DNA of 64,000 nt from a virus, in the IMG/VR virus record IMGVR_UViG_3300047322_000607, positions 4,620 to 68,619 of that record; one strand, 5' to 3'. The notes beneath the pieces were generated by a model, which worked only from the letters and a program-made list of their open reading frames with translations, ran no database searches and was not told the DNA's origin. Position 1 is the first letter of the stretch. Each line of letters starts with the position of its first letter. Positions 1 through 64,000 of the stretch are shown in pieces. A program made the translations under genes and the position numbers.

Positions 1-293
1 AGGCGTTCGAGCTCCTCTCGCGCGGCGACAAGCCGATGCGCAACGGTAAACGCGACTGGCGCGGCTTCGACATCGCGACCCTTCGGGAATGCCAGGGCTT
101 CGAACGGGTCGAGCTCCCCCAATGGGTGCACGAGGCCGACAACGATCGGAAGGTGCGCGACGAAATGGCCGGCTACTACGCCGATCAGGACGCCGGCACC
201 CATGAAACCGAGTACACCCCGCCGGAGGGCGAACCGGAATACGGCCACCACCAGGCACACGCCGGCGAGGATGTTTCGGAGGTCCCCTTCTAA
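1..293 (+). CDS. 3' end of a hypothetical protein, truncated by the window edge
   Basis: Frame is open from position 3 to TAA at 291-293. Acidic C-terminus ends in ...SEVPF. Confidence 0.55.
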   Translation, partial: AFELLSRGDKPMRNGKRDWRGFDIATLRECQGFERVELPQWVHEADNDRKVRDEMAGYYADQDAGTHETEYTPPEGEPEYGHHQAHAGEDVSEVPF

Positions 294-295
294 TT

Positions 296-328
296 TTACT
301 TGCGCTCTTGCACCAACGCGCAGAAGGT
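296..328 (+). promoter_or_regulatory. Conserved phage promoter box, copy 1
   Basis: TTACTTGCGC-TCTT-GCACC-N8-GAAGGT, ending 7 nt before ATG 336. Confidence 0.65.
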
Positions 329-335
329 GGATCGC

Positions 336-1364
336 ATGAGACCGAACCTCAAGCTCTCCCGGGTGACCGCGAACGACCTCGACGGCGCCGGCGCTTTCGC
401 GATCGCGATGACCCGCATGCGCGACGAGCTATCGCAGCAGCTGCTCGGAAGCAAGACGGTGCGGCCGTTCCTTTTCGTGATCACCCCGGACGATGGCGCC
501 TATGGCGCGCCGGCCTGGACCGACCCGGGCCCCGGAGTGGTCCACATCGCGCGCGACACCCTGGTCGGGCTGCAGCGCGGCGACCTCTCGGCGATCGCGG
601 CGCTCGGTCACCAACTGATCCATGCGATCGGCGACGGTCCGGCCTTCCCGGACGTCGACGCGCAGTTCCTCGAGGAGGCGATCACCGAGACCCTGCTGCA
701 GGCCTTTCTCGCGGCCTTCGCCGAGGCCTTCGACGCGAACCTGCGCGAGGTCGCGGTGCTCGGTCCGCTGCTGCGGCCGCTCCCGGAGCTCGGCGACCTC
801 GAGGTCGCGCGGATCACTGCGACGTCGGTCAGTGTCGAGCGCTTCGCGCGGATCGCGGCGTGGGTCGGAGGCTTCGACGGCGAAGCGAGCGCCGACGAGC
901 TCGAGGAGATCGCGATCTGGTGGGCGCTGCGGCTGAAGGTGCTTCATGCGGCCGACCGCTTCGCGGCGCTCGCCGAGGCCGGCGCCTCGCAGAATACCCG
1001 GGTCCCGGAGGAGATCCCGGATGCGGCGCTCTGGCTCGAGAACTACCTCCGCGGCTACATGAAGACCCTAGAGCGGAGCCGGGTCGGCTTCGCCGGCCTG
1101 GAGTACGCCGGCGATCGGGCCTTCGGCGATGAATCGAAGCGACCGGTCCCCCAGGATCGGCCGGCGAGCTCGGCGGACCTGAAGTTGATCGAGAGCATCG
1201 AGGCGGTAACGCTGCGGCCGCTCCCACACCCGGGAGAGGTCAACGCGGCGCTGCAGGCGGCGGAGGCCTCGCCGGCGGTTGACGAAGCTGCGCACCGCTC
1301 GCTCGACGTCCGCATGCTGCTGTGGGCGGCCCGCACCATCGCGCAGCAACCGCAACACCAGTAG
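336..1364 (+). CDS. Zincin-like protein with a degenerate HQxxH motif
   Basis: GHQLIH...FLEEAITE resembles the gluzincin HExxH...EExxxE motif. ATG 336 chosen because it follows the promoter box. Confidence 0.6.
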   Translation: MRPNLKLSRVTANDLDGAGAFAIAMTRMRDELSQQLLGSKTVRPFLFVITPDDGAYGAPAWTDPGPGVVHIARDTLVGLQRGDLSAIAALGHQLIHAIGDGPAFPDVDAQFLEEAITETLLQAFLAAFAEAFDANLREVAVLGPLLRPLPELGDLEVARITATSVSVERFARIAAWVGGFDGEASADELEEIAIWWALRLKVLHAADRFAALAEAGASQNTRVPEEIPDAALWLENYLRGYMKTLERSRVGFAGLEYAGDRAFGDESKRPVPQDRPASSADLKLIESIEAVTLRPLPHPGEVNAALQAAEASPAVDEAAHRSLDVRMLLWAARTIAQQPQHQ

Positions 1365-1456
1365 CACCCGACACCACCAGGAACCGCTACCGGCAGGTCG
1401 CCGGGGGCGAAGCAGGAACGACCACGAGCCGCGGCGAGCGGACGAAAGGGATCCCC

Positions 1457-2383
1457 ATGTTCGACAAGCGCAATCAACCGATCTTCCGTACCGCCTACGC
1501 CTTCGCGGCCGCGATCGTCTCCTCGACCGTTTGCCCGATCGTCGCCGGCGATTGCGGCCTGTGGGAGAACGAAGGGGTCCCGACCTGGCGCTACGCCGAC
1601 GGCTCCGACGTCGTGCTCGGCGCGAAGGCCTCGACCGCGTTCTTCGTCGCGATCGCGAAGACCTCGGGTGCGCTCGCCGGCGCGCCGGTCTATGCCAATG
1701 GGACCGCGGGCGTCGGCGCGACCCTCACCAAGGGCACCAACGGCGCGATCGGCGCGATCGGCGGCATCACGCCGACGCTCGGTCAGATCGTGCTCGTCGA
1801 TCAGCAGGTCTCGACCTTTCAGAACGGCCTCTATTTCGTCTCCGACGTCGGCGTGAACGGCGGCGGCGGCCGCCCGTGGGTGCTGACCCGCGTCCCGGGA
1901 TTCGACGCGGTGATCGTCGACGGTGCGCAGGTCGCGGTACAGCAAGGCACCTTCGCCGATCAGATCTACGATCAGACCGCGACCGTCGTCACCATCGGGA
2001 CCGATGCGGTCGCCTTCGCGCTCGCGGCGACGGCGGTCTCGCTCGCCGCGGTGCAGGCGGCGCTCGCGACCCAGGGGGCGATCGCCGACCCGGGCAACGG
2101 CGGCGCAATCCCGGTCACCAATTCGGGCGTTTGCAACCTCACCAGCGCCGGCGCCGAGACCCGGACCGTCGCGATCCCGGCTTTCGACAACGAGGATCTG
2201 ACGATCTGCTTCGACACCAAGGTCGGCAACATCGTGATCACCGTCGCGTCGGCCTTCGACACCACCCCGCACACGATCATCACCATGAGCGCGGCCGGTC
2301 AGTACGTCGTGCTGAAGGCCTGCAGGATCGCCGGCGTCAAGGCCTGGCGCCTGGTGGTGAACGGCGGGACGGCGCTCTCCTAG
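1457..2383 (+). CDS. Virion structural, decoration or fibre-like protein
   Basis: AAAGGGA RBS. Gly/Thr/Ala-rich. VLVDQQ..QNGLY..PWVLTR..VAVQQGT segment is typical of phage fibre or decoration domains. Confidence 0.6.
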   Translation: MFDKRNQPIFRTAYAFAAAIVSSTVCPIVAGDCGLWENEGVPTWRYADGSDVVLGAKASTAFFVAIAKTSGALAGAPVYANGTAGVGATLTKGTNGAIGAIGGITPTLGQIVLVDQQVSTFQNGLYFVSDVGVNGGGGRPWVLTRVPGFDAVIVDGAQVAVQQGTFADQIYDQTATVVTIGTDAVAFALAATAVSLAAVQAALATQGAIADPGNGGAIPVTNSGVCNLTSAGAETRTVAIPAFDNEDLTICFDTKVGNIVITVASAFDTTPHTIITMSAAGQYVVLKACRIAGVKAWRLVVNGGTALS

Positions 2384-2386
2384 CCG

Positions 2387-4681
2387 ATGGTCCGCCGGGA
2401 ATTCGCGGGGCTGCCGGTCGTGGTCGAGAACCCGGCCGGCAGCATCCGCCAATGGCACGATCGCGACGGGCGCGAAAGCGGCTCGGTCGAGATGCGCCAC
2501 GACTATGGCTTCCTCGAGGGGCACACCGGCGCCGACGGCGAGGAGGTCGATTGCTACCTCGGGCCCGACGAGACCGCGAAATTCGCCCACGTTGTGCACC
2601 AGCTCGCCGCGCCGGACTTCAAGCGCTTTGACGAGGATAAGGTGATGCTCGGCTTCGCCGACGAGCAGAGCGCGAAAGCGGCCTATCTGGCGCACCGCAA
2701 CGACGGCGATCGGGCCTACGGCGGCATGAGCACGATCCCGCTCGAGGCCTTCACGAAGAAGCTTCGCCGGCGAACCGGCGAGGGCAAGATCCGACACGAG
2801 AGGGACCAACCCATGCCGACCCCGTCGCTCTTCCGGATCGAGCATCGCGGATCGAAGTGGGTCGTCCTTCCCGAGACCGGCGACCGGGTGCTCGGCGAGC
2901 ACGACACCGAAGAGGACGCGCAGAAGCAGCTCGCCGCGATCGAGGCCAGCAAGGCGAAGGCGGCGGAGCACGCCGCGGCTTTCGAGTGGGGCCCGACCGT
3001 TCTCTTCGAAGTCTCGCGCGGCTCGGATCAACGGGTGCGATCCGGCGTGTGGGATTTCCTTTGCGTCGAGGGCGCCGACTTCAAAGACAAGCAGTGGACG
3101 GAATTCTCGCCGGAGACCCTCGGCGAGATGATCCGCAACGCGGCGACGCGCGGCGACCCGATCCCCTACGACTGGAATCACCAGACCGCCTATAGCGCGA
3201 TGAACGGGAAGCCGGCGCCGGCGCTGGCCTACGCTGGCGCCTGGGCGTGCGTGTGGGATGGGAAGATCGTCGAGCAGGGAACGGCGCGGGGCGTCAAGGT
3301 CGCTTCGTATGAAGGGCTCGACCTCTCGCGCAACGGGCTGTGGATCTACCGGAGCGAAGTGACCGACGGGAGCGCCGACTACCCGCTCGGTCAGCAGCTG
3401 CTACCCGGCTACAAGCTGCTTTCGCCGATGTTCGTCCGCAACGGGACGGACCGCACCGGGAACCCGGTCGGCTACTCGCTGATCGCCATCGGCTGCACCA
3501 ACTCGCCCCACCAGGGCGGCACGGAATTGAACCTCGAGCGGGGGGGCGAGCCTCGCCCCGCTGCTGTACCTCCCCCAGCGATTTCACCGGCGCCGCGGGC
3601 GCCTTCACCCTCGACCACGGAGAACAAAATGAACCCGAAGATGCTCGCGGCTGCGAAGTTCGTCGGACTGGACGAGAAGGCGACCCCGGCCGAGATCCGG
3701 AAGGCCTTCAAGGCTCGCGCGGTGCAGGGCGCGATCCTGATGGACGTCGGCGCCTCGGCGATGGAAGCCGGCGACAGCGACGTGAAGCCCTTCGACTACG
3801 AGGGCATGGCGGCGAAGATGGAAGACGCGGCCAAGGTGTACGAGGACGCCCACTTCGAGCCGGACGCCGACGACAAGGGCGACGAGCACGTCAAGATGCG
3901 CGCCATGGCGGCGAAGTTCCGCCGCATGGCCAAGATGGCGGCCCCGGCGGTCAAGCCGGAGGGCGACGGCGAGATCGCTTCGATGGAAGCGGCGAAGGCC
4001 GACGAGAAGGCGACCAAGGAGATGGCCACCTTCGCCCGCTCGGTCGGGATCGACCCGGGCAACATGAGCCGCGCGCAGATGTTCGACGCGGTGCGCGCGA
4101 GTCACGTCCCGGTCGCGCGGATCCCGGAGCTCGTCGCCGAGACCGTGACCAAGCAGCTCGCCGCGGAGCGCGAGAAGGAGAGCGCGGCCGCGCGCAAGCA
4201 GGCCGGCGCGATCCTGATGTCGTCCGTCCGCAAGGACTACCCGGGCGACCGGGAAGCGCTGGCGCGCGAAGCGGAGCGCGACCCGGCCAACGCGGCGAAG
4301 CTCGCCGGCCCGTGGCTCGAGAAGACCGCCCCGGCGCACCTCTTCGAGCGCATGAGCTCGCAGGGCGGCGCGGTCGGCGGCGGCGAGGGCGGCAACGCCC
4401 GAAGCTTCGACCAGGTCCCGAAGATCCAGGTCCGCAAGACCCAGGCGGCGACCTTCATCGCGGCCGACGCCGCGATCGCCGACAAGGCGAAGGAGCTCGC
4501 GACCAGCAAGGATCCGGTGATCATGTCCCGGCTCGACGCGATGCTCCCCACCAAGAGCGATCGCACCAACCCGGCGATGCGCCTCCTGAAGGCGCAGCAG
4601 CTCGCCGCCGAGATGCACCCCGACCTCGCCGCGGCCGCCGAGGATGGCGAGCTCGCGATCTCCATGGGGCGCGGCATCTAG
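2387..4681 (+). CDS. InPase-domain / Mu gpI-like prohead protease / scaffold fusion
   Basis: N-terminal ENPAGSIR..HDYGFL..GADGEEVDCYLGP..FDEDKVMLGF (InPase-like). Central IPYDWNHQT..NGKPAPA (Mu I protease-like). Helical Ala/Lys/Glu-rich C-terminus with internal GGAG + ATG 3629. Lies upstream of the capsid genes. Confidence 0.8.
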   Translation: MVRREFAGLPVVVENPAGSIRQWHDRDGRESGSVEMRHDYGFLEGHTGADGEEVDCYLGPDETAKFAHVVHQLAAPDFKRFDEDKVMLGFADEQSAKAAYLAHRNDGDRAYGGMSTIPLEAFTKKLRRRTGEGKIRHERDQPMPTPSLFRIEHRGSKWVVLPETGDRVLGEHDTEEDAQKQLAAIEASKAKAAEHAAAFEWGPTVLFEVSRGSDQRVRSGVWDFLCVEGADFKDKQWTEFSPETLGEMIRNAATRGDPIPYDWNHQTAYSAMNGKPAPALAYAGAWACVWDGKIVEQGTARGVKVASYEGLDLSRNGLWIYRSEVTDGSADYPLGQQLLPGYKLLSPMFVRNGTDRTGNPVGYSLIAIGCTNSPHQGGTELNLERGGEPRPAAVPPPAISPAPRAPSPSTTENKMNPKMLAAAKFVGLDEKATPAEIRKAFKARAVQGAILMDVGASAMEAGDSDVKPFDYEGMAAKMEDAAKVYEDAHFEPDADDKGDEHVKMRAMAAKFRRMAKMAAPAVKPEGDGEIASMEAAKADEKATKEMATFARSVGIDPGNMSRAQMFDAVRASHVPVARIPELVAETVTKQLAAEREKESAAARKQAGAILMSSVRKDYPGDREALAREAERDPANAAKLAGPWLEKTAPAHLFERMSSQGGAVGGGEGGNARSFDQVPKIQVRKTQAATFIAADAAIADKAKELATSKDPVIMSRLDAMLPTKSDRTNPAMRLLKAQQLAAEMHPDLAAAAEDGELAISMGRGI

Positions 4682-4781
4682 CACCCGCGCCTCGCCGGAC
4701 CGCAACACCACCAGCACCCCCGACCACCCGAACGCATTCGATCGGCACCGATGAAGATCGGACGCCGGCAAAGGAGATCTC

Positions 4782-5231
4782 ATGGCCATCGGACTTTTCC
4801 CCTTCTACGATCGCGTCACCCGTTCCAAGGCGCGAAACATCAAGACCGGCACCGCGCAGGGGCGCGGCGCGGTGATGATGATCGACGGGACCGACCCGGC
4901 GGACTGCAAGCAGTCGACCGGCGCCGGCGTGACCGGCCTGCTCGGCGTGGTCGCCGACGCGCAGGGCGACCCGAACAACTCCGGGATCTTCCCGAACGGC
5001 TCGATCGTCAACGTCGCCGAGGAAGGGACCGTTCCGGTGCTCTTCGACGCTGCGACCGTGATCACCCGCGGCGCGACGATCATTTCCGGCGCCACCGCCG
5101 GGACCGCGAAGGTGCTCGCCGCCGAGGGCAAGCCCTACGACGTGATCGGCTACGCCGAAGAGGCGAAGACGATCGGCGGCTCGCCCGACACCGCGGCCGT
5201 GCGCCTGAGCCTGCACCGCGTCGAGGCGTAG
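4782..5231 (+). CDS. Capsid cement/decoration protein (DUF2190-like)
   Basis: AAGGAG RBS. 149 aa, beta-rich, between scaffold and capsid genes. Confidence 0.65.
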   Translation: MAIGLFPFYDRVTRSKARNIKTGTAQGRGAVMMIDGTDPADCKQSTGAGVTGLLGVVADAQGDPNNSGIFPNGSIVNVAEEGTVPVLFDAATVITRGATIISGATAGTAKVLAAEGKPYDVIGYAEEAKTIGGSPDTAAVRLSLHRVEA

Positions 5232-5320
5232 CAGCTCGAGCAGCACCCGAAGAGACCCATCACCGGATCCACACCGACGGCCCGCAATAGGGGTTTGCGC
5301 CCCGAAAGGAATGTTCCACT

Positions 5321-6340
5321 ATGCCGCCTCTCTACCACGTCAAGCGCCGCCTCTCCGACGTTTCGACCGCGTTCCCCGCCGAGTTCGACCCGATCGGCCC
5401 GTGGTTCTTCGAAGAGAAGGCCACCGACTTCTTGTCCGATCAGTTCGCCCAGCACAGCAAGGCGAACGAGCTCGGGCTGCACGACGCGACCCCGGTCGGC
5501 GACGATGATCTGCCGCAGGAAGTGCAGGTCGTGTACGACGCGGATCAGAGCTTCACGATCCCGGTGTACGCGCTGAGCTCGCCGGGCAAGTGGCAGACCA
5601 GCAAGAACAGCGACCCCTCGCTGACCTACGAGCAGGAGCGGACCCTCGTTCTCACCTCGGCGATGCGCGTGCTCCTCGAGTACATCCGGGTGAACAAGCG
5701 CCTCCGCGACACCACCAAGATGACCACGAACAAGACCCTTCTCGCCGCCGAGCGCTTCGACAACTTCGGCAGCGGGCAGTCGCTCCCGGTGACCCTGCTG
5801 CAGAACTACGCCGACGGGATCGCCGACAACAATCAGGGGCGCCGGCCCAACCGGGCGGCGTGCGCGATCCAGACGGTGCGCGCGATCGCCGAGTCGGAGC
5901 AGTTCACCGACCTGGTCAAGCGGAACGTGATCGTCGACGCGGCCGACATCATGAAGCAACCGAACGGTCAGGTCCGCCTGATCGAGCAGCTGATCGGCCT
6001 CGCCCCGGGATGCCTCCGGGTGCACGATGCCACCTACAACGCCGGGACCCTGCTCGCCCCCAGCTACAAGAAGTTCATCGGGTCGGATTTCGTGATGGGC
6101 TACGTCGAGCCGCTCGGGATCCGCTCCTGGACGATGTCGGTCGGCTGGAAGTGGACGGGCGTCGGCGGCGACGAGAGCGCGATCGTCTCGGTCCCGCAGT
6201 TCACCCGCGGCTCGCTCCCGGTCGACGAGCTCCGGATCATCGCCCCGACCGAGCCGCAGATCATCAAGCCGGAGCTCGGCGTGCTGATCAAGGGCTGTGT
6301 CGACGTGAACAACGCCCAGTACGGCGGGAAGCTCGACTAA
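5321..6340 (+). CDS. Major capsid protein
   Basis: 339 aa, position after protease and cement genes, AAAGGA RBS, strong codon bias. Confidence 0.75.
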   Translation: MPPLYHVKRRLSDVSTAFPAEFDPIGPWFFEEKATDFLSDQFAQHSKANELGLHDATPVGDDDLPQEVQVVYDADQSFTIPVYALSSPGKWQTSKNSDPSLTYEQERTLVLTSAMRVLLEYIRVNKRLRDTTKMTTNKTLLAAERFDNFGSGQSLPVTLLQNYADGIADNNQGRRPNRAACAIQTVRAIAESEQFTDLVKRNVIVDAADIMKQPNGQVRLIEQLIGLAPGCLRVHDATYNAGTLLAPSYKKFIGSDFVMGYVEPLGIRSWTMSVGWKWTGVGGDESAIVSVPQFTRGSLPVDELRIIAPTEPQIIKPELGVLIKGCVDVNNAQYGGKLD

Positions 6341-6400
6341 CCTCGAGCCCCCGCTTCACCCCCGACGCTTCGAAAATCTCTCTCCCAGGAGAAAACCACC

Positions 6401-6730
6401 ATGGCCGAGACTCGCCCCGTCAAAGACTACAGCACGACCAAAAACACCGTGATCCGGGTCGTTCGTCCCCGGAATCACCTCGGCGAATCGTTCGCCGGCG
6501 ATCGAGTGAAGCTCGATCGCTCGGAGCTCGATCACCCGGCGGTCGCGGCCGCGCTGTGGACCGAAGAAGAGGAGAGGGCGGCCTTCGAAGAGCTCGAGAA
6601 GCGTCGGGCGGCGATGTTCCGCGAGCAGGTCTCGCCGATCTCGCGCACGGCCGATCGCCAGCTGGCCCAGGCGGTCGCCGCGCGCAAGGATCGGGACGAG
6701 AAGGAGCGCAAAACCGCGCCGGAGGGCTAG
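6401..6730 (+). CDS. Hypothetical head-associated protein
   Basis: AGGAG RBS and synteny. Confidence 0.6.
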   Translation: MAETRPVKDYSTTKNTVIRVVRPRNHLGESFAGDRVKLDRSELDHPAVAAALWTEEEERAAFEELEKRRAAMFREQVSPISRTADRQLAQAVAARKDRDEKERKTAPEG

Positions 6731-6733
6731 CCG

Positions 6734-7216
6734 ATGGCGTGGGAAGCGACGCAGGTTGATCTCGAGGAAGCGGTCGGCGGCGCGAAGCGCCTCCTTCAGC
6801 TCGCCGATTTCGACCGGACCGGCAGCATCAACGATGCTGGGGTGCAGGCTCGGATCGCTTTGTGGCTGAGCATCGGCGCGGGAGTCGTGCGCCGGCGCTC
6901 GGCTGTGAAGCACGATCCGGAGGTGCTCGCCAACCTCGACGCCGAGAGCGCGCGCAGTCTCACCGAGGCGAACGCGGCGATCTCGGGTCGCGTCGCCTAC
7001 CAGAAGGGAAGCTCCGGCCTGGCGATGCCGGAGAAGCTCGGCGACTCGGCGAAGCAGGCCGACGAGTTTCTCGCACGCCTCGCCGAGGGGAAAGAGACCC
7101 TCGGAAGAGCGGCCAACGGCTACCGGGCGGCGATCAATCAACCGACCGGGGTCGTTGACTACGATCCCCAGGGTCGCGCGGTGAGCATTACCGGCCTGAA
7201 GGGCGGCTTCCGGTAG
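6734..7216 (+). CDS. Head-tail adaptor (Mu gp36-like)
   Basis: LLQLADFDRTG and FLARLAEGKETLG motifs, plus synteny. Confidence 0.7.
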   Translation: MAWEATQVDLEEAVGGAKRLLQLADFDRTGSINDAGVQARIALWLSIGAGVVRRRSAVKHDPEVLANLDAESARSLTEANAAISGRVAYQKGSSGLAMPEKLGDSAKQADEFLARLAEGKETLGRAANGYRAAINQPTGVVDYDPQGRAVSITGLKGGFR

Positions 7217-7217
7217 G

Positions 7218-7946
7218 ATGTTCTCCGTCGTCTGCAACATCGACGGCCTGGTGCGGAAGTTCGACACCCTCGCCGACTCGGCGGCCGACCTCGAGCGACC
7301 GCTGCGGATGTTTGGGAGCTACCTACGGAAGAAAGCGCTCGCGCGGTACAAGGCGCAAGACTTCCCAGGGCTGGCCACCTCGACGATCGAGAAGCGCGCG
7401 CAAAAGGGACTTCGGACCCTCGAGCGCAAGCTGAATCGCGATCTTCGGAAGGCGATCGGCCGGGCGCGGGTCGAGGACGCCCCGAAGGGGATCCTCGGTC
7501 GCCTCTTCGGGCGGAACATCCCCGATCCCGGCGCGCTCGAGACGCGCGGCGTGAAGAGCCGGATCGCCGTGCTCGCCGAGTTCCAAAAGCGCCACCGACC
7601 GCAGGGCGAGCTCGCCGCGCGAACCGGCCTCAAGCCGCTTTCGATCAAGCAACTGGCGAGCCTCGGGAACCGGGAAGATCGGGCAGTAGCGAAGGCGGTC
7701 GGCGGGCCCATTCTCGGGAGGTTGCCGCAGTCGCTGGTCGTCACGGTCGGCGAAGGGTCGGTCACCCTCGAGAGCCGGACCCACGAGAAGTGGACCGAGG
7801 CCCACAACAAGGGCGGCGCGGTCGGACATGGCGCGGTGCTACCGAAACGAGAGACGGTGAAGGTCGACGCGACCGACCTCGACGTGCTCGGCGAGATCCT
7901 GGTCGAGCATCACCTGTTGCTCGCCTTCACCCCCGAGGCAGCCTAG
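7218..7946 (+). CDS. Virion morphogenesis / tail completion protein (Mu gpG-like)
   Basis: Basic protein with LATSTIEKR and EAHNKGG..VLPKRE motifs. Confidence 0.7.
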   Translation: MFSVVCNIDGLVRKFDTLADSAADLERPLRMFGSYLRKKALARYKAQDFPGLATSTIEKRAQKGLRTLERKLNRDLRKAIGRARVEDAPKGILGRLFGRNIPDPGALETRGVKSRIAVLAEFQKRHRPQGELAARTGLKPLSIKQLASLGNREDRAVAKAVGGPILGRLPQSLVVTVGEGSVTLESRTHEKWTEAHNKGGAVGHGAVLPKRETVKVDATDLDVLGEILVEHHLLLAFTPEAA

Positions 7947-9494
7947 ATGGACATCCGCACCGCGCAGACGGATCTCGAGAATGCGCTGCGCGATGCGATC
8001 CTGTACGCGCTGGCGATCCGGATCCCGCCGGTCGCCTCGGCGGCCGCGCTGCGGGCGTCGCCGACGCGCGGCGCCGGCTCGAGCACCCGCTCGGATGATG
8101 ATCTGATCCAGATCATCCCAGGTCAGAACCTCGCCGCGGGCGATTCCTACCGATGGAGCGCGGTTTCGATCGCGGCCGACGATGGGCTGAACGTGATCAA
8201 GCCGGACGACGTCACCGGCAACGGGCGATGGCTGCTGTGGACCTCGCCGCTCCGGTTCGTTCCGGTCACCGGTGGGGATTCGTTCTACCTGCACGAGCTC
8301 GGATCGGGCCCGCTGGCCCGGGTCGAGATCCTCGACAAGAACTTCACCGACGAAGAGGTTCTAGCGCTGCTGACCGGGCAGGTCCCGGCGGTGATCATCG
8401 AGGCGACCGACGACGATCCGCAGGATGCGACCGAAAACGTCGGGATGCAGTGGCTCACGGCGTACCACTTCACCATTTCCGTGATCACCGAAAACTTGCG
8501 CGACCGGCGGCAAGCCGCACAGGGCGCCGAGGCCGACGGCGATCCCGACCCGCTCGGCGCGAACACGATCGACGGGATGATCAAGAGCCTGCTCGCCGGC
8601 TCGAGGCTGCACGCGGTGATCGGCGGCGTGCGCGCGGTGCGCCTGGGGCGCGGCCGCAATTCGATTTCCGACCTGGTCGAAAGGCGGGTCGTGCGCTCGC
8701 GCGAGTACACGATCCAGGTCACCGAAGACAACCCTTCGGCGCCGAACGACACCGGGCGGGCCCAACAGGGCGACTATCAACCGCAGATGACCGATCTCCA
8801 CGATCAAAAGCTCTTCGACCCGCTGAACTTCATCGCCGCGGGTCTGAACGTGGGTCTCGGCGCCGGCCTGGTGAAGACGGTTGTCGGCGGCTCGGCGTGG
8901 GTGAACGGCTCGCTCGTGAATTTCACGGTCGCGCTTCACACCTTCGGGGCGAACCTCGACACCTACCGGGATCTGAACCCGGACGGGACGATGACCTTCG
9001 TCCCGGTCGAGCTCGGCGACACCCCGCCACCGGTGACGGTCGGGGCGCTCCGGATCGGCGTGACAACGACCGACGGGAGTAGCGTCCGCAGCGATCGCTA
9101 CATCGCGACCACCAAGGAGAACTACGGGCCGGAGATCGTCGCCTTCACCGGCGGCGACCCGGACAACCGGGTCTATTGGGGGGTCCACACCGACCCGGGT
9201 GTGTACGATCAGACCTTCGTCGAGGTCACGATCGGCGGCCAGGGGTCGGCGGTCGCGACGTCGCGCCAGCGAACGGAATCGCTGAACGGGACGGCCGGCC
9301 TCTTTGATTGGTACTGGATCCCGACCTCCTTCGGGGGGAGCTCGGCGAACTTCGTCGACGAAAACGGGAACCCTCTCGACATGATCATCGCCGGAACGGT
9401 GTCGCGCGTGGAAGCAGGCGGCGCGACGGTTTCCTACACCGGCTGGCGTTCAACTCAATCCGGCCTCGGCGCCCATTCGATGGTCGTCACCTAG
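7947..9494 (+). CDS. Tail terminator (Mu gp37-like) with extra domains
   Basis: PAVIIE..FTISVITENLRDRRQA core, located upstream of the sheath. Unusually long at 515 aa. Confidence 0.6.
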   Translation: MDIRTAQTDLENALRDAILYALAIRIPPVASAAALRASPTRGAGSSTRSDDDLIQIIPGQNLAAGDSYRWSAVSIAADDGLNVIKPDDVTGNGRWLLWTSPLRFVPVTGGDSFYLHELGSGPLARVEILDKNFTDEEVLALLTGQVPAVIIEATDDDPQDATENVGMQWLTAYHFTISVITENLRDRRQAAQGAEADGDPDPLGANTIDGMIKSLLAGSRLHAVIGGVRAVRLGRGRNSISDLVERRVVRSREYTIQVTEDNPSAPNDTGRAQQGDYQPQMTDLHDQKLFDPLNFIAAGLNVGLGAGLVKTVVGGSAWVNGSLVNFTVALHTFGANLDTYRDLNPDGTMTFVPVELGDTPPPVTVGALRIGVTTTDGSSVRSDRYIATTKENYGPEIVAFTGGDPDNRVYWGVHTDPGVYDQTFVEVTIGGQGSAVATSRQRTESLNGTAGLFDWYWIPTSFGGSSANFVDENGNPLDMIIAGTVSRVEAGGATVSYTGWRSTQSGLGAHSMVVT

Positions 9495-9502
9495 GAGCAA
9501 CC

Positions 9503-9832
9503 ATGATCGGACTTCCGGCAGCTGGCGAAAAAGTGAAGGTGCACGCGATCCCCGGCCGGCGGGTGATGGTTCAAGGTCGTTGGCTCGAGATCGACGGCGA
9601 GCACGACAAGGACGGTCGAGAGGTCGTGTGGTCGCCGGAGCTCCTCGAGCAGTACCGCGCCGGCGACTTCCTGCTGCACACCGCGACGGTCGACCCGGCG
9701 GCGGCGGAAGCGGGCGCCAAAGCGGCGGCCGCCGATCAGGAAGAGGCGGCGGCGAAGGCGAAGCTCGAGGCGAAGGCCACCACCCCGAAGCCGGCCAAGC
9801 CGGCACCCACCCCCGACGCGGCCAAGGTGTAG
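9503..9832 (+). CDS. Mu gp38 / DUF2635-like small protein
   Basis: AGGAG RBS. VKVHAIPGRRV..GREVVW..YRAGD. Directly precedes the sheath gene. Confidence 0.65.
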   Translation: MIGLPAAGEKVKVHAIPGRRVMVQGRWLEIDGEHDKDGREVVWSPELLEQYRAGDFLLHTATVDPAAAEAGAKAAAADQEEAAAKAKLEAKATTPKPAKPAPTPDAAKV

Positions 9833-9835
9833 ATC

Positions 9836-11638
9836 ATGCCGAACCCGAACCTCTCCTCTGGTCAGGTCGTTCCCGGCTTTTTCGGCTATGTCGACTATGA
9901 CGCGCAGGGCGCCGGCAGCGGCCCCGACAATCGTTGCTTGCTCTTCGGGTATATCAGCGGGAGCGCGCAGCGGACGCCGAATCAACCCTTCCTCCCGGCC
10001 TCGCAGCAGGAGGCCGACGACGGAGCCGGTCGCGGCTCCGACCTGGCCAACTGGTACGCCGCGGCGGTCTCGCAGCCGGAGGCGCAGGGCGCCGAGATCT
10101 GGCTGCTACCGCTCCCGGCGCCGACCGGGACCGCGGCGACCTACAAGCTCACGATCTTGGGGTCCCCGACCAAAGCGGGCGTGATCCAGCTGTGGATCCG
10201 GTCGCAGAAGGCCCCGGCGGTCTCCTTCGCCACCACCGACACCCAGAGCACCATCGGGACGGCGCTCGCCGCGGCGATCGCCAGCATGAAGGATCTTCAG
10301 GTCACCAGCGCGATCAGCGTTTCGGGGGTGATCACCATCACCTACCTGCACACCGGGACCACCGGCGAGGACTTCCCGATCCGCGGCAACATCACGCCGA
10401 CCGGCAGCGGGATCAACCTCTCCCTGGGGAGCCTGGTCTTCGCCACCAACGCGACCGGCGCCGGATCGGTGAAGGTCAGCTTCGGCGCGCTCTCGGTCTC
10501 GACCGCGCTCGCCGGCGCCGAGACTCCCGCGCAGATCGCGACCAAGGTCGTGGCCTCCTTCAACGCCGACACCTACCCGATGACCGCGCAGATCGGCGGC
10601 ACGAGCTCCACGGTCGACCTGCTCATGGCCAACGACTACGACGTCCGGCGGATCTCGGCGTCGATCATCACCACCACCGGGACGACCGTCACCCTCACCG
10701 GCGGAAGCGCCACGGACGGCACCGGGAGCGCCTCGAGCTTCACCTACAACGGCGCGCAAGGGGTCGGGGCGCCCGTGCTGACCTCGGCGCTTACCAACCT
10801 GGTCGCGCGCGACTCCTATCGTTCCTGGGCAGCCCCGTGGATGGATGCGGCGACCGTCGGGACCCTGGCGACCTCGATCGAGCTCCAATCGAATGGATCG
10901 CTCACCGGTCAGAAGCAGCAGATCTTGACGCTCTGCGGCTACTCGGCGGCGAGCGTCGACGGGGCGCTCGCCCCGGCCTGCTCGCCCGACCTCACCCAAA
11001 CCGGCCCGCGCTACGCGATCTTGAACGCGCAGGATGTTCCGGTCGCCGGGATGGAGATCGCCGCTCGGGTCGCCGCGGCGCGCGCCGGCACCTGGATCGA
11101 CAAGCCGAACAAGAATTGGAACGGCTTCAAGATCCAGGGCTCGGTACGCGCCCCGATCCTCCTTCCCCCTTCGAAGACCTCGATCCTCGCGCAGAATCAG
11201 GCGCTCGTGACCTACGCGCTCGCCCCGGTCGTCCGCGGGAAATCGGGCTACATGGAGATCGTCAAGGGGCGCTCGACCTCGCTCGCGGTCGACAAACGGC
11301 TATGGGCGTGGAGCTCGGAGTCGCAAGCCGCTTTCCACATCCTGGATCTGCACAACCGGTATGCGGAGCGGTTCAGCGAAGCGAGCCTCGTCCGGTTCAG
11401 CGAGCCGAAGGCCCCGGGCCTGTTCGACTCCGGCGCGGTCGAGTTCGCCACCATCGAAGCGATGAAGGCGTGGGAGCTCGCCGGCCACTACGACGGCGCC
11501 GACATCCTGGCTCCGGCGGTGAAGACCACCATCGACCCGAACAACCCCTTCCGGTTCAACACCGAGTTCCCGGAATCGCCGGTGCTCGACCTGGATCAGA
11601 TCGTTTTCACGTCGCATTTCTCGTCGCCGGGCCAGTAG
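9836..11638 (+). CDS. Contractile tail sheath protein (Mu gpL-like)
   Basis: 600 aa. VPGFFGYVD start, GRGSDLA motif, C-terminal DPNNPFRFN..P..LDQI. Confidence 0.9.
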   Translation: MPNPNLSSGQVVPGFFGYVDYDAQGAGSGPDNRCLLFGYISGSAQRTPNQPFLPASQQEADDGAGRGSDLANWYAAAVSQPEAQGAEIWLLPLPAPTGTAATYKLTILGSPTKAGVIQLWIRSQKAPAVSFATTDTQSTIGTALAAAIASMKDLQVTSAISVSGVITITYLHTGTTGEDFPIRGNITPTGSGINLSLGSLVFATNATGAGSVKVSFGALSVSTALAGAETPAQIATKVVASFNADTYPMTAQIGGTSSTVDLLMANDYDVRRISASIITTTGTTVTLTGGSATDGTGSASSFTYNGAQGVGAPVLTSALTNLVARDSYRSWAAPWMDAATVGTLATSIELQSNGSLTGQKQQILTLCGYSAASVDGALAPACSPDLTQTGPRYAILNAQDVPVAGMEIAARVAAARAGTWIDKPNKNWNGFKIQGSVRAPILLPPSKTSILAQNQALVTYALAPVVRGKSGYMEIVKGRSTSLAVDKRLWAWSSESQAAFHILDLHNRYAERFSEASLVRFSEPKAPGLFDSGAVEFATIEAMKAWELAGHYDGADILAPAVKTTIDPNNPFRFNTEFPESPVLDLDQIVFTSHFSSPGQ

Positions 11639-11670
11639 ACGCCCCGTCACCCACACCAGGAGCCTGAACC

Positions 11671-12036
11671 ATGGCGGAGATCTTTGGTCTGACCACCGTC
11701 CGGATCAACGGGACGTATGAAGTAGACGTCAAAAACGCTCGTTGGGACGTGAAGCGACCGACCCCGCAGTTCAACACTCCGGGGGGCGTCCGCACCGCGA
11801 CCGGGCAGGAGATGCCGAGCGGGAGCTTCGACGAAGTGATCCCGAAGCAGGGCGCGCGCGATTGGCGAGCTCTGCGGAATTTCTCGGTCGAGATCCTCGA
11901 CCAGGAGACCCGGAAGATCACGGTCTTCGCCGCGCTCCGCTGCAACTGGGGATCGCTCGGCGGCTCGTCCGACCTGCAGGGCGCCAACACCAGCAAGGCG
12001 GTTGCGTGGGTCGGCGAAGAGGTCAGCAAGGTCTAG
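11671..12036 (+). CDS. Tail tube protein
   Basis: AGGAG RBS. 121 aa, beta-rich, immediately after the sheath. Confidence 0.75.
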   Translation: MAEIFGLTTVRINGTYEVDVKNARWDVKRPTPQFNTPGGVRTATGQEMPSGSFDEVIPKQGARDWRALRNFSVEILDQETRKITVFAALRCNWGSLGGSSDLQGANTSKAVAWVGEEVSKV

Positions 12037-12111
12037 CACTCCATCGGCGGCGCGCCGAGCTCCCCAAGTTCCCCCGCAGTTCAACCCCTCGACCCCAGCG
12101 AGGCCCACCTG

Positions 12112-12639
12112 ATGCCCATCAAGCTTGGCGATTTCTTCGCCTCGGCGCCGACCGCGCGACCGATCAATCCCAAACCCGTCACCTTCACATGCTCGGCGAA
12201 GGGCCCCGTCCTTCCCGGAGGGACCGCGAACCCGGGCGGGCGAGCCGTCGGGGCGACCGTGACCGGTGCGCTCGTGTTTCTCGGCGGCGATGGCGCCGAA
12301 GAGTCGCGGATCTACGCTCGCCGGGCGCTGCGGGAGCTGTACGTCGACGAAGAGAAGCGGCCGCTCGAGACCGACGAAGAAGACCTTCAGATCGAGACCG
12401 CCTATCAAGAGGTCTGGCGCTTCCTGTACGAGTGGAACGCCGATGAAAAGAAGGTCGGGGAGCGCCTCTTCGATACCGTCGACCTGCTGCGGAAGATGGT
12501 GCAGCCGACGGAGATCGGCCGGCTGAAGGCGGCTTATCGCGCCTACGTCGACGACCAGCACCCGGAGGTGGTGCCGGACAAGCCGTTTCAAGATGCTACA
12601 GGCGGAGGCGCGCCAGTGGCTGCAAAGAAATCCCGCTGA
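12112..12639 (+). CDS. Tail assembly chaperone (G)
   Basis: Between tube and tape measure genes. Confidence 0.7.
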   Translation: MPIKLGDFFASAPTARPINPKPVTFTCSAKGPVLPGGTANPGGRAVGATVTGALVFLGGDGAEESRIYARRALRELYVDEEKRPLETDEEDLQIETAYQEVWRFLYEWNADEKKVGERLFDTVDLLRKMVQPTEIGRLKAAYRAYVDDQHPEVVPDKPFQDATGGGAPVAAKKSR

Positions 12640-12805
12640 CGGCTGGCGCCTTCGGGCCAGCATGCGAACCAATCCATGGACCGGCATCCTCGAGGATGAC
12701 CTCGAGCGCTTCTTTCTGAGGCCGGCCCACAAGGTGAGTAGCGCCGATATTTGGCGCTGGCGCGCGTGCTGTAACGCGCAGCGCGAGCTCGACGGGGAGA
12801 CCTGA
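12587..12805 (+). CDS. Tail assembly chaperone frameshift extension (GT-like)
   Basis: Overlapping +1-frame ORF ending 4 nt before the tape measure ATG. CCG TTT CAA at 12583-12591. Confidence 0.55.
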   Translation, partial: FKMLQAEARQWLQRNPADGWRLRASMRTNPWTGILEDDLERFFLRPAHKVSSADIWRWRACCNAQRELDGET

Positions 12806-12809
12806 ACCG

Positions 12810-14576
12810 ATGGCCGACGCGAAAGTTACAGTCGGCGCGGATGCGAGCGCCGCGGAACGAGCGGCCGCGGTCGTCAAAGCGGCGTGGAAAGACGCCGGCG
12901 CGGCGATCACTTCGTCGATCGGCAGTGCGGCATCGTCGGTTATCAACGACCTGGCGAACGTCGCGACGGCGGCCGGGAAGGTCAACTTCTCCTCGCAGCG
13001 GGAGCAGGTAAAGGAATTCGAGGGATCGACCGCCCGAATGGCGACCTCCGCCGATCGGGACCTCGAGCAGTTTCGGAGCGGCCTCGAGCGCACCGGCAAG
13101 GAGATCGGCAAGAAGCCGGGCGAGGTCGCGGCCTGGACGTCGGAGGTCGGGAAGCTCACGCACTCCTACGTGGGCGCCGGCGAGGCGCTGAAGGGGATCT
13201 CCGGTCTCGCCGCGTTGACCGGGCGCGGGGTCGACGAATACAAGGGTCTCGCCGCGACCCTCGGAACGGTTGGCCACGTCGCCGGCGACACCACCCACGC
13301 GATCGGCGTACTGACCGCGCAAGCCGATGCGATGGGGGTCCGGGGCGGGATCGATGCCTTCGCCGGCCAGGTCGAGGCGCTGCAGGACGTGATCGGACGC
13401 TTCGCGGTGAAGAGCGAAGCCGACCTCCTGAAGGTCACCGGCGCCGCGGCGATGCTGGGGCGCGGCCTGGGCGGCGCGGCCGCGCAGCGGGTGCAGCAGC
13501 AGGCGCTCGGCGCGGTCGCGAACGACCCGCTCCGCTGGGAGCGCTTTCTCGGGCACTCGATCACCGACGAGCACGGGCAGGTCGCCGATCCGGCCCAAGT
13601 GCTGAAGGAGATCACCGAGAAGACCAAGAAGCGCTACGGCAAGCAGGCGCGGCGCGTGCTCGAGCTGAACTTCGGCGCCGAGACCGGCGCGGCGCTCTTC
13701 GGCGCGGATTTCAACGCGGCAACGGCGGCCGGCGCGCTCCCCCCATCGTCCCGGGCGGCCGACGCGCAAAAGAAGTTTCTCGCCACCGACGCCGGTCAGC
13801 GCGGGGTCGCGGAGGCGGAGCTCGCCACCTCGGCGCGCTCGCTCCTCGGCTCCTCGACCCTACTCGGGAAGGCGGCCGACAGCCTGCAGAAGTTCAGCGC
13901 CTCGAGCCCGATCATCGGGACCCTGATCGCCACCGCGACCGGAAACACGCTCTCTACCTTCATGTCCCGATTCGGCACGACCCTTTCCACCCTCATGGGC
14001 GGCAAGGGCAACGGCGGCGCGGTCGGCGGCGCGCTCGACGTGGTCGGCAAGGGCAACGGCGGCGCCGGTGCAGCGCTCGGAAAGGCTGGCCTAGTCGCCG
14101 CGGCCGCGCTCGGCGGCTACGAAGCCGGGACCGCGCTCGACGAATGGCTGCACATTTCGGATCGAGCGGTCGGGGTCGGTGGTCACGGCGGCGCGCGGTC
14201 GATCGAAGAGGACAACGCGCAGGCGGACGTCGTTTCGAACCGTACCCTCGCGATGCGCCGGCTCATGCAGCAGCGGGCGAACGCGGCGCTCCATGGGGTC
14301 GACCTGCAGGGCGCCGAGCGGGGCGCGGCGGTCAACGCGACCCAACGGGTGATCCAGGCGAACAGTGCGCTCGCCGGCGGCGGCGCGCCGCTGGTCGCCG
14401 CGCTGGTCGCCGAGCTCCGCAAGAGCGGGAAAGACCAGGTCGACGCCGACCGGATCGCGAAGGCGGTCGAGCTCGGCTTCAAGAATGTGAAGCTCACGGT
14501 CAGCAACGCCTCGGCGACGCCGGTCGAGGTCGCCGCGCATGGAGCGAAGAGCGCCGCGGCCGGGAGTCAGAAATAA
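12810..14576 (+). CDS. Tape measure protein
   Basis: 588 aa, Ala/Gly-rich and helical, correct synteny. Confidence 0.85.
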   Translation: MADAKVTVGADASAAERAAAVVKAAWKDAGAAITSSIGSAASSVINDLANVATAAGKVNFSSQREQVKEFEGSTARMATSADRDLEQFRSGLERTGKEIGKKPGEVAAWTSEVGKLTHSYVGAGEALKGISGLAALTGRGVDEYKGLAATLGTVGHVAGDTTHAIGVLTAQADAMGVRGGIDAFAGQVEALQDVIGRFAVKSEADLLKVTGAAAMLGRGLGGAAAQRVQQQALGAVANDPLRWERFLGHSITDEHGQVADPAQVLKEITEKTKKRYGKQARRVLELNFGAETGAALFGADFNAATAAGALPPSSRAADAQKKFLATDAGQRGVAEAELATSARSLLGSSTLLGKAADSLQKFSASSPIIGTLIATATGNTLSTFMSRFGTTLSTLMGGKGNGGAVGGALDVVGKGNGGAGAALGKAGLVAAAALGGYEAGTALDEWLHISDRAVGVGGHGGARSIEEDNAQADVVSNRTLAMRRLMQQRANAALHGVDLQGAERGAAVNATQRVIQANSALAGGGAPLVAALVAELRKSGKDQVDADRIAKAVELGFKNVKLTVSNASATPVEVAAHGAKSAAAGSQK

Positions 14577-15662
14577 ATGGCCATTCCACCGCCCCCCGAT
14601 GCCGCGCCGCAGTCCTTCTCTTTCGCCGGGAAGGCCTACGATTCGATCCTGATCCGGTTCTCCGGCCACAACAAGCGCCGGCTCGTGTCGCAAGAATTCT
14701 TGAACCGCGCCGGCGGCCGGGTCGAGGATCGGGAAGCAGCGCAGCGGCGGCTCGACGTCGCGATGGTCTTCACCGGGCCCAGCTGCGCGACCGACTACGC
14801 GACCTTTCGGCAGTCGGTGCGGGACAACCCTCGAGGCCTGCTCACCCACCCGATCGCCGGGCAGTGGGCGGCATTCTGCGAAGGACCGGACGAAGAAGTA
14901 GACTTTTCGCAGGCGCTCGACCGGATCGCGGTGAACGTCGGCTTCCTCGAGGATGAACTAGACGCGCAAGCGTCGATCGTCGACGTCCCGGATGTCTCTT
15001 CGGCGGCCCAAACCGCGACCACCACCAGCAGCAGCATGCAGCAGGCGGTCGCCGAATTCATGGGGGCGATCGCGAAGGCGCAGGGCGTAGTCGCCGAGGT
15101 TCAGAACAAGATCGACGATGCGCTCGCGCAGGTCGCGCTCGTGTCCGCGCCGATCGACTTTCTGCGCGACACCATCCGATCGGCGGCCGGAGTCGAATCG
15201 TCGATCGTCGGGACGATCACCGGGATCGCCACGGCCGGCGACCTGCTCGCGCAGGAGGTCGACGACTACGTGACCAGCGCCGCGGCGGCCTTCAACGGAA
15301 ATGACACCGTCGCCGGCTTCTCGACCTCGACGGCATCCAAGCTCGACACCGTCGCGACGACGGCGCTCGCGCTCGAGGAGCTCCTGATGACGGCCTCGCC
15401 GACCCCGGCGGGAAGCGCGGACGCGGTCGGAGGGGTCGAGGAAACCCTCGCGGCCTGCTACGTGCTCGACGCGGCAGTGAAGGCGGCGAAGCCTCCGCTC
15501 GTCGACTTCATCGTTACCCGGGTGATCGACGTGATCAGCTTGGCGACGCAGCTCTACCCGGGCCAGGACCCGCTACCACGCGCCGCGGAGATCATGGGGC
15601 TGAACCGGATCCCGAACCCGGCAGCGATCCGGCCTGGTGTGATCCAGGTCTTCGAAAAGTAG
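14577..15662 (+). CDS. DNA circularisation protein (Mu gpN-like)
   Basis: QEFLNRAGGRVED..GLLTHPIAG N-terminal domain. C-terminal LATQLY..RAAEIMGLNRIPNP. Confidence 0.8.
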   Translation: MAIPPPPDAAPQSFSFAGKAYDSILIRFSGHNKRRLVSQEFLNRAGGRVEDREAAQRRLDVAMVFTGPSCATDYATFRQSVRDNPRGLLTHPIAGQWAAFCEGPDEEVDFSQALDRIAVNVGFLEDELDAQASIVDVPDVSSAAQTATTTSSSMQQAVAEFMGAIAKAQGVVAEVQNKIDDALAQVALVSAPIDFLRDTIRSAAGVESSIVGTITGIATAGDLLAQEVDDYVTSAAAAFNGNDTVAGFSTSTASKLDTVATTALALEELLMTASPTPAGSADAVGGVEETLAACYVLDAAVKAAKPPLVDFIVTRVIDVISLATQLYPGQDPLPRAAEIMGLNRIPNPAAIRPGVIQVFEK

Positions 15663-15665
15663 GCC

Positions 15666-17024
15666 ATGGCCAACAGCGACCCCGCGACCTCGCCGCGCTG
15701 CTCAAAAATGCGGCTGAAGGTGCCGTCGTCGGACGGTCAGACCCTCACGATCACCTCGGATCCGAACATCGCGCCGAGCCTCGCCGGGAACATCTTCCCG
15801 GCCAAGGAGTGGGCGATCACCGACGATGTCATGAACGTTTCGGATGCGGCTTCAGTGAGCATCGCCAACGACAACGGCGAAGTGAGCGGCCTCTTCCAAG
15901 ATGGTCAGAAGGTGGTGCTCGAGGAATCGGATCCGGACGTCGCGAACGGGCAATGGATCCAGCAATTCACCGGGCGGATCGTCGGGACCGAGAGCTACAG
16001 CGACCAGGCCGGCGGGTCGAACATCATGCTCTCGATGATGGATCTCGGTTGGCACCTCACCAGCTGCGACGCCGAGCCGCTGAAGCAGATCAAAAATAAG
16101 AAGTTCGTCGAGCTCCTCAAGATCTTGATCGATCCAAGCTGGGGACTTGCACCGACCACCCGGATCAACAGCCTGGCGCGCGCGCTCGGTCTGCCGAACC
16201 CGGGAGCGCTCTCGCTCGGCGACGCGCTCGGCGAGGCGATCATCACCAGCAACGATTTGAACCGGCGAATCAAACACGGCCGGCAAATCATCATGCAGAA
16301 TTTCAAGCCGCAGCTGGGCGCGGTGCTCCCGTTCATCCAGATCGAGCCGGGTCAGAAGCCGCTCGACATCCTGAAAACCTATTGCGCCCGCATGGGCTGG
16401 CTGCTGAACGTCGGCGCGCAGGGGGAGATCATCTTCTTCCGGCCCCGGTTCGATACCGACCCGCTCTATACGCTGCACTTCCATTCGACCAGGGCGGAAG
16501 AGCGGACCCGGAACAACATCATCGGGCGGCCGACCATTCGAACGTCGCTCGCCGAGCGCTATTCGGAGGTGCAGACCTGGTCAACGGTGGTGATCCCGCC
16601 GGAGATCCAGAATACGGAGAACCCGAACGAGATGTATCGGCACTCTTCGGTGAAGGCCTCGCCGAACCCGGTCCCGTTCTTCCGGCGGCACATCGTCAAC
16701 GACGGCGAAGCGATCAACGACCAACTGCGGAAGAACCGGGCGACGTGGGAGATGCAACTCGGGATGTTCAACGCCGAGACCTACGAAGCGGAGTTTCCGG
16801 CTCACTCGCAGGACGGAGCGAAGTTCGTCTCCGACACGATGATCAGCATGAACGACACGATCCACAAGTGGGAGGGCGCGCATTACGTCTCGTCGGTGCA
16901 CCGCTCCGACACCTTGCGCGACGGCCCGCGATCGCGGCTCACCATCCACCGGCCGGGCCTGCTCAACCCGGAATTGACCGCGCTCGACGTGGGCGGCGGC
17001 GCGCGAAAGGCTCTCGGAAAATGA
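15666..17024 (+). CDS. Baseplate hub (Mu gpP/gp44-like)
   Basis: QQFTGRI..MDLGWHLTSC..IEPGQ..ERYSEV, plus synteny. Confidence 0.8.
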   Translation: MANSDPATSPRCSKMRLKVPSSDGQTLTITSDPNIAPSLAGNIFPAKEWAITDDVMNVSDAASVSIANDNGEVSGLFQDGQKVVLEESDPDVANGQWIQQFTGRIVGTESYSDQAGGSNIMLSMMDLGWHLTSCDAEPLKQIKNKKFVELLKILIDPSWGLAPTTRINSLARALGLPNPGALSLGDALGEAIITSNDLNRRIKHGRQIIMQNFKPQLGAVLPFIQIEPGQKPLDILKTYCARMGWLLNVGAQGEIIFFRPRFDTDPLYTLHFHSTRAEERTRNNIIGRPTIRTSLAERYSEVQTWSTVVIPPEIQNTENPNEMYRHSSVKASPNPVPFFRRHIVNDGEAINDQLRKNRATWEMQLGMFNAETYEAEFPAHSQDGAKFVSDTMISMNDTIHKWEGAHYVSSVHRSDTLRDGPRSRLTIHRPGLLNPELTALDVGGGARKALGK

Positions 17025-17647
17025 ACTTCTCCGCCGAGCTCGCCGACCTTCGGAAGTGGGTCGAAAACAAGCTCACCCTTCACACGGCGACGCTCTTCGG
17101 CTGGACCCTCACGGCGAAAAGCTCGGAGATGGGCGACACCGACCAGGCGGAGACCGCCGACGGCGAGAAGGGTCAACGCCCCGTGCGTCGGATCGAGCCG
17201 TGGGGGCACCGCGGCCGGGCGCCATCCAAGATCCGGAGTTTCTGGATCCGCCTGGGGTCTTCGAACGTGCTCTTCGTCGGGATCGCCCCGTCGAAGGGCT
17301 ACGGGCCGAACGACCTCGAGGAGGGCGAGACCGCGATCTACTCGGCGAAAAACCCGGAAGTGGTGCGCGCGAAATCGGACGGTACGACGGCGATCACCTC
17401 GAGCAATTCGAAGCCGCTAACCCTGAACGGCGACGGCCACCCGCTCCCGAAATTCGACACCTACGAAGCGGCGGAGAAGACCTTTCTAGCCGCGCTCGAC
17501 ACCCTCCTGAATTCCGGGATGGTGGTCGCTGGCGCTGCGGCGTCCTTCTCGCCGGCGAACCTCGCGACCTTCGAAGCGGCGAAGACCGTTTTCTTCAACG
17601 GTCTATCCGGCCACACCTACGAATCGACCGACGTCAAAAACGATTAG
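17021..17647 (+). CDS. Baseplate spike (Mu gp45-like)
   Basis: ATGA overlap with the hub gene. VRRIEPWGH..DLEEGETAIYS motif. Confidence 0.8.
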   Translation: MNFSAELADLRKWVENKLTLHTATLFGWTLTAKSSEMGDTDQAETADGEKGQRPVRRIEPWGHRGRAPSKIRSFWIRLGSSNVLFVGIAPSKGYGPNDLEEGETAIYSAKNPEVVRAKSDGTTAITSSNSKPLTLNGDGHPLPKFDTYEAAEKTFLAALDTLLNSGMVVAGAAASFSPANLATFEAAKTVFFNGLSGHTYESTDVKND

Positions 17648-17656
17648 GGGGCGACG

Positions 17657-18058
17657 ATGGCCGACAACTCCCCGCTTCCACCGCCGGGCCCGAAGCTCGA
17701 CATCACCCTTGGAAACCGCAACCCGGCGACCGGGCGCTTCAACTTCGTGCGCGGCGCGGACGGCGATGTCTCCTTCGATGCGACGCAGCAGCACGCGGTC
17801 GTGACCTCGGCGCTCGAGGACAAAAACGCCTATTGGGCCGACTTCAACCACGGCAGCGACTTGCACACCCTCGAGTCGATCAACGCGCGCACCGAGTCGC
17901 AAGCCGAGGCGATGGTGCTCGACGCGGAAGCGCCGCTCGTACAGGCGAACATCGTCTCGAGCTTGACCGCGACGGCGGTCCCGGATCGGCAGCATGGGCG
18001 ACTCGGGATCGACGTCCACTATAAGACGCCGGCGGGCGCGCAGAAGGTGAGCCTCTAG
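17657..18058 (+). CDS. Baseplate wedge protein (Mu gp46-like)
   Basis: AVVTSAL..YWAD..GSDLHTL motif. Confidence 0.8.
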   Translation: MADNSPLPPPGPKLDITLGNRNPATGRFNFVRGADGDVSFDATQQHAVVTSALEDKNAYWADFNHGSDLHTLESINARTESQAEAMVLDAEAPLVQANIVSSLTATAVPDRQHGRLGIDVHYKTPAGAQKVSL

Positions 18059-18059
18059 G

Positions 18060-19562
18060 ATGTCGACCCCGACCCGCAGCTTCGCGCAGATGCTCCGGCG
18101 CGGCCTCGCGCACTTTCGGACGTCCTTCCGCGGCTTCCCGATGGGGCTGAAGAACTTTCTCGGGCAGGTCGCGCGGGCGGTCGTGCTGGTGGTCTTCGGC
18201 CTTCAGAAGAGCGTCGAGGACGTCGACCGTAACATCGTGCCTTCGGCCGATTCGGACGATGACACGCTGACCAGCTTCGCCGAGCTGATCGGTCTCCCGG
18301 ACGGTCAGGGCGGCCTCGGGCGCCTGAAGCCGACCAAGGCGAGCGGCGGCGTCGCAACGCTGACCGGCGTCATGGGCACCATCTACCCGAACGGAGCGAC
18401 CGCCACCGCCGAGGATGGCGTGACCACGGTCGAGCTCTCCGGGGGGGTCACCATCCCGGGATCGCCCCCAGGATTCGGATCGGTAGTGGGCAAGTTCGTT
18501 GCGGTCACCGCCGGGACGGTCGGGAACCTCGGCGTCGGCTCCTTGCTGACCTGGACGAGCCCACCGGCCGGCGCGGATTCGACTTTCCTCCTCACCGAGC
18601 CGTTGGAAGGCGCGATCGACCTCGAGAGCAACGCCGACGTTTTCAAGCGGATCGTCGAGCGCCTGCAGGATCCACCGCGGGGCGGAGTCGACACCGACTA
18701 TCAGTTTTGGGCCCAGCTCCCGGGGGTCTTCTTCACCTACGTCTATCCGCTGCGCTCCGGGACCGGGTCGGTCGACCTGGTGATCACCGCGGCCGGTAGC
18801 GGGATCGGGAGGGTCCCCTCGAGCGCCGTCAAGGCCGAGGTCGAGGCGGCGATCCTCAAGCTGCGGCCGGTCGCGGCCTCGGCGGTCAACGTCCTTCTCG
18901 CGGTCACCACCTCCGGCCACCTGGTGCGCGTCCGGGTCACGGTGAGCAGCGAGAAGTACGCCTTCGACTGGATCGACACGGCCGGCGGCCCGTTCACGGT
19001 CGACGCCGGCGGCTATGCCGCGGGCCCACCGGCGACCCTCCGGTTGAATACCATCGCCCCGGCATCGCTGAAGGCGGCGATCGACGCCTACAAGGCGGCG
19101 CCGACGAGCGTGCTCGCTCCGCGGCTCCAAGTGCTCTCGACCGGGTCGGTGATCAACCCCCCGATCCATGCGGTCGACTACGTCGACGGCGGCGGGAAAA
19201 CGACGCTCACCCTCGAGTCCATTCCGGCCGACTGGACGGCGCCGAGCAACGGAAATTCCGTGTACGCCTACGGCCCCGTGGTCGCGACCATCGCGGCCGG
19301 GATCCTGGCGCTCTGCGACGGCCTGGGACCATCGAGGATTTCCGGCTTCGGCGACCTGATCCAGCCGTGGACCGACATCCTCACGATCGCCGGGATCATC
19401 GCCGTTGCTGAGAATGCCAGCGACACCGATGGAACCCGGTTGATCTCGAACGTCCCGGTCGGAGAGGCGACGATCGACGGCTTCGCGGCCGACGTGCAGG
19501 GCGCCGACAACAGCACGGCGCCGGAGCTCCTCTTTCTCTCGCACGTCGCGGTCACTCAGTAG
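18060..19562 (+). CDS. Baseplate J-like protein (Mu gp47)
   Basis: AVTAGTVGN..ESNAD..PPRGGVDTDYQFWA..YVYPLRSGTGSVD. Confidence 0.9.
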   Translation: MSTPTRSFAQMLRRGLAHFRTSFRGFPMGLKNFLGQVARAVVLVVFGLQKSVEDVDRNIVPSADSDDDTLTSFAELIGLPDGQGGLGRLKPTKASGGVATLTGVMGTIYPNGATATAEDGVTTVELSGGVTIPGSPPGFGSVVGKFVAVTAGTVGNLGVGSLLTWTSPPAGADSTFLLTEPLEGAIDLESNADVFKRIVERLQDPPRGGVDTDYQFWAQLPGVFFTYVYPLRSGTGSVDLVITAAGSGIGRVPSSAVKAEVEAAILKLRPVAASAVNVLLAVTTSGHLVRVRVTVSSEKYAFDWIDTAGGPFTVDAGGYAAGPPATLRLNTIAPASLKAAIDAYKAAPTSVLAPRLQVLSTGSVINPPIHAVDYVDGGGKTTLTLESIPADWTAPSNGNSVYAYGPVVATIAAGILALCDGLGPSRISGFGDLIQPWTDILTIAGIIAVAENASDTDGTRLISNVPVGEATIDGFAADVQGADNSTAPELLFLSHVAVTQ

Positions 19563-19565
19563 CCC

Positions 19566-21221
19566 ATGCCCGCGATCTCTCTTCGCACCTTCGGGCCGGA
19601 CAACAATCCGGCGGGCGCCTCGCCCTTCGTCGGGATCCCGGTCCCGGTCGGCGTGCGCGACGGCGACGTCGTGCTCGTTGGGCTCTCGACCCCGACCGGC
19701 GTCACCATCACCCCGCCAAGCGATGAATGGACCTTGATCGCGGCGACCGACCCGAACGCGCCGATCGCGATCTCGGTCTACTGGGCGACCGCGCTGAATG
19801 TGGGCGCGCATTGGATTTTCGCGCTCTCCTCTTCGGTAGAGGCGGCCGGCGCGTGCCTGGTCTATGGGGGCGTCGACCCTTTCGAGCCGGTCGAGCTCTT
19901 CGCCAGCGCGACCACCCCGACCAGCGCGGCGGACGCGCATGTGATCGCCGGCTATTCGACCAGCTTCCCGGGCGACGAGATCGCGCTATTCATCGGCGCG
20001 CCGAAGGCTGGTGTCTACACCCCCGCGACCGGCTACCTCGCCGCGGTCGCACACTTCCAAACCAACGCGACGATCGAGGCGCATCACAAATCGCAACCCC
20101 AGGCGGCGGCGGTCGCGCCGACGACCGCCACCTTCTCCCCTTCGCCAGCTGCGAACTACGCCGGCGCCTCGATCGTGATCGCGCTGCGGCCCGGGGTCGG
20201 TCTGCTCTCGCTCGAGGAGGTGAAGGATCGGCTCGTCGAGGCCTTCCCGGGCGGCGCGGATCGGGTGTACGACCTCGACCCGGGCGGCGACTACTACCTC
20301 TTTTTCACGGCGATCGCACAGATCCTGAAGATCTACGGCTTCGACCTGGTCGACCTGCTGCGGCTCGAGATCTCGCCGGCGACCTGTCGCTACAAGCTCC
20401 CCCAATGGGAACGGATCTTCGGCCTCGAGACCACGCGCACGGCGATCGGCGGCACCATCCCGCAGCGGCAGGCGCAGGTTGTGGCGGCCTGGCGCGCGGC
20501 GGCCGGGCAGGGCTCGACGATCCCGACCGTGCAGGCGGTAGTCGGTCCGCTCCTCGGCTACGCCGACCCGTCTCTGCTCGAGGTGCTCGAGGTCGACCGG
20601 ACGGCGCTCGACTTGGCGCTGACCTACGAATACGACACGCCGCTATCTATCCTTGGCGGCGGAAACGATGGCGGGACGGTGGTGGTCCGGGATGTCTCGA
20701 CGGTCTCGCCGGCTGGTGTCCGGCTGGTCTTCGACAATCCGATCATCAGTGACACCGGCGATCTTCTGATCCGGCTGACCGCCCCCGACGCATTCCAAGA
20801 TGGGTGGGAGCTCCCCGTCGAGTTCGCAAACAACGTCGATCCGATGATCCTCCGGCGGCGCTCCTTCGCTGGACATCAGATTTACGGAACTTGGATCGTC
20901 TCGATCACCTCTTCGGCCGGCAACTTCTCCGCCGACGACTTCAAGCTCCTGGTCGAAGGCGGAGCTCGGGAAGCCGGTCTCGACGGCTACGGGACCGAGA
21001 TCTTCCACTGGGCGGTTTTCGTCGATCCGGCGCTGGTCAACGCGGTCACCCCGGAGGACGACGCCGGCGCGCTCTTCGCCATTCGGAAGATCCAACAGGC
21101 GCACACCTACGGGACCTTGATCAAGCCGTCGGCGACCGTCGACGGCGGCGGCAACCCGATCAGCAACTTCGCGATCCCCGATGACCCGAACGCGATCCCG
21201 GATCGCTGTATCCCCGCCTAG
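19566..21221 (+). CDS. Baseplate protein (Mu gp48/DUF2313-like) with added beta domains
   Basis: Central EISPATC..LPQWERIFGL. N-terminal beta domain. DLLIRLTAPD..FAG..GTW resembles a P-domain. Confidence 0.7.
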   Translation: MPAISLRTFGPDNNPAGASPFVGIPVPVGVRDGDVVLVGLSTPTGVTITPPSDEWTLIAATDPNAPIAISVYWATALNVGAHWIFALSSSVEAAGACLVYGGVDPFEPVELFASATTPTSAADAHVIAGYSTSFPGDEIALFIGAPKAGVYTPATGYLAAVAHFQTNATIEAHHKSQPQAAAVAPTTATFSPSPAANYAGASIVIALRPGVGLLSLEEVKDRLVEAFPGGADRVYDLDPGGDYYLFFTAIAQILKIYGFDLVDLLRLEISPATCRYKLPQWERIFGLETTRTAIGGTIPQRQAQVVAAWRAAAGQGSTIPTVQAVVGPLLGYADPSLLEVLEVDRTALDLALTYEYDTPLSILGGGNDGGTVVVRDVSTVSPAGVRLVFDNPIISDTGDLLIRLTAPDAFQDGWELPVEFANNVDPMILRRRSFAGHQIYGTWIVSITSSAGNFSADDFKLLVEGGAREAGLDGYGTEIFHWAVFVDPALVNAVTPEDDAGALFAIRKIQQAHTYGTLIKPSATVDGGGNPISNFAIPDDPNAIPDRCIPA

Positions 21222-21239
21222 GCGGAGCAAGGATCCCGC

Positions 21240-21809
21240 ATGCCCGTTTGGCCTTTTGCACGACTGACGACCTACCTCTCCGGGTCGCTCCCGGCGATCA
21301 AGGCGCTGGATCTGAACGATTTCCAGGACTACATCGTCGGTCTTTTTTCGGGAACGAAATCCATCAAATCGCTTTGGGTTGATGGGGTCGGAGATGTTGC
21401 TAGCGCCGTCGCAGCTGGGACGGTGCGCGCGCTCCTTGCAGTTCTCGACACCAACGGGAATGGAACGACCGCCCCGACGACGTCCTTCCCGCTCGGCACC
21501 ATGACCAAAGACATGATCCCGATCGGCTGGGCTCACGTCTCCGTAAGTGGTGGTGTCGCGGCGCTGGTGCGGGGCGTGAACGTGAACGCGATCGCCTATA
21601 TCGGAGGCGGGACGACGAACGTCACCTTCAATCCGACGGTGTCCAACGCGACCGACTGTATTTGCTTGGCGAGTACCGCAACGCAGGATCGAACCATCTA
21701 CGCGACCCCGGCAAACTCTGGCGGGAAACTTCAAGTGCAGGTCGTGACTCGAAGCCTCGCTCCGGCGAGCGTCGATACGACCTTTTTCGTCGCGGCCTGG
21801 GGAAGCTAG
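21240..21809 (+). CDS. Short tail fibre / fibre adaptor
   Basis: IKALDLNDFQDYI anchor-like N-terminus, following the baseplate genes. Confidence 0.6.
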   Translation: MPVWPFARLTTYLSGSLPAIKALDLNDFQDYIVGLFSGTKSIKSLWVDGVGDVASAVAAGTVRALLAVLDTNGNGTTAPTTSFPLGTMTKDMIPIGWAHVSVSGGVAALVRGVNVNAIAYIGGGTTNVTFNPTVSNATDCICLASTATQDRTIYATPANSGGKLQVQVVTRSLAPASVDTTFFVAAWGS

Positions 21810-22171
21810 AAGCGAAATTGATCGGCGCAGGCCGTCGGAGGGCTAGGCCAATGAGTCGAGCCGACACGGTCGACGTTGCACGAGAAGCCGTCAATCGGAG
21901 TGATGCAGTCGTTCGTCGCCGAGGTCACATCACGAATCGACGAGATCGCATCGCAGGAATGGCCGGCGAGGAAGTAGTTCGATAGAAATCGCTCGCAATC
22001 CGTCGGTGCAGCGCCGGGCCTATCGCATACGCACAACCGCATTTCCGCTGCGAGGAAATCTCGACAGATCGAGACGTCGAGATCGTGCGAGCTCGGATCG
22101 GCGGGAACCTCGAGCGCTGGGGTTGAACAGGCCGAAAAGAGCAGGATCAGGAAGGCGAGGGCTGCACGCAT
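21806..22171 (-). CDS. Cys-rich lipoprotein (moron)
   Basis: MRAALAFLILLFSA-C lipobox, 8 further Cys, AGGAG RBS, own promoter box. Confidence 0.75.
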   Translation of the reverse strand: MRAALAFLILLFSACSTPALEVPADPSSHDLDVSICRDFLAAEMRLCVCDRPGAAPTDCERFLSNYFLAGHSCDAISSIRDVTSATNDCITPIDGFSCNVDRVGSTHWPSPPTACADQFRF

Positions 22172-22203
22172 CGTGGGCTCCTGGGGGTTGATGGGGTGCT
22201 TTC

Positions 22204-22236
22204 AACCTACGTCCGAAGGTGCAAGAGCGCAAGTAA
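22204..22236 (-). promoter_or_regulatory. Conserved phage promoter box, copy 2
   Basis: Reverse complement reads TTACTTGCGC-TCTT-GCACC-TTCGGAC-GTAGGTT. Confidence 0.7.
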
Positions 22237-22250
22237 AAAAGAACGGCTCT

Positions 22251-22325
22251 CGGGGCGCCCGCTCCTACTCCTGGGACCGTCGCAAGACGGAGAGAGACCG
22301 GAGCGGGCGCCTCGTTTTTCCCTTT
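22251..22325 (+). terminator. Long hairpin followed by a U-tract
   Basis: 15-bp stem 22251-22265/22300-22314, inner CCGTC-GCAA-GACGG hairpin, then TTTTTCCCTTT. Confidence 0.5.
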
Positions 22326-22347
22326 CCTCGAGAAGGAGCACACCAGC

Positions 22348-22830
22348 ATGGTCACCCATCAGGGACTTGTATTCTTCGGCAGCGGAACCGGCGCCGGGAC
22401 CGGGGTAGTCGAGACCCTTCTCTTGAATACCTATGTCGACGCGGCAGCGGCCCATCACTTTCAGATCGGGAGAGGGAAGGCCGCGGCGCTCGAGGTGCAC
22501 GGCGAATTCGGCCTTCATTCGAACGTGACGAACTACAAGATCAAGCTCCTGTCGAAGTACACCACCGACGCCGACTTCGGCGCGAAGCCGCTCTACACCA
22601 CCGCGCACAACGACAAGGGCGCCGTCGCGGCAACGAGCCCGAACCAGGTTCAAGAGCACGAATACGACAACCCGAACCCGGGCGGCGGCGGCGCGGCGTC
22701 GACCTTCGACGACGTGATCCAGTTCGATTCCGGGATGCTCTCCGACGATCTCTATGTGAGCGTCGAAGCCAACGCCGGCGGCGCGCTGATCGCCGCCGAC
22801 AAGGTCAAGATCGCACTGGTCTGGCGATAG
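22348..22830 (+). CDS. Hypothetical structural protein
   Basis: AAGGAG RBS, beta-rich. Confidence 0.65.
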   Translation: MVTHQGLVFFGSGTGAGTGVVETLLLNTYVDAAAAHHFQIGRGKAAALEVHGEFGLHSNVTNYKIKLLSKYTTDADFGAKPLYTTAHNDKGAVAATSPNQVQEHEYDNPNPGGGGAASTFDDVIQFDSGMLSDDLYVSVEANAGGALIAADKVKIALVWR

Positions 22831-22839
22831 GGGGATCTG

Positions 22840-23823
22840 ATGCGCTATTTCGTTCGAAGCCTCTCCGCGCTGGCGCTGGTGCTCATGTCGTGCACGAGCT
22901 CGCCGGCGCCCGACCTGGTCGACGCTGGTATTCCGCATATCGGGAAGCCGGTGCTCGGCTCCTTCGGGAATTTCCCCCCGACTCCGAACCCATCGAGCGG
23001 GATCAAGCCGCTGATCGCGCTCCCCAATAGCTCGATCTGCGATTCGACCGGTCAATTTTGCTTCACGACCGTCGGAGGGATCGCCGGCTTCACTACCAAC
23101 GGCGGCGCATCGGCCAATCTCTACACCACCGGGACCGGGCAGACCTGGATCACCACCACCGATTTTTCGCCGAACCCATCGCGCGGAACCTCGCTCGGCG
23201 TGACGCAGCCATTCGGCCCGATCCATGGCGATGTTTTTATCAGCGACCGCGGCAATAGTACCGGCGTCTTCTCCGCCTACGATGCCCAGGCGCTGAACAT
23301 CAGCGGCATTGCGATCATTGGTGGGAGCGGCGGCAACGGGTATATCCGGTTTGGCGATGCGAGCGGAACGAATGACTCGTCGATCTTCCGCTCGGGTGTC
23401 GGCGGCCTCTCGGTCGGGACGGGCGACAACACCGGATCCGGGACCTTCACCGCGTCGCAATTCCTCGGCGCCACCGAGAAGTATCTATCGGTCTACGATG
23501 CGGCGCGAAACTCGACTTCGAACAAGATCCAATCTTGGATCGTCACCTACGCCTCGACATTGGCGGACGCGCAGTTCGTGACCTCGGTTGTCGGGGTCGG
23601 CGGCGGTAACTATGTCGTCAAGCTCTGTAGCGACGGGACGACCTGCTCGGGTGCAAACCTGAAGGCGACCCTTACGGTCAGCTGCACCGCAGCGGCGGAT
23701 ACCTCTACATCGCTCACCGTGAATAACGGCGCGATCGCCGCGGCCTCGACTCTCACGCTCACCCCGAGCACGGCCTGCGGTACGACGGCGGAGTCCGGGA
23801 ACTTCGTCTTCCATCTGAAATAG
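22840..23823 (+). CDS. Fibre-like protein with a lipoprotein signal
   Basis: LALVLMS-C lipobox, Gly/Ser/Thr-rich beta body. Confidence 0.65.
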   Translation: MRYFVRSLSALALVLMSCTSSPAPDLVDAGIPHIGKPVLGSFGNFPPTPNPSSGIKPLIALPNSSICDSTGQFCFTTVGGIAGFTTNGGASANLYTTGTGQTWITTTDFSPNPSRGTSLGVTQPFGPIHGDVFISDRGNSTGVFSAYDAQALNISGIAIIGGSGGNGYIRFGDASGTNDSSIFRSGVGGLSVGTGDNTGSGTFTASQFLGATEKYLSVYDAARNSTSNKIQSWIVTYASTLADAQFVTSVVGVGGGNYVVKLCSDGTTCSGANLKATLTVSCTAAADTSTSLTVNNGAIAAASTLTLTPSTACGTTAESGNFVFHLK

Positions 23824-23836
23824 AGAGGGGAACCGC

Positions 23837-25567
23837 ATGCGCTTCGTTCACACCCTCGTCGCCGCGCTGGTGCTCACCGGCACCTCGGCGAGCGCCGACA
23901 TCCCGATCAATGGGACGATGTTCCCGCGGAACAACGGCTATCCGATCGTCCGGGGTCCGGTTCAGATTCTGGCGCTCGACTTCGTCAACTTCCCGGCGGC
24001 GAGCTCGCTCCCGGCCGGGACGCTGCTCGCGGCAAGCGATCAGAATTTCGCGCTCTACATGAGCAACGGATCGGCGTGGGTGGTGCAGGCGGCCGGGACG
24101 GGATCGGCCTTCGTGGTCTCCCTGTTTGGGGCAACGAGCTTCACCAGCACGGCGGAGCTCCGGCTTCAGACCAACATCGCCGGCGGGATCGCGTTTCTTC
24201 GGGTGCAGCCGAACGACGGCTTCAACGGGTCATGGACCTGCGACTTCGGCGAGGCGAGCAACGTCCCGGCGACTCCCCCGGTCCCGGACGCGCAAGTAGG
24301 GTGCGGGTGGAACAAGAGCAGCAATCCCGACTTCAATCCGGCGCGCGGATCCATGTCGTGGAATATGGAGACCCATTGCGCGCTTGGCACCGGGTGCGCG
24401 GACTTCACCAAACAAGCCGAGTGGTACGACGTTTTTGCACCACCGATCCCCGACTCCACTACTCCATGGCAGGCAAATCACGCCTATGTCGGCGGCGACT
24501 TCGTCACCAACGACGGCGGGAAGATCTACGTCGCGAACAACGACGGGACGAGCGGCAACGCCGGCGGCCCGACCGGCGGAACGACCCTCAACCTCCTAGA
24601 CGGGTCGGTTCAATGGACCTACTACGCCGGCTTTCGAACGCGCACCTACAACGGGCGACTGCTCGACGGCTATCTGAGCTCCTCTTACGTCGCGAGCAAC
24701 GTCGGGATCGGGAACGCGCACGACATCAACGGGCCCTTTGAATTTCAGGCGGTCAACGGGGTCGCCTTCATGATGGGATTCGATAACGAGAATTCGATCA
24801 TCGTCCCGAACTTCACCGCCGATCGACAGCCGATCGGGTTTTGGGCCGACGCCAGCTTCATGCACGCGCCGGCGATGGAGCTCTCGAGCGAACGCGGCGG
24901 AGTTGACGGGAATCTAGGGCTAGGGCTCCGCGTCGGGATTCACAGTATCGGCGGCGACGGGACCTTGACCATCGGCACGCCGACCCTTCGCTTCAAAGAC
25001 GTCAACGTCACCAAGATCGTGAGCATCGGCAACACCCCGAACGATCCCGGGGCGTGCTCGGCTCAAGGCCTCATGGTCAACACCCCGACCGACTCGGCCA
25101 CCTATTCGGGTCAGGCGTGGTTTTGCAACAATGGCCCGGTGACCCCGGTCTCCGGCCTCGGCGGCCCGCGCTGGCAATCGCTTGGCGCCTGGGAAGGCTA
25201 CGGCGAAGACCGTTTCAACGCGGTCGGGAACGGGACCTTCGACATGGGGCACCCGATCTGCTCGACCTACGCAACCGCCCCCGGCGGAAGCTTCATGGCG
25301 GCTGAAATTTTCGCCGAGGTCTCCGACATCCTCGACGGGGTCTATACCGCGATCAAGGTAGCGACGACCCTGGTAGGGTCGGCGCTTGGAACATCGACCC
25401 TGGTCTACCGGACGACCACCTACGACAGCGGGAACGGAACGAAATTCACGGTCGGTTTTCGCACCGGTGGCGCTGGCAATCTCTGCTTGATCCCCACGAT
25501 CACCGTTTCGGATGGTCGCACCTACGGCGGGAAGTGGACGATCACCGCGGTAGCGCACACCGACTAA
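23837..25567 (+). CDS. Fibre / receptor-binding-like protein with a signal peptide
   Basis: Signal-like N-terminus ending ..TSASA-D. WQANHAY..GKIYVA..DGSVQWTY carbohydrate-binding-like module. Confidence 0.65.
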   Translation: MRFVHTLVAALVLTGTSASADIPINGTMFPRNNGYPIVRGPVQILALDFVNFPAASSLPAGTLLAASDQNFALYMSNGSAWVVQAAGTGSAFVVSLFGATSFTSTAELRLQTNIAGGIAFLRVQPNDGFNGSWTCDFGEASNVPATPPVPDAQVGCGWNKSSNPDFNPARGSMSWNMETHCALGTGCADFTKQAEWYDVFAPPIPDSTTPWQANHAYVGGDFVTNDGGKIYVANNDGTSGNAGGPTGGTTLNLLDGSVQWTYYAGFRTRTYNGRLLDGYLSSSYVASNVGIGNAHDINGPFEFQAVNGVAFMMGFDNENSIIVPNFTADRQPIGFWADASFMHAPAMELSSERGGVDGNLGLGLRVGIHSIGGDGTLTIGTPTLRFKDVNVTKIVSIGNTPNDPGACSAQGLMVNTPTDSATYSGQAWFCNNGPVTPVSGLGGPRWQSLGAWEGYGEDRFNAVGNGTFDMGHPICSTYATAPGGSFMAAEIFAEVSDILDGVYTAIKVATTLVGSALGTSTLVYRTTTYDSGNGTKFTVGFRTGGAGNLCLIPTITVSDGRTYGGKWTITAVAHTD

Positions 25568-25590
25568 AAGGCCCGGAGGAAGGGGTTTAG

Positions 25591-25962
25591 ATGCCACCCG
25601 AGCTACTCGCCGCGATCCCTCATGGGGCGTGGTTTCTACTGGTGACCGTGCTGTATGTGCTCCTCGAGAAGGAGCGTAAGGCGCGGATCGCCGACATCGA
25701 GATTGAACGGAAGGCGCGACTCGAGTCCGAGGCGAACGCACGGGTAGAGCGCGACCAGCTGCGCGCCGAGCTCGCCGCCGAACGCGCCGCACGCGCCGAG
25801 GAAATGGAAGGGCTGATCGACAAGCTGCTCGCCTACTCGCGCGAAGCGCTGGGGGCGACGAAGGAAAACACGCAAGCGACGAGAGGAGTCGAGGCCGCGG
25901 CTACGAGCCTCGGATCGAAGCTCGATCGGTTGATTGAGCTTCGCCACCAGCAAGGAGGGTAG
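25591..25962 (+). CDS. Holin-like or inner-membrane coiled-coil protein
   Basis: One N-terminal TM segment followed by a coiled coil. Confidence 0.5.
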   Translation: MPPELLAAIPHGAWFLLVTVLYVLLEKERKARIADIEIERKARLESEANARVERDQLRAELAAERAARAEEMEGLIDKLLAYSREALGATKENTQATRGVEAAATSLGSKLDRLIELRHQQGG

Positions 25963-25965
25963 TAG

Positions 25966-26181
25966 ATGGTCGCGAAGTCGAAGCTCGAAGAGCTCGACGC
26001 CAATCTCGAGGCGATTCGCCTCGAACATTCCAAATGCAACGAGTCGACGCGCGCGGCGGGTCAGACACTGCAGGAGCGAAACGACAAGATCGATCGCCAC
26101 CTTGAACGGCTCGAGGCCGGCGAACCCGAGCTCACCCCGCCACCCTTCGACCTCGAGGTGATCCGAAAAAACATCCGGTAA
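25966..26181 (+). CDS. Hypothetical coiled-coil protein
   Basis: GGAGG RBS. Confidence 0.55.
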   Translation: MVAKSKLEELDANLEAIRLEHSKCNESTRAAGQTLQERNDKIDRHLERLEAGEPELTPPPFDLEVIRKNIR

Positions 26182-26225
26182 CACCACAACGGCGGGAACC
26201 CCGCCAAAAACCCCAGGAGCTCACA

Positions 26226-27251
26226 ATGCGATCTTTCCTCGGTTTTGCCGTAGCGCTCGCCCTTTTTCTCCTCTTCGCCGGCGACGCGCTGGCGCAAACG
26301 CTCGATCCGAACGCCGTCTCCGGCCTGGTGACCGCGATCCAGGCGCACCGCTGGCCCGACGTGGTCGCGACCGGCCTGCTCTTCCTGGCCTGGATCGTCC
26401 GGGTCAAGGCGCCGATGCTGCACTTCTTCCAAACGAAGTGGGGCGCGGTCGTGCTCTCGTTGGTGCCGAGCCTCTTTCTCCTGGTGTCGCACACCATCAT
26501 GTCGAGCGGCTTCGCCTGGGCGCCGCTGGTGACCTCGATCGGGGTCTTCCTGGTCGGTCTGCTGGTGACCAGCAACCCGACGGCGATCAAAGCGGGAGTT
26601 CCCGCGCAGATGATCCGCAAGATCTCGGCGTCCGGTATGACCTCCGGCCCCGGCCTGGTGCTCTTCCTGGTGCTCGGCGGCTTGGCGCTCTCGAGCTGCA
26701 CCCCGACCGCCACCTCGGCGTGGAAGAGCATCGGCAACGGGATCAAGGACAAGTGCATCGGGATCGCGCAGGCATCCCAGGCCTTCAATGACGTGATCGA
26801 CCAGGTCGAGCAGCCGGGCGCCACCGCGGCGAGCGTCGCCGAGGCGGTCGCGCTGAAGGATGGAGTCGCCGCGGCGATCTGCGCGGCGGAGCAATTCGTC
26901 GCCAACGCCCCCGGCCTCTTCAGCGATGGTAAGAAGCTCTCGAGCTCGGATCAGCTGGCGCTCGACGTCGCGAAATACATCCTTTCCAAGCGGGAAGGGC
27001 TCGCGCGCAAGGTCTCCATGATGTCGGGACCCTCACCGTCGATCCCCTCGCCGTCGATCCAGGCGCGCACGACCATCTATCAGCGCGTACCGCCCCCGAT
27101 GGTCCCGGCGCCGATCGCGGCGCGCACCATGGCGCGGATGAACGCGCGGCGCCTCGAGCAGCCGGTGAAGATCGGCCCGAAGGCGCCCCCGGTCGACGGG
27201 CAATTCGACCCGGAGCGCATCGGCACCGGCTACGGCCCGGTGAAGCCGTGA
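26226..27251 (+). CDS. Multi-pass membrane protein with an internal lipobox
   Basis: Signal-like start, 3 TM segments, then LVLGGLALSS-C with Cys at 26697. Confidence 0.65.
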   Translation: MRSFLGFAVALALFLLFAGDALAQTLDPNAVSGLVTAIQAHRWPDVVATGLLFLAWIVRVKAPMLHFFQTKWGAVVLSLVPSLFLLVSHTIMSSGFAWAPLVTSIGVFLVGLLVTSNPTAIKAGVPAQMIRKISASGMTSGPGLVLFLVLGGLALSSCTPTATSAWKSIGNGIKDKCIGIAQASQAFNDVIDQVEQPGATAASVAEAVALKDGVAAAICAAEQFVANAPGLFSDGKKLSSSDQLALDVAKYILSKREGLARKVSMMSGPSPSIPSPSIQARTTIYQRVPPPMVPAPIAARTMARMNARRLEQPVKIGPKAPPVDGQFDPERIGTGYGPVKP

Positions 27252-27961
27252 TCGTCGCCTATCAGCGAAGCGAAGCGGCCGGGATCACCGATCAGGACGT
27301 GGTCGACCTGGCGAAGGAGGCGCAAGAATTCGTGACCCGGCGGATCGCGCCGGCGTGGGGCGTCGACGCGCAAGTGATCGCGCTCCCGCTCGGCGCGCCG
27401 CTCGAGCCGCTGGTCTGCGCAATTTCGCTGCTCGACCATGAGACGATCCCCGGGGCGCTCGGCGATCACCGGATCACCGACAACCCGGCGGCGCGACCCT
27501 TCGGGATCGTCGGCGTGAAGGACGCGGCGGGCGTCGCCGGCGGCTGGCGCCGGACCGCGATGCACGAGCTCGAGCTGCTCGTCGATCCGCGGTGCAACCG
27601 GTCGATCCAGATCGGGCGCTACCTCTTCGCGCTCGAGATCTGCGACGCGGTCGAGGACGATTCGGACGAAGGATCGAATTTCGTGCTCGAGTCCTACTTC
27701 ATCCCCGGGAGCGCCGGCCCGTGGGATGCCGACGGTCACCTTCCCGGCCCGATCTCGGAGGACGGCGAGATCGTTCCCCTCACCCCGGGCGGCTACATGT
27801 CCCGGCTCGACCTGCTCGACCTACGCACCGGTTGGATGCAGGTCAACGCGCGCGGTCAGCGGCTCACCCCGAAGGCCCATACCCGCACCGGCCGGCGGCA
27901 TGCGGATCACGCGCGGCGCCTCGAGCTCGCCGCTGGGCGCGGCGAAGACTGGGCGAAGTAG
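27248..27961 (+). CDS. Putative metallopeptidase-like protein
   Basis: GALGDH..MHELELLVDPRCN..EICDAVE..SNFV motif set. Confidence 0.55.
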   Translation: MIVAYQRSEAAGITDQDVVDLAKEAQEFVTRRIAPAWGVDAQVIALPLGAPLEPLVCAISLLDHETIPGALGDHRITDNPAARPFGIVGVKDAAGVAGGWRRTAMHELELLVDPRCNRSIQIGRYLFALEICDAVEDDSDEGSNFVLESYFIPGSAGPWDADGHLPGPISEDGEIVPLTPGGYMSRLDLLDLRTGWMQVNARGQRLTPKAHTRTGRRHADHARRLELAAGRGEDWAK

Positions 27962-28018
27962 CTCCCAGCTCTTCCGCAGCTTCATTGACGTAACCCGACC
28001 GACAAGCGAGGATTGACC

Positions 28019-28435
28019 ATGTCGAACGCGCTCTACGACCTCGGACGTCAGGCCTTCCTCGAGGGCTCGATCGCTTGGCTCACCGACAACATCAAGGCGG
28101 TGCTCGTTCAGACCGGCGGCGGGCACTACGTGGTGAACCTCGCCAGCGATCAGTACCTCTCGGCGATCGCCGGCGGCGACCGGATCGCGACCTCGGCGAA
28201 CCTCGCCAGCAAGACCAGCGCCGGGGGCGTCGCCGATGCTGCCGACGTGGTCTTCGCGGCGGTCGGCGCCGGCGTCGCCGATGGCGCGATCGTGCTCTAC
28301 AAGGACACCGGATCCCCGGCGACCTCGCCGTTGATCGCCTACATCGACACCGCGACCGGTCTCCCCGTCACCCCCGGCGGCGGCGACATTGACATCACCT
28401 GGGACAACGGTTCGAACAAGATCTTCAAGCTCTAG
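28019..28435 (+). CDS. Conserved virion structural protein
   Basis: MSNALYD.GRQAFLEG..DTATGLPVTPGGGDIDITWDNGSNKIFKL, a common phage minor structural family. Confidence 0.75.
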   Translation: MSNALYDLGRQAFLEGSIAWLTDNIKAVLVQTGGGHYVVNLASDQYLSAIAGGDRIATSANLASKTSAGGVADAADVVFAAVGAGVADGAIVLYKDTGSPATSPLIAYIDTATGLPVTPGGGDIDITWDNGSNKIFKL

Positions 28436-28452
28436 GAAGGAGCTGAAAAATC

Positions 28453-29022
28453 ATGGCTACTCAATCGTGGGTCGACATCCTGGTCGGCGGCCCGATCAAC
28501 GCGCCGGTGACCGATGGGCCGACCCTCACCGCGGCCGCGGCGGCGAGCTGTATCCCGACGCCGAACAAGATCACCCTTCCGAATAATTTTTGGTCGATCG
28601 GTAAGGTGATGCGGCTCTTCCTCATGGGCCGCATTTCGTGCGCGGTCACCACCCCCGGGACCGCCCGCTTCGACATCCGCACCGGCGGCGTGACCGTCTT
28701 CGATACGCAGGCGCTGAACCTCAACATCGTCGCGAAGACGAACGTCCCCTTCTGGCTCGAGATCATGCTGACCTGTCGCACGGTCGGCGCCGGCACCGCG
28801 ACGACCCTCTTCGGTCTCGCCAAGTTCACCACCGAGGCGATCGTCGGCGCCCCGGCGAACGGCGCCGGCGGAAACGGCGTGCTCTGCGCGCCGGTCGGCG
28901 CCCCGGCGGTCGGGACCGGCTTCGACAACACCACCGCGAACACGCTCGACGTCTTCTTCACCCAAACGGTCGCGACCGGCTCGCTCACCGTTCACCAGTA
29001 CGTGGTAGAGGCGATCGGTTAA
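28453..29022 (+). CDS. Virion structural protein
   Basis: AAGGAG RBS, beta-rich. Confidence 0.65.
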   Translation: MATQSWVDILVGGPINAPVTDGPTLTAAAAASCIPTPNKITLPNNFWSIGKVMRLFLMGRISCAVTTPGTARFDIRTGGVTVFDTQALNLNIVAKTNVPFWLEIMLTCRTVGAGTATTLFGLAKFTTEAIVGAPANGAGGNGVLCAPVGAPAVGTGFDNTTANTLDVFFTQTVATGSLTVHQYVVEAIG

Positions 29023-29261
29023 TGGCCCCCCCGGAAGGGATGGCCATGTCGGCGCCGGCCCCGGCCCCGGGCGAGCCGACGACCGAGAAGTTCAACGTCG
29101 CGTGCGGCGAATGCCCGAACCACGGGCCCCGCTGCACGGTGCTTGTCTTCTCCTCGACCGGCGGAACCATGTCGCAGGTCGCGCACCTGAACGAAGGCGC
29201 GGTCGATCGCGTTCACTCGATCCTCGGGCAACGCCGGATCGCTCTCGGCGTGAGGGGTTGA
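29022..29261 (+). CDS. Hypothetical protein
   Basis: TAATG coupling, fills the gap between neighbours. Confidence 0.5.
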   Translation: MAPPEGMAMSAPAPAPGEPTTEKFNVACGECPNHGPRCTVLVFSSTGGTMSQVAHLNEGAVDRVHSILGQRRIALGVRG

Positions 29262-29262
29262 C

Positions 29263-29616
29263 GTGCCGTCGGCATTCGGCGGACCGAGCATCGGCGGCGG
29301 GATCGGAAGGATGGGCATCCACCCGAACCAGGCCCCGGGAAACAACCCGGGGCAGGTCTTCGTCGCCTCCCCCGGGATCGGGTCGTATCGCATCGCCGGC
29401 GTGACCCGCGATGCCAACGGGAACCCGCTCGCCGGCTGCAGCGTCGCGGTTTTCTACACCGGGACCGACAAGATCTATACGAAGGTGGTCAGCGACGCGG
29501 GCGGCAACTGGACGGCGCTCGTTCCCGACACGACCACCAGGTTCTACGCCGTGACCTACAAAGCAGGATCTCCCGATGTCTCCGGGACGACCGTAAACAC
29601 GCTCACCGGAACGTAG
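29263..29616 (+). CDS. Carboxypeptidase-regulatory-like (prealbumin-fold) protein
   Basis: IAGVTRDANGNPLAGCSVAV..SDAGGNW. Confidence 0.65.
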   Translation: MPSAFGGPSIGGGIGRMGIHPNQAPGNNPGQVFVASPGIGSYRIAGVTRDANGNPLAGCSVAVFYTGTDKIYTKVVSDAGGNWTALVPDTTTRFYAVTYKAGSPDVSGTTVNTLTGT

Positions 29617-29629
29617 GAGGGTCCCCAGG

Positions 29630-30913
29630 GTGGCCGACATCTTCCTACGGCCCGGTGAACCCTCCCCCGCGGATGAGCGGCTTCTAAGCGACGTCGTTGT
29701 CGCGTCCTTCCCGCTGGCGCCGTTCCTGTACCACGCCGAACCACAACCCACCGACATCCGACTGAAGGATCCGCGGCGCGCGCTGGCGCAAGCCGCGCCG
29801 GCGACGATCATCGTCGCGCCGCTCGGCGTCGCTTCGGCGGAGGCTTTCGGGACCACCGCGGCGGCGCTGGTGGTGACCCCCTCGAGCATCCCGGGCGCCG
29901 AGGCCTTCGGCGCGCCGCGGGTCGCGCTAGTGGTCGCGCCGAGCGGGATCGGCTCCGCGGAGGCGCTCGGCGCGCCGCGGCTCGCGGCGATCATCACGCC
30001 GAGCTCCATCGCCTCGGCGGAGGCCTTCGGGACCGCCCGGGTCGCTGTGACCTCGGTTGTCGCACCTACCGGGATCCCCACGGCCCAGGCCTTCGGCGTG
30101 GCGCGCCTGGCGCTGGTGGTGAGCGCGACCGGGATCGCCTCGAGCGCCGCCTTCGGCGTCCCCAGGGTCGCGGAAGTGGTCGCGGCGAGCGGGATCCCAA
30201 GCGCCGAGGCCTTCGGGACCGCGGCGATCGCCGAGCGGGTCACGGCGGCCGGGATCTCGAGCGCCGAGGCCTTCGGGACCGCTCGGATCGGGTCGGGCGT
30301 CGCGCCGACTGGGATCGCCAGCGCCGAGGCCTTCGGCGCGCCGCGGGTCGACCTCGAGCTCGGCGCCACCGGGATCCCGTCTTCCGAGGCCTTCGGGACC
30401 CTGGAGATCGCCGGCGGCGTGCTGGTCGTTCTCCCGGTCGGGATCCAGTCTGGCGAGGCCTTCGGCGCGCTGGTGGTGGTGGCGAAGATCCTCCTCGGAT
30501 CGATGAAGGCGACCAGCTGGGCGACCTGGCAAGGTCGAGCGGCCGATGCGCGCCACGGCGCCGGGACGGCGAAGGCCTCGGATCGACCGGCCTACATGAT
30601 GATCGTCGGAGGGTCCATGTCCTACAACGAGGGCGATCAGATCCACGCTTCGAACGAGATCCGCTCGACCACCGCGCCATACGACCGGATCGACCCGACG
30701 ACCCTGTGCTTCAAGCTGCAGCGACCGGACGGGTCGAGCCGGGTCTACACCTACGGGACCGACGCCGAGATCGTGCGCGATAGCAAGGGCGTCTACTACA
30801 TGCTGATCGACACCACCGGCGCCCCCGGGCGCTACGTCGGGCGCTGGTGGTCGACCGGTGTCGGACAGAGCGCTACCCCGTGGGAAGCGTGGGTTGCGGC
30901 GGCGAACCTGTGA
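29630..30913 (+). CDS. Repeat-containing structural protein
   Basis: AGGAGG RBS. About 11 copies of a ~19-aa GIxSAEAFG repeat, followed by a distinct C-terminal domain. Confidence 0.7.
   Translation: MADIFLRPGEPSPADERLLSDVVVASFPLAPFLYHAEPQPTDIRLKDPRRALAQAAPATIIVAPLGVASAEAFGTTAAALVVTPSSIPGAEAFGAPRVALVVAPSGIGSAEALGAPRLAAIITPSSIASAEAFGTARVAVTSVVAPTGIPTAQAFGVARLALVVSATGIASSAAFGVPRVAEVVAASGIPSAEAFGTAAIAERVTAAGISSAEAFGTARIGSGVAPTGIASAEAFGAPRVDLELGATGIPSSEAFGTLEIAGGVLVVLPVGIQSGEAFGALVVVAKILLGSMKATSWATWQGRAADARHGAGTAKASDRPAYMMIVGGSMSYNEGDQIHASNEIRSTTAPYDRIDPTTLCFKLQRPDGSSRVYTYGTDAEIVRDSKGVYYMLIDTTGAPGRYVGRWWSTGVGQSATPWEAWVAAANL
29819..30470 (+). repeat. Intragenic ~57-bp tandem repeats
   Basis: Recurring GCCGAGGCCTTCGG at about 57-nt spacing. 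Confidence 0.75.
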
Positions 30914-31419
30914 AGGGCGCGCTCCTGCTGCTGATGCTCGCCGGCTGCTCGCCGCTGGTCTACACCCGGGGCGTGCCCAACCTTCACCAGGTCGAGCCGG
31001 GTCTCTGGCGCGGCGGCGAGCCGACCGCCGAGGGCTGGCGCTACCTGCGCGACGAGCTCGGTGTGTGCGCGACGGTTCAGCTCGACCAGGACGCCGAGCG
31101 GCCCGCCGGCGTCGAGCCCCCGGTCGGGATCGCCGTGATCGCGATCCCCATGCCCCCGGCGACCGGCGTCGACGTCTTCCTCGCGCGCCAACCTCGCCGC
31201 GCCGACCTGGTGCAGGCGGTTTTGACCATGCGCGGCCGCTCGGTGAGCTGCGCGGTCTTCGTTCACTGCTTGCACGGCGAAGATCGTACCGGGCTGGTGG
31301 TGGCGCTCTATCGCTGGTGGGGCGGCTGGACCCGTGAGGCGGCATACGCCGAGGCGATCGCGCTCGGCTTCCATCGCTCGTTGCTGGGGCTGGTGCTGAC
31401 CTGGGGGAGCTTTCCATGA
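30910..31419 (+). CDS. Lipoprotein protein-tyrosine / dual-specificity phosphatase
   Basis: GTGA coupling, LMLAG-C lipobox, PNLHQV.PGLWRGGEP, P-loop VHCLHGEDRTG (CX5R). Confidence 0.85.
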   Translation: MKGALLLLMLAGCSPLVYTRGVPNLHQVEPGLWRGGEPTAEGWRYLRDELGVCATVQLDQDAERPAGVEPPVGIAVIAIPMPPATGVDVFLARQPRRADLVQAVLTMRGRSVSCAVFVHCLHGEDRTGLVVALYRWWGGWTREAAYAEAIALGFHRSLLGLVLTWGSFP

Positions 31420-31787
31420 GCGAGGGGCGCGAGAAGCTTCCGGCTTTGGCCTTCGATGACAGCGACAAGGAGACCCCGCCGGCGCGCCCGATCCCGGGTC
31501 GGGTGATCGTCGCCTCGCCGGCGGCGACCTCGACCGACTGGCCCCCGGAGGTAGAGATCACCCCACCGGTCGCGCCAAGTTTCGGACACGTCGACCCCGA
31601 GGCGGCCGATCGCGCGCTCGAGCGGGCGGCGCTCGAGGCGCTCCTCGAGCGGGCGGCGGAATTCGCGCGAGCGATGGCGCGGCACACCATCGCCGCGAAG
31701 GAGCTCCATCACCAGGCGGCGCGGCTGAACGTCGAGGCGGCGGAGCTCGCCGCGGACGTCGCGCGCGTGCTGAAAAAGGCGCCATGA
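31416..31787 (+). CDS. Hypothetical protein
   Basis: ATGA coupling. Confidence 0.55.
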   Translation: MSEGREKLPALAFDDSDKETPPARPIPGRVIVASPAATSTDWPPEVEITPPVAPSFGHVDPEAADRALERAALEALLERAAEFARAMARHTIAAKELHHQAARLNVEAAELAADVARVLKKAP

Positions 31788-31981
31788 CACCCGGGCAGAC
31801 CTGTTACGAGGCCTACGGCGCGGCGCTCTGTTGGATGAAGGACGGCTCCCCGATGACCGTATGGCAGCGGCTCCCGGACTGGGATCGCGAGGCCTGGGAA
31901 GCGGTCGGGCGGGCGGGCAAGGCGGCCGCGGCCGCGGCGATGCTACGAAAGCCAAGCGACAGCCAAAGGAGCAACCGATGA
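31784..31981 (+). CDS. Conserved small phage protein
   Basis: GQTCYEAY..WQRLPDWDREAWEA. Confidence 0.6.
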   Translation: MTPGQTCYEAYGAALCWMKDGSPMTVWQRLPDWDREAWEAVGRAGKAAAAAAMLRKPSDSQRSNR

Positions 31982-32688
31982 TCCTTCACCCTGGATCCTC
32001 CGGCCCCGACGTCGGGAAGCTGCAACAGACCTTGATCGAAGCCGGCTATCCGATCGACCAGGCGGAGGCGGGCGCCTCGAGCTTCGGCGAGTCGACGCAG
32101 GCGGCGGTCGAGGCCTTCCAACACGCGCACGTCGGACCCGATCATCATGCGCTCGGCGAGGACGGGATCGTCGGGCCCTTCACCGAGTGGGCGCTCGAGC
32201 ACCCGGGCGGATCCTCGCCGGGAACGGTCCCGGGCTGGCGCCGCGCGCGGGTCGAGCCGGCCTCGGCGCGGGAGGTGCTCGCCGCGGCGATCGCCGAGAT
32301 CGGCGTGCGCGAAGAGCCGGACGGCAGCAACCGCGGCCCACGGGTCGACGTCTACACCGCTCCCCACCTCGGCGAGCCCTGGTGTGCTGATTTCGTTTCC
32401 TGGGCGTGGGGGCGCTACGAGGGCGGCTCGCCTTTCGGCCGGATCCGCGGCGTCTACACCCTCGAGGACTGGGGTCGCTCGCACGGCCGGATCGTCGACG
32501 TTCCGCGGCCGGGCGACGTGTGGCTGATCCTGCGGCCCCCGTCGCACGGTCACACCGGGATCGTGGTCTCGGTCTCCGACGATGGGGAGTCGATCAGCAC
32601 TTGCGAGGGCAACGCGGCGAACGCGGTTCGCGGCCTGGTGCGGCCGGTCGCCGCGATCTCGCTCTTCATCCGTCCGGTCGACCCGTAG
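31978..32688 (+). CDS. Endolysin: peptidoglycan-binding domain plus CHAP
   Basis: GSSGPDVGKLQ..FGEST.AAVEAFQ..DGIVGPFT (PG-binding). PWCADFVSW..GHTGIV..CEGN (CHAP). Confidence 0.9.
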   Translation: MILHPGSSGPDVGKLQQTLIEAGYPIDQAEAGASSFGESTQAAVEAFQHAHVGPDHHALGEDGIVGPFTEWALEHPGGSSPGTVPGWRRARVEPASAREVLAAAIAEIGVREEPDGSNRGPRVDVYTAPHLGEPWCADFVSWAWGRYEGGSPFGRIRGVYTLEDWGRSHGRIVDVPRPGDVWLILRPPSHGHTGIVVSVSDDGESISTCEGNAANAVRGLVRPVAAISLFIRPVDP

Positions 32689-32697
32689 CGAGCCGTA

Positions 32698-32835
32698 TCA
32701 ACGCAGGCCGACGGCGATCACCCAAGCGACGTTTGCCAGCGCTGCACCCAGCATCAACCCCGCCCAAAATCCCGCCTTCCATTCCCTGACCTGCGAGTCT
32801 CGGATCAATCCCGCGATGTCGATCTTTTCGCTCAT
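32698..32835 (-). CDS. Small membrane protein
   Basis: 45 aa MSEKIDIAG..FWAGLMLGAALANVAWVIAVGLR, ATGA-coupled to the upstream gene. Confidence 0.45.
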   Translation of the reverse strand: MSEKIDIAGLIRDSQVREWKAGFWAGLMLGAALANVAWVIAVGLR

Positions 32836-33068
32836 TTCAGATGCCCCCGTGAGAGAACGAGCAACACCATCCCAAGCGCGATGGCCTGGAAGAACGACCG
32901 GTCCAACGCCTTTGCGATCGGCTCATGCGTCAGTAGCTGCGCGATCAGGTTCCCGAAGAGCAGCGATCCCCACATAGCCGCGAGCGCTCCGAAGCGCCGC
33001 TTCAATCTCCCCCTGCGGCGCCCCCGCTTCACCTTCTCGCCCGTCCCGGGCAACCTCTCCCCCGTCAC
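32832..33068 (-). CDS. Small membrane protein
   Basis: Two hydrophobic segments, translationally coupled. Confidence 0.5.
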   Translation of the reverse strand: MTGERLPGTGEKVKRGRRRGRLKRRFGALAAMWGSLLFGNLIAQLLTHEPIAKALDRSFFQAIALGMVLLVLSRGHLK

Positions 33069-33340
33069 TGTTGCACCCGGAATTTTCCCGGGACATCGTC
33101 GAAATAGAGACGCGCCCCGTCGGTGATTTCGATGAAATAGCGACCCCCGTCGCTCTTCACCTTCGCGGGATTGATCCGTTCTCGGTCGATCTCGATCGGC
33201 GGCCCGCCGGCGGGATCGGCTTTGTAGATCACCTCTTCGAACGAGACCCCGAAGAGCGTCCGATCAAGGGCAAGGCGCGCGGCGGTGCGCTCTGCTTTCG
33301 ATGGGTCGTTGGTCCATTCGATTTCATATTTCTTCGACAT
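33065..33340 (-). CDS. Hypothetical protein
   Basis: AAAGGA RBS before MSKKYEIEW. Confidence 0.55.
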   Translation of the reverse strand: MSKKYEIEWTNDPSKAERTAARLALDRTLFGVSFEEVIYKADPAGGPPIEIDRERINPAKVKSDGGRYFIEITDGARLYFDDVPGKFRVQQ

Positions 33341-33569
33341 TGGGTGTGTCGTCCTTTCGTTCATCGCGCACCTGGTCGAGCACCCGGACCACCATCGCGT
33401 GACCGGCCTGGTCTTCGTCGAGCTTCACCAGTTCGAACAACCCGCGGGCGCCTTCGATGATCGCGAAGGCGAGGGTCTCGACCGTCGGCGGATCGGTCAG
33501 CGCGGCCGCGGCGCGCAGGAATGCGTCGCGGGCGCGGCCGCGATGGAAGGCGCGATCTCCGGCGCTCAA
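33324..33569 (-). CDS. Hypothetical protein
   Basis: TTGA coupling with the MT-A70 stop. Confidence 0.45.
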   Translation of the reverse strand: MSAGDRAFHRGRARDAFLRAAAALTDPPTVETLAFAIIEGARGLFELVKLDEDQAGHAMVVRVLDQVRDERKDDTPNVEEI

Positions 33570-34219
33570 AAATGAGACTTCCCGCCGCGGAGCTCGTTCC
33601 CGTAGCAGGTCCACCCGGCGCGCGGACGGCGCGCGAAATACTCGACGTAGGGCGCGCCGCGGCGACCGCCGGCGAGCGCCTCGACGAGCTGATAGAACCG
33701 CTCCGGCTTTTCCGAGTGCTCGAGCCGCGGCGCGAAGAAGACCGAGCGGACCGACTTGCTCAAGCGCTTTGGTCTACCGCGGCGGGCGATGATGCAGCGC
33801 TCTTCGACGTTGCGCACGCTCCGGCCCATGCCGAAGGCGAGCTTCGTCGAGCCGTGGGTGTGAAAGGTCCGGTCGGACAGCGGATCGATCACGAATTCCC
33901 CCGGCCCCGTCGTCTTCAACCACGTCAATTCGCCGCCCGTCGGCTCGAATTCCCACGCGCGCACCACCTCGCGCGCCTCGTCGACCATCGACGACAAATA
34001 CCAAAAAAACAAATAGCAGTCGGTCAGCATCGGCGGAAGGGGGAAGGCCTTCATCTGCGCGATCGTCATGACCGCTTTGTAGCGCTTGGCGGCTCCGCGG
34101 GTCTTCCCGGGAAGCTGGTCGTTGTGTTTCCACGGGTTATCGCTGACCAGCACGCGCGCCGGCGAGCTCGCCGAGACCATCGGCCAGTCGGCGCGCTCGA
34201 GGATCTTCGCGCGGCTCAT
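33566..34219 (-). CDS. MT-A70 family N6-adenine methyltransferase
   Basis: VLVSDNPW..DCYLFFW..WEF..TWLKT..GMG..RNVEE..EHSEKPE..YVEYFARR..GW..GNE. Confidence 0.85.
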   Translation of the reverse strand: MSRAKILERADWPMVSASSPARVLVSDNPWKHNDQLPGKTRGAAKRYKAVMTIAQMKAFPLPPMLTDCYLFFWYLSSMVDEAREVVRAWEFEPTGGELTWLKTTGPGEFVIDPLSDRTFHTHGSTKLAFGMGRSVRNVEERCIIARRGRPKRLSKSVRSVFFAPRLEHSEKPERFYQLVEALAGGRRGAPYVEYFARRPRAGWTCYGNELRGGKSHF

Positions 34220-34515
34220 GAGCGCGCCTCGGCGAGTACCTCGAGCTGAACCCGCAGCACGAGGAGAGTCTCCTTGTTCGTCGGATCGGCGAGCAGGGAT
34301 CGAGCAGTGAAGGCGATCTTTTCGAGAAGTTGGCCCCGGCTCTGTTGTCCGGGTTTCACCAGTGCAACGCCCAGTGCGAACAGCGCCTCACAGAGAGCGC
34401 AGGCGTGATCGCCGCCTTCGTTTTGGATCGAGCCGTTATCGTCGCACCGATGGTGCCGGCAGGCTCGAATCAGGTCCACCAACGGCCCACCCTTCGGAGA
34501 CTCGCCCCCGGTCAA
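34216..34515 (-). CDS. Hypothetical protein
   Basis: TTGA/ATGA coupling at both ends. Confidence 0.45.
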   Translation of the reverse strand: MTGGESPKGGPLVDLIRACRHHRCDDNGSIQNEGGDHACALCEALFALGVALVKPGQQSRGQLLEKIAFTARSLLADPTNKETLLVLRVQLEVLAEARS

Positions 34516-34679
34516 CCGCCACCCCCGACGCCGAGCTCGGGACAGTCGATCCGGCGGTGCATGTCGCCGCAGATCCCGCAGCAATGTTGCGGCGCCAACG
34601 ACATCAACCATTCGGCAAACTCCAACCAAACCCGGCGTCTGATCCGATCGTCGCTGACCTCGGTCCGCTGCTCGCTCAT
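34512..34679 (-). CDS. Small Zn-finger-like protein
   Basis: CGICGDMH..C, first gene after promoter box copy 3. Confidence 0.5.
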   Translation of the reverse strand: MSEQRTEVSDDRIRRRVWLEFAEWLMSLAPQHCCGICGDMHRRIDCPELGVGGGG

Positions 34680-34686
34680 GCTGCGA

Positions 34687-34719
34687 CGAATACGCGAAGC
34701 GGTGCAGGAGCGCAAGGAA
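34687..34719 (-). promoter_or_regulatory. Conserved phage promoter box, copy 3
   Basis: Reverse complement reads TTCCTTGCGC-TCCT-GCACC-GCTTCGC-GTATTCG, 7 nt before ATG 34679. Confidence 0.65.
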
Positions 34720-34723
34720 AACC

Positions 34724-34753
34724 TTGACGCTCGAGCGCCGACCCGCTGATAGT
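34724..34753 (+). promoter_or_regulatory. sigma70-like promoter, leaderless, for rusA
   Basis: TTGACG-N18-GATAGT, 6 nt before ATG 34760. Confidence 0.55.
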
Positions 34754-34759
34754 GCGGAC

Positions 34760-35377
34760 ATGGCGAAGCGTCGACACTGGGGCGATCGGATCCTCGACAC
34801 ATTGGGAATCGAGCATCCCGACTCGCCGGCCGTGGCGCGTTCGAAGGCGCTCCGGCAGCGGCTCGAGCAGGAGCGGCTCGAGGGCGCGCGCGCCGCGATC
34901 GCCGCGGCGGTTCCATCGTCGCCGGCGCCGCAGCAACTGGCGCTCGTCGCGCCGCACCCCCTCGAGATCCTCCTTCCGCTGCGGATCTTGATCCTCTCGC
35001 CGCCGAGGACGAAGAAGACGCACGGCAACTTGATCGACCTCGGCGAGCGCTGCTCGACCTGCGGCCGCGGCAAGCGGTCGATCATGGTTCCATCGAGCGA
35101 ACATCGGAAATGGTTCAACACCGTCAAGCAATCGGTCGAGCTACAGGCGCCGCCGACGCCGATCACCGGCCCGGTCAATGTCGCGGCGATCTTCTATCGG
35201 GAGAAGAACCTCGGCGATCTCGTCGGCTTTATGCAGGCGCTCGCCGACCTGCTCGAGGCGGCGAAAATCCTCGAGAACGATCGGCAGATCGTCGGATGGG
35301 ACCGGACGCGGATGTCGAAGGACGCCGCGAATCCGCGGATCGAGTGCACGATCGAGCGGATGATCGATCGGCCGTGA
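34760..35377 (+). CDS. rusA: RusA-like Holliday junction resolvase
   Basis: PRTKKT..PITGPVNV..GDLVGFMQALADLL..ILENDRQI..NPRIE. Confidence 0.8.
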   Translation: MAKRRHWGDRILDTLGIEHPDSPAVARSKALRQRLEQERLEGARAAIAAAVPSSPAPQQLALVAPHPLEILLPLRILILSPPRTKKTHGNLIDLGERCSTCGRGKRSIMVPSSEHRKWFNTVKQSVELQAPPTPITGPVNVAAIFYREKNLGDLVGFMQALADLLEAAKILENDRQIVGWDRTRMSKDAANPRIECTIERMIDRP

Positions 35378-35421
35378 GAACTTTTTTCCGACGGTAGAAC
35401 CGGGTGCACATGCGAAAAAAG

Positions 35422-35451
35422 TTGACGACCGTGTGACCGCTCGGTTAGTTC
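35422..35451 (+). promoter_or_regulatory. sigma70-like promoter of the replication operon
   Basis: AAAAAAG-TTGACG-N17/18-(T)TAGTT(C). Confidence 0.5.
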
Positions 35452-35457
35452 TTGCAG

Positions 35458-35630
35458 CACGACGATCGCCAACCCACGGCGGGTGGGAGATCGCTCGAAA
35501 GAGGTAGGCGCCTTTCCGGTAGCAGACGGAGCGCGTCGGGGAAAAAACCGGGGTCGGCTGTAATTCGCCTGCCTCCGGCTCACCCCGGCCCGCCAACTCC
35601 GCCGCGCTCCACCTGGTGCCGGAAAGGCTT
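35458..35630 (+). ncRNA. Candidate structured 5' leader RNA
   Basis: Nested helices 35510-19/35619-28, 35528-35/35603-10 and 35548-54/35582-88, plus a CTC-GAAA-GAG tetraloop. Confidence 0.45.
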
Positions 35631-35641
35631 GTCCGCGTCCG

Positions 35642-36613
35642 ATGGCCCGCGCTGGTCTCAAAGTAAATCGGAAATTCATCCGGCTTGCGACGCAGCTGGG
35701 CGCGATCTTCCCGCGAATGGGCGAACTGATCGCCCGGGGCGCTCTTGAGACCATGTGGGATCACGCCTACGAACGGGCCGACGAGCATCTAGGCGACGCG
35801 GAAGACGTCGAATGCGCCGCTCGCTGGCAAGGCGATCGCGGCGTGCTCCTGGCGATGCTGCTCGGGTGCGGCGGCGAGGGGCGACCGGGATTCGTCGAGC
35901 CGGACCCGGATCGGGGCGGCTACCGAGTTCACGACCTTTGGCAGCATGCCCCCCCATGGGTCCGCCGGAAGCTGGCCTCCGAGGAACGGCGCCGGATCGC
36001 CGGGGTCTCGATTTCCGACCTACGCAGGGAAGCAGGGCGGCAAGGAGCCGCGGCGAAGAAAGCAAACGGGAAGCAAAAGGTCGACCTTTTCCCGGTGAGA
36101 GCAAATGGTTCGCAAGATGCTGCCCAGGGACGGGACGGGATAGGGACGGGACGGGATAGGGACGGGACGGGACGGGTACAGACAAGGCCCCCCCAGGTCG
36201 CGCCGCTCGAGCTCGCCCCAGGAGCTCCCGACCTGGGCAAGCCGGCGAACGCGAAACAGCGCGCCACGGTCGACCGCTTCCTGCAGGCGGCGCTCGAGGT
36301 GCTCGACCGGCTGAACGTCGAGCGGATGCGGGTGATCCCCGGGACCCGTAAGATCACCCCGTCGTATTCGGCGCTCTCCGGGATCGCCGGCCGGCTCGAG
36401 TCCGGCTTCACGGTCGCCGACTGTCAGCACGTCGTGACCGTCCGCGCCGCCGAGGTCCGCACCGACCCGAGTAGCGCGAAGTGGTTCGATTCGGTTTCGC
36501 CGTGGCGAGAGGAGAACTTTCGCCGCTACCTCGACCGCGTGCCGTCGAGGGCGACCAACGTCATGGACCCGGGATCGGAGTCGGATCTCGAGGAGAAGAT
36601 GCGCCATGGATGA
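35642..36613 (+). CDS. Phage replication initiator
   Basis: YRVHDLWQH, RREAGRQGA, repeat-rich linker, DnaB/DnaD-like C-terminus (VSPWREENFRRYL). Directly upstream of a DnaC-like gene. Confidence 0.75.
   Translation: MARAGLKVNRKFIRLATQLGAIFPRMGELIARGALETMWDHAYERADEHLGDAEDVECAARWQGDRGVLLAMLLGCGGEGRPGFVEPDPDRGGYRVHDLWQHAPPWVRRKLASEERRRIAGVSISDLRREAGRQGAAAKKANGKQKVDLFPVRANGSQDAAQGRDGIGTGRDRDGTGRVQTRPPQVAPLELAPGAPDLGKPANAKQRATVDRFLQAALEVLDRLNVERMRVIPGTRKITPSYSALSGIAGRLESGFTVADCQHVVTVRAAEVRTDPSSAKWFDSVSPWREENFRRYLDRVPSRATNVMDPGSESDLEEKMRHG
36127..36178 (+). repeat. GGGAC/GGGATA tandem array (candidate origin / G-quadruplex)
   Basis: Ten consecutive GGG tracts with 2-3 nt spacers. Confidence 0.8.
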
Positions 36614-37457
36614 AGATTTGAAAGCGACGCTCGAGCGGCTGACCGCCGGCGCTACGCAGGGGCCCGCCGAGGCGACGAGCCGCTGCGGTCTCCCGGCCTG
36701 GCTCCTCGAGGACAAGATCCCGACCGGCACCTACTGCGACGGCGGGACCCATATCCGGGTGAGCGGCTCCGACCCGAAGACCACCAGGCGCTACGACATC
36801 GAGACCGTCGGGCGATGCCCAGCGGCGGTCAGCGACGAGATCGCGAAGCGCTACAGCACCGAGCGGGCCCGGTTGAAAGGCCCGATCGATAAGCTGGTGA
36901 AGCAGGGCGGCGAGGGCTTCGAAGGCTTCGACGCGCGTCGCCACCGGTCCGCGGCGAAAGCGCTCGAGGTGATGCAGGCCTTCGCCGCCGATCCGGCCGG
37001 CGCGAACGTCTTCCTCTTCGGCCCGACGGGTCTCGGGAAAACCCGGCTCATGCTGGCCTCGCACTTCGCGCTCCTGCGGCGCGGGGTCAACTCGCGTTAC
37101 GTGACCTCGCCGGAGCTCCGATCGCTCTTCCGGCGGAAGGAGTCGTTCGACGAAGACGCGGCGAAGGAAGCGAACGATGCGCTCCTCGCGCTGCAGGGCG
37201 CGGCGGTGATCCACGCCGACGACCTCGGCGACATCGAGGGCGACGAGCGGAAGAAAGGCGGCTTCGCCGAGGGTCTGAAAGACCTTCTCCGGCTGGCGCG
37301 CGGGACGTGGGTCTTCTCGACCAACTGCGGCTATGCCGAGCTCAAATCTCACCCGGACATCGGCGCGAAGAACCTCTCCCGGATGGTCGAAGGCGCAACG
37401 CTGGTGCCGATGGAAGGGAAGGATTTCCGAGTTCAGACCGCCAAGGTCGCCAAATGA
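36606..37457 (+). CDS. DnaC/IstB-like helicase loader ATPase
   Basis: Walker A GPTGLGKT, Walker B IHADDLG, FSTN, SRM.EG. Confidence 0.85.
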   Translation: MDEDLKATLERLTAGATQGPAEATSRCGLPAWLLEDKIPTGTYCDGGTHIRVSGSDPKTTRRYDIETVGRCPAAVSDEIAKRYSTERARLKGPIDKLVKQGGEGFEGFDARRHRSAAKALEVMQAFAADPAGANVFLFGPTGLGKTRLMLASHFALLRRGVNSRYVTSPELRSLFRRKESFDEDAAKEANDALLALQGAAVIHADDLGDIEGDERKKGGFAEGLKDLLRLARGTWVFSTNCGYAELKSHPDIGAKNLSRMVEGATLVPMEGKDFRVQTAKVAK

Positions 37458-38525
37458 AAAAGGGGGAGAAGAAAACGGCTCTCTCCTACGCGATCGATTC
37501 GGCGCGCGCGGTCGGTCGGCTCGAGCAGGCGGCGAAGCGATTCACGTCGATCGACGCGGCGAAGGAGATGGCAGATCACAGCCGAGTAGGGGCAACGGAA
37601 GACCTGATTACCGCAGCGTTTCAGGTCGTGCATGCGGCGGAGAACGGCCACCGGAGGAGCCGGTGACCGGCGCCGGATCGGTCGAGCAGATCGCGAAGCT
37701 CTTCCGCAAGCAAATGCGCGGCCTCACCCTCGAGGCGGTCGCTCACCAGCTCGCCGGGATGTTCTTCGCCGTCTGCGATCAGGGCAACCTCGACCCGCGC
37801 GAGATCTACCAAGCGCAGCGGAAGAACCCGGCGCGGCGCGCGGCGAAGGTCGCGACCGTGCGCTGCGAGCATCGGGCGGCCGACCCTGCAGGGGTTGACC
37901 CGATCGAATGGCGCCCCCGGTGTCGCCGGCGGACGTCGAGCCCGTCGAGGCTTTGCCACTACCACGAGACCAAGATCGGCAAGCCGGGAAGCTACGGGAG
38001 GCGCCGGTGACCCTCGAGCAGGCGAAGGCGGAGCTCCGGCTACTCGCCGTGACCGGCGAGGCGCTCGACGGCTGCTTTTGCAGCCGAGAGACGATCCCGC
38101 TCGTCCGGGTGGTGATCGCCAGCGACTGCAAGCGCCACGGCGCCGCGACCGAGATCTACCAGAGCACGCGCGACGACCTGGTGCGGCGCGCCGGCGATCC
38201 GACCCCACCGGTCACAGGGATCGGAACGGAATGGATGCGCGCGCCGGCCGTCGAGCGGGTGCCATGGAAGCGCCCCGACGTGGTTGTCGCGCTCGACCCG
38301 CGCCGGAAGGACGGTTGACCGATGGGCGCTCTCTGCTGCAGCGGCCTGCACTACCACCTCGACGAGCGCAGTCGCCGGCGCTGCTGCAACGGCGAGCGGA
38401 TCGTCGCGGTCGAGGGTACACACATTCGCTATTTCGAGCCCGCAGGATCGGGCCCGACTTCGACACGTTGGCGGCTCCCGTCGACGGAGAAAGGACGGAA
38501 ACACGATGGCACAACGGAAGAATGA
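37454..38525 (+). CDS. Four small coupled hypothetical genes (37454-37666, 37663-38010, 38007-38318, 38322-38525)
   Basis: ATGA/GTGA overlaps. Several are Cys-rich. Confidence 0.5.
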
Positions 38526-39771
38526 GGCGCCCCGGGTCTTTTGGGACGTCGCCCACCAGGTCGGCGCGCTGAAGGGCGGCCTCCTCGGATTCAACAAGAG
38601 CGGGAAGACGGTGACGGGGAGTCTCCTCGCCTGTGCGGCGCGGGAGGTGCTCGGTCTGAAGGGCCCGATCGGCTTCTATGACACCGAAACCGGCTCGATG
38701 TACGTCCGCGATCTGATCCTGAAGCTGACCGGCCTCGAGCCGCTGATCAAGCGGAGCCGGTCGTTCGAAGACCTGCTCCGCTGGGGTCACCAGTGCGTCG
38801 AGGAGGGCGCGGCGGCCGGGATCTGCGACAGCATCACGCACCCGTGGCGCGAGCTCTGCGACTCCTACTTGACCGAGCTGAACGCGGCGCGCGCGGTGCG
38901 GCGCTGGTCGCAGCAGAAGAAGCTCGAGTTTCAGGACTGGAACGTGATCAAACCGAAGTGGGGCCAGTGGACGGATTTCTATCTCAACTCCCCGATCTCG
39001 ATCGTGATCTGCGGTCGCGCCGGCTGGGAGTACGAGATGACCAAGAACGAAGAGACCGAAAAGAAGGAGCTCAACAAGGTCGGGATCAAGATGAAGACGG
39101 AGGGGGAATTCGGTTTCGAGCCGTCGCTGCTGATCCAGATGGAAGCCGAGCAGGAGCTGAAGCAGGGGTCTCCGGTCCCGACGATCATCCGCCGCGCGAC
39201 CGTGCTCGGCGATCGCTTTTCGGTGATCGATGGCCAGTCGACGACCTTCGCTTCGTTCAACTCGCAGAAGATGGCCGAGGTCAAGCAGGCCTACAAGGCG
39301 GTGCTCGACTTCTTCCGTCCGCACCTGTCGCTCCTGGTGAGCGGCGCGCACCCGACCGTCGACCTCACCAGCAAAACGGAATTCGGCCTCGGCGAGGACG
39401 GCTCGACTAGCTGGCAAGAGGAGAAGCGCCAGCGGGTGATCCTGTGCGAAGAGATTCAAGGGCTCTTTGTCTCGCACATCCCCGGGCAAGCGGCGGCCGA
39501 CAAGAAGAAAAAGGCCGACCTCCTCGAGGAGTTCTTTCGCACCCGGTCGTGGACCGCGGTCGAGGGGTTGCGCTCGAGCGTCCTTCGCGATGGCCTGCTG
39601 AAGCTGCGCGGCAAGCTCGCCCCCGGATCGGTCCCGGCCCAGGCGGCGCAACCCCAGGATCCGGACGTCGACTTCGGAGACCCGGCGGCGAAGAACGCGC
39701 CGGATAGCACGAGCCTTACCGACCAGCCTCCGCCGGAAGAGCCGGCCGGCGAAGGCGAAGCGCAGGCGTAG
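38506..39771 (+). CDS. AAA_24 / Sak4-like recombination ATPase
   Basis: GFNKSGKT, YDTETGS, ICDSITHPW, DW.VIK, FGFEP. Confidence 0.8.
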   Translation: MAQRKNEAPRVFWDVAHQVGALKGGLLGFNKSGKTVTGSLLACAAREVLGLKGPIGFYDTETGSMYVRDLILKLTGLEPLIKRSRSFEDLLRWGHQCVEEGAAAGICDSITHPWRELCDSYLTELNAARAVRRWSQQKKLEFQDWNVIKPKWGQWTDFYLNSPISIVICGRAGWEYEMTKNEETEKKELNKVGIKMKTEGEFGFEPSLLIQMEAEQELKQGSPVPTIIRRATVLGDRFSVIDGQSTTFASFNSQKMAEVKQAYKAVLDFFRPHLSLLVSGAHPTVDLTSKTEFGLGEDGSTSWQEEKRQRVILCEEIQGLFVSHIPGQAAADKKKKADLLEEFFRTRSWTAVEGLRSSVLRDGLLKLRGKLAPGSVPAQAAQPQDPDVDFGDPAAKNAPDSTSLTDQPPPEEPAGEGEAQA

Positions 39772-39775
39772 AGGT

Positions 39776-39900
39776 TTGGAAGCGGGGCGCGGCGCGCCCG
39801 GGGCGTGATGGGGAAGACTGCAAGGCGCCGATCGCGCAATTTTGCGGGACGGTAGAGCCGACGATTCTCGAGTACGACGCGCCCCCGCTTCCGATTTTTT
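39776..39900 (+). ncRNA. Candidate structured RNA or terminator-like element
   Basis: 39778-39791 pairs with 39878-39892 (one bulge), inner hairpins, then T6. Confidence 0.4.
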
Positions 39901-39901
39901 G

Positions 39902-40135
39902 ATGGCGATCCGGTTTCCATACGAGGAGCTCGGCGCGGCCGACCGCTACGGCGGCTATCCCCGGCGGCGGCGCGCACGGCTCCCCTTCCTGCTGCTCGGC
40001 GCGCTGGCGCTGGTGGCGATCGCATGTGGGGTTTTTCAATGGGAGAGAGCAAGATCGAATGGTGCGACTGTGTGTGGAACCCGACGCGCGGGTGCTCCCT
40101 GGTCTCGCCCGGCTGCACCAACTGCTACGCGATGA
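39902..40135 (+). CDS. Possible small membrane protein
   Basis: RRRRAR followed by a hydrophobic stretch, but it overlaps the next gene by about 100 nt. Confidence 0.3.
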   Translation: MAIRFPYEELGAADRYGGYPRRRRARLPFLLLGALALVAIACGVFQWERARSNGATVCGTRRAGAPWSRPAAPTATR

Positions 40136-41091
40136 AGCAGGCGCATCGCTTCTCCGGCCCGGGGCGCGCCTACGAGGGGTTGACCAGGTTGCGCGACAAG
40201 GGCGGCCCGGTCTGGACCGGGAAGATCGTGCTCGTCCCGGAGGCGCTCGTCGCGCCGCTGACCTGGCGCCGGCCGTCGAGGGTCTTCGTCAATTCGATGT
40301 CCGACCTCTTCCACGAGGGTCTGACCAACGAGCAGATCGCGGCGGTCTTCGGTGTGATGGCTGCTTGCCCGAAACACACCTTCCAAGTGCTCACCAAACG
40401 CGCCGATCGGATGCTGCGTTGGTTCGATTGGGTCGCACGGCAAACGCCGGATCCGTGGACGCATTGTCACTCCGAAGCGCTGGCGCGCGACAACGAGGAA
40501 GCGATCATCCACACCCATAGCAACGAAGTGATCGGGCGCCCGTGGCCTCTCCCGAACGTCTGGATCGGGGTCTCGGTCGAGGATCAACCGCGCGCCGAGG
40601 AGCGGATCCCGCTCCTGCTGAACGTCCCGGCGATGGTGCGCTTCCTCTCGATCGAGCCGCTGCTCGGTCCGGTCGACCTGCGGAAGTGGTTTCGCCTCTC
40701 CCGGTTCAAGCAGGATTACGACGCGCTGATCGGGAAGACCCCGGGCGGCGAGCAAGGGATCCCCGACCATCTACGATGGAACGGAGTGCTCCCCCAGTCG
40801 CTGCACTGGGCGATCGTCGGCGGCGAGAGCGGCAACGGGGCGCGCTCCTGCGAAATCGGATGGATCCGGGAAGTGGTGAGGGTGGCGAAGATCTGCGGTG
40901 TCCCGGTCTTCGTGAAGCAGTTGGGAGCATGGCCCGAAGAGCACATTCGCCCGACCGGGGCGTCCGACGATGGCGGCGACATGATCCCCCTTCGCCTCGA
41001 GAGCAAGAAGGGCGGCGACCCGGCGGAGTGGCCGGAGGATCTGCGGGTGCGGGAATTCCCGTTCCCCTATACCGCGAGCTCGGCGAGCTGA
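40039..41091 (+). CDS. DUF5131 (phage gp37/gp68) radical-SAM-like protein
   Basis: SKIEW..WNPTRGC..VSPGCTNCYA, FVNSMSDLFH, HTFQVLTKR, RFLSIEPLL, WAIVGGESG, FVKQLG. Confidence 0.9.
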   Translation: MGESKIEWCDCVWNPTRGCSLVSPGCTNCYAMKQAHRFSGPGRAYEGLTRLRDKGGPVWTGKIVLVPEALVAPLTWRRPSRVFVNSMSDLFHEGLTNEQIAAVFGVMAACPKHTFQVLTKRADRMLRWFDWVARQTPDPWTHCHSEALARDNEEAIIHTHSNEVIGRPWPLPNVWIGVSVEDQPRAEERIPLLLNVPAMVRFLSIEPLLGPVDLRKWFRLSRFKQDYDALIGKTPGGEQGIPDHLRWNGVLPQSLHWAIVGGESGNGARSCEIGWIREVVRVAKICGVPVFVKQLGAWPEEHIRPTGASDDGGDMIPLRLESKKGGDPAEWPEDLRVREFPFPYTASSAS

Positions 41092-41829
41092 TGGCCGGCC
41101 GGTGTACCACGCACGGTTGCGGCCGCTTGCTGCGCGAGGACGGGACTTGTCCCAACCTGTGCGATCGCTTCCGCGGCGGCTGGCGCAAGCGCGCCACGGT
41201 GAAGGCGCAACCGCTCGACGTCGCGATCGGGATCAATCCCCGTGACCTCCCGGCGCTCGACGAGCAGGGCGCCGAGCTCCGCGCCAAGCAGTCGGCGCGC
41301 GCGCGGCGCGGCTGGCGCACGAGGTCGCGGTGAGCGCCTGCGGCTGCACTCCAATCGCGCCGAGCGGCTACACGATCAACCCCGATTGCCTGAAGCACGG
41401 CGATCGCCGGCGCAACGCGACGCACTTCCGGTGCATCTGCCCCGACTACCTGAACGCCTTCACCTATTGCCCAGTCGCGGCGGAGAACGCCGAGCGTGGG
41501 ATCGAAGGGTGCCTTCCGCGCTTCATACCGAAGGCCCCCAAGAAGGCGCCCGTCGAGGGCGAGCCGGTCGAGGCGCCGAAGCCGAAGAAGCCCCGGAGGA
41601 GAGCATGAGCGTCGACCTCGACGACGTCGCCGACCTGGTCGCCGCGACCGGCGCCGCGCTGCGGCTCGCCGAGCAGATCCACGATGAATCTCGGAGCGAA
41701 AACAGCAAAGCCGCGGTGAAGGCGGCGATCATCCTCGCCGGCGCCGCGGTCAAGCTGGCGGCCTCGGAGCGCCACCGGCTGGCGCTCGAGCTCGGTCGCG
41801 AGAAGCGCAAAGGGAACGGGTCACCATGA
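41091..41829 (+). CDS. Three small coupled genes (41091-41333, 41330-41608, 41605-41829)
   Basis: Start/stop overlaps. The first two are Cys-rich. Confidence 0.5.
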
Positions 41830-42044
41830 GCCGGAAGAAGATCAGCACGACGGTTTACATCACCCCCGAGCAGGACATCCGGTTGAAAGAGCTACACGAC
41901 CGGACGAAGGTCCCGGTCGCCGAGTACATCCGGCAAGGGATCGACCTGGTGCTCCGGCACTACCAGGAGAAGCTACCCGGCCAGCGCCGGCTATTCGACG
42001 CCGGGACCGACCCGCTACCCCGCGGCGATGGCGAGGAGCGCTAG
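41826..42044 (+). CDS. Ribbon-helix-helix DNA-binding protein
   Basis: KISTTVYITPEQ..LKEL..RTKVPVAEYIRQGIDLVL, an RHH_3-type pattern. Confidence 0.85.
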   Translation: MSRKKISTTVYITPEQDIRLKELHDRTKVPVAEYIRQGIDLVLRHYQEKLPGQRRLFDAGTDPLPRGDGEER

Positions 42045-42299
42045 ATGCTGACCGCTCACGAGGAAGCGCTACACGAGCTGTGGAAGTCTCTCGCGACCGA
42101 TGGCGCCAACGAGGCGAGCCTCGAGGTCGCGCGCGCGGTGATCGAGGGCTACCGGAAAGCCGGCTTCATTACCGACATCGCGGCGAAGGTCTGGAGCTCC
42201 GCGATCGAGAAGTGTCCCGGTCACAACTGCTCGGCGATCTGGTGTGCCTACTGCGGCGATCTCCCGATGGACGAAGACGATCCGCGGAGGGACCCATGA
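42045..42299 (+). CDS. Hypothetical protein
   Basis: GAGGAG RBS, CPGH..WCAYCG. Confidence 0.55.
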   Translation: MLTAHEEALHELWKSLATDGANEASLEVARAVIEGYRKAGFITDIAAKVWSSAIEKCPGHNCSAIWCAYCGDLPMDEDDPRRDP

Positions 42300-42784
42300 G
42301 GCGCGTTCGCCTGCGATCGATGTCGAAGAAGCGCGCGGCGGCGCTGAAGGCTCGTCGCGCTCCGGTCGAGGTCAACATCGGGATCCCGGAGAACCTCACG
42401 ATCAAGCAGGCGGTCGAGGCCTTCCGGCGGGTCGAGGTGTCCACCGCGCGCCGCGCCGGGACCGCGCCGGCGAAGACCCTCCCGATGATCTCGAAGACCC
42501 TCCGGGTGCACTGGCGCACCCAACTTTGCGCGCACTGCGGGAAGGCACCGGCGATCGAGCCGCAGCACTTCCCCACCACCGGATCGAACGGGGTCGAGAT
42601 CGATCTGCTCTCCTACCCGACCTGTCGGAAGTGTCACATCCGGTGCGACATGGCGGAGCGGAACGGCGGCTTCACCCGGGCGGACAAGGCGCTCGCCTTC
42701 CATAGTGCGTGGGAGGCGCTCGCGCGCCGCTATCCGACCGTGCTCCGGCTGGTGCTCGCCGAGCTCGCCGAGTCGGGCCGATGA
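42296..42784 (+). CDS. HNH-like / DUF968-like Zn-binding protein
   Basis: CAHCG..EPQH..PTCRKCH..D. Confidence 0.6.
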   Translation: MRRVRLRSMSKKRAAALKARRAPVEVNIGIPENLTIKQAVEAFRRVEVSTARRAGTAPAKTLPMISKTLRVHWRTQLCAHCGKAPAIEPQHFPTTGSNGVEIDLLSYPTCRKCHIRCDMAERNGGFTRADKALAFHSAWEALARRYPTVLRLVLAELAESGR

Positions 42785-42818
42785 TTACTTGCGCAACCGC
42801 ACCCGGGAGTGGTAGATC
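42785..42818 (+). promoter_or_regulatory. Conserved phage promoter box, copy 4
   Basis: TTACTTGCGC-AACC-GCACC-N8-GTAGATC, 8 nt before ATG 42827. Confidence 0.65.
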
Positions 42819-42826
42819 GGTCGTGC

Positions 42827-43156
42827 ATGATCAAGCCGACAAAGCCGGAGCTCCGAAAGCTGGTGAAGCGCCACAAGGGCAACACCGCGGCGGCGGCGCG
42901 CGAGCTGGGGATCACCCGGCAGGGTCTCGGCTACCACCTGAAGCAGGCCGGTCTCGCCGATCTCTTGACCGAGAAGCGCGACGAGCGGCGGCCGACAAAG
43001 GCGCAAGTGCTCGAGGCGCTCGCCGCGACGGCCTCCTACGCGCAGGCCTTCAAGCGGCTGAAGATGAAACGGCGGACCTTCTACAGCCTGGTCGCCGAGT
43101 ACAAGATCACGGTCGCGTCGGTCGAGAAGCTCCGCGCGAAGTCTCCCCGCCAATAA
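42827..43156 (+). CDS. Tandem Fis-type HTH protein
   Basis: HKGNTAAAARELGITRQGLGYHL and ASYAQAFKRLKMKRRTFYSLV. Confidence 0.75.
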   Translation: MIKPTKPELRKLVKRHKGNTAAAARELGITRQGLGYHLKQAGLADLLTEKRDERRPTKAQVLEALAATASYAQAFKRLKMKRRTFYSLVAEYKITVASVEKLRAKSPRQ

Positions 43157-43190
43157 TTACTTGCGCTCCGGCACCTGCCCCGCGTAGGGT
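43157..43190 (+). promoter_or_regulatory. Conserved phage promoter box, copy 5
   Basis: TTACTTGCGC-TCCG-GCACC-N8-GTAGGGT, 6 nt before TTG 43197. Confidence 0.65.
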
Positions 43191-43196
43191 GGGCGC

Positions 43197-43430
43197 TTGA
43201 ACTTCCCGATCAAGATCTGTTGCCCGTACTGCGGGATGGTCACGGCCTGCGACGTCGAGGCGCCGCGCGCAGTGGTCGCTCGGAAGACCGACCACCGATC
43301 GCGGCGGATGAAGTGCTGGTCGTGCGGCGCGCACCTGGTCGTGAAGATCACGGTCCGGCGCGCCGGGAAGGCGCCGCGGCGGTTCGTCTCGACCCGGCAG
43401 CGCGAGTTACCGATGAAGGCCCAGCCATGA
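43197..43430 (+). CDS. Zn-ribbon protein
   Basis: CPYCG..CWSCG. Confidence 0.6.
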   Translation: MNFPIKICCPYCGMVTACDVEAPRAVVARKTDHRSRRMKCWSCGAHLVVKITVRRAGKAPRRFVSTRQRELPMKAQP

Positions 43431-43458
43431 GCGACGGGCCCGAAGGAGGACAGATCAC

Positions 43459-43694
43459 GACGATCGCGGCGTGGCCAGATGACACGCGCCCGGCGAGCAA
43501 GGGATCAGGCGTGGGGGGTCAACCGAGCTCCCCCGTGGATAGTAGCGGCCTTGCCGCGAGCACTACGAGATCCCCGGGTATGGTCGACATCATGCGCGAG
43601 GCGCGCGGCTTTTCCGACGACGGGAGCGCGTCACCGAGGATACAGCTTGCCGGAGAATCGGGTGCTACAGCCGGGGTAGGACCGGCCGATCGTC
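43459..43694 (+). ncRNA. Candidate multi-branched ncRNA
   Basis: Closing helix 43459-66/43687-94, helix 43490-98/43645-53, helix 43501-06/43569-74, several further hairpins. Confidence 0.5.
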
Positions 43695-43759
43695 AGCTTT
43701 TCACCGAGCGGGAACGGCTGATCGCCGTGCTCCGCACCAAACACCAGGAGGGATCGGAC

Positions 43760-44083
43760 ATGGCCAAAGGGAAGAAGAAGCGCGGATCGTCGAAGCAGAC
43801 TCGGATCCCCGGGACCGAGCGCAAAGACGTCAACAAGGAGATCGAGAAGCTCGCCGCGAAGTACGTCGAGATCCGGGACGAGCGGATGAACCTCACCGAG
43901 CACGAGGTCGTCGCGAAGGCGGCGCTCGTCGCGGCGATGGACGCCAACAAGTTGACCACCTACCGGTGCGACGACAACGATCTCGCCGTCGAGGTGATCG
44001 ACGTCCACAACGTGAAGGTGCGCAAGGTCCCCCAGGTCGACGGCGATGCCGGCGAGGACGAGAGCGACGAGGCCGGAGCGTAG
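43760..44083 (+). CDS. Hypothetical protein
   Basis: AGGAGG RBS before MAKGKKKR. Confidence 0.7.
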   Translation: MAKGKKKRGSSKQTRIPGTERKDVNKEIEKLAAKYVEIRDERMNLTEHEVVAKAALVAAMDANKLTTYRCDDNDLAVEVIDVHNVKVRKVPQVDGDAGEDESDEAGA

Positions 44084-44095
44084 GAGGGTCCCCCA

Positions 44096-44762
44096 GTGAA
44101 GCCGCACCGAATCGAGGTGATCGACATGACCGAGCGGACCCGGAGCGAACAGGCGGCGGAGTTTCGCGTGCGCCTGCAGGAGCTCGAGCAGGAGGTCGCC
44201 ACGGTGCGCGCGGCCTGGCATGCGGCCCCGGCCGGTCCCGGGAAGGACGCCGCAGGCGCTCGGCTCGACCTGTTGAGTCCCTACGTTGCCGCCCAGCGGG
44301 CCCAGCTGGGGCTACTGGAGCGCGCCGCGGCGCTCGAGGCGCACGACGCCGAGAAGACCGCCGACCCCGCGCCGGCCGGCGCCGAGGAGGCGACCCGCGC
44401 CTACCTCGAGCTGAAGGCCGAACGTTGGCCCGAAGGATGACTTCGCGGGAGGTGCGGCCATGCGGGAGCCGGTGAAAGACCGGCAGGCGCCGGCGGTCCC
44501 CATGACGCCGGCGCTCGTTTCTTCCCTCCGGCGGATCCGTCACGCCTTCGTCCGGATCGGGTGTGACGAGCCCTACCAGACCCCCACCTATCGGCACGCC
44601 TACGGCTGCAAGAGCTGGTGCGAATGGTGGGAGACCTATCACGACCTGGTCGCACCCGAGATCGCCCGGCTGCTCGAGGAGGTCACGGCGGCCGCGAAGC
44701 CGTGCGCGTTGTGCATCGCCGAGGCGGCCGCCGAGGGCGACGATCTTCGAACGTTCCCCTAA
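44096..44762 (+). CDS. Two hypothetical genes (44096-44440, 44460-44762)
   Basis: A GGAGG RBS before each. Confidence 0.55.
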
Positions 44763-44803
44763 CCCCCCACCACCGGCACAGGTCTAGCAGGAGCATCGAC
44801 CCC

Positions 44804-45130
44804 ATGACCACCAAGACCGTATCCCCGATCCGACCGCCCGGGACCCCGCTACAACGCGCCACGGCCGAAGCGGAAGCCGAGGACGACGAGGACACCCCGG
44901 ACGGCCCGGGACCGCTCGAGAAGGCCATCGCGCGCGCCGAGCGCACGGTGATCACCGTCTACCTGAAGAAGAACGGCGGCAACCTGAGCGCGACGGCTCG
45001 AGCGCTGCGCATCGGGCGCCGGACCCTCGACCTCAAGATCGACGCGCTCGGCTTGCGCGAAGAGGCCTCGCAGATGCGCGCCGAGAGCGGCGCCAAGGGT
45101 CGGCGCGCCAGCACCGACCACGCCGGTTGA
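44804..45130 (+). CDS. Stand-alone Fis / bEBP-type HTH protein
   Basis: LEKAIARAERTVITVYLKKNGGNLSATARALRIGRRTLDLKI, like the C-terminal HTH of NtrC-family activators. Confidence 0.8.
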   Translation: MTTKTVSPIRPPGTPLQRATAEAEAEDDEDTPDGPGPLEKAIARAERTVITVYLKKNGGNLSATARALRIGRRTLDLKIDALGLREEASQMRAESGAKGRRASTDHAG

Positions 45131-45323
45131 TAGCGCAAGTTACTGCGCAACTATTGCGACCCCCGAAAAAAGATTGCGTAGCAGCATAACCCCGCAGCAG
45201 CTGCGCACATAACCGCGCTACTCCCCGAAACACCCCCCGATCGCTCTGCAATCTTTGCGAGGCTGCACCTCTCGACCGCTCGCCGATCCCCGCGCGCGGC
45301 GTAGCGCCGAAAGCTGCGCAATT

Positions 45324-45339
45324 AGGCACGCCGACTGCA
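45324..45339 (+). promoter_or_regulatory. sigma54 (-24/-12) promoter
   Basis: AGGCACG-CCGA-CTGCA, with GG at 45325-26 and GC at 45337-38 in exact spacing. Intergenic. Confidence 0.65.
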
Positions 45340-45352
45340 GAGACCCCGGAGC

Positions 45353-47700
45353 ATGGAAACGACGACCACCGCGGAGACTCTGAAAATCGGCGACCGGTTC
45401 ACGATCGCCGGCTACGCGACCAAGAAGGTCGATAACGGGACCTTCGAAGTCTGCAACATCCTCGACCTCGACGAATCCCACAAGGCGAACCCGGAGCTCC
45501 TCTATCTGCGCGTCGTGCGCGGCGCGGTGACCACCGGCCGTAACTCGACTCAGATCCGCGGCGGGCGCCGGTCGTGGCTGGTGCGCCTCGAGGGCGAAGG
45601 CTTCCTCAAGGTGGTGCGCTAGTGGCCCCCGAGTTCGACACCGCGCAGCGCCGGACCTTCGACCAGCTCGCCGGCCTCGAGCGGCGCGCGGCGGTTCGCG
45701 CGGCGAAGCGGGCGGCGCAGGTCGGCGGGCCCGACCCGCTGGTGAAGCGCGGCGACTACGCGCTCGGCATGGCGCGCCGGCTCGGCTTCTTCGCCTGCAT
45801 CGGGCGCTCGCCGATCGCGATGGCCTTCGTCGGTCGCAAGATCCGCGAGAGCTACGCGCGCCGCGACGTCGCTCCGCTCCCCGCCGACCTGGAGACCCTC
45901 TAGCCCATGGAAAATCTCGCGACTCTTTTCGGTTGGATCGACCTCTTCAAGTCCACCTGTAGGGATAAAGGAATCTCGATCTGCTCTCCGTCGGCTGCCA
46001 TCGCCATCATGCGCCGCGTTGGCGTGCGCCTTCGGGTCGAGTCGTGATCGCCACCCCGCACGGCACGATCGAGATCCTCGGCTACGAGCGGAGCCGGGAC
46101 ACCGGGCGCTACGTGTGGCGCCTCGAGCGCTGGACCGGAAACGCCGACGGCCGGAAGGTCAACGAGCGGTCCATGTGCACCGGCAAGGGCGACGCCTCGC
46201 CGCGGCGCTCGACCTACCCGACCGGCTACGATTCGAAGTGCAGCGCCTGCTACCTCGGCGCCACGCACACCGAAGACCTGCACGCCGCGAAGGTGGCATC
46301 GTGACGCAAACGCCAAAACTGGACGATGACGTGCTGTACATCTGCGACAACGGCGCGTGCTACTGCGGCGCGCACTGCGGCTCTTCGGCCCGCTACACCG
46401 GTCGGGATCTCTCAGGGCAGAAGGTCGCCAAGGTGACCCCGGCCTATACCACCGAGGCGGCGCGGCTCGGTTTCAAGATCAAGTGCGAGATCCCCTCGTG
46501 CGGGAAGGTGGCATCGTGACGCAGCTGAATCTCGGGGTCGCGGTAGTCGCGAAGTGGGAGCGCCTGAGCTCGGCCGGTGACAAGTGCTCCGCGCACTGGC
46601 GCCACGTCTCGGGCTGGGAGGTGAAGCACTGCGGCCACCCGACGGCGAACTACCCGTATCACGGGGTCGACCTCGAGGGACGGATGATCGTCGCCACCAA
46701 CGGGCGCGGCTTCATCAACCTGCAGCAGGCGAAGGACGCGGTCGAGTCGGCTTCGGAGGGTCTCGCCGACGGCTGGCGCTACCCCGACGCCGCGACCTAC
46801 TGCGCGACCTGCGGCAAGCTGGCGAGCTGGACGAGCGCCGAGGACGGCAAGCCGCGGTGCGGCGTGCACAGCGACCAGGCGATCGCCAAGCGCGCGGCGA
46901 AGGCGGCGGCGCGGAAGGCGAGCGGCAAATGAAGCGCTTTCAAGCTCGGCGCTCGAGCGGCCGGTTCACTCGCAACACCACCGAGAACACCTTCGGCCTA
47001 TCGATGAACATCCACGGGCGCAAGGCGGACGGCTCATGGTGCGGCGCGCTCAACCCGTCGAAGCTCGGCGAGGAACGGCCGACAGTGTGCAACCGTTGCG
47101 GCGAGAAGATCACCCCGGAGACCGCCGAATGAATTGCGCGGCCTGCGGTCACTCGATCGATCTGCACGGGCGCCGCGGCGCTGGTGCCTGTCGCCACGGC
47201 TCGGCGTCGCCGCTGGCGGTCGCGGTCGAGGTGGTACGGCGGGCGGTCGCCGCCGGCCTGAGCAAAGAGGAGCGGACCGAGCTCGTCGACCGAGCCTTCA
47301 AAGAGGCGCCGGCGCCGTGCAAGTGCAAGCGCTTCCGCAAGACGGCAGCGCAGAAAGCGAGCGGACAGTGAGCGAAGACCTCGACCCCGACACCTGTAGC
47401 GCTCCGTTGATGCCGACGGTGACCGAGCTCCCAGGATCGACCCCAGAGCGGCGGATCTACCTGCTCGAGGGCGGCGACCTCGCCCCGGAGTGGGCGAAGA
47501 AAGTTCGCCCCACCGAGGAGGCTTGGTGTCGAATCGTGGTCTACGGAAACGCGATCGGGGTCTACGGCGGCGAAGTGTGGCCCGCGGCCTGGCCCGATCT
47601 CTTCACGGCTGACCCGTCGAACCCGCGCTATCACGGCGGCGCCGGGATGATCGTCACGCCGCTGGGAATGATCCTCCTCGCCGGCGCGCGGGTCGCCTGA
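45353..47700 (+). CDS. Cluster of nine small coupled genes (45353-45622, 45622-45903, 45907-46047, 46044-46304, 46301-46519, 46516-46932, 46929-47132, 47129-47371, 47368-47700)
   Basis: Near-continuous start/stop overlaps. Many contain CxxC. Confidence 0.6.
46289..46523 (+). repeat. 20-bp direct repeat at two gene junctions
   Basis: GAAGGTGGCATCGTGACGCA at 46289-46308 and 46504-46523. Confidence 0.8.
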
Positions 47701-48386
47701 TGTTGTGGATCTGCCCGAAGTGCACCTCCGGCAAGCTCGGACCGTCGCGGATGCGCGGCGACGACGTGCGAGCTTTCTGTTTCCCCTGCTCGACATCGAC
47801 CGGGCGGATGGTGAAGAGGATCTCCCCGGCGCGCGAGTCGGCGAAGACCACGAAGGAGGCACGCGCGAAGGTCGCCTCCGACAAGCGCGCCGTCGAGCGC
47901 CTCGCCGCTCGAGCCCGCGCACGCGACGCAGCGACTGAACGCGCGGCGGCGAAGCAGGCGATCCGCACCGCTCCGATCGTCGAGGTCGCGAAGCTCTCCG
48001 GCGACGTCGCATTCCGGGAAGCGATCGCGCGGTATTGCCTGCTCAAGGCGTGGGAGCAGCCGATCAAGATCCGCGAGTTGGTGATCCGCTACGGTGATCG
48101 ACCGTGGACCACGGGGCGCGCGTGGCCCCGGCATGGGCGGATCGCGATCACTTGCGGGAGCAACCTCGCCGACAACCACGCAACCGCGATCCATGAGATC
48201 GCGCACCTCGCGGCGGGCGAGGATCACGGACACGATCACCGCTTCAACGGCTTCCTGCTTCTCGCGGTCAAGGAGCTGACCGGGATCGAGGTCCGGCCCG
48301 CGGCCTGGGACAAGTCGAGCGTTCAAGCAGCGGTGCAGGTTGCCGTCGCGCGCTACCTCTTCGGAGAGAAATCGGAGGTTGCCTAA
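47700..48386 (+). CDS. SprT-like zinc metalloprotease with an N-terminal Zn ribbon
   Basis: CPKC..CFPC, TGRAW, IHEIAH..HGHDHRF. Confidence 0.7.
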   Translation: MLWICPKCTSGKLGPSRMRGDDVRAFCFPCSTSTGRMVKRISPARESAKTTKEARAKVASDKRAVERLAARARARDAATERAAAKQAIRTAPIVEVAKLSGDVAFREAIARYCLLKAWEQPIKIRELVIRYGDRPWTTGRAWPRHGRIAITCGSNLADNHATAIHEIAHLAAGEDHGHDHRFNGFLLLAVKELTGIEVRPAAWDKSSVQAAVQVAVARYLFGEKSEVA

Positions 48387-48387
48387 G

Positions 48388-49291
48388 ATGGCCATCACCG
48401 AGCAGCAGCAAACGACCCTCCTCGCGCGGCTCGCCGACCTGCAGCTGCGGCTACAAAACGACCTGGTGAACGCCCCGGATCGGGCGCTCCGCGGGCGCTA
48501 CCTGCTCGAGCTCCGCGACGTCGAGGTGTGCATTGACGCGGCGATGGAGCTCGAGACGATCCCGGACACGGCGATCACCGCGGCGGTCGGTCCCCAGGCG
48601 GCGATCCACGTCGACGCGGTCGCGGTCGACCGCAACCGCGCCGACCCAGCCGGCGCGCGCGGCTGGAAGCTCGAGCTCGCCGGCGGGATCGTAGCTCTCC
48701 GATGCGTCCCGGCGGCCGGCGGGACGTGGCGCGTCGAGCAGAAGGAGCGCGGCGCCCCGCACTGGCGCGACGTCGGCGCGGCCGCTTCGCCGATCGACGG
48801 GATCCGCAAGCTCATGCGCGGCGGGATGCTCGCCGGCCTCTTCAACATCGTTTTCCATCCCAGGAGGATCGGATGAAGTTCAACGCACGGCTGACGGAAG
48901 AAGACATCCGCGACGCGATCGGGTGCTACGTGATGAAGAAGCACGCCGGCGTGATCGTCTCGTCCGTGACCTTGCATGTCGACCAGGCCGATCGCCCGGG
49001 TAGCGGGTCGGTGGTCACGGCCTCGGCGGACTACGAGCTCCACGCCGCGGCCCAGGGTAGCGATTCGTGATCGAAGCGACGGCGAAATTCACGATCGAGA
49101 TCCCCGTGCGCGAGGTAAGGCGAGAGGGGATCGCCATTGGCACCGTGCGCGACCAGGGCGCGACGGTGCGCGTCGAGGTCTCCGTCTCGCCGCTCGCCGG
49201 AGCGGCCGGGATCGGAAAGGCGAAGGAGTTCTACGAGCTGTGCGAGAACTGGATCAGGGCGAACATTGATCACGACGATGGGGGAGGCTGA
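48388..49291 (+). CDS. Three hypothetical genes (48388-48876, 48873-49070, 49067-49291)
   Basis: RBS and translational coupling. Confidence 0.55.
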
Positions 49292-49303
49292 AGCGCAAAC
49301 AAA

Positions 49304-49337
49304 TTACTTGCGCTCTGGCACCACGTAAGCGTATCTG
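49304..49337 (+). promoter_or_regulatory. Conserved phage promoter box, copy 6
   Basis: TTACTTGCGC-TCTG-GCACC-N8-GTATCTG, preceded by the inverted half-site GCGCAA. Confidence 0.65.
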
Positions 49338-49361
49338 TCAAACACCCAGGAGGAGGCGGAG

Positions 49362-51695
49362 ATGACCTATAGCAGCTATTGGGACTTGTCGGAGAGGGAG
49401 CGCGCCGCACTGAACCATGACCAGGTCGAGGGCTTCATTGACGCCGAGTTGATGCGGCTCGGCGTGCTGAAGGTCGAGCCGCTGAAGCTCGAGGATCCGA
49501 TCCCGGTCGCCTCGCCGGTCGGGTCGTTCTTCGGTTTCAAGCATGGGGTCTCGTCGCTCGACGTGCTCTTCAACAGCGCGGACGATGCGCAGCGGTTTCT
49601 CGAGCTCAAGCCGTTGATCATCGGGCGCGACTGGGCGCGGTCGTTCTCCGCGGAGTTCGTCGAGGAGGTGAAGGAGCCGGAGATCTGCATGCGCCAGCTC
49701 TACAGCCGCGCCGAGCGGGATACGCTCCGGGTCACCCTCGATCGCAACATGGCGATCAAAGAGGAGAACGAGAAGCGCACGCGCGAGCACCGGGTGGCGC
49801 TCGACGCGCAGGATCAGGCGCTCGCCGGCATGTGGGCCGACTGGTATCTCTGCAGTACGAAGGCGCGGGAGATGAAGCGGATCCTCGACACCCTCGCCGA
49901 GTACAACAAGATCACCAGCGATCCGGAGGTCGCGAAGACTTTCCTCGGGAAGGTCTTCACCGCCGACAAGATCGCCGAGGCGATGACCTGGACGGACGGA
50001 GCCTAGCCGGTGAAGATCCTATCCGTCCGTGGGGTCTACGCGCTCGAGGCAACGCAGGCCCGGGAGGACATCGCGCCCGTGGCGAAGGCCGGCGCCTTTC
50101 GCTTCCACGCCACCGACCGTTGCCCGACCGACTGCCCCGGGTGCGCGGCGCGGGTCCCGGCCGGCTGGTGGTGGTGCGACAACGAGGAGGACGTCGCGCG
50201 CGCCGCGCACGCCGCGGAACGCCTCGGCGAGGTGCTCGAGATCGGCGACGACCAGCTGCGCGCCAAGGTCGACGAGCTCGTCGCGGCGCGCAAGGCGCAA
50301 CCCGAGGAGCTCGAGCGGGTGATCGAGATGAAGGTGCGGGTCAAGCTCGCCCGGGGGTGCGGCGACACCACCGCGCAGGTCGGCGCGACCGTGGCGAAGC
50401 AGCTTCAAAAGGCCTTTCCCGCTTCGCTGAAGAAGACGCTCGAATACGAGAGCCTCGCCGTGCTCGAGCACCGGGAGGTGAAGCTCCCCGAAGAGTGGGT
50501 CTCGATCCGCGGCCTCTTCGGCGCCGACCGAATCCCGGCCGACGTCGCGAAGATCCTCCGGCGAGCGATGGCGAAGGCGGTCAAGAACGGCGCCACCAAG
50601 GGATGGCAGACTCTCGAGCCGATCGCCGCCGACTACCTCGCCGGCCCCGGCGACTCTTCGGACGACGGCGAAGAGGCGCCTTCGCTCCCCGGCCTGGGGC
50701 GCCCGTGAGCGAGCCGACAAAGGCGCAACTTTGCGCCTCGAGCACCCGGCGCCCGTGCGGTCGGTGCGTCTTCTGCCTCGCCTGGGACGAGCGGGAAGAG
50801 GAGAACGAGCGGGAGACCAGGCGCCACCGACACGGCGGCGGGACGTTGGAAGCGATCGGGATCCCGCGCAACTGGGAGAACATGACCAGCGGCGAGATCC
50901 GCGAGCACATGGATCGGCTCGAGCGGATCGTGCGCGAAGGCGGCGACAAAGGCTAATGCGATGCCAGCGCATCCCGGGGCTAGGTTTCGTCTGCGGCGCT
51001 CCGAGGCCGGCGCGGTGCAGCGTCCCGGGATGCACGAAGGAGCACGTCGCGTTGTGCGACTGGAAGCTGAAGGCGCCGGCGCGCCGCAAGACCTGCAGCG
51101 CGAAGTTGTGCGCGGACCACACCACCAAGCCAGCGCCCGACAAAGATCTGTGTCCGGCGCACGTCGAGGCCTGGAAGAGATGGAAGGCGGAGCACCCGAA
51201 GGAGGGATCCCCATGAGCACCCGGAATGGATTCTTGCGAGCGGCGGAGATGCTCGAGAAGCTCGCCGAGGTCGGCGAGCCGCTCAACAAGCAGGGGGCGG
51301 TCGGTCTCCGGCTCGGCGCGGCGACGATCCGGATGGAAGTCGACGCGATGGACGCGCGGCCGCCGACCGACCAGAGCGACGAAGAGCTGCTCGAGCTGAT
51401 CGTGAGCCGGACACACGTTCTCACGGTGAAGGATCACCACGGCGGCACCGGCGGGATCCACATCCGGGACAACGGCGCGCAGGGCAACCACCGCTATTGG
51501 AAGGTCGAGGGCGGCGGCCGCGGCTACCTCGCCGCCGATGGTCGCGGATGGGTTTTGCCGATCAGCCTGGGATCCTTCGGGACGAAGAAGACCGAAGACT
51601 TCGAAGAGGTCGAGGCCTTGATCCGACCCGACTACACCTTCGCGTCGCCGATCGAGGCGGTGCGGGCGCTCGTCGCGGCCGGTGAGTGGGAATGA
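49362..51695 (+). CDS. Five hypothetical genes (49362-50006, 50010-50708, 50705-50956, 50956-51216, 51213-51695)
   Basis: AGGAGG RBS and coupling. 50956-51216 is a Cys-rich LCDW..TCS.KLC.H..DLCP.H protein. Confidence 0.6.
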
Positions 51696-52132
51696 GCTAC
51701 GCCGAGAATACGAAGGTCCCGGTCGAGCGGTCGAAGGCGGAGATCGAGAAGCTGCTCGATCGGTACGGCGCGACCGGCTTCGGCTATGCGGTCGAGGAGA
51801 AGCGCGCCGCGGTCACCTTCAAGACCGCCGACCGCCTGGTGCGCTTCAACCTCCCCCTGCCCAATCGCCCCGAGAGCGGCGCGCGCGCGAAGCTGGTCAC
51901 CGAGTACGAGCAGCAGACCCGGGCGAAGTGGCGCGCGCTGGTGCTGGTGATCAAGGCGAAGCTCGAGGGTATCGAGAGCGGGATCACCACCTTTGACGAG
52001 GCCTTCCTCGCCCACATCGTGATCACCAACGGCGAGACCGTCGGCGACTGGGCGCGCGCCGAGCTCGATCAGATCTACAGCGGCAAGCAGGCGCCGCGGC
52101 TCATGCCGCCCGGTGGGAGCACGGTCCGATGA
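51692..52132 (+). CDS. Conserved phage protein
   Basis: YAENTKVPVERSKAEIE..WRALVLVIKAKLE..GITTFDEAFLAHIV. Confidence 0.75.
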   Translation: MSYAENTKVPVERSKAEIEKLLDRYGATGFGYAVEEKRAAVTFKTADRLVRFNLPLPNRPESGARAKLVTEYEQQTRAKWRALVLVIKAKLEGIESGITTFDEAFLAHIVITNGETVGDWARAELDQIYSGKQAPRLMPPGGSTVR

Positions 52133-53022
52133 AGAAGACCGCCACCCCGATCCGCGACGAAGACGAACCGCGCGAGCCCACCATGAAGAGCTCGCCGATC
52201 ATCTTCTCCGCCGAGATGGTCGACGCGATCCTCGAGGGTCGGAAGACGGTCACCCGGCGGATCGTGCTCGACATACCGAAGGACGCGACGAACGTCCGGG
52301 TCGTTGCCGACGTGCTGAAGTGGGGCGGCTACGGCAAGGGCGAGGCCTGGGGTCGCATCCCCTCGCCCTATGGTGATGTCGGGTGCGAGCTGTGGGTGCG
52401 GGAGAACTTTTGGCACTGGGGGCGATGGGGCTGGATCGAAGGGACCACGAAGACCGGCCGGCTCCGGGAGCGCTTCTTCGAAGAGGGTCGGAAGATCGCC
52501 TTCGGGCAGGAGGAGCCGGAGGGCGGCCGCGCGCAGGTCCGGCACCTGGTCGGCTGGCATCGGCGGCCGGCGATCTACCTCCCCAAGTGGGCGCCGCGGA
52601 TCCGGCTCGAGGTGGTCTCGCTGCGGGTCGAGCGCCTGCAGGCGATCACCGAAGAGGACGCGCGCGCCGAGGGCGTGCTTCGGGAATGCGACCCGAACGA
52701 TCCGGATCTCCAGTTCGAAGGCAACGGCGGCGAGGACGTCGGCGGCGGACACGGCTACACGATGCCCCGCTCCTTCGTCTGCGGCTTCGCCAATCTGTGG
52801 GAGCGGATCAACGGCGATCGCGCCGGATGGGACACCGACCCGTGGGTATGGCGGATCGGCTTCAAGCTGAAGCGGTCGCTCGATCAGGCCTTCGCTCGAG
52901 CGCAAGATGATCACGAGGAGGCGGGCGCCGCTGGCGACGCCGATCTGCCGACCGGGACGCTATTCGATGCGGCAACGGTGATGCGATACGAACGGATCGA
53001 TCCGGAAACGCCGGAAGAATAG
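52129..53022 (+). CDS. ASCH/PUA-like phage protein
   Basis: PIIFSAEMVDAILEGRKTVTRR..LWVRE..VERLQAITEEDARAEG..DPWVWRIGF. Confidence 0.75.
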   Translation: MKKTATPIRDEDEPREPTMKSSPIIFSAEMVDAILEGRKTVTRRIVLDIPKDATNVRVVADVLKWGGYGKGEAWGRIPSPYGDVGCELWVRENFWHWGRWGWIEGTTKTGRLRERFFEEGRKIAFGQEEPEGGRAQVRHLVGWHRRPAIYLPKWAPRIRLEVVSLRVERLQAITEEDARAEGVLRECDPNDPDLQFEGNGGEDVGGGHGYTMPRSFVCGFANLWERINGDRAGWDTDPWVWRIGFKLKRSLDQAFARAQDDHEEAGAAGDADLPTGTLFDAATVMRYERIDPETPEE

Positions 53023-53029
53023 GAGCCCT

Positions 53030-54212
53030 ATGTACCCCGAGACCATCGAGACCGCGAAGGCCAAGATCGACACCCTGAACGTCGAGCTCGCCGAGGCGCG
53101 CGCCGAGCTCGCCTTTCTGAAGGACGCCCCCGCTCCGACTCCGCCACGGCCTCCCCTGCGGATGCCGCTCTTCTTCTTCTTCTTCTCGGGCCTGCTGGTG
53201 GCGATCCTCGGTCACCAGTACGCCCCCGGGTGGCTGTGCTCCTGCGAGCCGGTGCCGGTGGAATCCGAGCAGACCATGAAGCTCCGGCACACGGTCGCCG
53301 ATTGCGTGCTGACCTGCGCGCTCGACCAGCTCGAGCAGGAGGTGAAGGACGCGGCGGCGCCGACCATGGAATGGCACATGGAGCCGACCCCGAAGACCGC
53401 GCCACCGTTGCCAGCGCCAGCGGATGGTCTGGTCTCAGGAAATACGATCGCGTGGTCGCCGACGCCGAGCCACATCCCCCCGCCGGCCTGGTGGGCGACC
53501 GGCGAGCCGACCGCCCGGGACGTCGAAGAGCACGCGGGAGTGGGAGACTACTTCCCGGGGGTCTCCCGTAATTGCTCCTACCAGGGCGAGACCTGCACGA
53601 AGAACGATCTCTATTGGAACAAGCAGAGCATGGAGTTCTATCACTTCGTGTGCACCGGGAAGGGGCCGCAGTTCTATTTCAAGTGTCCCCAGGATGATCC
53701 CCAGTGAGCGGCGACCTCGAGCGGGTCGAGCGGCTACAGGCGCTGGGACGGGTGCGCGCGAAGGCCGACACCGTCGCGATCGCCGCGGCTGAGATCGCGC
53801 ACGGCTGGGATCACCGGCTGACCCCTTCGCAGAAGCAGGCGCTCGCCGAGATCATCGCCGACGCCGCGCAGCAGGAGAGCGACGCGCGCCGGGAGGTTGA
53901 GGCGCTGATGACCCCACAACCCGGAGGGCTGCAGGGATGACCAACGAGCAACGCGCCGCCGAGCTCCGGCTGAAGGTGATCGCGCGCGCCGATGACGCCG
54001 AGCGGGTGCTGAAGGGGGCGCTCGACGCCGCCGAGGTCCGCGGGGCGACCGAAGTGCTCCGGGTGGTCGAGGAGCACGCCTATTCCGGCGAGACCTGCAA
54101 CGAGCTCGGATGCGACTGGACCAAGATCGACGCCGGCGAAGGCGGCGGCGCGGCCGAGATTGATGCAGCCTGGCGCGCCCATGTGATCAAGCTGGCGCTG
54201 GGGGCTTCATGA
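53030..54212 (+). CDS. Three hypothetical genes (53030-53707 with a TM segment, 53704-53940, 53937-54212)
   Basis: RBS and translational coupling. Confidence 0.55.
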
Positions 54213-54616
54213 ACTGCGAGAAGTGCAATCGCCCGAAGGCGACCGAAGGCGTGGTCGAGCCCATGGCCATTTTGTCGAAGTGCTCTCTCGTGCTCTGCTG
54301 GCGCGAGCTCCGGCCTCAGTCGGCGGTCTTCCGGGATGACTGCGAACGCGCGGCCGATCCTCTACGCGGTCTCTCCGTCGAATCGGCGGTCGACCCCGAA
54401 GACGACAAGACCGAAAAGGTAGATCATCCTCCCCACTACACCGGCCATCCGTCCGGCGTCGAGTGCATCACCATCGTTGAGCATTTCGGGTTCAACCTCG
54501 GCAACGCGATCAAATACATCTGGCGGGCGGCGCTAAAGGGGGACCTCGTCGAGGATCTCAAAAAGGCCCGTTGGTACATCGACCGGGAGATCGGTCGCCT
54601 AGAGGCCGGCAAGTGA
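54209..54616 (+). CDS. DUF3310 (SaV-like) protein
   Basis: VDHPPHYT..ECI..FNLGNAIKYIWRA..K..EDLKKARWY. Confidence 0.85.
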   Translation: MNCEKCNRPKATEGVVEPMAILSKCSLVLCWRELRPQSAVFRDDCERAADPLRGLSVESAVDPEDDKTEKVDHPPHYTGHPSGVECITIVEHFGFNLGNAIKYIWRAALKGDLVEDLKKARWYIDREIGRLEAGK

Positions 54617-56375
54617 TCGCCGGGAAGATCTGCCGGGACTATGGCGACGTTCCGGGATGCCTCGGCGATCCCGACGAGCGCTTTACGATGCGCTTCGACA
54701 CCATCGGGCAACCGCCGATCTACTGGTGCGCGCACTGCGGACCGGAGGCCAAGAAGATCGATGAAGCGCTGAAGCGCCTACTCGAGTCGGGCGCCCCGGA
54801 GGACGTGAAGGCCTTCGAAAGCGCCGTCGACGAAGCGACCGAGAAGATGCGGAGGGAAGCGCATTGACCACCCGGATCGCCATGGCGAAGAAGCTCCATC
54901 ACCTTTGGTTCCCGGGATGGCACACCACCGAGGAGCGGCGCCGCGGCGCGACCTGCTCACGGTGCGGCCTGAAGGCGTGGCAGGTCGAGCGGGAGGGGAA
55001 GCTCGTTGTCCCCGGCGTCCCGGAGCTCGAGCCGCGCCGCATGCGCGTGCTGATAATCGAGACCCAATGGGGCGACGGCATGCGGGTCCCGTCGTTCCTG
55101 TTGCCGAACTGCACCGGCGAGGTCGGCTAAATGTGCACGCTCGATCCGAACCTACCCGACACCGGCGCCGGGATCTGCTGCATCGGCGCTGCGGTCTATG
55201 GCCCCGGCGGCTGCACTTGCTGGGAGCCGGTCTTTGATCAACCGCAGTCGCAGGAGCTGCAGGAGGGGCCACCGCTGCAGCGGACGAAAATGTGCTCCGA
55301 TTGCGCCTTCCGGCCTGGAAGCCCCGAGCGTTCCGGCGATCAGCGCTTCGACCTGAGCGGGCCAGGGGAGATCGAGGATCTGGTCTACTCCGGGGCGTCA
55401 TTTGCCTGCCACGTCGGCATGCGCCAGACGGTGCGCCTCGAGCACCCGACCGGCGCGGTAGTCGAAAGCGGCCCCGGAGGCTACTCCCCAGCGAAGACCG
55501 CCACCCGTTCATGGAAGGCGGACGGTAGTCCGGCGGAGCTCTGCGCAGGCCTCGCGCAAGCCCGCGCGAAGTTGGGTCTCCGATGAAGCGCCGCAAACGC
55601 GCCGACCGAGCCGCGCGCATCTTCAAGGCCTTCGGCTTCTCCGAGGTCAAGCGCCCGGCGGCTCGAGCGCCGGCACCACCAGCTGAGCAGGTCTCGGAGC
55701 TCGAGCCGCTCCGGGACGTGATGACCTCGGCGTGTCTCACGACCCCCCGCGGCCGGCTGGTGGTGGTCTCGGTTCTCTCCCCCTGTGGCCATTCGATTTG
55801 GCGCTATGTGCAGAAGGAGCCGACCCGGCCGGCGAAGCAACGGCGGTGCGTCGCTTGCTGGCTCGACGTGGTCACGCGCCGACCCGGGCGAGCGTGGGGA
55901 CTATGAAGCCGCGCACCGCGCTTGAACGCGCCGCGGCCCGCTGGGGCTGGGCGAGCGTTTGGTCGAAGCTCGGCGAGTCCCGGGTGCTCTTCGGCCCGAT
56001 GTTCGACCCGGCATGATCTGCAACCGCTGCAAGAGGGAAGAGGCGACCGCGCATGCGGAATGCCCGCTCGGCTGCGGATGGCGGCGCGACCTGTGCGAAA
56101 ACTGTGAAGAGGTCGGGATCCCGGGGCGCTTCATCGCACGCGCCACCGTCAAGGCGCTGGGCGGTCACATGAATGTCCACAGCGCGAAGAGGATCCGCCG
56201 ACCGAGACCTCGGTTCTTCATGCGGATCATCGCCGAGGAGCTCCCGGCCTGGTCGGCGCTCGGATGGAAGGACGACGGCACCGGACACCATAGCCCGTCG
56301 GTCGGTCCGGTGCTGCTGCTCGAGTGGCGCGGCCGCGGCGCGCCGAAGACCCCCACCACCACGGAGATCCGATGA
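54613..56375 (+). CDS. Six small genes (54613-54867, 54864-55130, 55131-55586, 55583-55906, 55903-56016, 56013-56375)
   Basis: Translationally coupled. Most are Cys-rich. Confidence 0.55.
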
Positions 56376-57013
56376 TGTCGAGAGCTCGAGACGACGCCGA
56401 CGAAGAGACGGCGCCGGCGGCGAAGAAGCCGCGCAAGGGCCGCAACAAGGCGCGCCGCGAATTCGTCGAGGAGCTCTCGACCGGCCTCCGGCGATGGATC
56501 GCCGCCGATGTCCGGCGCTGGGCAGACGAAAGCGCGGCGGCCGCGGCCGCTGGTGAACGGGTCCCGGCTGGTCGCGACTCGGAAGGCGACAAGTTTCGGA
56601 GCACTGGCCTCTCCGGCGCCTACTACCGCGTTTGGCTCTACAGCGGGAACGAGCTCGGGAGAACCTTCGGCCCGGCCGGCGAGGGCTGCATGAAGGTTCG
56701 CACCCACGGCGGCGGCGGGCCCGCCCGGGAGACCCTCGAGGAGGACGACCGGCTATCCAAGCTCTACGCCCGGGTGGTCGCCTCTCTCTCCCAGGTCGAT
56801 CAGGTGATCCTCGCCTACTGGTCGCTGGCGACCCGCAAGGTCCGCACCGAGTGGTGCGCCTGGGTCGCGGAGAAGCTCGGCGAGCACGACCTATCGGACG
56901 TCAATCACAACGCCAACGGCGGACCGTGGACCGGGCCGGCGGTCGCGATGCGAATCAGCCGGATCAACGAGCGGATCGCGCTACTGATCCTCGACGCTCA
57001 AAAGGACATATAG
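56372..57013 (+). CDS. Putative transcription regulator (sigma region 4 or Q-like C-terminus)
   Basis: VASLSQVDQVIL..WVAEKLG..AVAMRISRINERI HTH-like pattern. Confidence 0.45.
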   Translation: MMSRARDDADEETAPAAKKPRKGRNKARREFVEELSTGLRRWIAADVRRWADESAAAAAAGERVPAGRDSEGDKFRSTGLSGAYYRVWLYSGNELGRTFGPAGEGCMKVRTHGGGGPARETLEEDDRLSKLYARVVASLSQVDQVILAYWSLATRKVRTEWCAWVAEKLGEHDLSDVNHNANGGPWTGPAVAMRISRINERIALLILDAQKDI

Positions 57014-57047
57014 CGTCAATGGAAGTTGATTCTCAGGGAGGGCGAAC

Positions 57048-57827
57048 GTGAGCGCTCAGCGAAAGGCAGTAGGTTTGTCGACGTCGCAGGTAGAAGCGCT
57101 ACTCGCCGATCGTTTCGCGGCGCCAGAGTATGCGACGTTGTTCAACGTCAAGAACCGAACCGGCTACGGCAAGGAGCGGTATGCCGACGCCCTCAGTATG
57201 AACCTCTACCCGTCGCGCGGGCTGGAGTTGTCGGGGTTCGAGATCAAGGTTAGCCGCTCAGACTGGCTGCGCGAGAAGGACGATCCGGCGAAGGCGGAGG
57301 AGATCCAGCGCTACTGCGATCGATGGTATCTCGTCCTCGGCGCCGCGGAGATCGTGAAGCCCGGCGAGTTGCCGCCGACATGGGGCTTGATCGTTCCTGA
57401 TCGCGGCGCGCTCAAAATCGCAATCGAGGCGCCGAGGCTTTCCCCTCATCCCCTCGATCGCGTGTTCATCGCGGCCATGCTCCGACGCGCGACCGAGCAG
57501 TCCCCTGATGTGATCAAGGCTGCCGAGTTTCGCGGATACGAGCGCGGCCATAAGAAGGGCAGCGAGATGGCAGAAGCCAAGTCTGCGGCCCTGGCGACGA
57601 GGCTCGAACAGCAGCAGGAAACCCACTCGGAGTTGATTCAGAAGGTCCATCGATTCGAGCAAGCCGCCGGGATCTCGATCGTTGGATATCGCGTCGACGC
57701 GAAGATCGGCGAAGCGGTGCGCCTTGTCCTCGCTGGCATGACGGCGGACCTGGAAAAGTACCGCGCACAGATGGCTCACCTCGTTGAGCGCGTCGACGAA
57801 TCGATCGCAACGCTGAAGGCCACGTAG
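57048..57827 (+). CDS. MmcB-like PD-(D/E)xK nuclease
   Basis: YADALSMNLYPSRG..GFEIKVSRSDW..YCDRWYLV..ELPPTWGL. Confidence 0.75.
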   Translation: MSAQRKAVGLSTSQVEALLADRFAAPEYATLFNVKNRTGYGKERYADALSMNLYPSRGLELSGFEIKVSRSDWLREKDDPAKAEEIQRYCDRWYLVLGAAEIVKPGELPPTWGLIVPDRGALKIAIEAPRLSPHPLDRVFIAAMLRRATEQSPDVIKAAEFRGYERGHKKGSEMAEAKSAALATRLEQQQETHSELIQKVHRFEQAAGISIVGYRVDAKIGEAVRLVLAGMTADLEKYRAQMAHLVERVDESIATLKAT

Positions 57828-57864
57828 AGACAATGACGATTGATTCTCAAAAGGAGATCGCCCG

Positions 57865-58479
57865 ATGAAGAAGACGCCCCCGAAGAAGCCGAGCCGGGCG
57901 ACCGCGCCGCTCGTCGAGAAGATGGGGATCCGCCACGTCGCCGCCGACTACAAGCGGATGGACGGCCTCTTCGTCGCACCCGGCCGGATGGTCGCCTTCG
58001 ACGAGCCGCTCTTTCTCTTCCCGGGCCAGGAGATCTACGCCCCCCGGACGATCGAAGAGGGTCAATACGTCGTCCGGGTGGTGGTCGACGGCGTGCTGAC
58101 CCGCACGGTCCGCGCGCCGCTTCACCCGACCCCGGTCCCGATCGCCGCGCCGGCGCTTCAATCGGTCCCCCTCGAGCCGGCGCCCGAGGCCACCTTCGCC
58201 CCGCAGGCGCTCGAGGCGCCGCCGAGCTCGCCGCCTGTGCGCCTGGTGCGCGTGCAGCAGCCACCGAACGACCTCGCCGAGCGGCAAGCCTCGGGCGACC
58301 TCCTGCGCGCGCTGTGGGCGCTCCTGTGGCCGGTGCTCTGCTACTTCCGGCTGCACGCCTGGCGCACCTACCGGAAGGTGATGATCGACCCCAACCCGGG
58401 CGAGCTCGGTCCGTCGCAGCTGATCGCCGCGCGCCAGCGCTGCGCGCGCTGCAACAAGGAACGGTCGATCGTCCGATGA
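57865..58479 (+). CDS. Hypothetical protein
   Basis: AAGGAG RBS. Confidence 0.6.
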   Translation: MKKTPPKKPSRATAPLVEKMGIRHVAADYKRMDGLFVAPGRMVAFDEPLFLFPGQEIYAPRTIEEGQYVVRVVVDGVLTRTVRAPLHPTPVPIAAPALQSVPLEPAPEATFAPQALEAPPSSPPVRLVRVQQPPNDLAERQASGDLLRALWALLWPVLCYFRLHAWRTYRKVMIDPNPGELGPSQLIAARQRCARCNKERSIVR

Positions 58480-58775
58480 AGCTACCGGACCACTACCCCA
58501 CCAGCGGCGAATACCTGCTCGAGCCGCTCGAGGGGCCCGACGGCCGGCTCTACTCGATCATCCCCTTGACCTTCGGCCGGGCGCGGATCGTCGTGGGGCG
58601 CGACCGGCTCACCTATGACGACGGGTGGTGATACGAGCGCCCCGGCGTAGCGGTCGCTGCGCTCCAAGCCTGGGATCCGATGGTGGCGAAGGAACCGGAG
58701 GGATGGATCCGGCACCCGGAGACCGGCCGACGGCGCCCCGATGGCGATGCAACAAGGGAATACGTGAGCCGGTGA
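58476..58775 (+). CDS. Candidate selenoprotein (UGA read-through at codon 52)
   Basis: The frame continues past TGA 58629-31 (TYDDGW*YERP..EPEGWIRHPETGRRRPDGD) to TGA 58773-75, which overlaps the next GTG start. Confidence 0.7.
58632..58664 (+). promoter_or_regulatory. Bacterial SECIS-like hairpin
   Basis: GCGTAGC-GGTC-GCTGCGC, with the loop starting 20 nt after the UGA. Confidence 0.65.
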
Positions 58776-60558
58776 GGCTCGACGAGTACCTGCAGGTCCG
58801 CGAGGCCTTCGCCCGCGAGCAGGCGCTACGGCTTGCCGCCGAAGCGGTGCGCGGCGAGCTCCTGCAGAGCGTCGCGCGGATCAAACTGAAATGGGAGGCA
58901 GCCGAGCGGCGCGCCGACGACCACCCTAACGGCAGCTGGGGCGGTCTCTACGCGCAACGCGACGCCTGGCGCACCTTCGGCCTGCACTGGCGCGAGCAGG
59001 CCCGATGGTTGCGAATCGCGCTCGCCGCGGGCCCGCTGCTCGAATGGATGCACTGGAGAAAACCGAGATGAAAAAGGCCACCCTCTCCGACAAGGGGATC
59101 CGGACGCTCGCCGCGCTGGCGCTGGCGCCGATGCCACGGCAGGAGATCAATCCCGGCCTCGCGCGGAAGCTGCTGCTCGAGGCGCTCGCCGAGGAGATCG
59201 TGCTACCGAGCCCATACCGCACGGTCAAGGGCGACGTGCTCTATCTCCGGATCACCGGCGCCGGCCTCGCGCGCTTGCCGATCCCGGTCCCCCGCTTCAA
59301 GGATGATCGGATCGTCGCCACCCTATCGATGCGCCGGAGCGTTTGGAGCTCGATCGCCGACGGCGGCGATACCCACCTCACCGCCTGCGCGGCGGCGCAG
59401 TGCGTGATCGAAGGGCGCTCGCACTACGCGATCACGGCGGCCTTGTCGCCTGGTCGACAACCGGCCTTGCTGCGGCTGCTCGTCGAGGCGCGCGCCAACG
59501 TACAGGCCAGCATCGCCGACACCGGGATCAGCGACGACCAGCGGAGCCAACGAAGAAGCCTCTACGATCGCCTGCACGACACAATCGAACGCGCAAGGAA
59601 AGGCGGCCGCCGATGACCAAGCTCCCCCCGACCCTCTCGCTCGTCGCGGATAACGCCTTCGACAACTACACATCGCAGCGATCCCGCCCCCTCGAGGTGA
59701 TCGGCCTGGCGATCGCGCACCTCGACGAGAAGGTCGCGGCGATCACCATCCCGCGCAACATCTGGCGCGTGATCTCGCTTCACCCGACCGTGCTCCCCTA
59801 CCTCGCCACCTTGCGCGCCTCGGCACGGCGCCTCTCGTTCCGGCTCGGTCCGTTCCACTTCGAATGGAAGGGTCGGCAGAAGGAAGCGCGCGAGCTCCTC
59901 GACGAAGCGCTCGGGGTCGTCCCGGGAACGATCCGGATCATCGAGGAGGCGGCGAACGTGATCCTCTTCGAATCGAAGACCGGCGACATGGTCGCAGTCG
60001 ACAAGGTGCTGACCGAAGGCTTCGGCAAGTGAGCGACGAGATCGCCCGACGCCTGCTCGGCGCGGCGCCGGTCGGAGAGCAGGGAAGCTACGCCGGATCG
60101 GCCGTTCACCGAGAAGTGGCCCGCGCTCACCTCGCCGCGCACCTCGCGCGGGAGGACTGGGCGAAGTACCTCGAGCGCTTCGGCCTCGGCGTGCCGCGGG
60201 TCTACCCGATCAACCGGTCGCGCTATTGGACCGTGCACCGGATCGCCTGGCTCGGTCGCCGGCGAAACCGGCGGCGACGTCGGGCGGGCCAGTGACCGCG
60301 CGCCGCAGTGATCGCGGATCGCTGACCGCTGCGCACGCCGCGATCGCCGAGAGCTTGCGCGATCGAGCGCTTCGCCGGACCGAACAGCAGCCGGCGCTCG
60401 AGCCGACGCCGGTCGCGTGTCGCTGCTGCGGCGCGCCCCCGGTCGCCGGCGCGGTCTTTCACGACTGGTGCGACGATTGCCAGGCCTGCAACGCCGACGG
60501 CAGCGCCGGCGAGGACGTACCGCGATACGACGAGCATTGTCCCAATCGAAGGAGATAG
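58772..60558 (+). CDS. Five hypothetical genes (58772-59071, 59068-59616, 59613-60032, 60029-60295, 60292-60558)
   Basis: A 4-nt start/stop overlap at every junction. Confidence 0.55.
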
Positions 60559-60564
60559 CGACCC

Positions 60565-61587
60565 ATGGACCTATCCGGCACCCTGAACGAAGACCAGCTC
60601 CGCGAATTCGTCGCACTGCTCGAGCGGATCTCGAGTCAAATCGGCTTCAAGGTCTCGTCGCGCGGCTGGGGCTACATCCTCGAGCAAAACGGGATGATCG
60701 ATAAATCGCAATTCGACCGGGTCGAGGGCGTGATCAACCGCTGCAGGCGCAACGGTCTGCTACCCGTCGACTTCGTCGCCGAAGAGGCTGCTCGAGCCTT
60801 TTCTAACGTCGAAGAGCCGACCGACGAGACGCACGCCGCGCACCTTCGCGGGTGGGTCGGCGCGGCGCTCGAGAGCGACCGCTACTTTACCCCCGACTGG
60901 TGGGAGGGTGAGGAGCTCTACATTCAGATGGTGGTCGAGAAGATCGATCTCGTGACCCTCTTTCAACCGATCTGCGCGCGCTATCACATCCCGATCGCCA
61001 ACGCGAAAGGCTGGTCGTCGATCCTGCAGCGCGCGGAATACTGTCGACGCTTCGCCGAGGCTGAAGCGCGCGGCCTCCGGTGCCTGCTGCTCTACTGCGG
61101 CGACCACGACCCCGACGGTCTCCGGATCTCCGAGACTCTGCGAAAGAACCTCGAGGACGTCTCGCAGATCAGATGGCTGGACGGCGCGATCGGCTACGAT
61201 CCGGCGAACCTCGAGATCGAGCGCTTCGGCCTCGAATTCGATTTCATCAAGAAGAACCGGCTCACCTGGATCGACAACTTGATCACCGGCTCCGGGATGA
61301 ACCTCGCAAGCCGACGGCACCGCAACCACGGGATGACCTACGTGCAGACCTACCTAAAGAAGGTCGGTCGCCGGAAATGCGAGGCGAATAGCATCGTCGT
61401 GATCCCGGAGATGGGGCGGCGGCTCTGCGAGAAGACGATCACGCGCCACCTGGGCGCCGGCGCATTGGAGCGGTTTCGCGGCAAGCGCCGCTTGGTCAAG
61501 ACCAGGATGGATCGAGTGCTCGAGGCCAGCGGCGCCGGGAACCACGTCCGCAAGGCGATCGAGCTCCTCGAGGACTTCGATCAGTAG
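60565..61587 (+). CDS. Topoisomerase VI A / Spo11-like TOPRIM protein
   Basis: SSRGWGY winged-helix-like segment, MVVEKIDL, AKGWSS, LYCGDHDPDGLRI, CEANS. Confidence 0.75.
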   Translation: MDLSGTLNEDQLREFVALLERISSQIGFKVSSRGWGYILEQNGMIDKSQFDRVEGVINRCRRNGLLPVDFVAEEAARAFSNVEEPTDETHAAHLRGWVGAALESDRYFTPDWWEGEELYIQMVVEKIDLVTLFQPICARYHIPIANAKGWSSILQRAEYCRRFAEAEARGLRCLLLYCGDHDPDGLRISETLRKNLEDVSQIRWLDGAIGYDPANLEIERFGLEFDFIKKNRLTWIDNLITGSGMNLASRRHRNHGMTYVQTYLKKVGRRKCEANSIVVIPEMGRRLCEKTITRHLGAGALERFRGKRRLVKTRMDRVLEASGAGNHVRKAIELLEDFDQ

Positions 61588-61596
61588 GAGGAATCC

Positions 61597-62494
61597 ATGA
61601 AGCGTTTCTTTGCGCTGGTCGCTGCGGTCGCGGTCTCGCTCGCCACCGCCGACGCGAAACCTCCCCGGGTCGAGCGCAAGCCCCACTACGAATGGGGCGT
61701 CGTACTTGAGAGCCAATGCGAGCACGTCATGAACGATTGCATCCACGGGGAGATCCTGAAGGAGCACGCCGACGGGCGGATCTTCGGCCCGCACGAGACC
61801 GGCCTCGGGAAGGTCGAGCGGATCCTGCTGCGGCCGGACGTCGAGATCGTGATCGTCCCGTACCCGAGCGATGGCCCGTGAAGCTGCTTTTCGTTCCCGA
61901 TCAACTCGACGTGATGGTCGTCGAGGTCGAGGAGAGCATGCAGATCGCGGAGCTCCGCCACCTAATCGGCGAGATAGCGATCCGCGTCCGACACCGCCCC
62001 GATCGGCTTCCCCTCTCGAGCGACTTCTCCGAGCTCCTCGAGCGGTTCGACGAGATGCCGCCGCTCCTGCTCGAGCCGGAGCGCGCGACGAGCGCCGAGC
62101 ACCATTGGCGCCGGATGGTCGAGCCGCACCGGCCCCGCGCCTTCACCTACACCGGCTTTTCGCCGCCCCCGCTGGCAAATAGGCAGCAACCGGAAAGCAC
62201 CCCGCGCACCATTTGCTACCCGGCGCCGGCCTGGTCGGGCGCGCTGCGGCGCTTCGCGGGTCGCTGATGGCCGAGACCCCTTGGCACCTGAAGAGCGGTC
62301 AGATCCCGCTCGAGCTCCGGCTGACCGGCAAGGGCTGGCGCTACGTCCCGGCCTTCCCTTCGTTCGCCGAGACCGAGAAGGTGCTCGACGAGCTTCGCCT
62401 GCTGGTAGTGCAGCTGCTCGAGCAGCAAAAGACGATCGAGCACCAAGAGGCGGAGATCCAGGCGCTCGACGAGCTCTTCGCCCCCCGTCACTGA
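61597..62494 (+). CDS. Three hypothetical genes (61597-61881 with a signal peptide, 61878-62267, 62267-62494)
   Basis: AGGAGG RBS and coupling. Confidence 0.55.
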
Positions 62495-62568
62495 CCACCA
62501 ACGAGAGCCGGTTTCCCGTCGCTGCGACCTCGGCGATGCTTGCATTTTTGCGAGGCCTACCGCGCGCA

Positions 62569-62602
62569 CAACTTGCGCGATGGCACCCTTTCGGCGTAGC
62601 TT
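62569..62602 (+). promoter_or_regulatory. Conserved phage promoter box, copy 7
   Basis: CAACTTGCGC-GATG-GCACC-N8-GTAGCTT, 8 nt before ATG 62611. Confidence 0.65.
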
Positions 62603-62610
62603 TTCAATTC

Positions 62611-62874
62611 ATGGCGAAGCGACTCGTCGGTTTCAAAGAGATCGCGGCCTTCATTTCCCGTATTAGCGGGAGGCCTTACGCCGAGCGCACCATGCGCGCA
62701 TACGCTGCTCGACCAGCACCCGAAAACCCCCTTCCGTGCGTCCGCCTGGGGGGCGCCATGCTCGCCGACCCTACGCGCCTCCGTCGCTGGCTCGCCGCCG
62801 AGATCGAGCGATGCCAGCGCCGGCCCGCACGCGCCGCTCCCCGCCACCTTCGGCCGATCGCCGCCTCTCACTGA
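62611..62874 (+). CDS. Excisionase / MerR-like winged HTH protein
   Basis: LVGFKEIAAFI..ERTMRAY..PLPCVRLGG..LRRWL. Confidence 0.6.
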   Translation: MAKRLVGFKEIAAFISRISGRPYAERTMRAYAARPAPENPLPCVRLGGAMLADPTRLRRWLAAEIERCQRRPARAAPRHLRPIAASH

Positions 62875-62934
62875 ATTTGAAAGCGCGTTAGGGAAGGTGC
62901 ATTTCTACCCCTGCACAGTTGCGCCCCGCAGCGG

Positions 62935-63329
62935 ATGACCACCTCGAGCGATAGCGAAACCCGACCCCGGAGCGTCCCGGCCTCGCCGAGCGCTCCGGCC
63001 TCGCTCGACTTCTTCGGTCCCGAGCTCGGCGAGCGCATCGAGACCGCCATGCGATCCCGCCACCAGGCGAACATCCGGATCGCAGGCACCCGAGACGATC
63101 CGCCGACTGGCGCGGAGTGAAAGGGGCCACCGTGGGAAACTTCGCGATCACCATCAAGGGCGCCGGCTCGCACCACAACGGCAGCAAGGGCGACGTCGAG
63201 CAGATGACCGCCGACTTCGTCGACAAGCTGAAGGACACCGGGCACACCGTCACCGGCGCCGACGTCACCACCGGCGCGAACAACGACTTGATCAACCACC
63301 GGGGCGAGCTCCTTCCGATCAAGGAGTAG
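62935..63329 (+). CDS. Two small genes (62935-63120, 63132-63329)
   Basis: The second has AAAGGGG RBS + GTG and strong codon bias. The first is less certain. Confidence 0.5.
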
Positions 63330-63339
63330 CGCAGGCACC

Positions 63340-64000
63340 GGCGCAAGAATTCTAAAAGGGCAACCCGGGACATCGCCCCCCGGGCGTGGTTGCTGGCCAG
63401 CTGCGAACGCTTCGTGCTCTCTCGACCAGGAGGTCGAGCGGCGCCTACCCGGGGGGCCAGTACCCCGGGCAGGTTCTCACCCCGCAGGCCACCCCCGTGG
63501 AAAGCCCCGGCCCCACCTCACCCCGTACTCGATCTGCAGGCAGGCCCACCAGAAGGCCACCAGCGCACGAGCAACAGGGCGACTCTCTGCTGACAGGTCG
63601 AGCAGCTGCTGCATGCTGGTCTAATCGCGCCAGCTCGACGAAACCGGAAAGGTATCCGCCACCCCAGGCGGTCGATTTCTGCAGATCGTGCGCGTAGTGC
63701 GCGCCCCACCCCGACATACAAGGGGATCAGGAGAGCGCGCGCAGGCCACCACCACGCATGATCTTGCGCATGTAGTCGCGCCGGAAGCTTACGACCCGGC
63801 GAGGCCGGCCCGCTGCTGCACGGCGCCCCGTTACGGTGCACGACAGCAGCGGGAACGACCGGCACCCCTCGAGTAGCGCACAATCTGCGCAGCGAAAGAG
63901 GAAGCAGGAGCTCGAGGCGCTCGAGCAGGGGCAAAACGCCCCGCGCCCCCTGGCCAGAATTTCGAAAGATTATCAGGGGTCACAGCGACAGCCACCAGGG
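63340..64000. other. Long, apparently non-coding, hairpin-rich region
   Basis: No ORF with convincing codon bias. Many 6-10 bp helices. Confidence 0.45.

Follow-up and report, generated by a model that had tools for sequence, protein, structure and literature searches.

A small phage gene with a conserved in-frame TGA and a SECIS-like hairpin: a probable bacteriophage selenoprotein

Described selenocysteine systems and the phage gene

UGA decoded as selenocysteine (Sec) has been described in cellular genes and in the captured host genes of a few poxviruses. The gene described here was found in a virus record, within a window of 64,000 nucleotides, i.e., the whole stretch of DNA that was analysed. 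With Escherichia coli fdhF it shares a hairpin that lies inside the ORF, directly downstream of the UGA, and is capped by a GGUC loop, as well as, presumably, a dependence on SelB. This likeness had been pointed out in an earlier note on the window and is borne out in E. coli MG1655, where the TGA of fdhF is codon 140 and the GGTC loop lies at offset 21 (18 nt between), compared with offset 23 from the T of the TGA in the window, where the loop starts 20 nt past the A. The two genes also differ. The fdhF product is a 715-aa molybdoenzyme, whereas the phage protein is unrelated and about 100 aa long; the stem in the window is shorter and simpler (6 bp conserved), its spacing is longer by 2 nt, and the gene comes from a virus without any Sec genes.

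Viral selenoproteins wholly reliant on the host Sec machinery are represented by the glutathione peroxidases of two poxviruses, molluscum contagiosum and fowlpox, the latter enzyme having its SECIS within the coding region, according to PMC8310308. Those viruses infect eukaryotes, depend on SECIS elements and factors of the eukaryotic type, and carry captured cellular genes of known function, whereas the window contains a phage gene with a putative bacterial-type SECIS from a mostly viral family. The predicted bacterial selenoprotein families of bSECISearch, deep-Sep and BSepDB (111 families and subfamilies) rest on the same kind of evidence as that presented below, namely a TGA conserved in frame, homologues with Cys, and a stem-loop fitting the bSECIS consensus. 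Unlike those families, the window protein has no NCBIfam or Pfam match and would contain a single U without a CxxU-type partner. Genome-wide phage stop-codon recoding also places in-frame stops in phage genes, which gene callers then mis-split. Here, by contrast, a single codon of a single gene is concerned, with a local RNA signal, and TGA still ends the gene and its neighbours.

No description of a natural phage selenoprotein was found in a full-text literature search, and neither "phage" nor "virus" occurs in the main texts of the deep-Sep paper, the BSepDB paper and a review of the prokaryotic selenoproteome from 2026. The UGA of this small phage gene is most probably a genuine SelB-dependent Sec codon, and its family appears to be an undescribed group of bacteriophage selenoproteins that borrow the Sec machinery of the host.

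The reading frame and the TGA column across relatives

The earlier note had proposed that the gene encodes a 99-aa phage selenoprotein with Sec at the UGA, a reading that the conserved TGA, the Cys homologues and the covarying hairpin support. Its account of the frame was confirmed at each point (Table 1). The ATG at 58476-78 overlaps the TGA of the upstream ORF at 58477-79, the TGA at 58629-31 is in frame and preceded by ...TYDDGW, and the frame beyond it stays open for 47 codons up to the TGA at 58773-75, overlapping the GTG of the next ORF (58772-74). Termination at the first TGA would leave 140 nt (58632-58771) uncovered. Gene callers would split the gene in two at the internal TGA. On the selenoprotein reading, the product would be a 99-residue protein in which the UGA is decoded as selenocysteine, U52.

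Table 1. Coordinates in the window of the candidate gene, its signals and the adjoining ORFs
Feature	Position	Strand	Remarks
Upstream ORF, 204 aa, without family match	57865..58479	+	Junction ATGA, its stop overlapping the start of the selenoprotein candidate gene
Read-through selenoprotein candidate gene	58476..58775	+	99 codons plus stop, UGA at codon 52
In-frame TGA, proposed Sec codon U52	58629..58631	+	TGG (Trp) before, TAC (Tyr) after
SECIS-like hairpin inside the ORF	58644..58663	+	7 Watson-Crick/wobble pairs plus closing G.U (58644/58663)
Downstream ORF, 99 aa, without family match	58772..59071	+	Junction GTGA, its start overlapping the final stop of the selenoprotein candidate gene

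Protein-seeded scans yielded 32 scorable loci, consisting of the window, 25 viral or genome loci and 6 metagenome loci; locus L024, which holds the C-terminal 20 residues only, was left out of the scoring. TGA was observed at exactly the same column in 14 of the 32 (the window, 11 of the 25 viral or genome loci and 2 of the 6 metagenome loci), and neither TAA nor TAG was seen there in any of them, the GC content of the loci being 0.44-0.74. The 18 non-TGA loci have a Cys codon (TGC or TGT) in 14 cases and another residue in 4. A scan with a DNA pattern gave 46 matches, 39 of which passed the family filter; those left out were cut by a contig end (L077), had divergent or broken C-termini (L084, L107) or were unrelated (L093, L094, L095, L099). 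On contigs new to the analysis lie 34 of the 39 (GC 0.38-0.71), and these are biased to the canonical form because the pattern fixed TGG-TGA, the hairpin loop and two stem pairs. In total, at least 48 loci on different contigs have TGA at this one column.

The statement in the earlier note that small phage homologues carry Cys at this position proved right in part. Cys is the commonest residue, in 62 of 151 database members as well as in the 14 of 18 loci above, but it is not universal: D (23), T (17), S (13) and E (11) follow, and Q also occurs. The column is variable in the wider family, and the residue is therefore no catalytic requirement for the family as a whole. As that note had anticipated for a Sec codon, family members align through the TGA with Cys at that column, and the TGA and the hairpin are kept together by many independent relatives.

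The frame downstream of the TGA is open for 45-47 codons in all 14 TGA forms. Within a 22-codon C-terminal block of these forms, differences at codon positions 1, 2 and 3 were 0.238, 0.14 and 0.607, respectively, a pattern indicating that the 3' half is under in-frame purifying selection and is translated in the same frame.

The SECIS-like hairpin and the host machinery

As described in the earlier note, the arms GCGTAGC (58645-51) and GCTGCGC (58656-62) flank a GGTC loop (58652-55); the conserved core of the hairpin is the inner 6 bp, in which 58646-51 pair with 58656-61. The local minimum free energy (MFE) is -13.5 kcal/mol. The stability of this fold was found not to exceed that of dinucleotide shuffles (z 0.99; second test z 0.08), and single-sequence folding energy was dropped as evidence. 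The expected number per window, counting both strands, is 0.21 for a TGA followed at offset 19-27 by a GGTC loop whose stem has 6 bp or more; one was observed, at this site. The window locus alone is not significant, and significance rests on the relatives.

Among these, all six core pairs together with a GGTC loop at offset 23 were present in 12 of 14 TGA forms and in 0 of 18 non-TGA forms (Fisher p = 4e-7). The two TGA forms without the canonical hairpin are L012, whose variant hairpin keeps the spacing but has a GUG loop, and L048, with only a weak 3-bp upper stem. The covariation score of the stem was 0.521 for 12 sequences, against 0.223 when shuffled (0/500 shuffles reach it) and at most 0.136 in slid controls; for 45 sequences it was 0.503, against 0.180 (0/500) and at most 0.163. 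Stem pair 33-42 occurs in all six pair types (AU 12, GC 9, UA 7, CG 6, UG 6, GU 2; unpaired 3), and pair 30-45 is nearly as varied (GC 21, CG 12, UA 4, AU 2, GU 2, UG 1; unpaired 3). Both fall at third-codon positions, where changes are synonymous, and neither was fixed by the search pattern. Judged from these alignments, the hairpin is confined to TGA forms and preserved through compensatory change.

Published descriptions of bacterial SECIS elements were compared with the hairpin. One has a stem of 6-8 bp and a conserved loop G about 20 nt past the UGA (PMC4605307); the bSECIS consensus has a loop of 3-9 nt, an upper stem of 4-16 bp, a spacing of 16-37 nt, G in the first two loop positions and an MFE of at most -7.5 kcal/mol (PMC13188914). 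With our own script, the window hairpin (GGUC loop, 8-bp stem, 20-nt spacing, -13.5 kcal/mol) was found to lie within these published bounds, as did 13 of 14 TGA forms within those of bSECIS, the exception being L048. In this GC-rich DNA, 11 of 17 non-TGA forms pass as well, and the loose bSECIS criteria were for this reason rejected as a discriminator. An Rfam cmscan of 58400-58900 with E up to 10 returned no SECIS family and one chance intron match (14.7 bits).

One metagenome-assembled genome (MAG), G001, which holds TGA form L025, is the sole bacterial genome with a TGA form whose size allows a judgement. It was found to encode selB (315.8 bits; cut-off 242.25), selA (525.7 bits; cut-off 267.9), selD (372.3 bits; cut-off 125), the last with one in-frame TGA, and tRNA-Sec (70.1 bits), called tRNA-SeC(tca) by ARAGORN. 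Its Fdh-like gene is of the fdhF type, with GGUC(U) at offset 21, and in selD the GGUC lies at offset 35 after the TGA, in both cases in GGUC-loop hairpins. In G002, a MAG of about 2.8 Mb holding TGA form L026 on a 6-kb contig, selA, selB, selD and a true tRNA-Sec were not found. At the level of the order, selA was above the cut-off in 36 of 41 genomes for G001 (35 of 39 without the unpublished G085 and G066) and in 15 of 41 for G002. The virus record of the window contains no Sec genes and no tRNA-Sec, and nine TGA-form virus records have none above the cut-off.

In the proposed mechanism, the hairpin (58644-63), with its stem of 6-8 bp and its GGUC loop 20 nt past the UGA, would serve as a bacterial-type SECIS. 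Host SelB, carrying GTP and Sec-tRNA(Sec), would bind it and bring Sec to the ribosome, competing there with RF2. The mRNA signal would thereby be the only contribution of the phage, and the host would provide tRNA-Sec, SelA, SelB and SelD. SelB binding, dependence on host SelB and incorporation of selenium are what we infer from the sequence pattern.

Other readings of the TGA

The alternative that survives best, although still unlikely, is SelB-independent programmed read-through, in which a near-cognate Trp or Cys tRNA, aided by the hairpin, would decode the UGA and yield a mixture of 51-aa and 99-aa proteins without selenium. Continuity of the frame, coding selection on the 3' half and a conserved hairpin are equally expected under it, and the many residues tolerated at the column in the wider family agree with it as well. 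The stop, however, is always TGA and never TAG or TAA, and the aligned residue in relatives is predominantly Cys. The UGA is followed by U in 14 of 14 TGA forms, and U after UGA is a comparatively strong termination context. Loop and spacing are, moreover, of the SelB-binding type seen in the G001 genes and E. coli fdhF, and they fit the SECIS descriptions of PMC13188914 and PMC4605307.

Could the TGA simply be a genuine stop? The gene would then make a 51-aa protein, and the C-terminal half would arise by internal initiation or re-initiation, as in a split gene, or would not be made. In the window, the interval from the TGA to the conserved C-terminal block does contain an in-frame ATG (58680) as well as a GTG accompanied by a Shine-Dalgarno-like sequence, and some in-frame start codon is found there in 9 of 14 TGA forms; in the other 5, the stretch from the TGA to the GW.R block has no ATG, GTG or TTG in frame, and the forms that do have a start have it at differing positions. 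Both halves lie in one frame at 14 of 14 loci. In an AF2 model of the full-length protein (pLDDT 89.8), they form one compact domain, with strand 49-53 passing through the U position. A genuine stop would also leave the covarying GGUC hairpin without explanation, and we regard this reading as quite improbable.

Stop-codon reassignment occurs in some phages, and G010, a TGA-form phage record of 184 kb, carries a large tRNA array. Reassignment of TGA throughout these phages, whether by an alternative genetic code or through an opal-suppressor tRNA of the phage, is nevertheless highly improbable. The gene itself ends in TGA in 9 of 12 TGA forms examined and in 17 of the 34 pattern-scan loci (TAA in 10, TAG in 7), and the neighbouring ORFs of the window end at TGA too. 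No tRNA was found within the window, the four loci scanned in G005 and G010 yielded no tRNA with a UCA anticodon, and the nine virus records mentioned above had no tRNA-Sec above the cut-off. Only one TGA in the window bears this hairpin signature.

Another alternative is a pseudogene created by a nonsense mutation, or else an error of sequencing or assembly. In its favour, TGC becomes TGA by one base change, and gene callers would report two fragments. It is effectively refuted by the recurrence of this codon at this column in at least 48 loci, the protein branch lengths being 0.3-1.8 changes per site, by the intact and selected downstream frame, and by identical sequence in the contigs of four runs. 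The earlier note had named sequencing error as a possible refutation, and in all four runs (X10, X11, X12 and X15) the contigs cover the TGA codon with 0 differing letters, X12 being possibly the source sample. Soil and rhizosphere samples are among those that contain the phage, and no RNA data set was listed among the sequencing runs.

Protein family and possible role of the selenocysteine

If the codon is read as Sec, what might the residue do? The protein belongs to an unnamed family of 1,422 cluster representatives of about 100 aa, found mostly on viral contigs and recognizable by the motifs D-D-x-W-[U/C]-Y, A..A...W and EP.GW.RH..[ST]GRRRP.GD...EY. Neither the window protein nor its homologues gave a family match in Pfam, PHROGs or NCBIfam, apart from a marginal HTH_62 match in 1 of 111 family members, and a sequence profile search of the PDB gave no match. 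Structure searches were similarly uninformative: the best Foldseek match in the PDB had an E of 0.66, the best match in BFVD was an uncharacterized Caudovirales protein (TMq 0.59), and the best Z in VIA-align wide was 4.7, which is noise level. WGR-domain rows from this last search (Z 3.1-3.7) were not trusted. In the ESM Atlas, the natural Cys homologue P0003 matched unnamed clusters only, mostly viral. The gene sits within an early DNA-metabolism gene block. No flanking gene is common to the 32 loci, the sole recurring flanking "family" being an antisense shadow ORF, and genomic context therefore gives no functional clue.

The suggestion in the earlier note that the protein is perhaps redox-active was not sustained. 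The UGA context is W-U-Y-E, no CxxU, UxxC or UxxS/T motif is present, the window protein lacks any Cys, the searches turned up no known fold, and the residue at the column varies in the wider family. The fold searches listed no thioredoxin-like match, which does not rule one out; in the absence of a known fold, nothing independently points to redox chemistry. Our best guess, weakly held, is that U52 contributes one selenol, acting as nucleophile or metal ligand, where strand 3 ends directly ahead of a helix.

A broader reading is more tentative. It is possible, though doubtful, that these proteins form the first natural bacteriophage selenoprotein family and that, jointly, the UGA and SECIS gate an early phage gene according to host and selenium supply. 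Under such a gate, the phages would copy the SelB-binding hairpin of the host, and the 99-aa protein would be made only in Sec-decoding hosts supplied with selenium, translation elsewhere stopping at 51 aa. Lineages changing between hosts with and without Sec decoding would exchange U for C (or for another residue) and the reverse, and host range could then be read from the U/C state.

Confirmation of the Sec codon itself would mean that phages exploit the host Sec pathway by a mere 16-nt stem-loop and that dozens of public phage genes are now split or truncated in annotation. Phage fitness may then hinge on the selenium status of the host. The hairpin would in addition offer studies of SelB recognition a natural SECIS that is very compact and rich in covariation data. 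In a Caulobacter control genome, selA gave no match. The cultured Caulobacter phage BL47 has Cys at the UGA column in its homologue gp271c, and this Cys form in cultured Caulobacter phages offers a route towards the function of the protein.

A recurrent in-frame TGA in a mostly viral protein family

On comparative sequence grounds, the UGA at 58629-31 is quite likely a SelB-dependent selenocysteine (Sec) codon. The gene containing it lies on a 68.6-kb IMG/VR record with an estimated completeness of 76%, and re-reading of the window sequence showed that the earlier note had placed the gene, its TGAs and the hairpin correctly. Between the internal and terminal TGAs, 47 codons are open. Two annotated ORFs, neither matched in a Pfam search, put the candidate selenoprotein gene in a plus-strand block of DNA metabolism; neighbour comparison found no conserved flanking gene across the family loci. 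Antisense 'shadow' ORFs overlapping the gene (58482-58715, minus strand, in the window) recur in 7 loci; rather than being genes, they most likely arise from the high GC content together with the conservation of the sense frame.

Features of the candidate selenoprotein gene and its surroundings
Feature	Position	Strand	Details
'DNA repair protein' ORF, PDDEXK-type, 259 aa	57048-57827	+	phrog_14517, E 1.4e-53; phrog_5429, E 7.2e-26
Gene start ATG	58476	+	overlaps TGA of preceding ORF
In-frame TGA	58629-31	+	directly after ...TYDDGW
Hairpin	58644-63	+	arms GCGTAGC / GCTGCGC, one more G.U pair, GGUC loop
Terminal TGA	58773-75	+	overlaps GTG of next ORF
ORF in PHROG annotated DNA topoisomerase, 340 aa	60565-61587	+	phrog_6247, E 5.2e-70

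Protein-seeded DNA scans yielded 24 viral loci, 2 loci in bacterial metagenome-assembled genomes (MAGs) and 6 metagenome loci. With the window included and L024, a C-terminal fragment only, left out, 32 sequences were scorable at the alignment column of the TGA. Fourteen carry TGA (the window, L001-4, L006, L009-12, L025, L026, L048 and L049), 14 carry TGC or TGT, and the remaining four carry TAC, GAG, ACC and CAA; TAA or TAG was found as an in-frame stop at the column in none of the 32, at locus GC contents of 0.44-0.74. When the viral collection was scanned for the DNA pattern TGG-TGA-TWY, followed after 15 free bases by GC-GGTC-GC, 46 matches were obtained. Their translations past the TGA were then filtered for family membership, which 39 passed; setting aside 5 on known contigs leaves 34 new TGA loci, with 31 distinct 60-nt segments and GC contents of 0.38-0.71. 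Among the 7 uncounted matches, L077 is cut by a contig end, L093, L094, L095 and L099 are unrelated, and L084 and L107 are family-like with divergent or broken C-termini. The earlier note had left it to be seen whether other genomes keep the TGA; the 14 protein-seeded loci, window included, and the 34 new ones together give at least 48 with the TGA form. A tight subgroup of TGA forms was observed on many short viral contigs (L074, L079, L085, L097, L101, L103, L113 and L114, along with L077, L107 and L112), sharing the protein pattern TDG..VDDGW*Y.DLLSAVAGFA and the stem UCAGC/GCUGG with a U.G pair; L107 is apparently broken past the GW.RH motif.

A maximum-likelihood tree built from 25 sequences unites 11 TGA forms with the Tyr form L016 in one clade (support 92/96). 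The TGA form L026 groups with the Glu form L019, with the Cys form L005 close by, and the remaining Cys forms constitute the sister clade. End branches measure 0.3-1.8 changes per column, so that in this tree the TGA was retained through deep divergence. L016 (position 2762), within the TGA clade, has TAC at the column and a hairpin decayed to 4/6 pairs with a GATC loop, and looks like a case of Sec lost together with the SECIS constraint.

The hairpin downstream of the TGA

By itself, the window site is unremarkable. Its hairpin was not more stable than dinucleotide shuffles (z of 0.99 in one fold test and 0.08 in another), and an Rfam search gave no SECIS match for it. Counting both strands, 0.21 occurrences per window are expected of a TGA that precedes a GGTC loop at offset 19-27 (from the T of the TGA) on a stem of 6 bp or more; one was observed, at the gene site alone. 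The part of a 2026 review that sets out the bSECIS consensus (PMC13188914) gives an apical loop of 3-9 nt, an upper stem of 4-16 bp, a G at one of loop positions 1-2 (mostly G then G or U), a UGA-to-loop distance of 16-37 nt and an MFE of at most -7.5 kcal/mol; the corresponding part of Itoh et al. (PMC4605307) gives a stem of 6-8 bp and a conserved loop G about 20 nt 3' of the UGA. The window element agrees with all of these values (GGUC, 8 bp, loop starting 20 nt past the UGA, -13.5 kcal/mol). Since the bSECIS criteria are permissive in GC-rich DNA and, in our own implementation, were also passed by 11/17 non-TGA forms, they alone are given little weight. The likeness to E. coli fdhF drawn in the earlier note was borne out by the MG1655 record, where codon 140 is the TGA and the start of the GGUC loop falls at offset 21, compared with offset 23 in the window gene.

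Specificity for the TGA was observed across the family. All six core pairs and GGTC at offset 23 are kept in 12/14 TGA forms (11 of the first 12, plus L049), as against 0/18 non-TGA forms (Fisher p = 4e-7), where the best has 5/6 pairs and GGTC occurs in L005 alone, with 3/6 pairs. The other TGA forms are L012, with a 7-bp stem, a GUG loop and unchanged spacing, and L048, with a weak alternative hairpin only. With 12 TGA forms aligned without gaps, pairing holds in 88.5% of cells, and the covariation score was 0.521 vs 0.223 for shuffled alignments (0/500 reaching it), with slid controls at or below 0.136; RNAalifold predicted the 6-bp core independently. For 45 distinct TGA-form sequences the score was 0.503 vs 0.180 shuffled (0/500; slid controls at or below 0.163), pairs 34-41 and 35-40 and the loop, which were set by the search pattern, carrying no weight. 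Among these 45, pair 33-42 occurs as AU 12, GC 9, UA 7, CG 6, UG 6 and GU 2 (3 unpaired), pair 30-45 as GC 21, CG 12, UA 4, AU 2, GU 2 and UG 1 (3 unpaired), and pair 31-44 as GC 33, UG 8 and three other types (1 unpaired). Columns 30, 33, 42 and 45 fall on third positions of codons, so complementarity was kept there through synonymous changes. The two outermost pairs (28-47 and 29-46) are poorly kept, and the conserved element is thus a stem of 6 bp capped by a GGUC tetraloop. By the sequence-based standards of the field, the gene would be called a candidate bacterial selenoprotein gene on every count, with unusually rich covariation.

Host capacity for selenocysteine

No Sec genes were found in the window's virus record, so the host must supply the Sec machinery; likewise, neither selB nor a tRNA-Sec above cut-off was found in nine TGA-form virus records. 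Short contigs of bacterial MAGs carry two of the TGA forms, and the selA, selB, selC and selD that the earlier note proposed to look for in the predicted host were found in one MAG and not in the other. L025, the closest relative of the window gene (62% identity), lies in the Thermomicrobiales-titled G001 (about 7 Mb), which has all four: selB (315.8 bits, cut-off 242.25), selA (525.7, cut-off 267.9), selD (372.3, cut-off 125) and tRNA-Sec (70.1, cut-off 47; called tRNA-SeC, anticodon tca, by ARAGORN). A single in-frame TGA is present in the selD of G001 (L060, G001:C80, locus 1531), with a hairpin loop containing GGUC after it at offset 35, and likewise in an Fdh-like gene of this MAG (L059, G001:C410, locus 1921), where the hairpin loop, GGUC(U), is at offset 21. 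Both look like unannotated host selenoprotein genes, with a GGUC-loop signal of the same kind as in the window gene. In G002, titled Solirubrobacterales (about 2.8 Mb, holding L026), no selA, selB, selD or true tRNA-Sec was found; two Rfam tRNA-Sec matches barely over cut-off were both called tRNA-Ser by ARAGORN. This result either counts against the Sec claim or is explained by incompleteness of the bin or by wrong binning of the 6-kb contig. selA was above cut-off in 36/41 sampled genomes of G001's order (35/39 without the unpublished G085, positive, and G066, negative) and in 15/41 of G002's order. Next below the Sec reading ranks read-through of the UGA independent of SelB, which is considered improbable.

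The proposed mechanism is a known one; the protein family and the phage setting, with the virus carrying the RNA signal only, appear to be new. Full-text literature searches returned no account of a natural selenoprotein in phages. The viral selenoproteins described in the relevant part of PMC8310308 are poxvirus glutathione peroxidases, and 'phage' or 'virus' is absent from the main texts of the 2026 selenoproteome review, deep-Sep and BSepDB, whose supplementary tables might list the family under another name.

Probable translation past the TGA, and the protein family

That the TGA is a true stop, or that it divides two genes, is a little less probable still. In-frame starts 3' of the TGA do occur, at positions that vary among TGA forms, and in 5/14 the stretch from the TGA to the GW.R block contains no ATG, GTG or TTG in frame; a separate start for the 3' half seems unlikely. 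Past the TGA, 45-47 codons are open in 14/14 protein-seeded TGA forms, and in the 22-codon block from GW.R codon positions 1/2/3 differ by 0.238/0.14/0.607 between pairs, a pattern from which the 3' half is judged to be translated in frame with the 5' half. Five full-length database proteins align straight across the TGA position, as the earlier note had proposed to look for.

A changed genetic code or a suppressor tRNA is very improbable. The same gene is terminated by TGA in 9/12 TGA forms examined, the 34 new forms end in TGA (17), TAA (10) or TAG (7), and ORFs neighbouring the gene in the window also use TGA terminators. No tRNA genes were found in the window, and no UCA-anticodon tRNA among the tRNAs of four loci scanned from the records G005 and G010. 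G010, a 184-kb viral record holding L011, is a large phage of low GC (0.49) with densely arrayed tRNAs, of which the three scanned loci L065, L067 and L068 have at least 16, including three tRNA-Ser and one tRNA-Cys. A pseudogene or sequencing error has a negligible probability: the earlier note had named absence of the TGA from reads or relatives as refuting, and contigs of four soil and rhizosphere runs (X10, X11, X12, which covers the entire stretch and may be the source sample, and X15) have 0 differing letters at 58629-31.

The read-through protein had no match among Pfam, PHROG and NCBIfam models or PDB sequences. A profile search gave a family of 1,422 cluster representatives (E up to 1e-3), and in the atlas a natural homologue is surrounded by unnamed clusters, 71-86% viral. 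In an alignment of 151 database members, among which full-length TGA forms cannot appear because proteins are called under the standard code, the column is flanked by W/Y/F before and Y/F after and holds C 62, D 23, T 17, S 13, E 11, Q 6 and others 19. The Cys named in the earlier note was thus found in 62/151 members and in 14/18 non-TGA loci, with other residues elsewhere. Since the column varies in the wider family, selenol/thiol chemistry, if real, would be limited to the U/C subfamilies. AlphaFold2 (111-sequence alignment) predicted all 99 residues as one confident domain (pLDDT 89.8, pTM 0.80), with U52 in strand 49-53 directly ahead of helix 56-65; fold searches gave no convincing match. 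Neither a Cys nor a CxxU motif is present in the window protein. Our working guess is that U52 would act as a lone reactive selenol or thiol, serving as nucleophile or metal ligand, at the strand-helix junction. The cultured carriers found are nine Caulobacter jumbo-phage records; the single one inspected, phage BL47 (gp271c), has Cys at the column, and a Caulobacter control genome had no selA match. The most conserved protein region is the C-terminal tail, EP.GW.RH..GRRRP.GD...EY. In L021, L022 and L023 the RRRPDGD...EY tail is exchanged after GRR/NRR for a longer unrelated acidic sequence, which could represent a C-terminal variant or a frameshifted subgroup.
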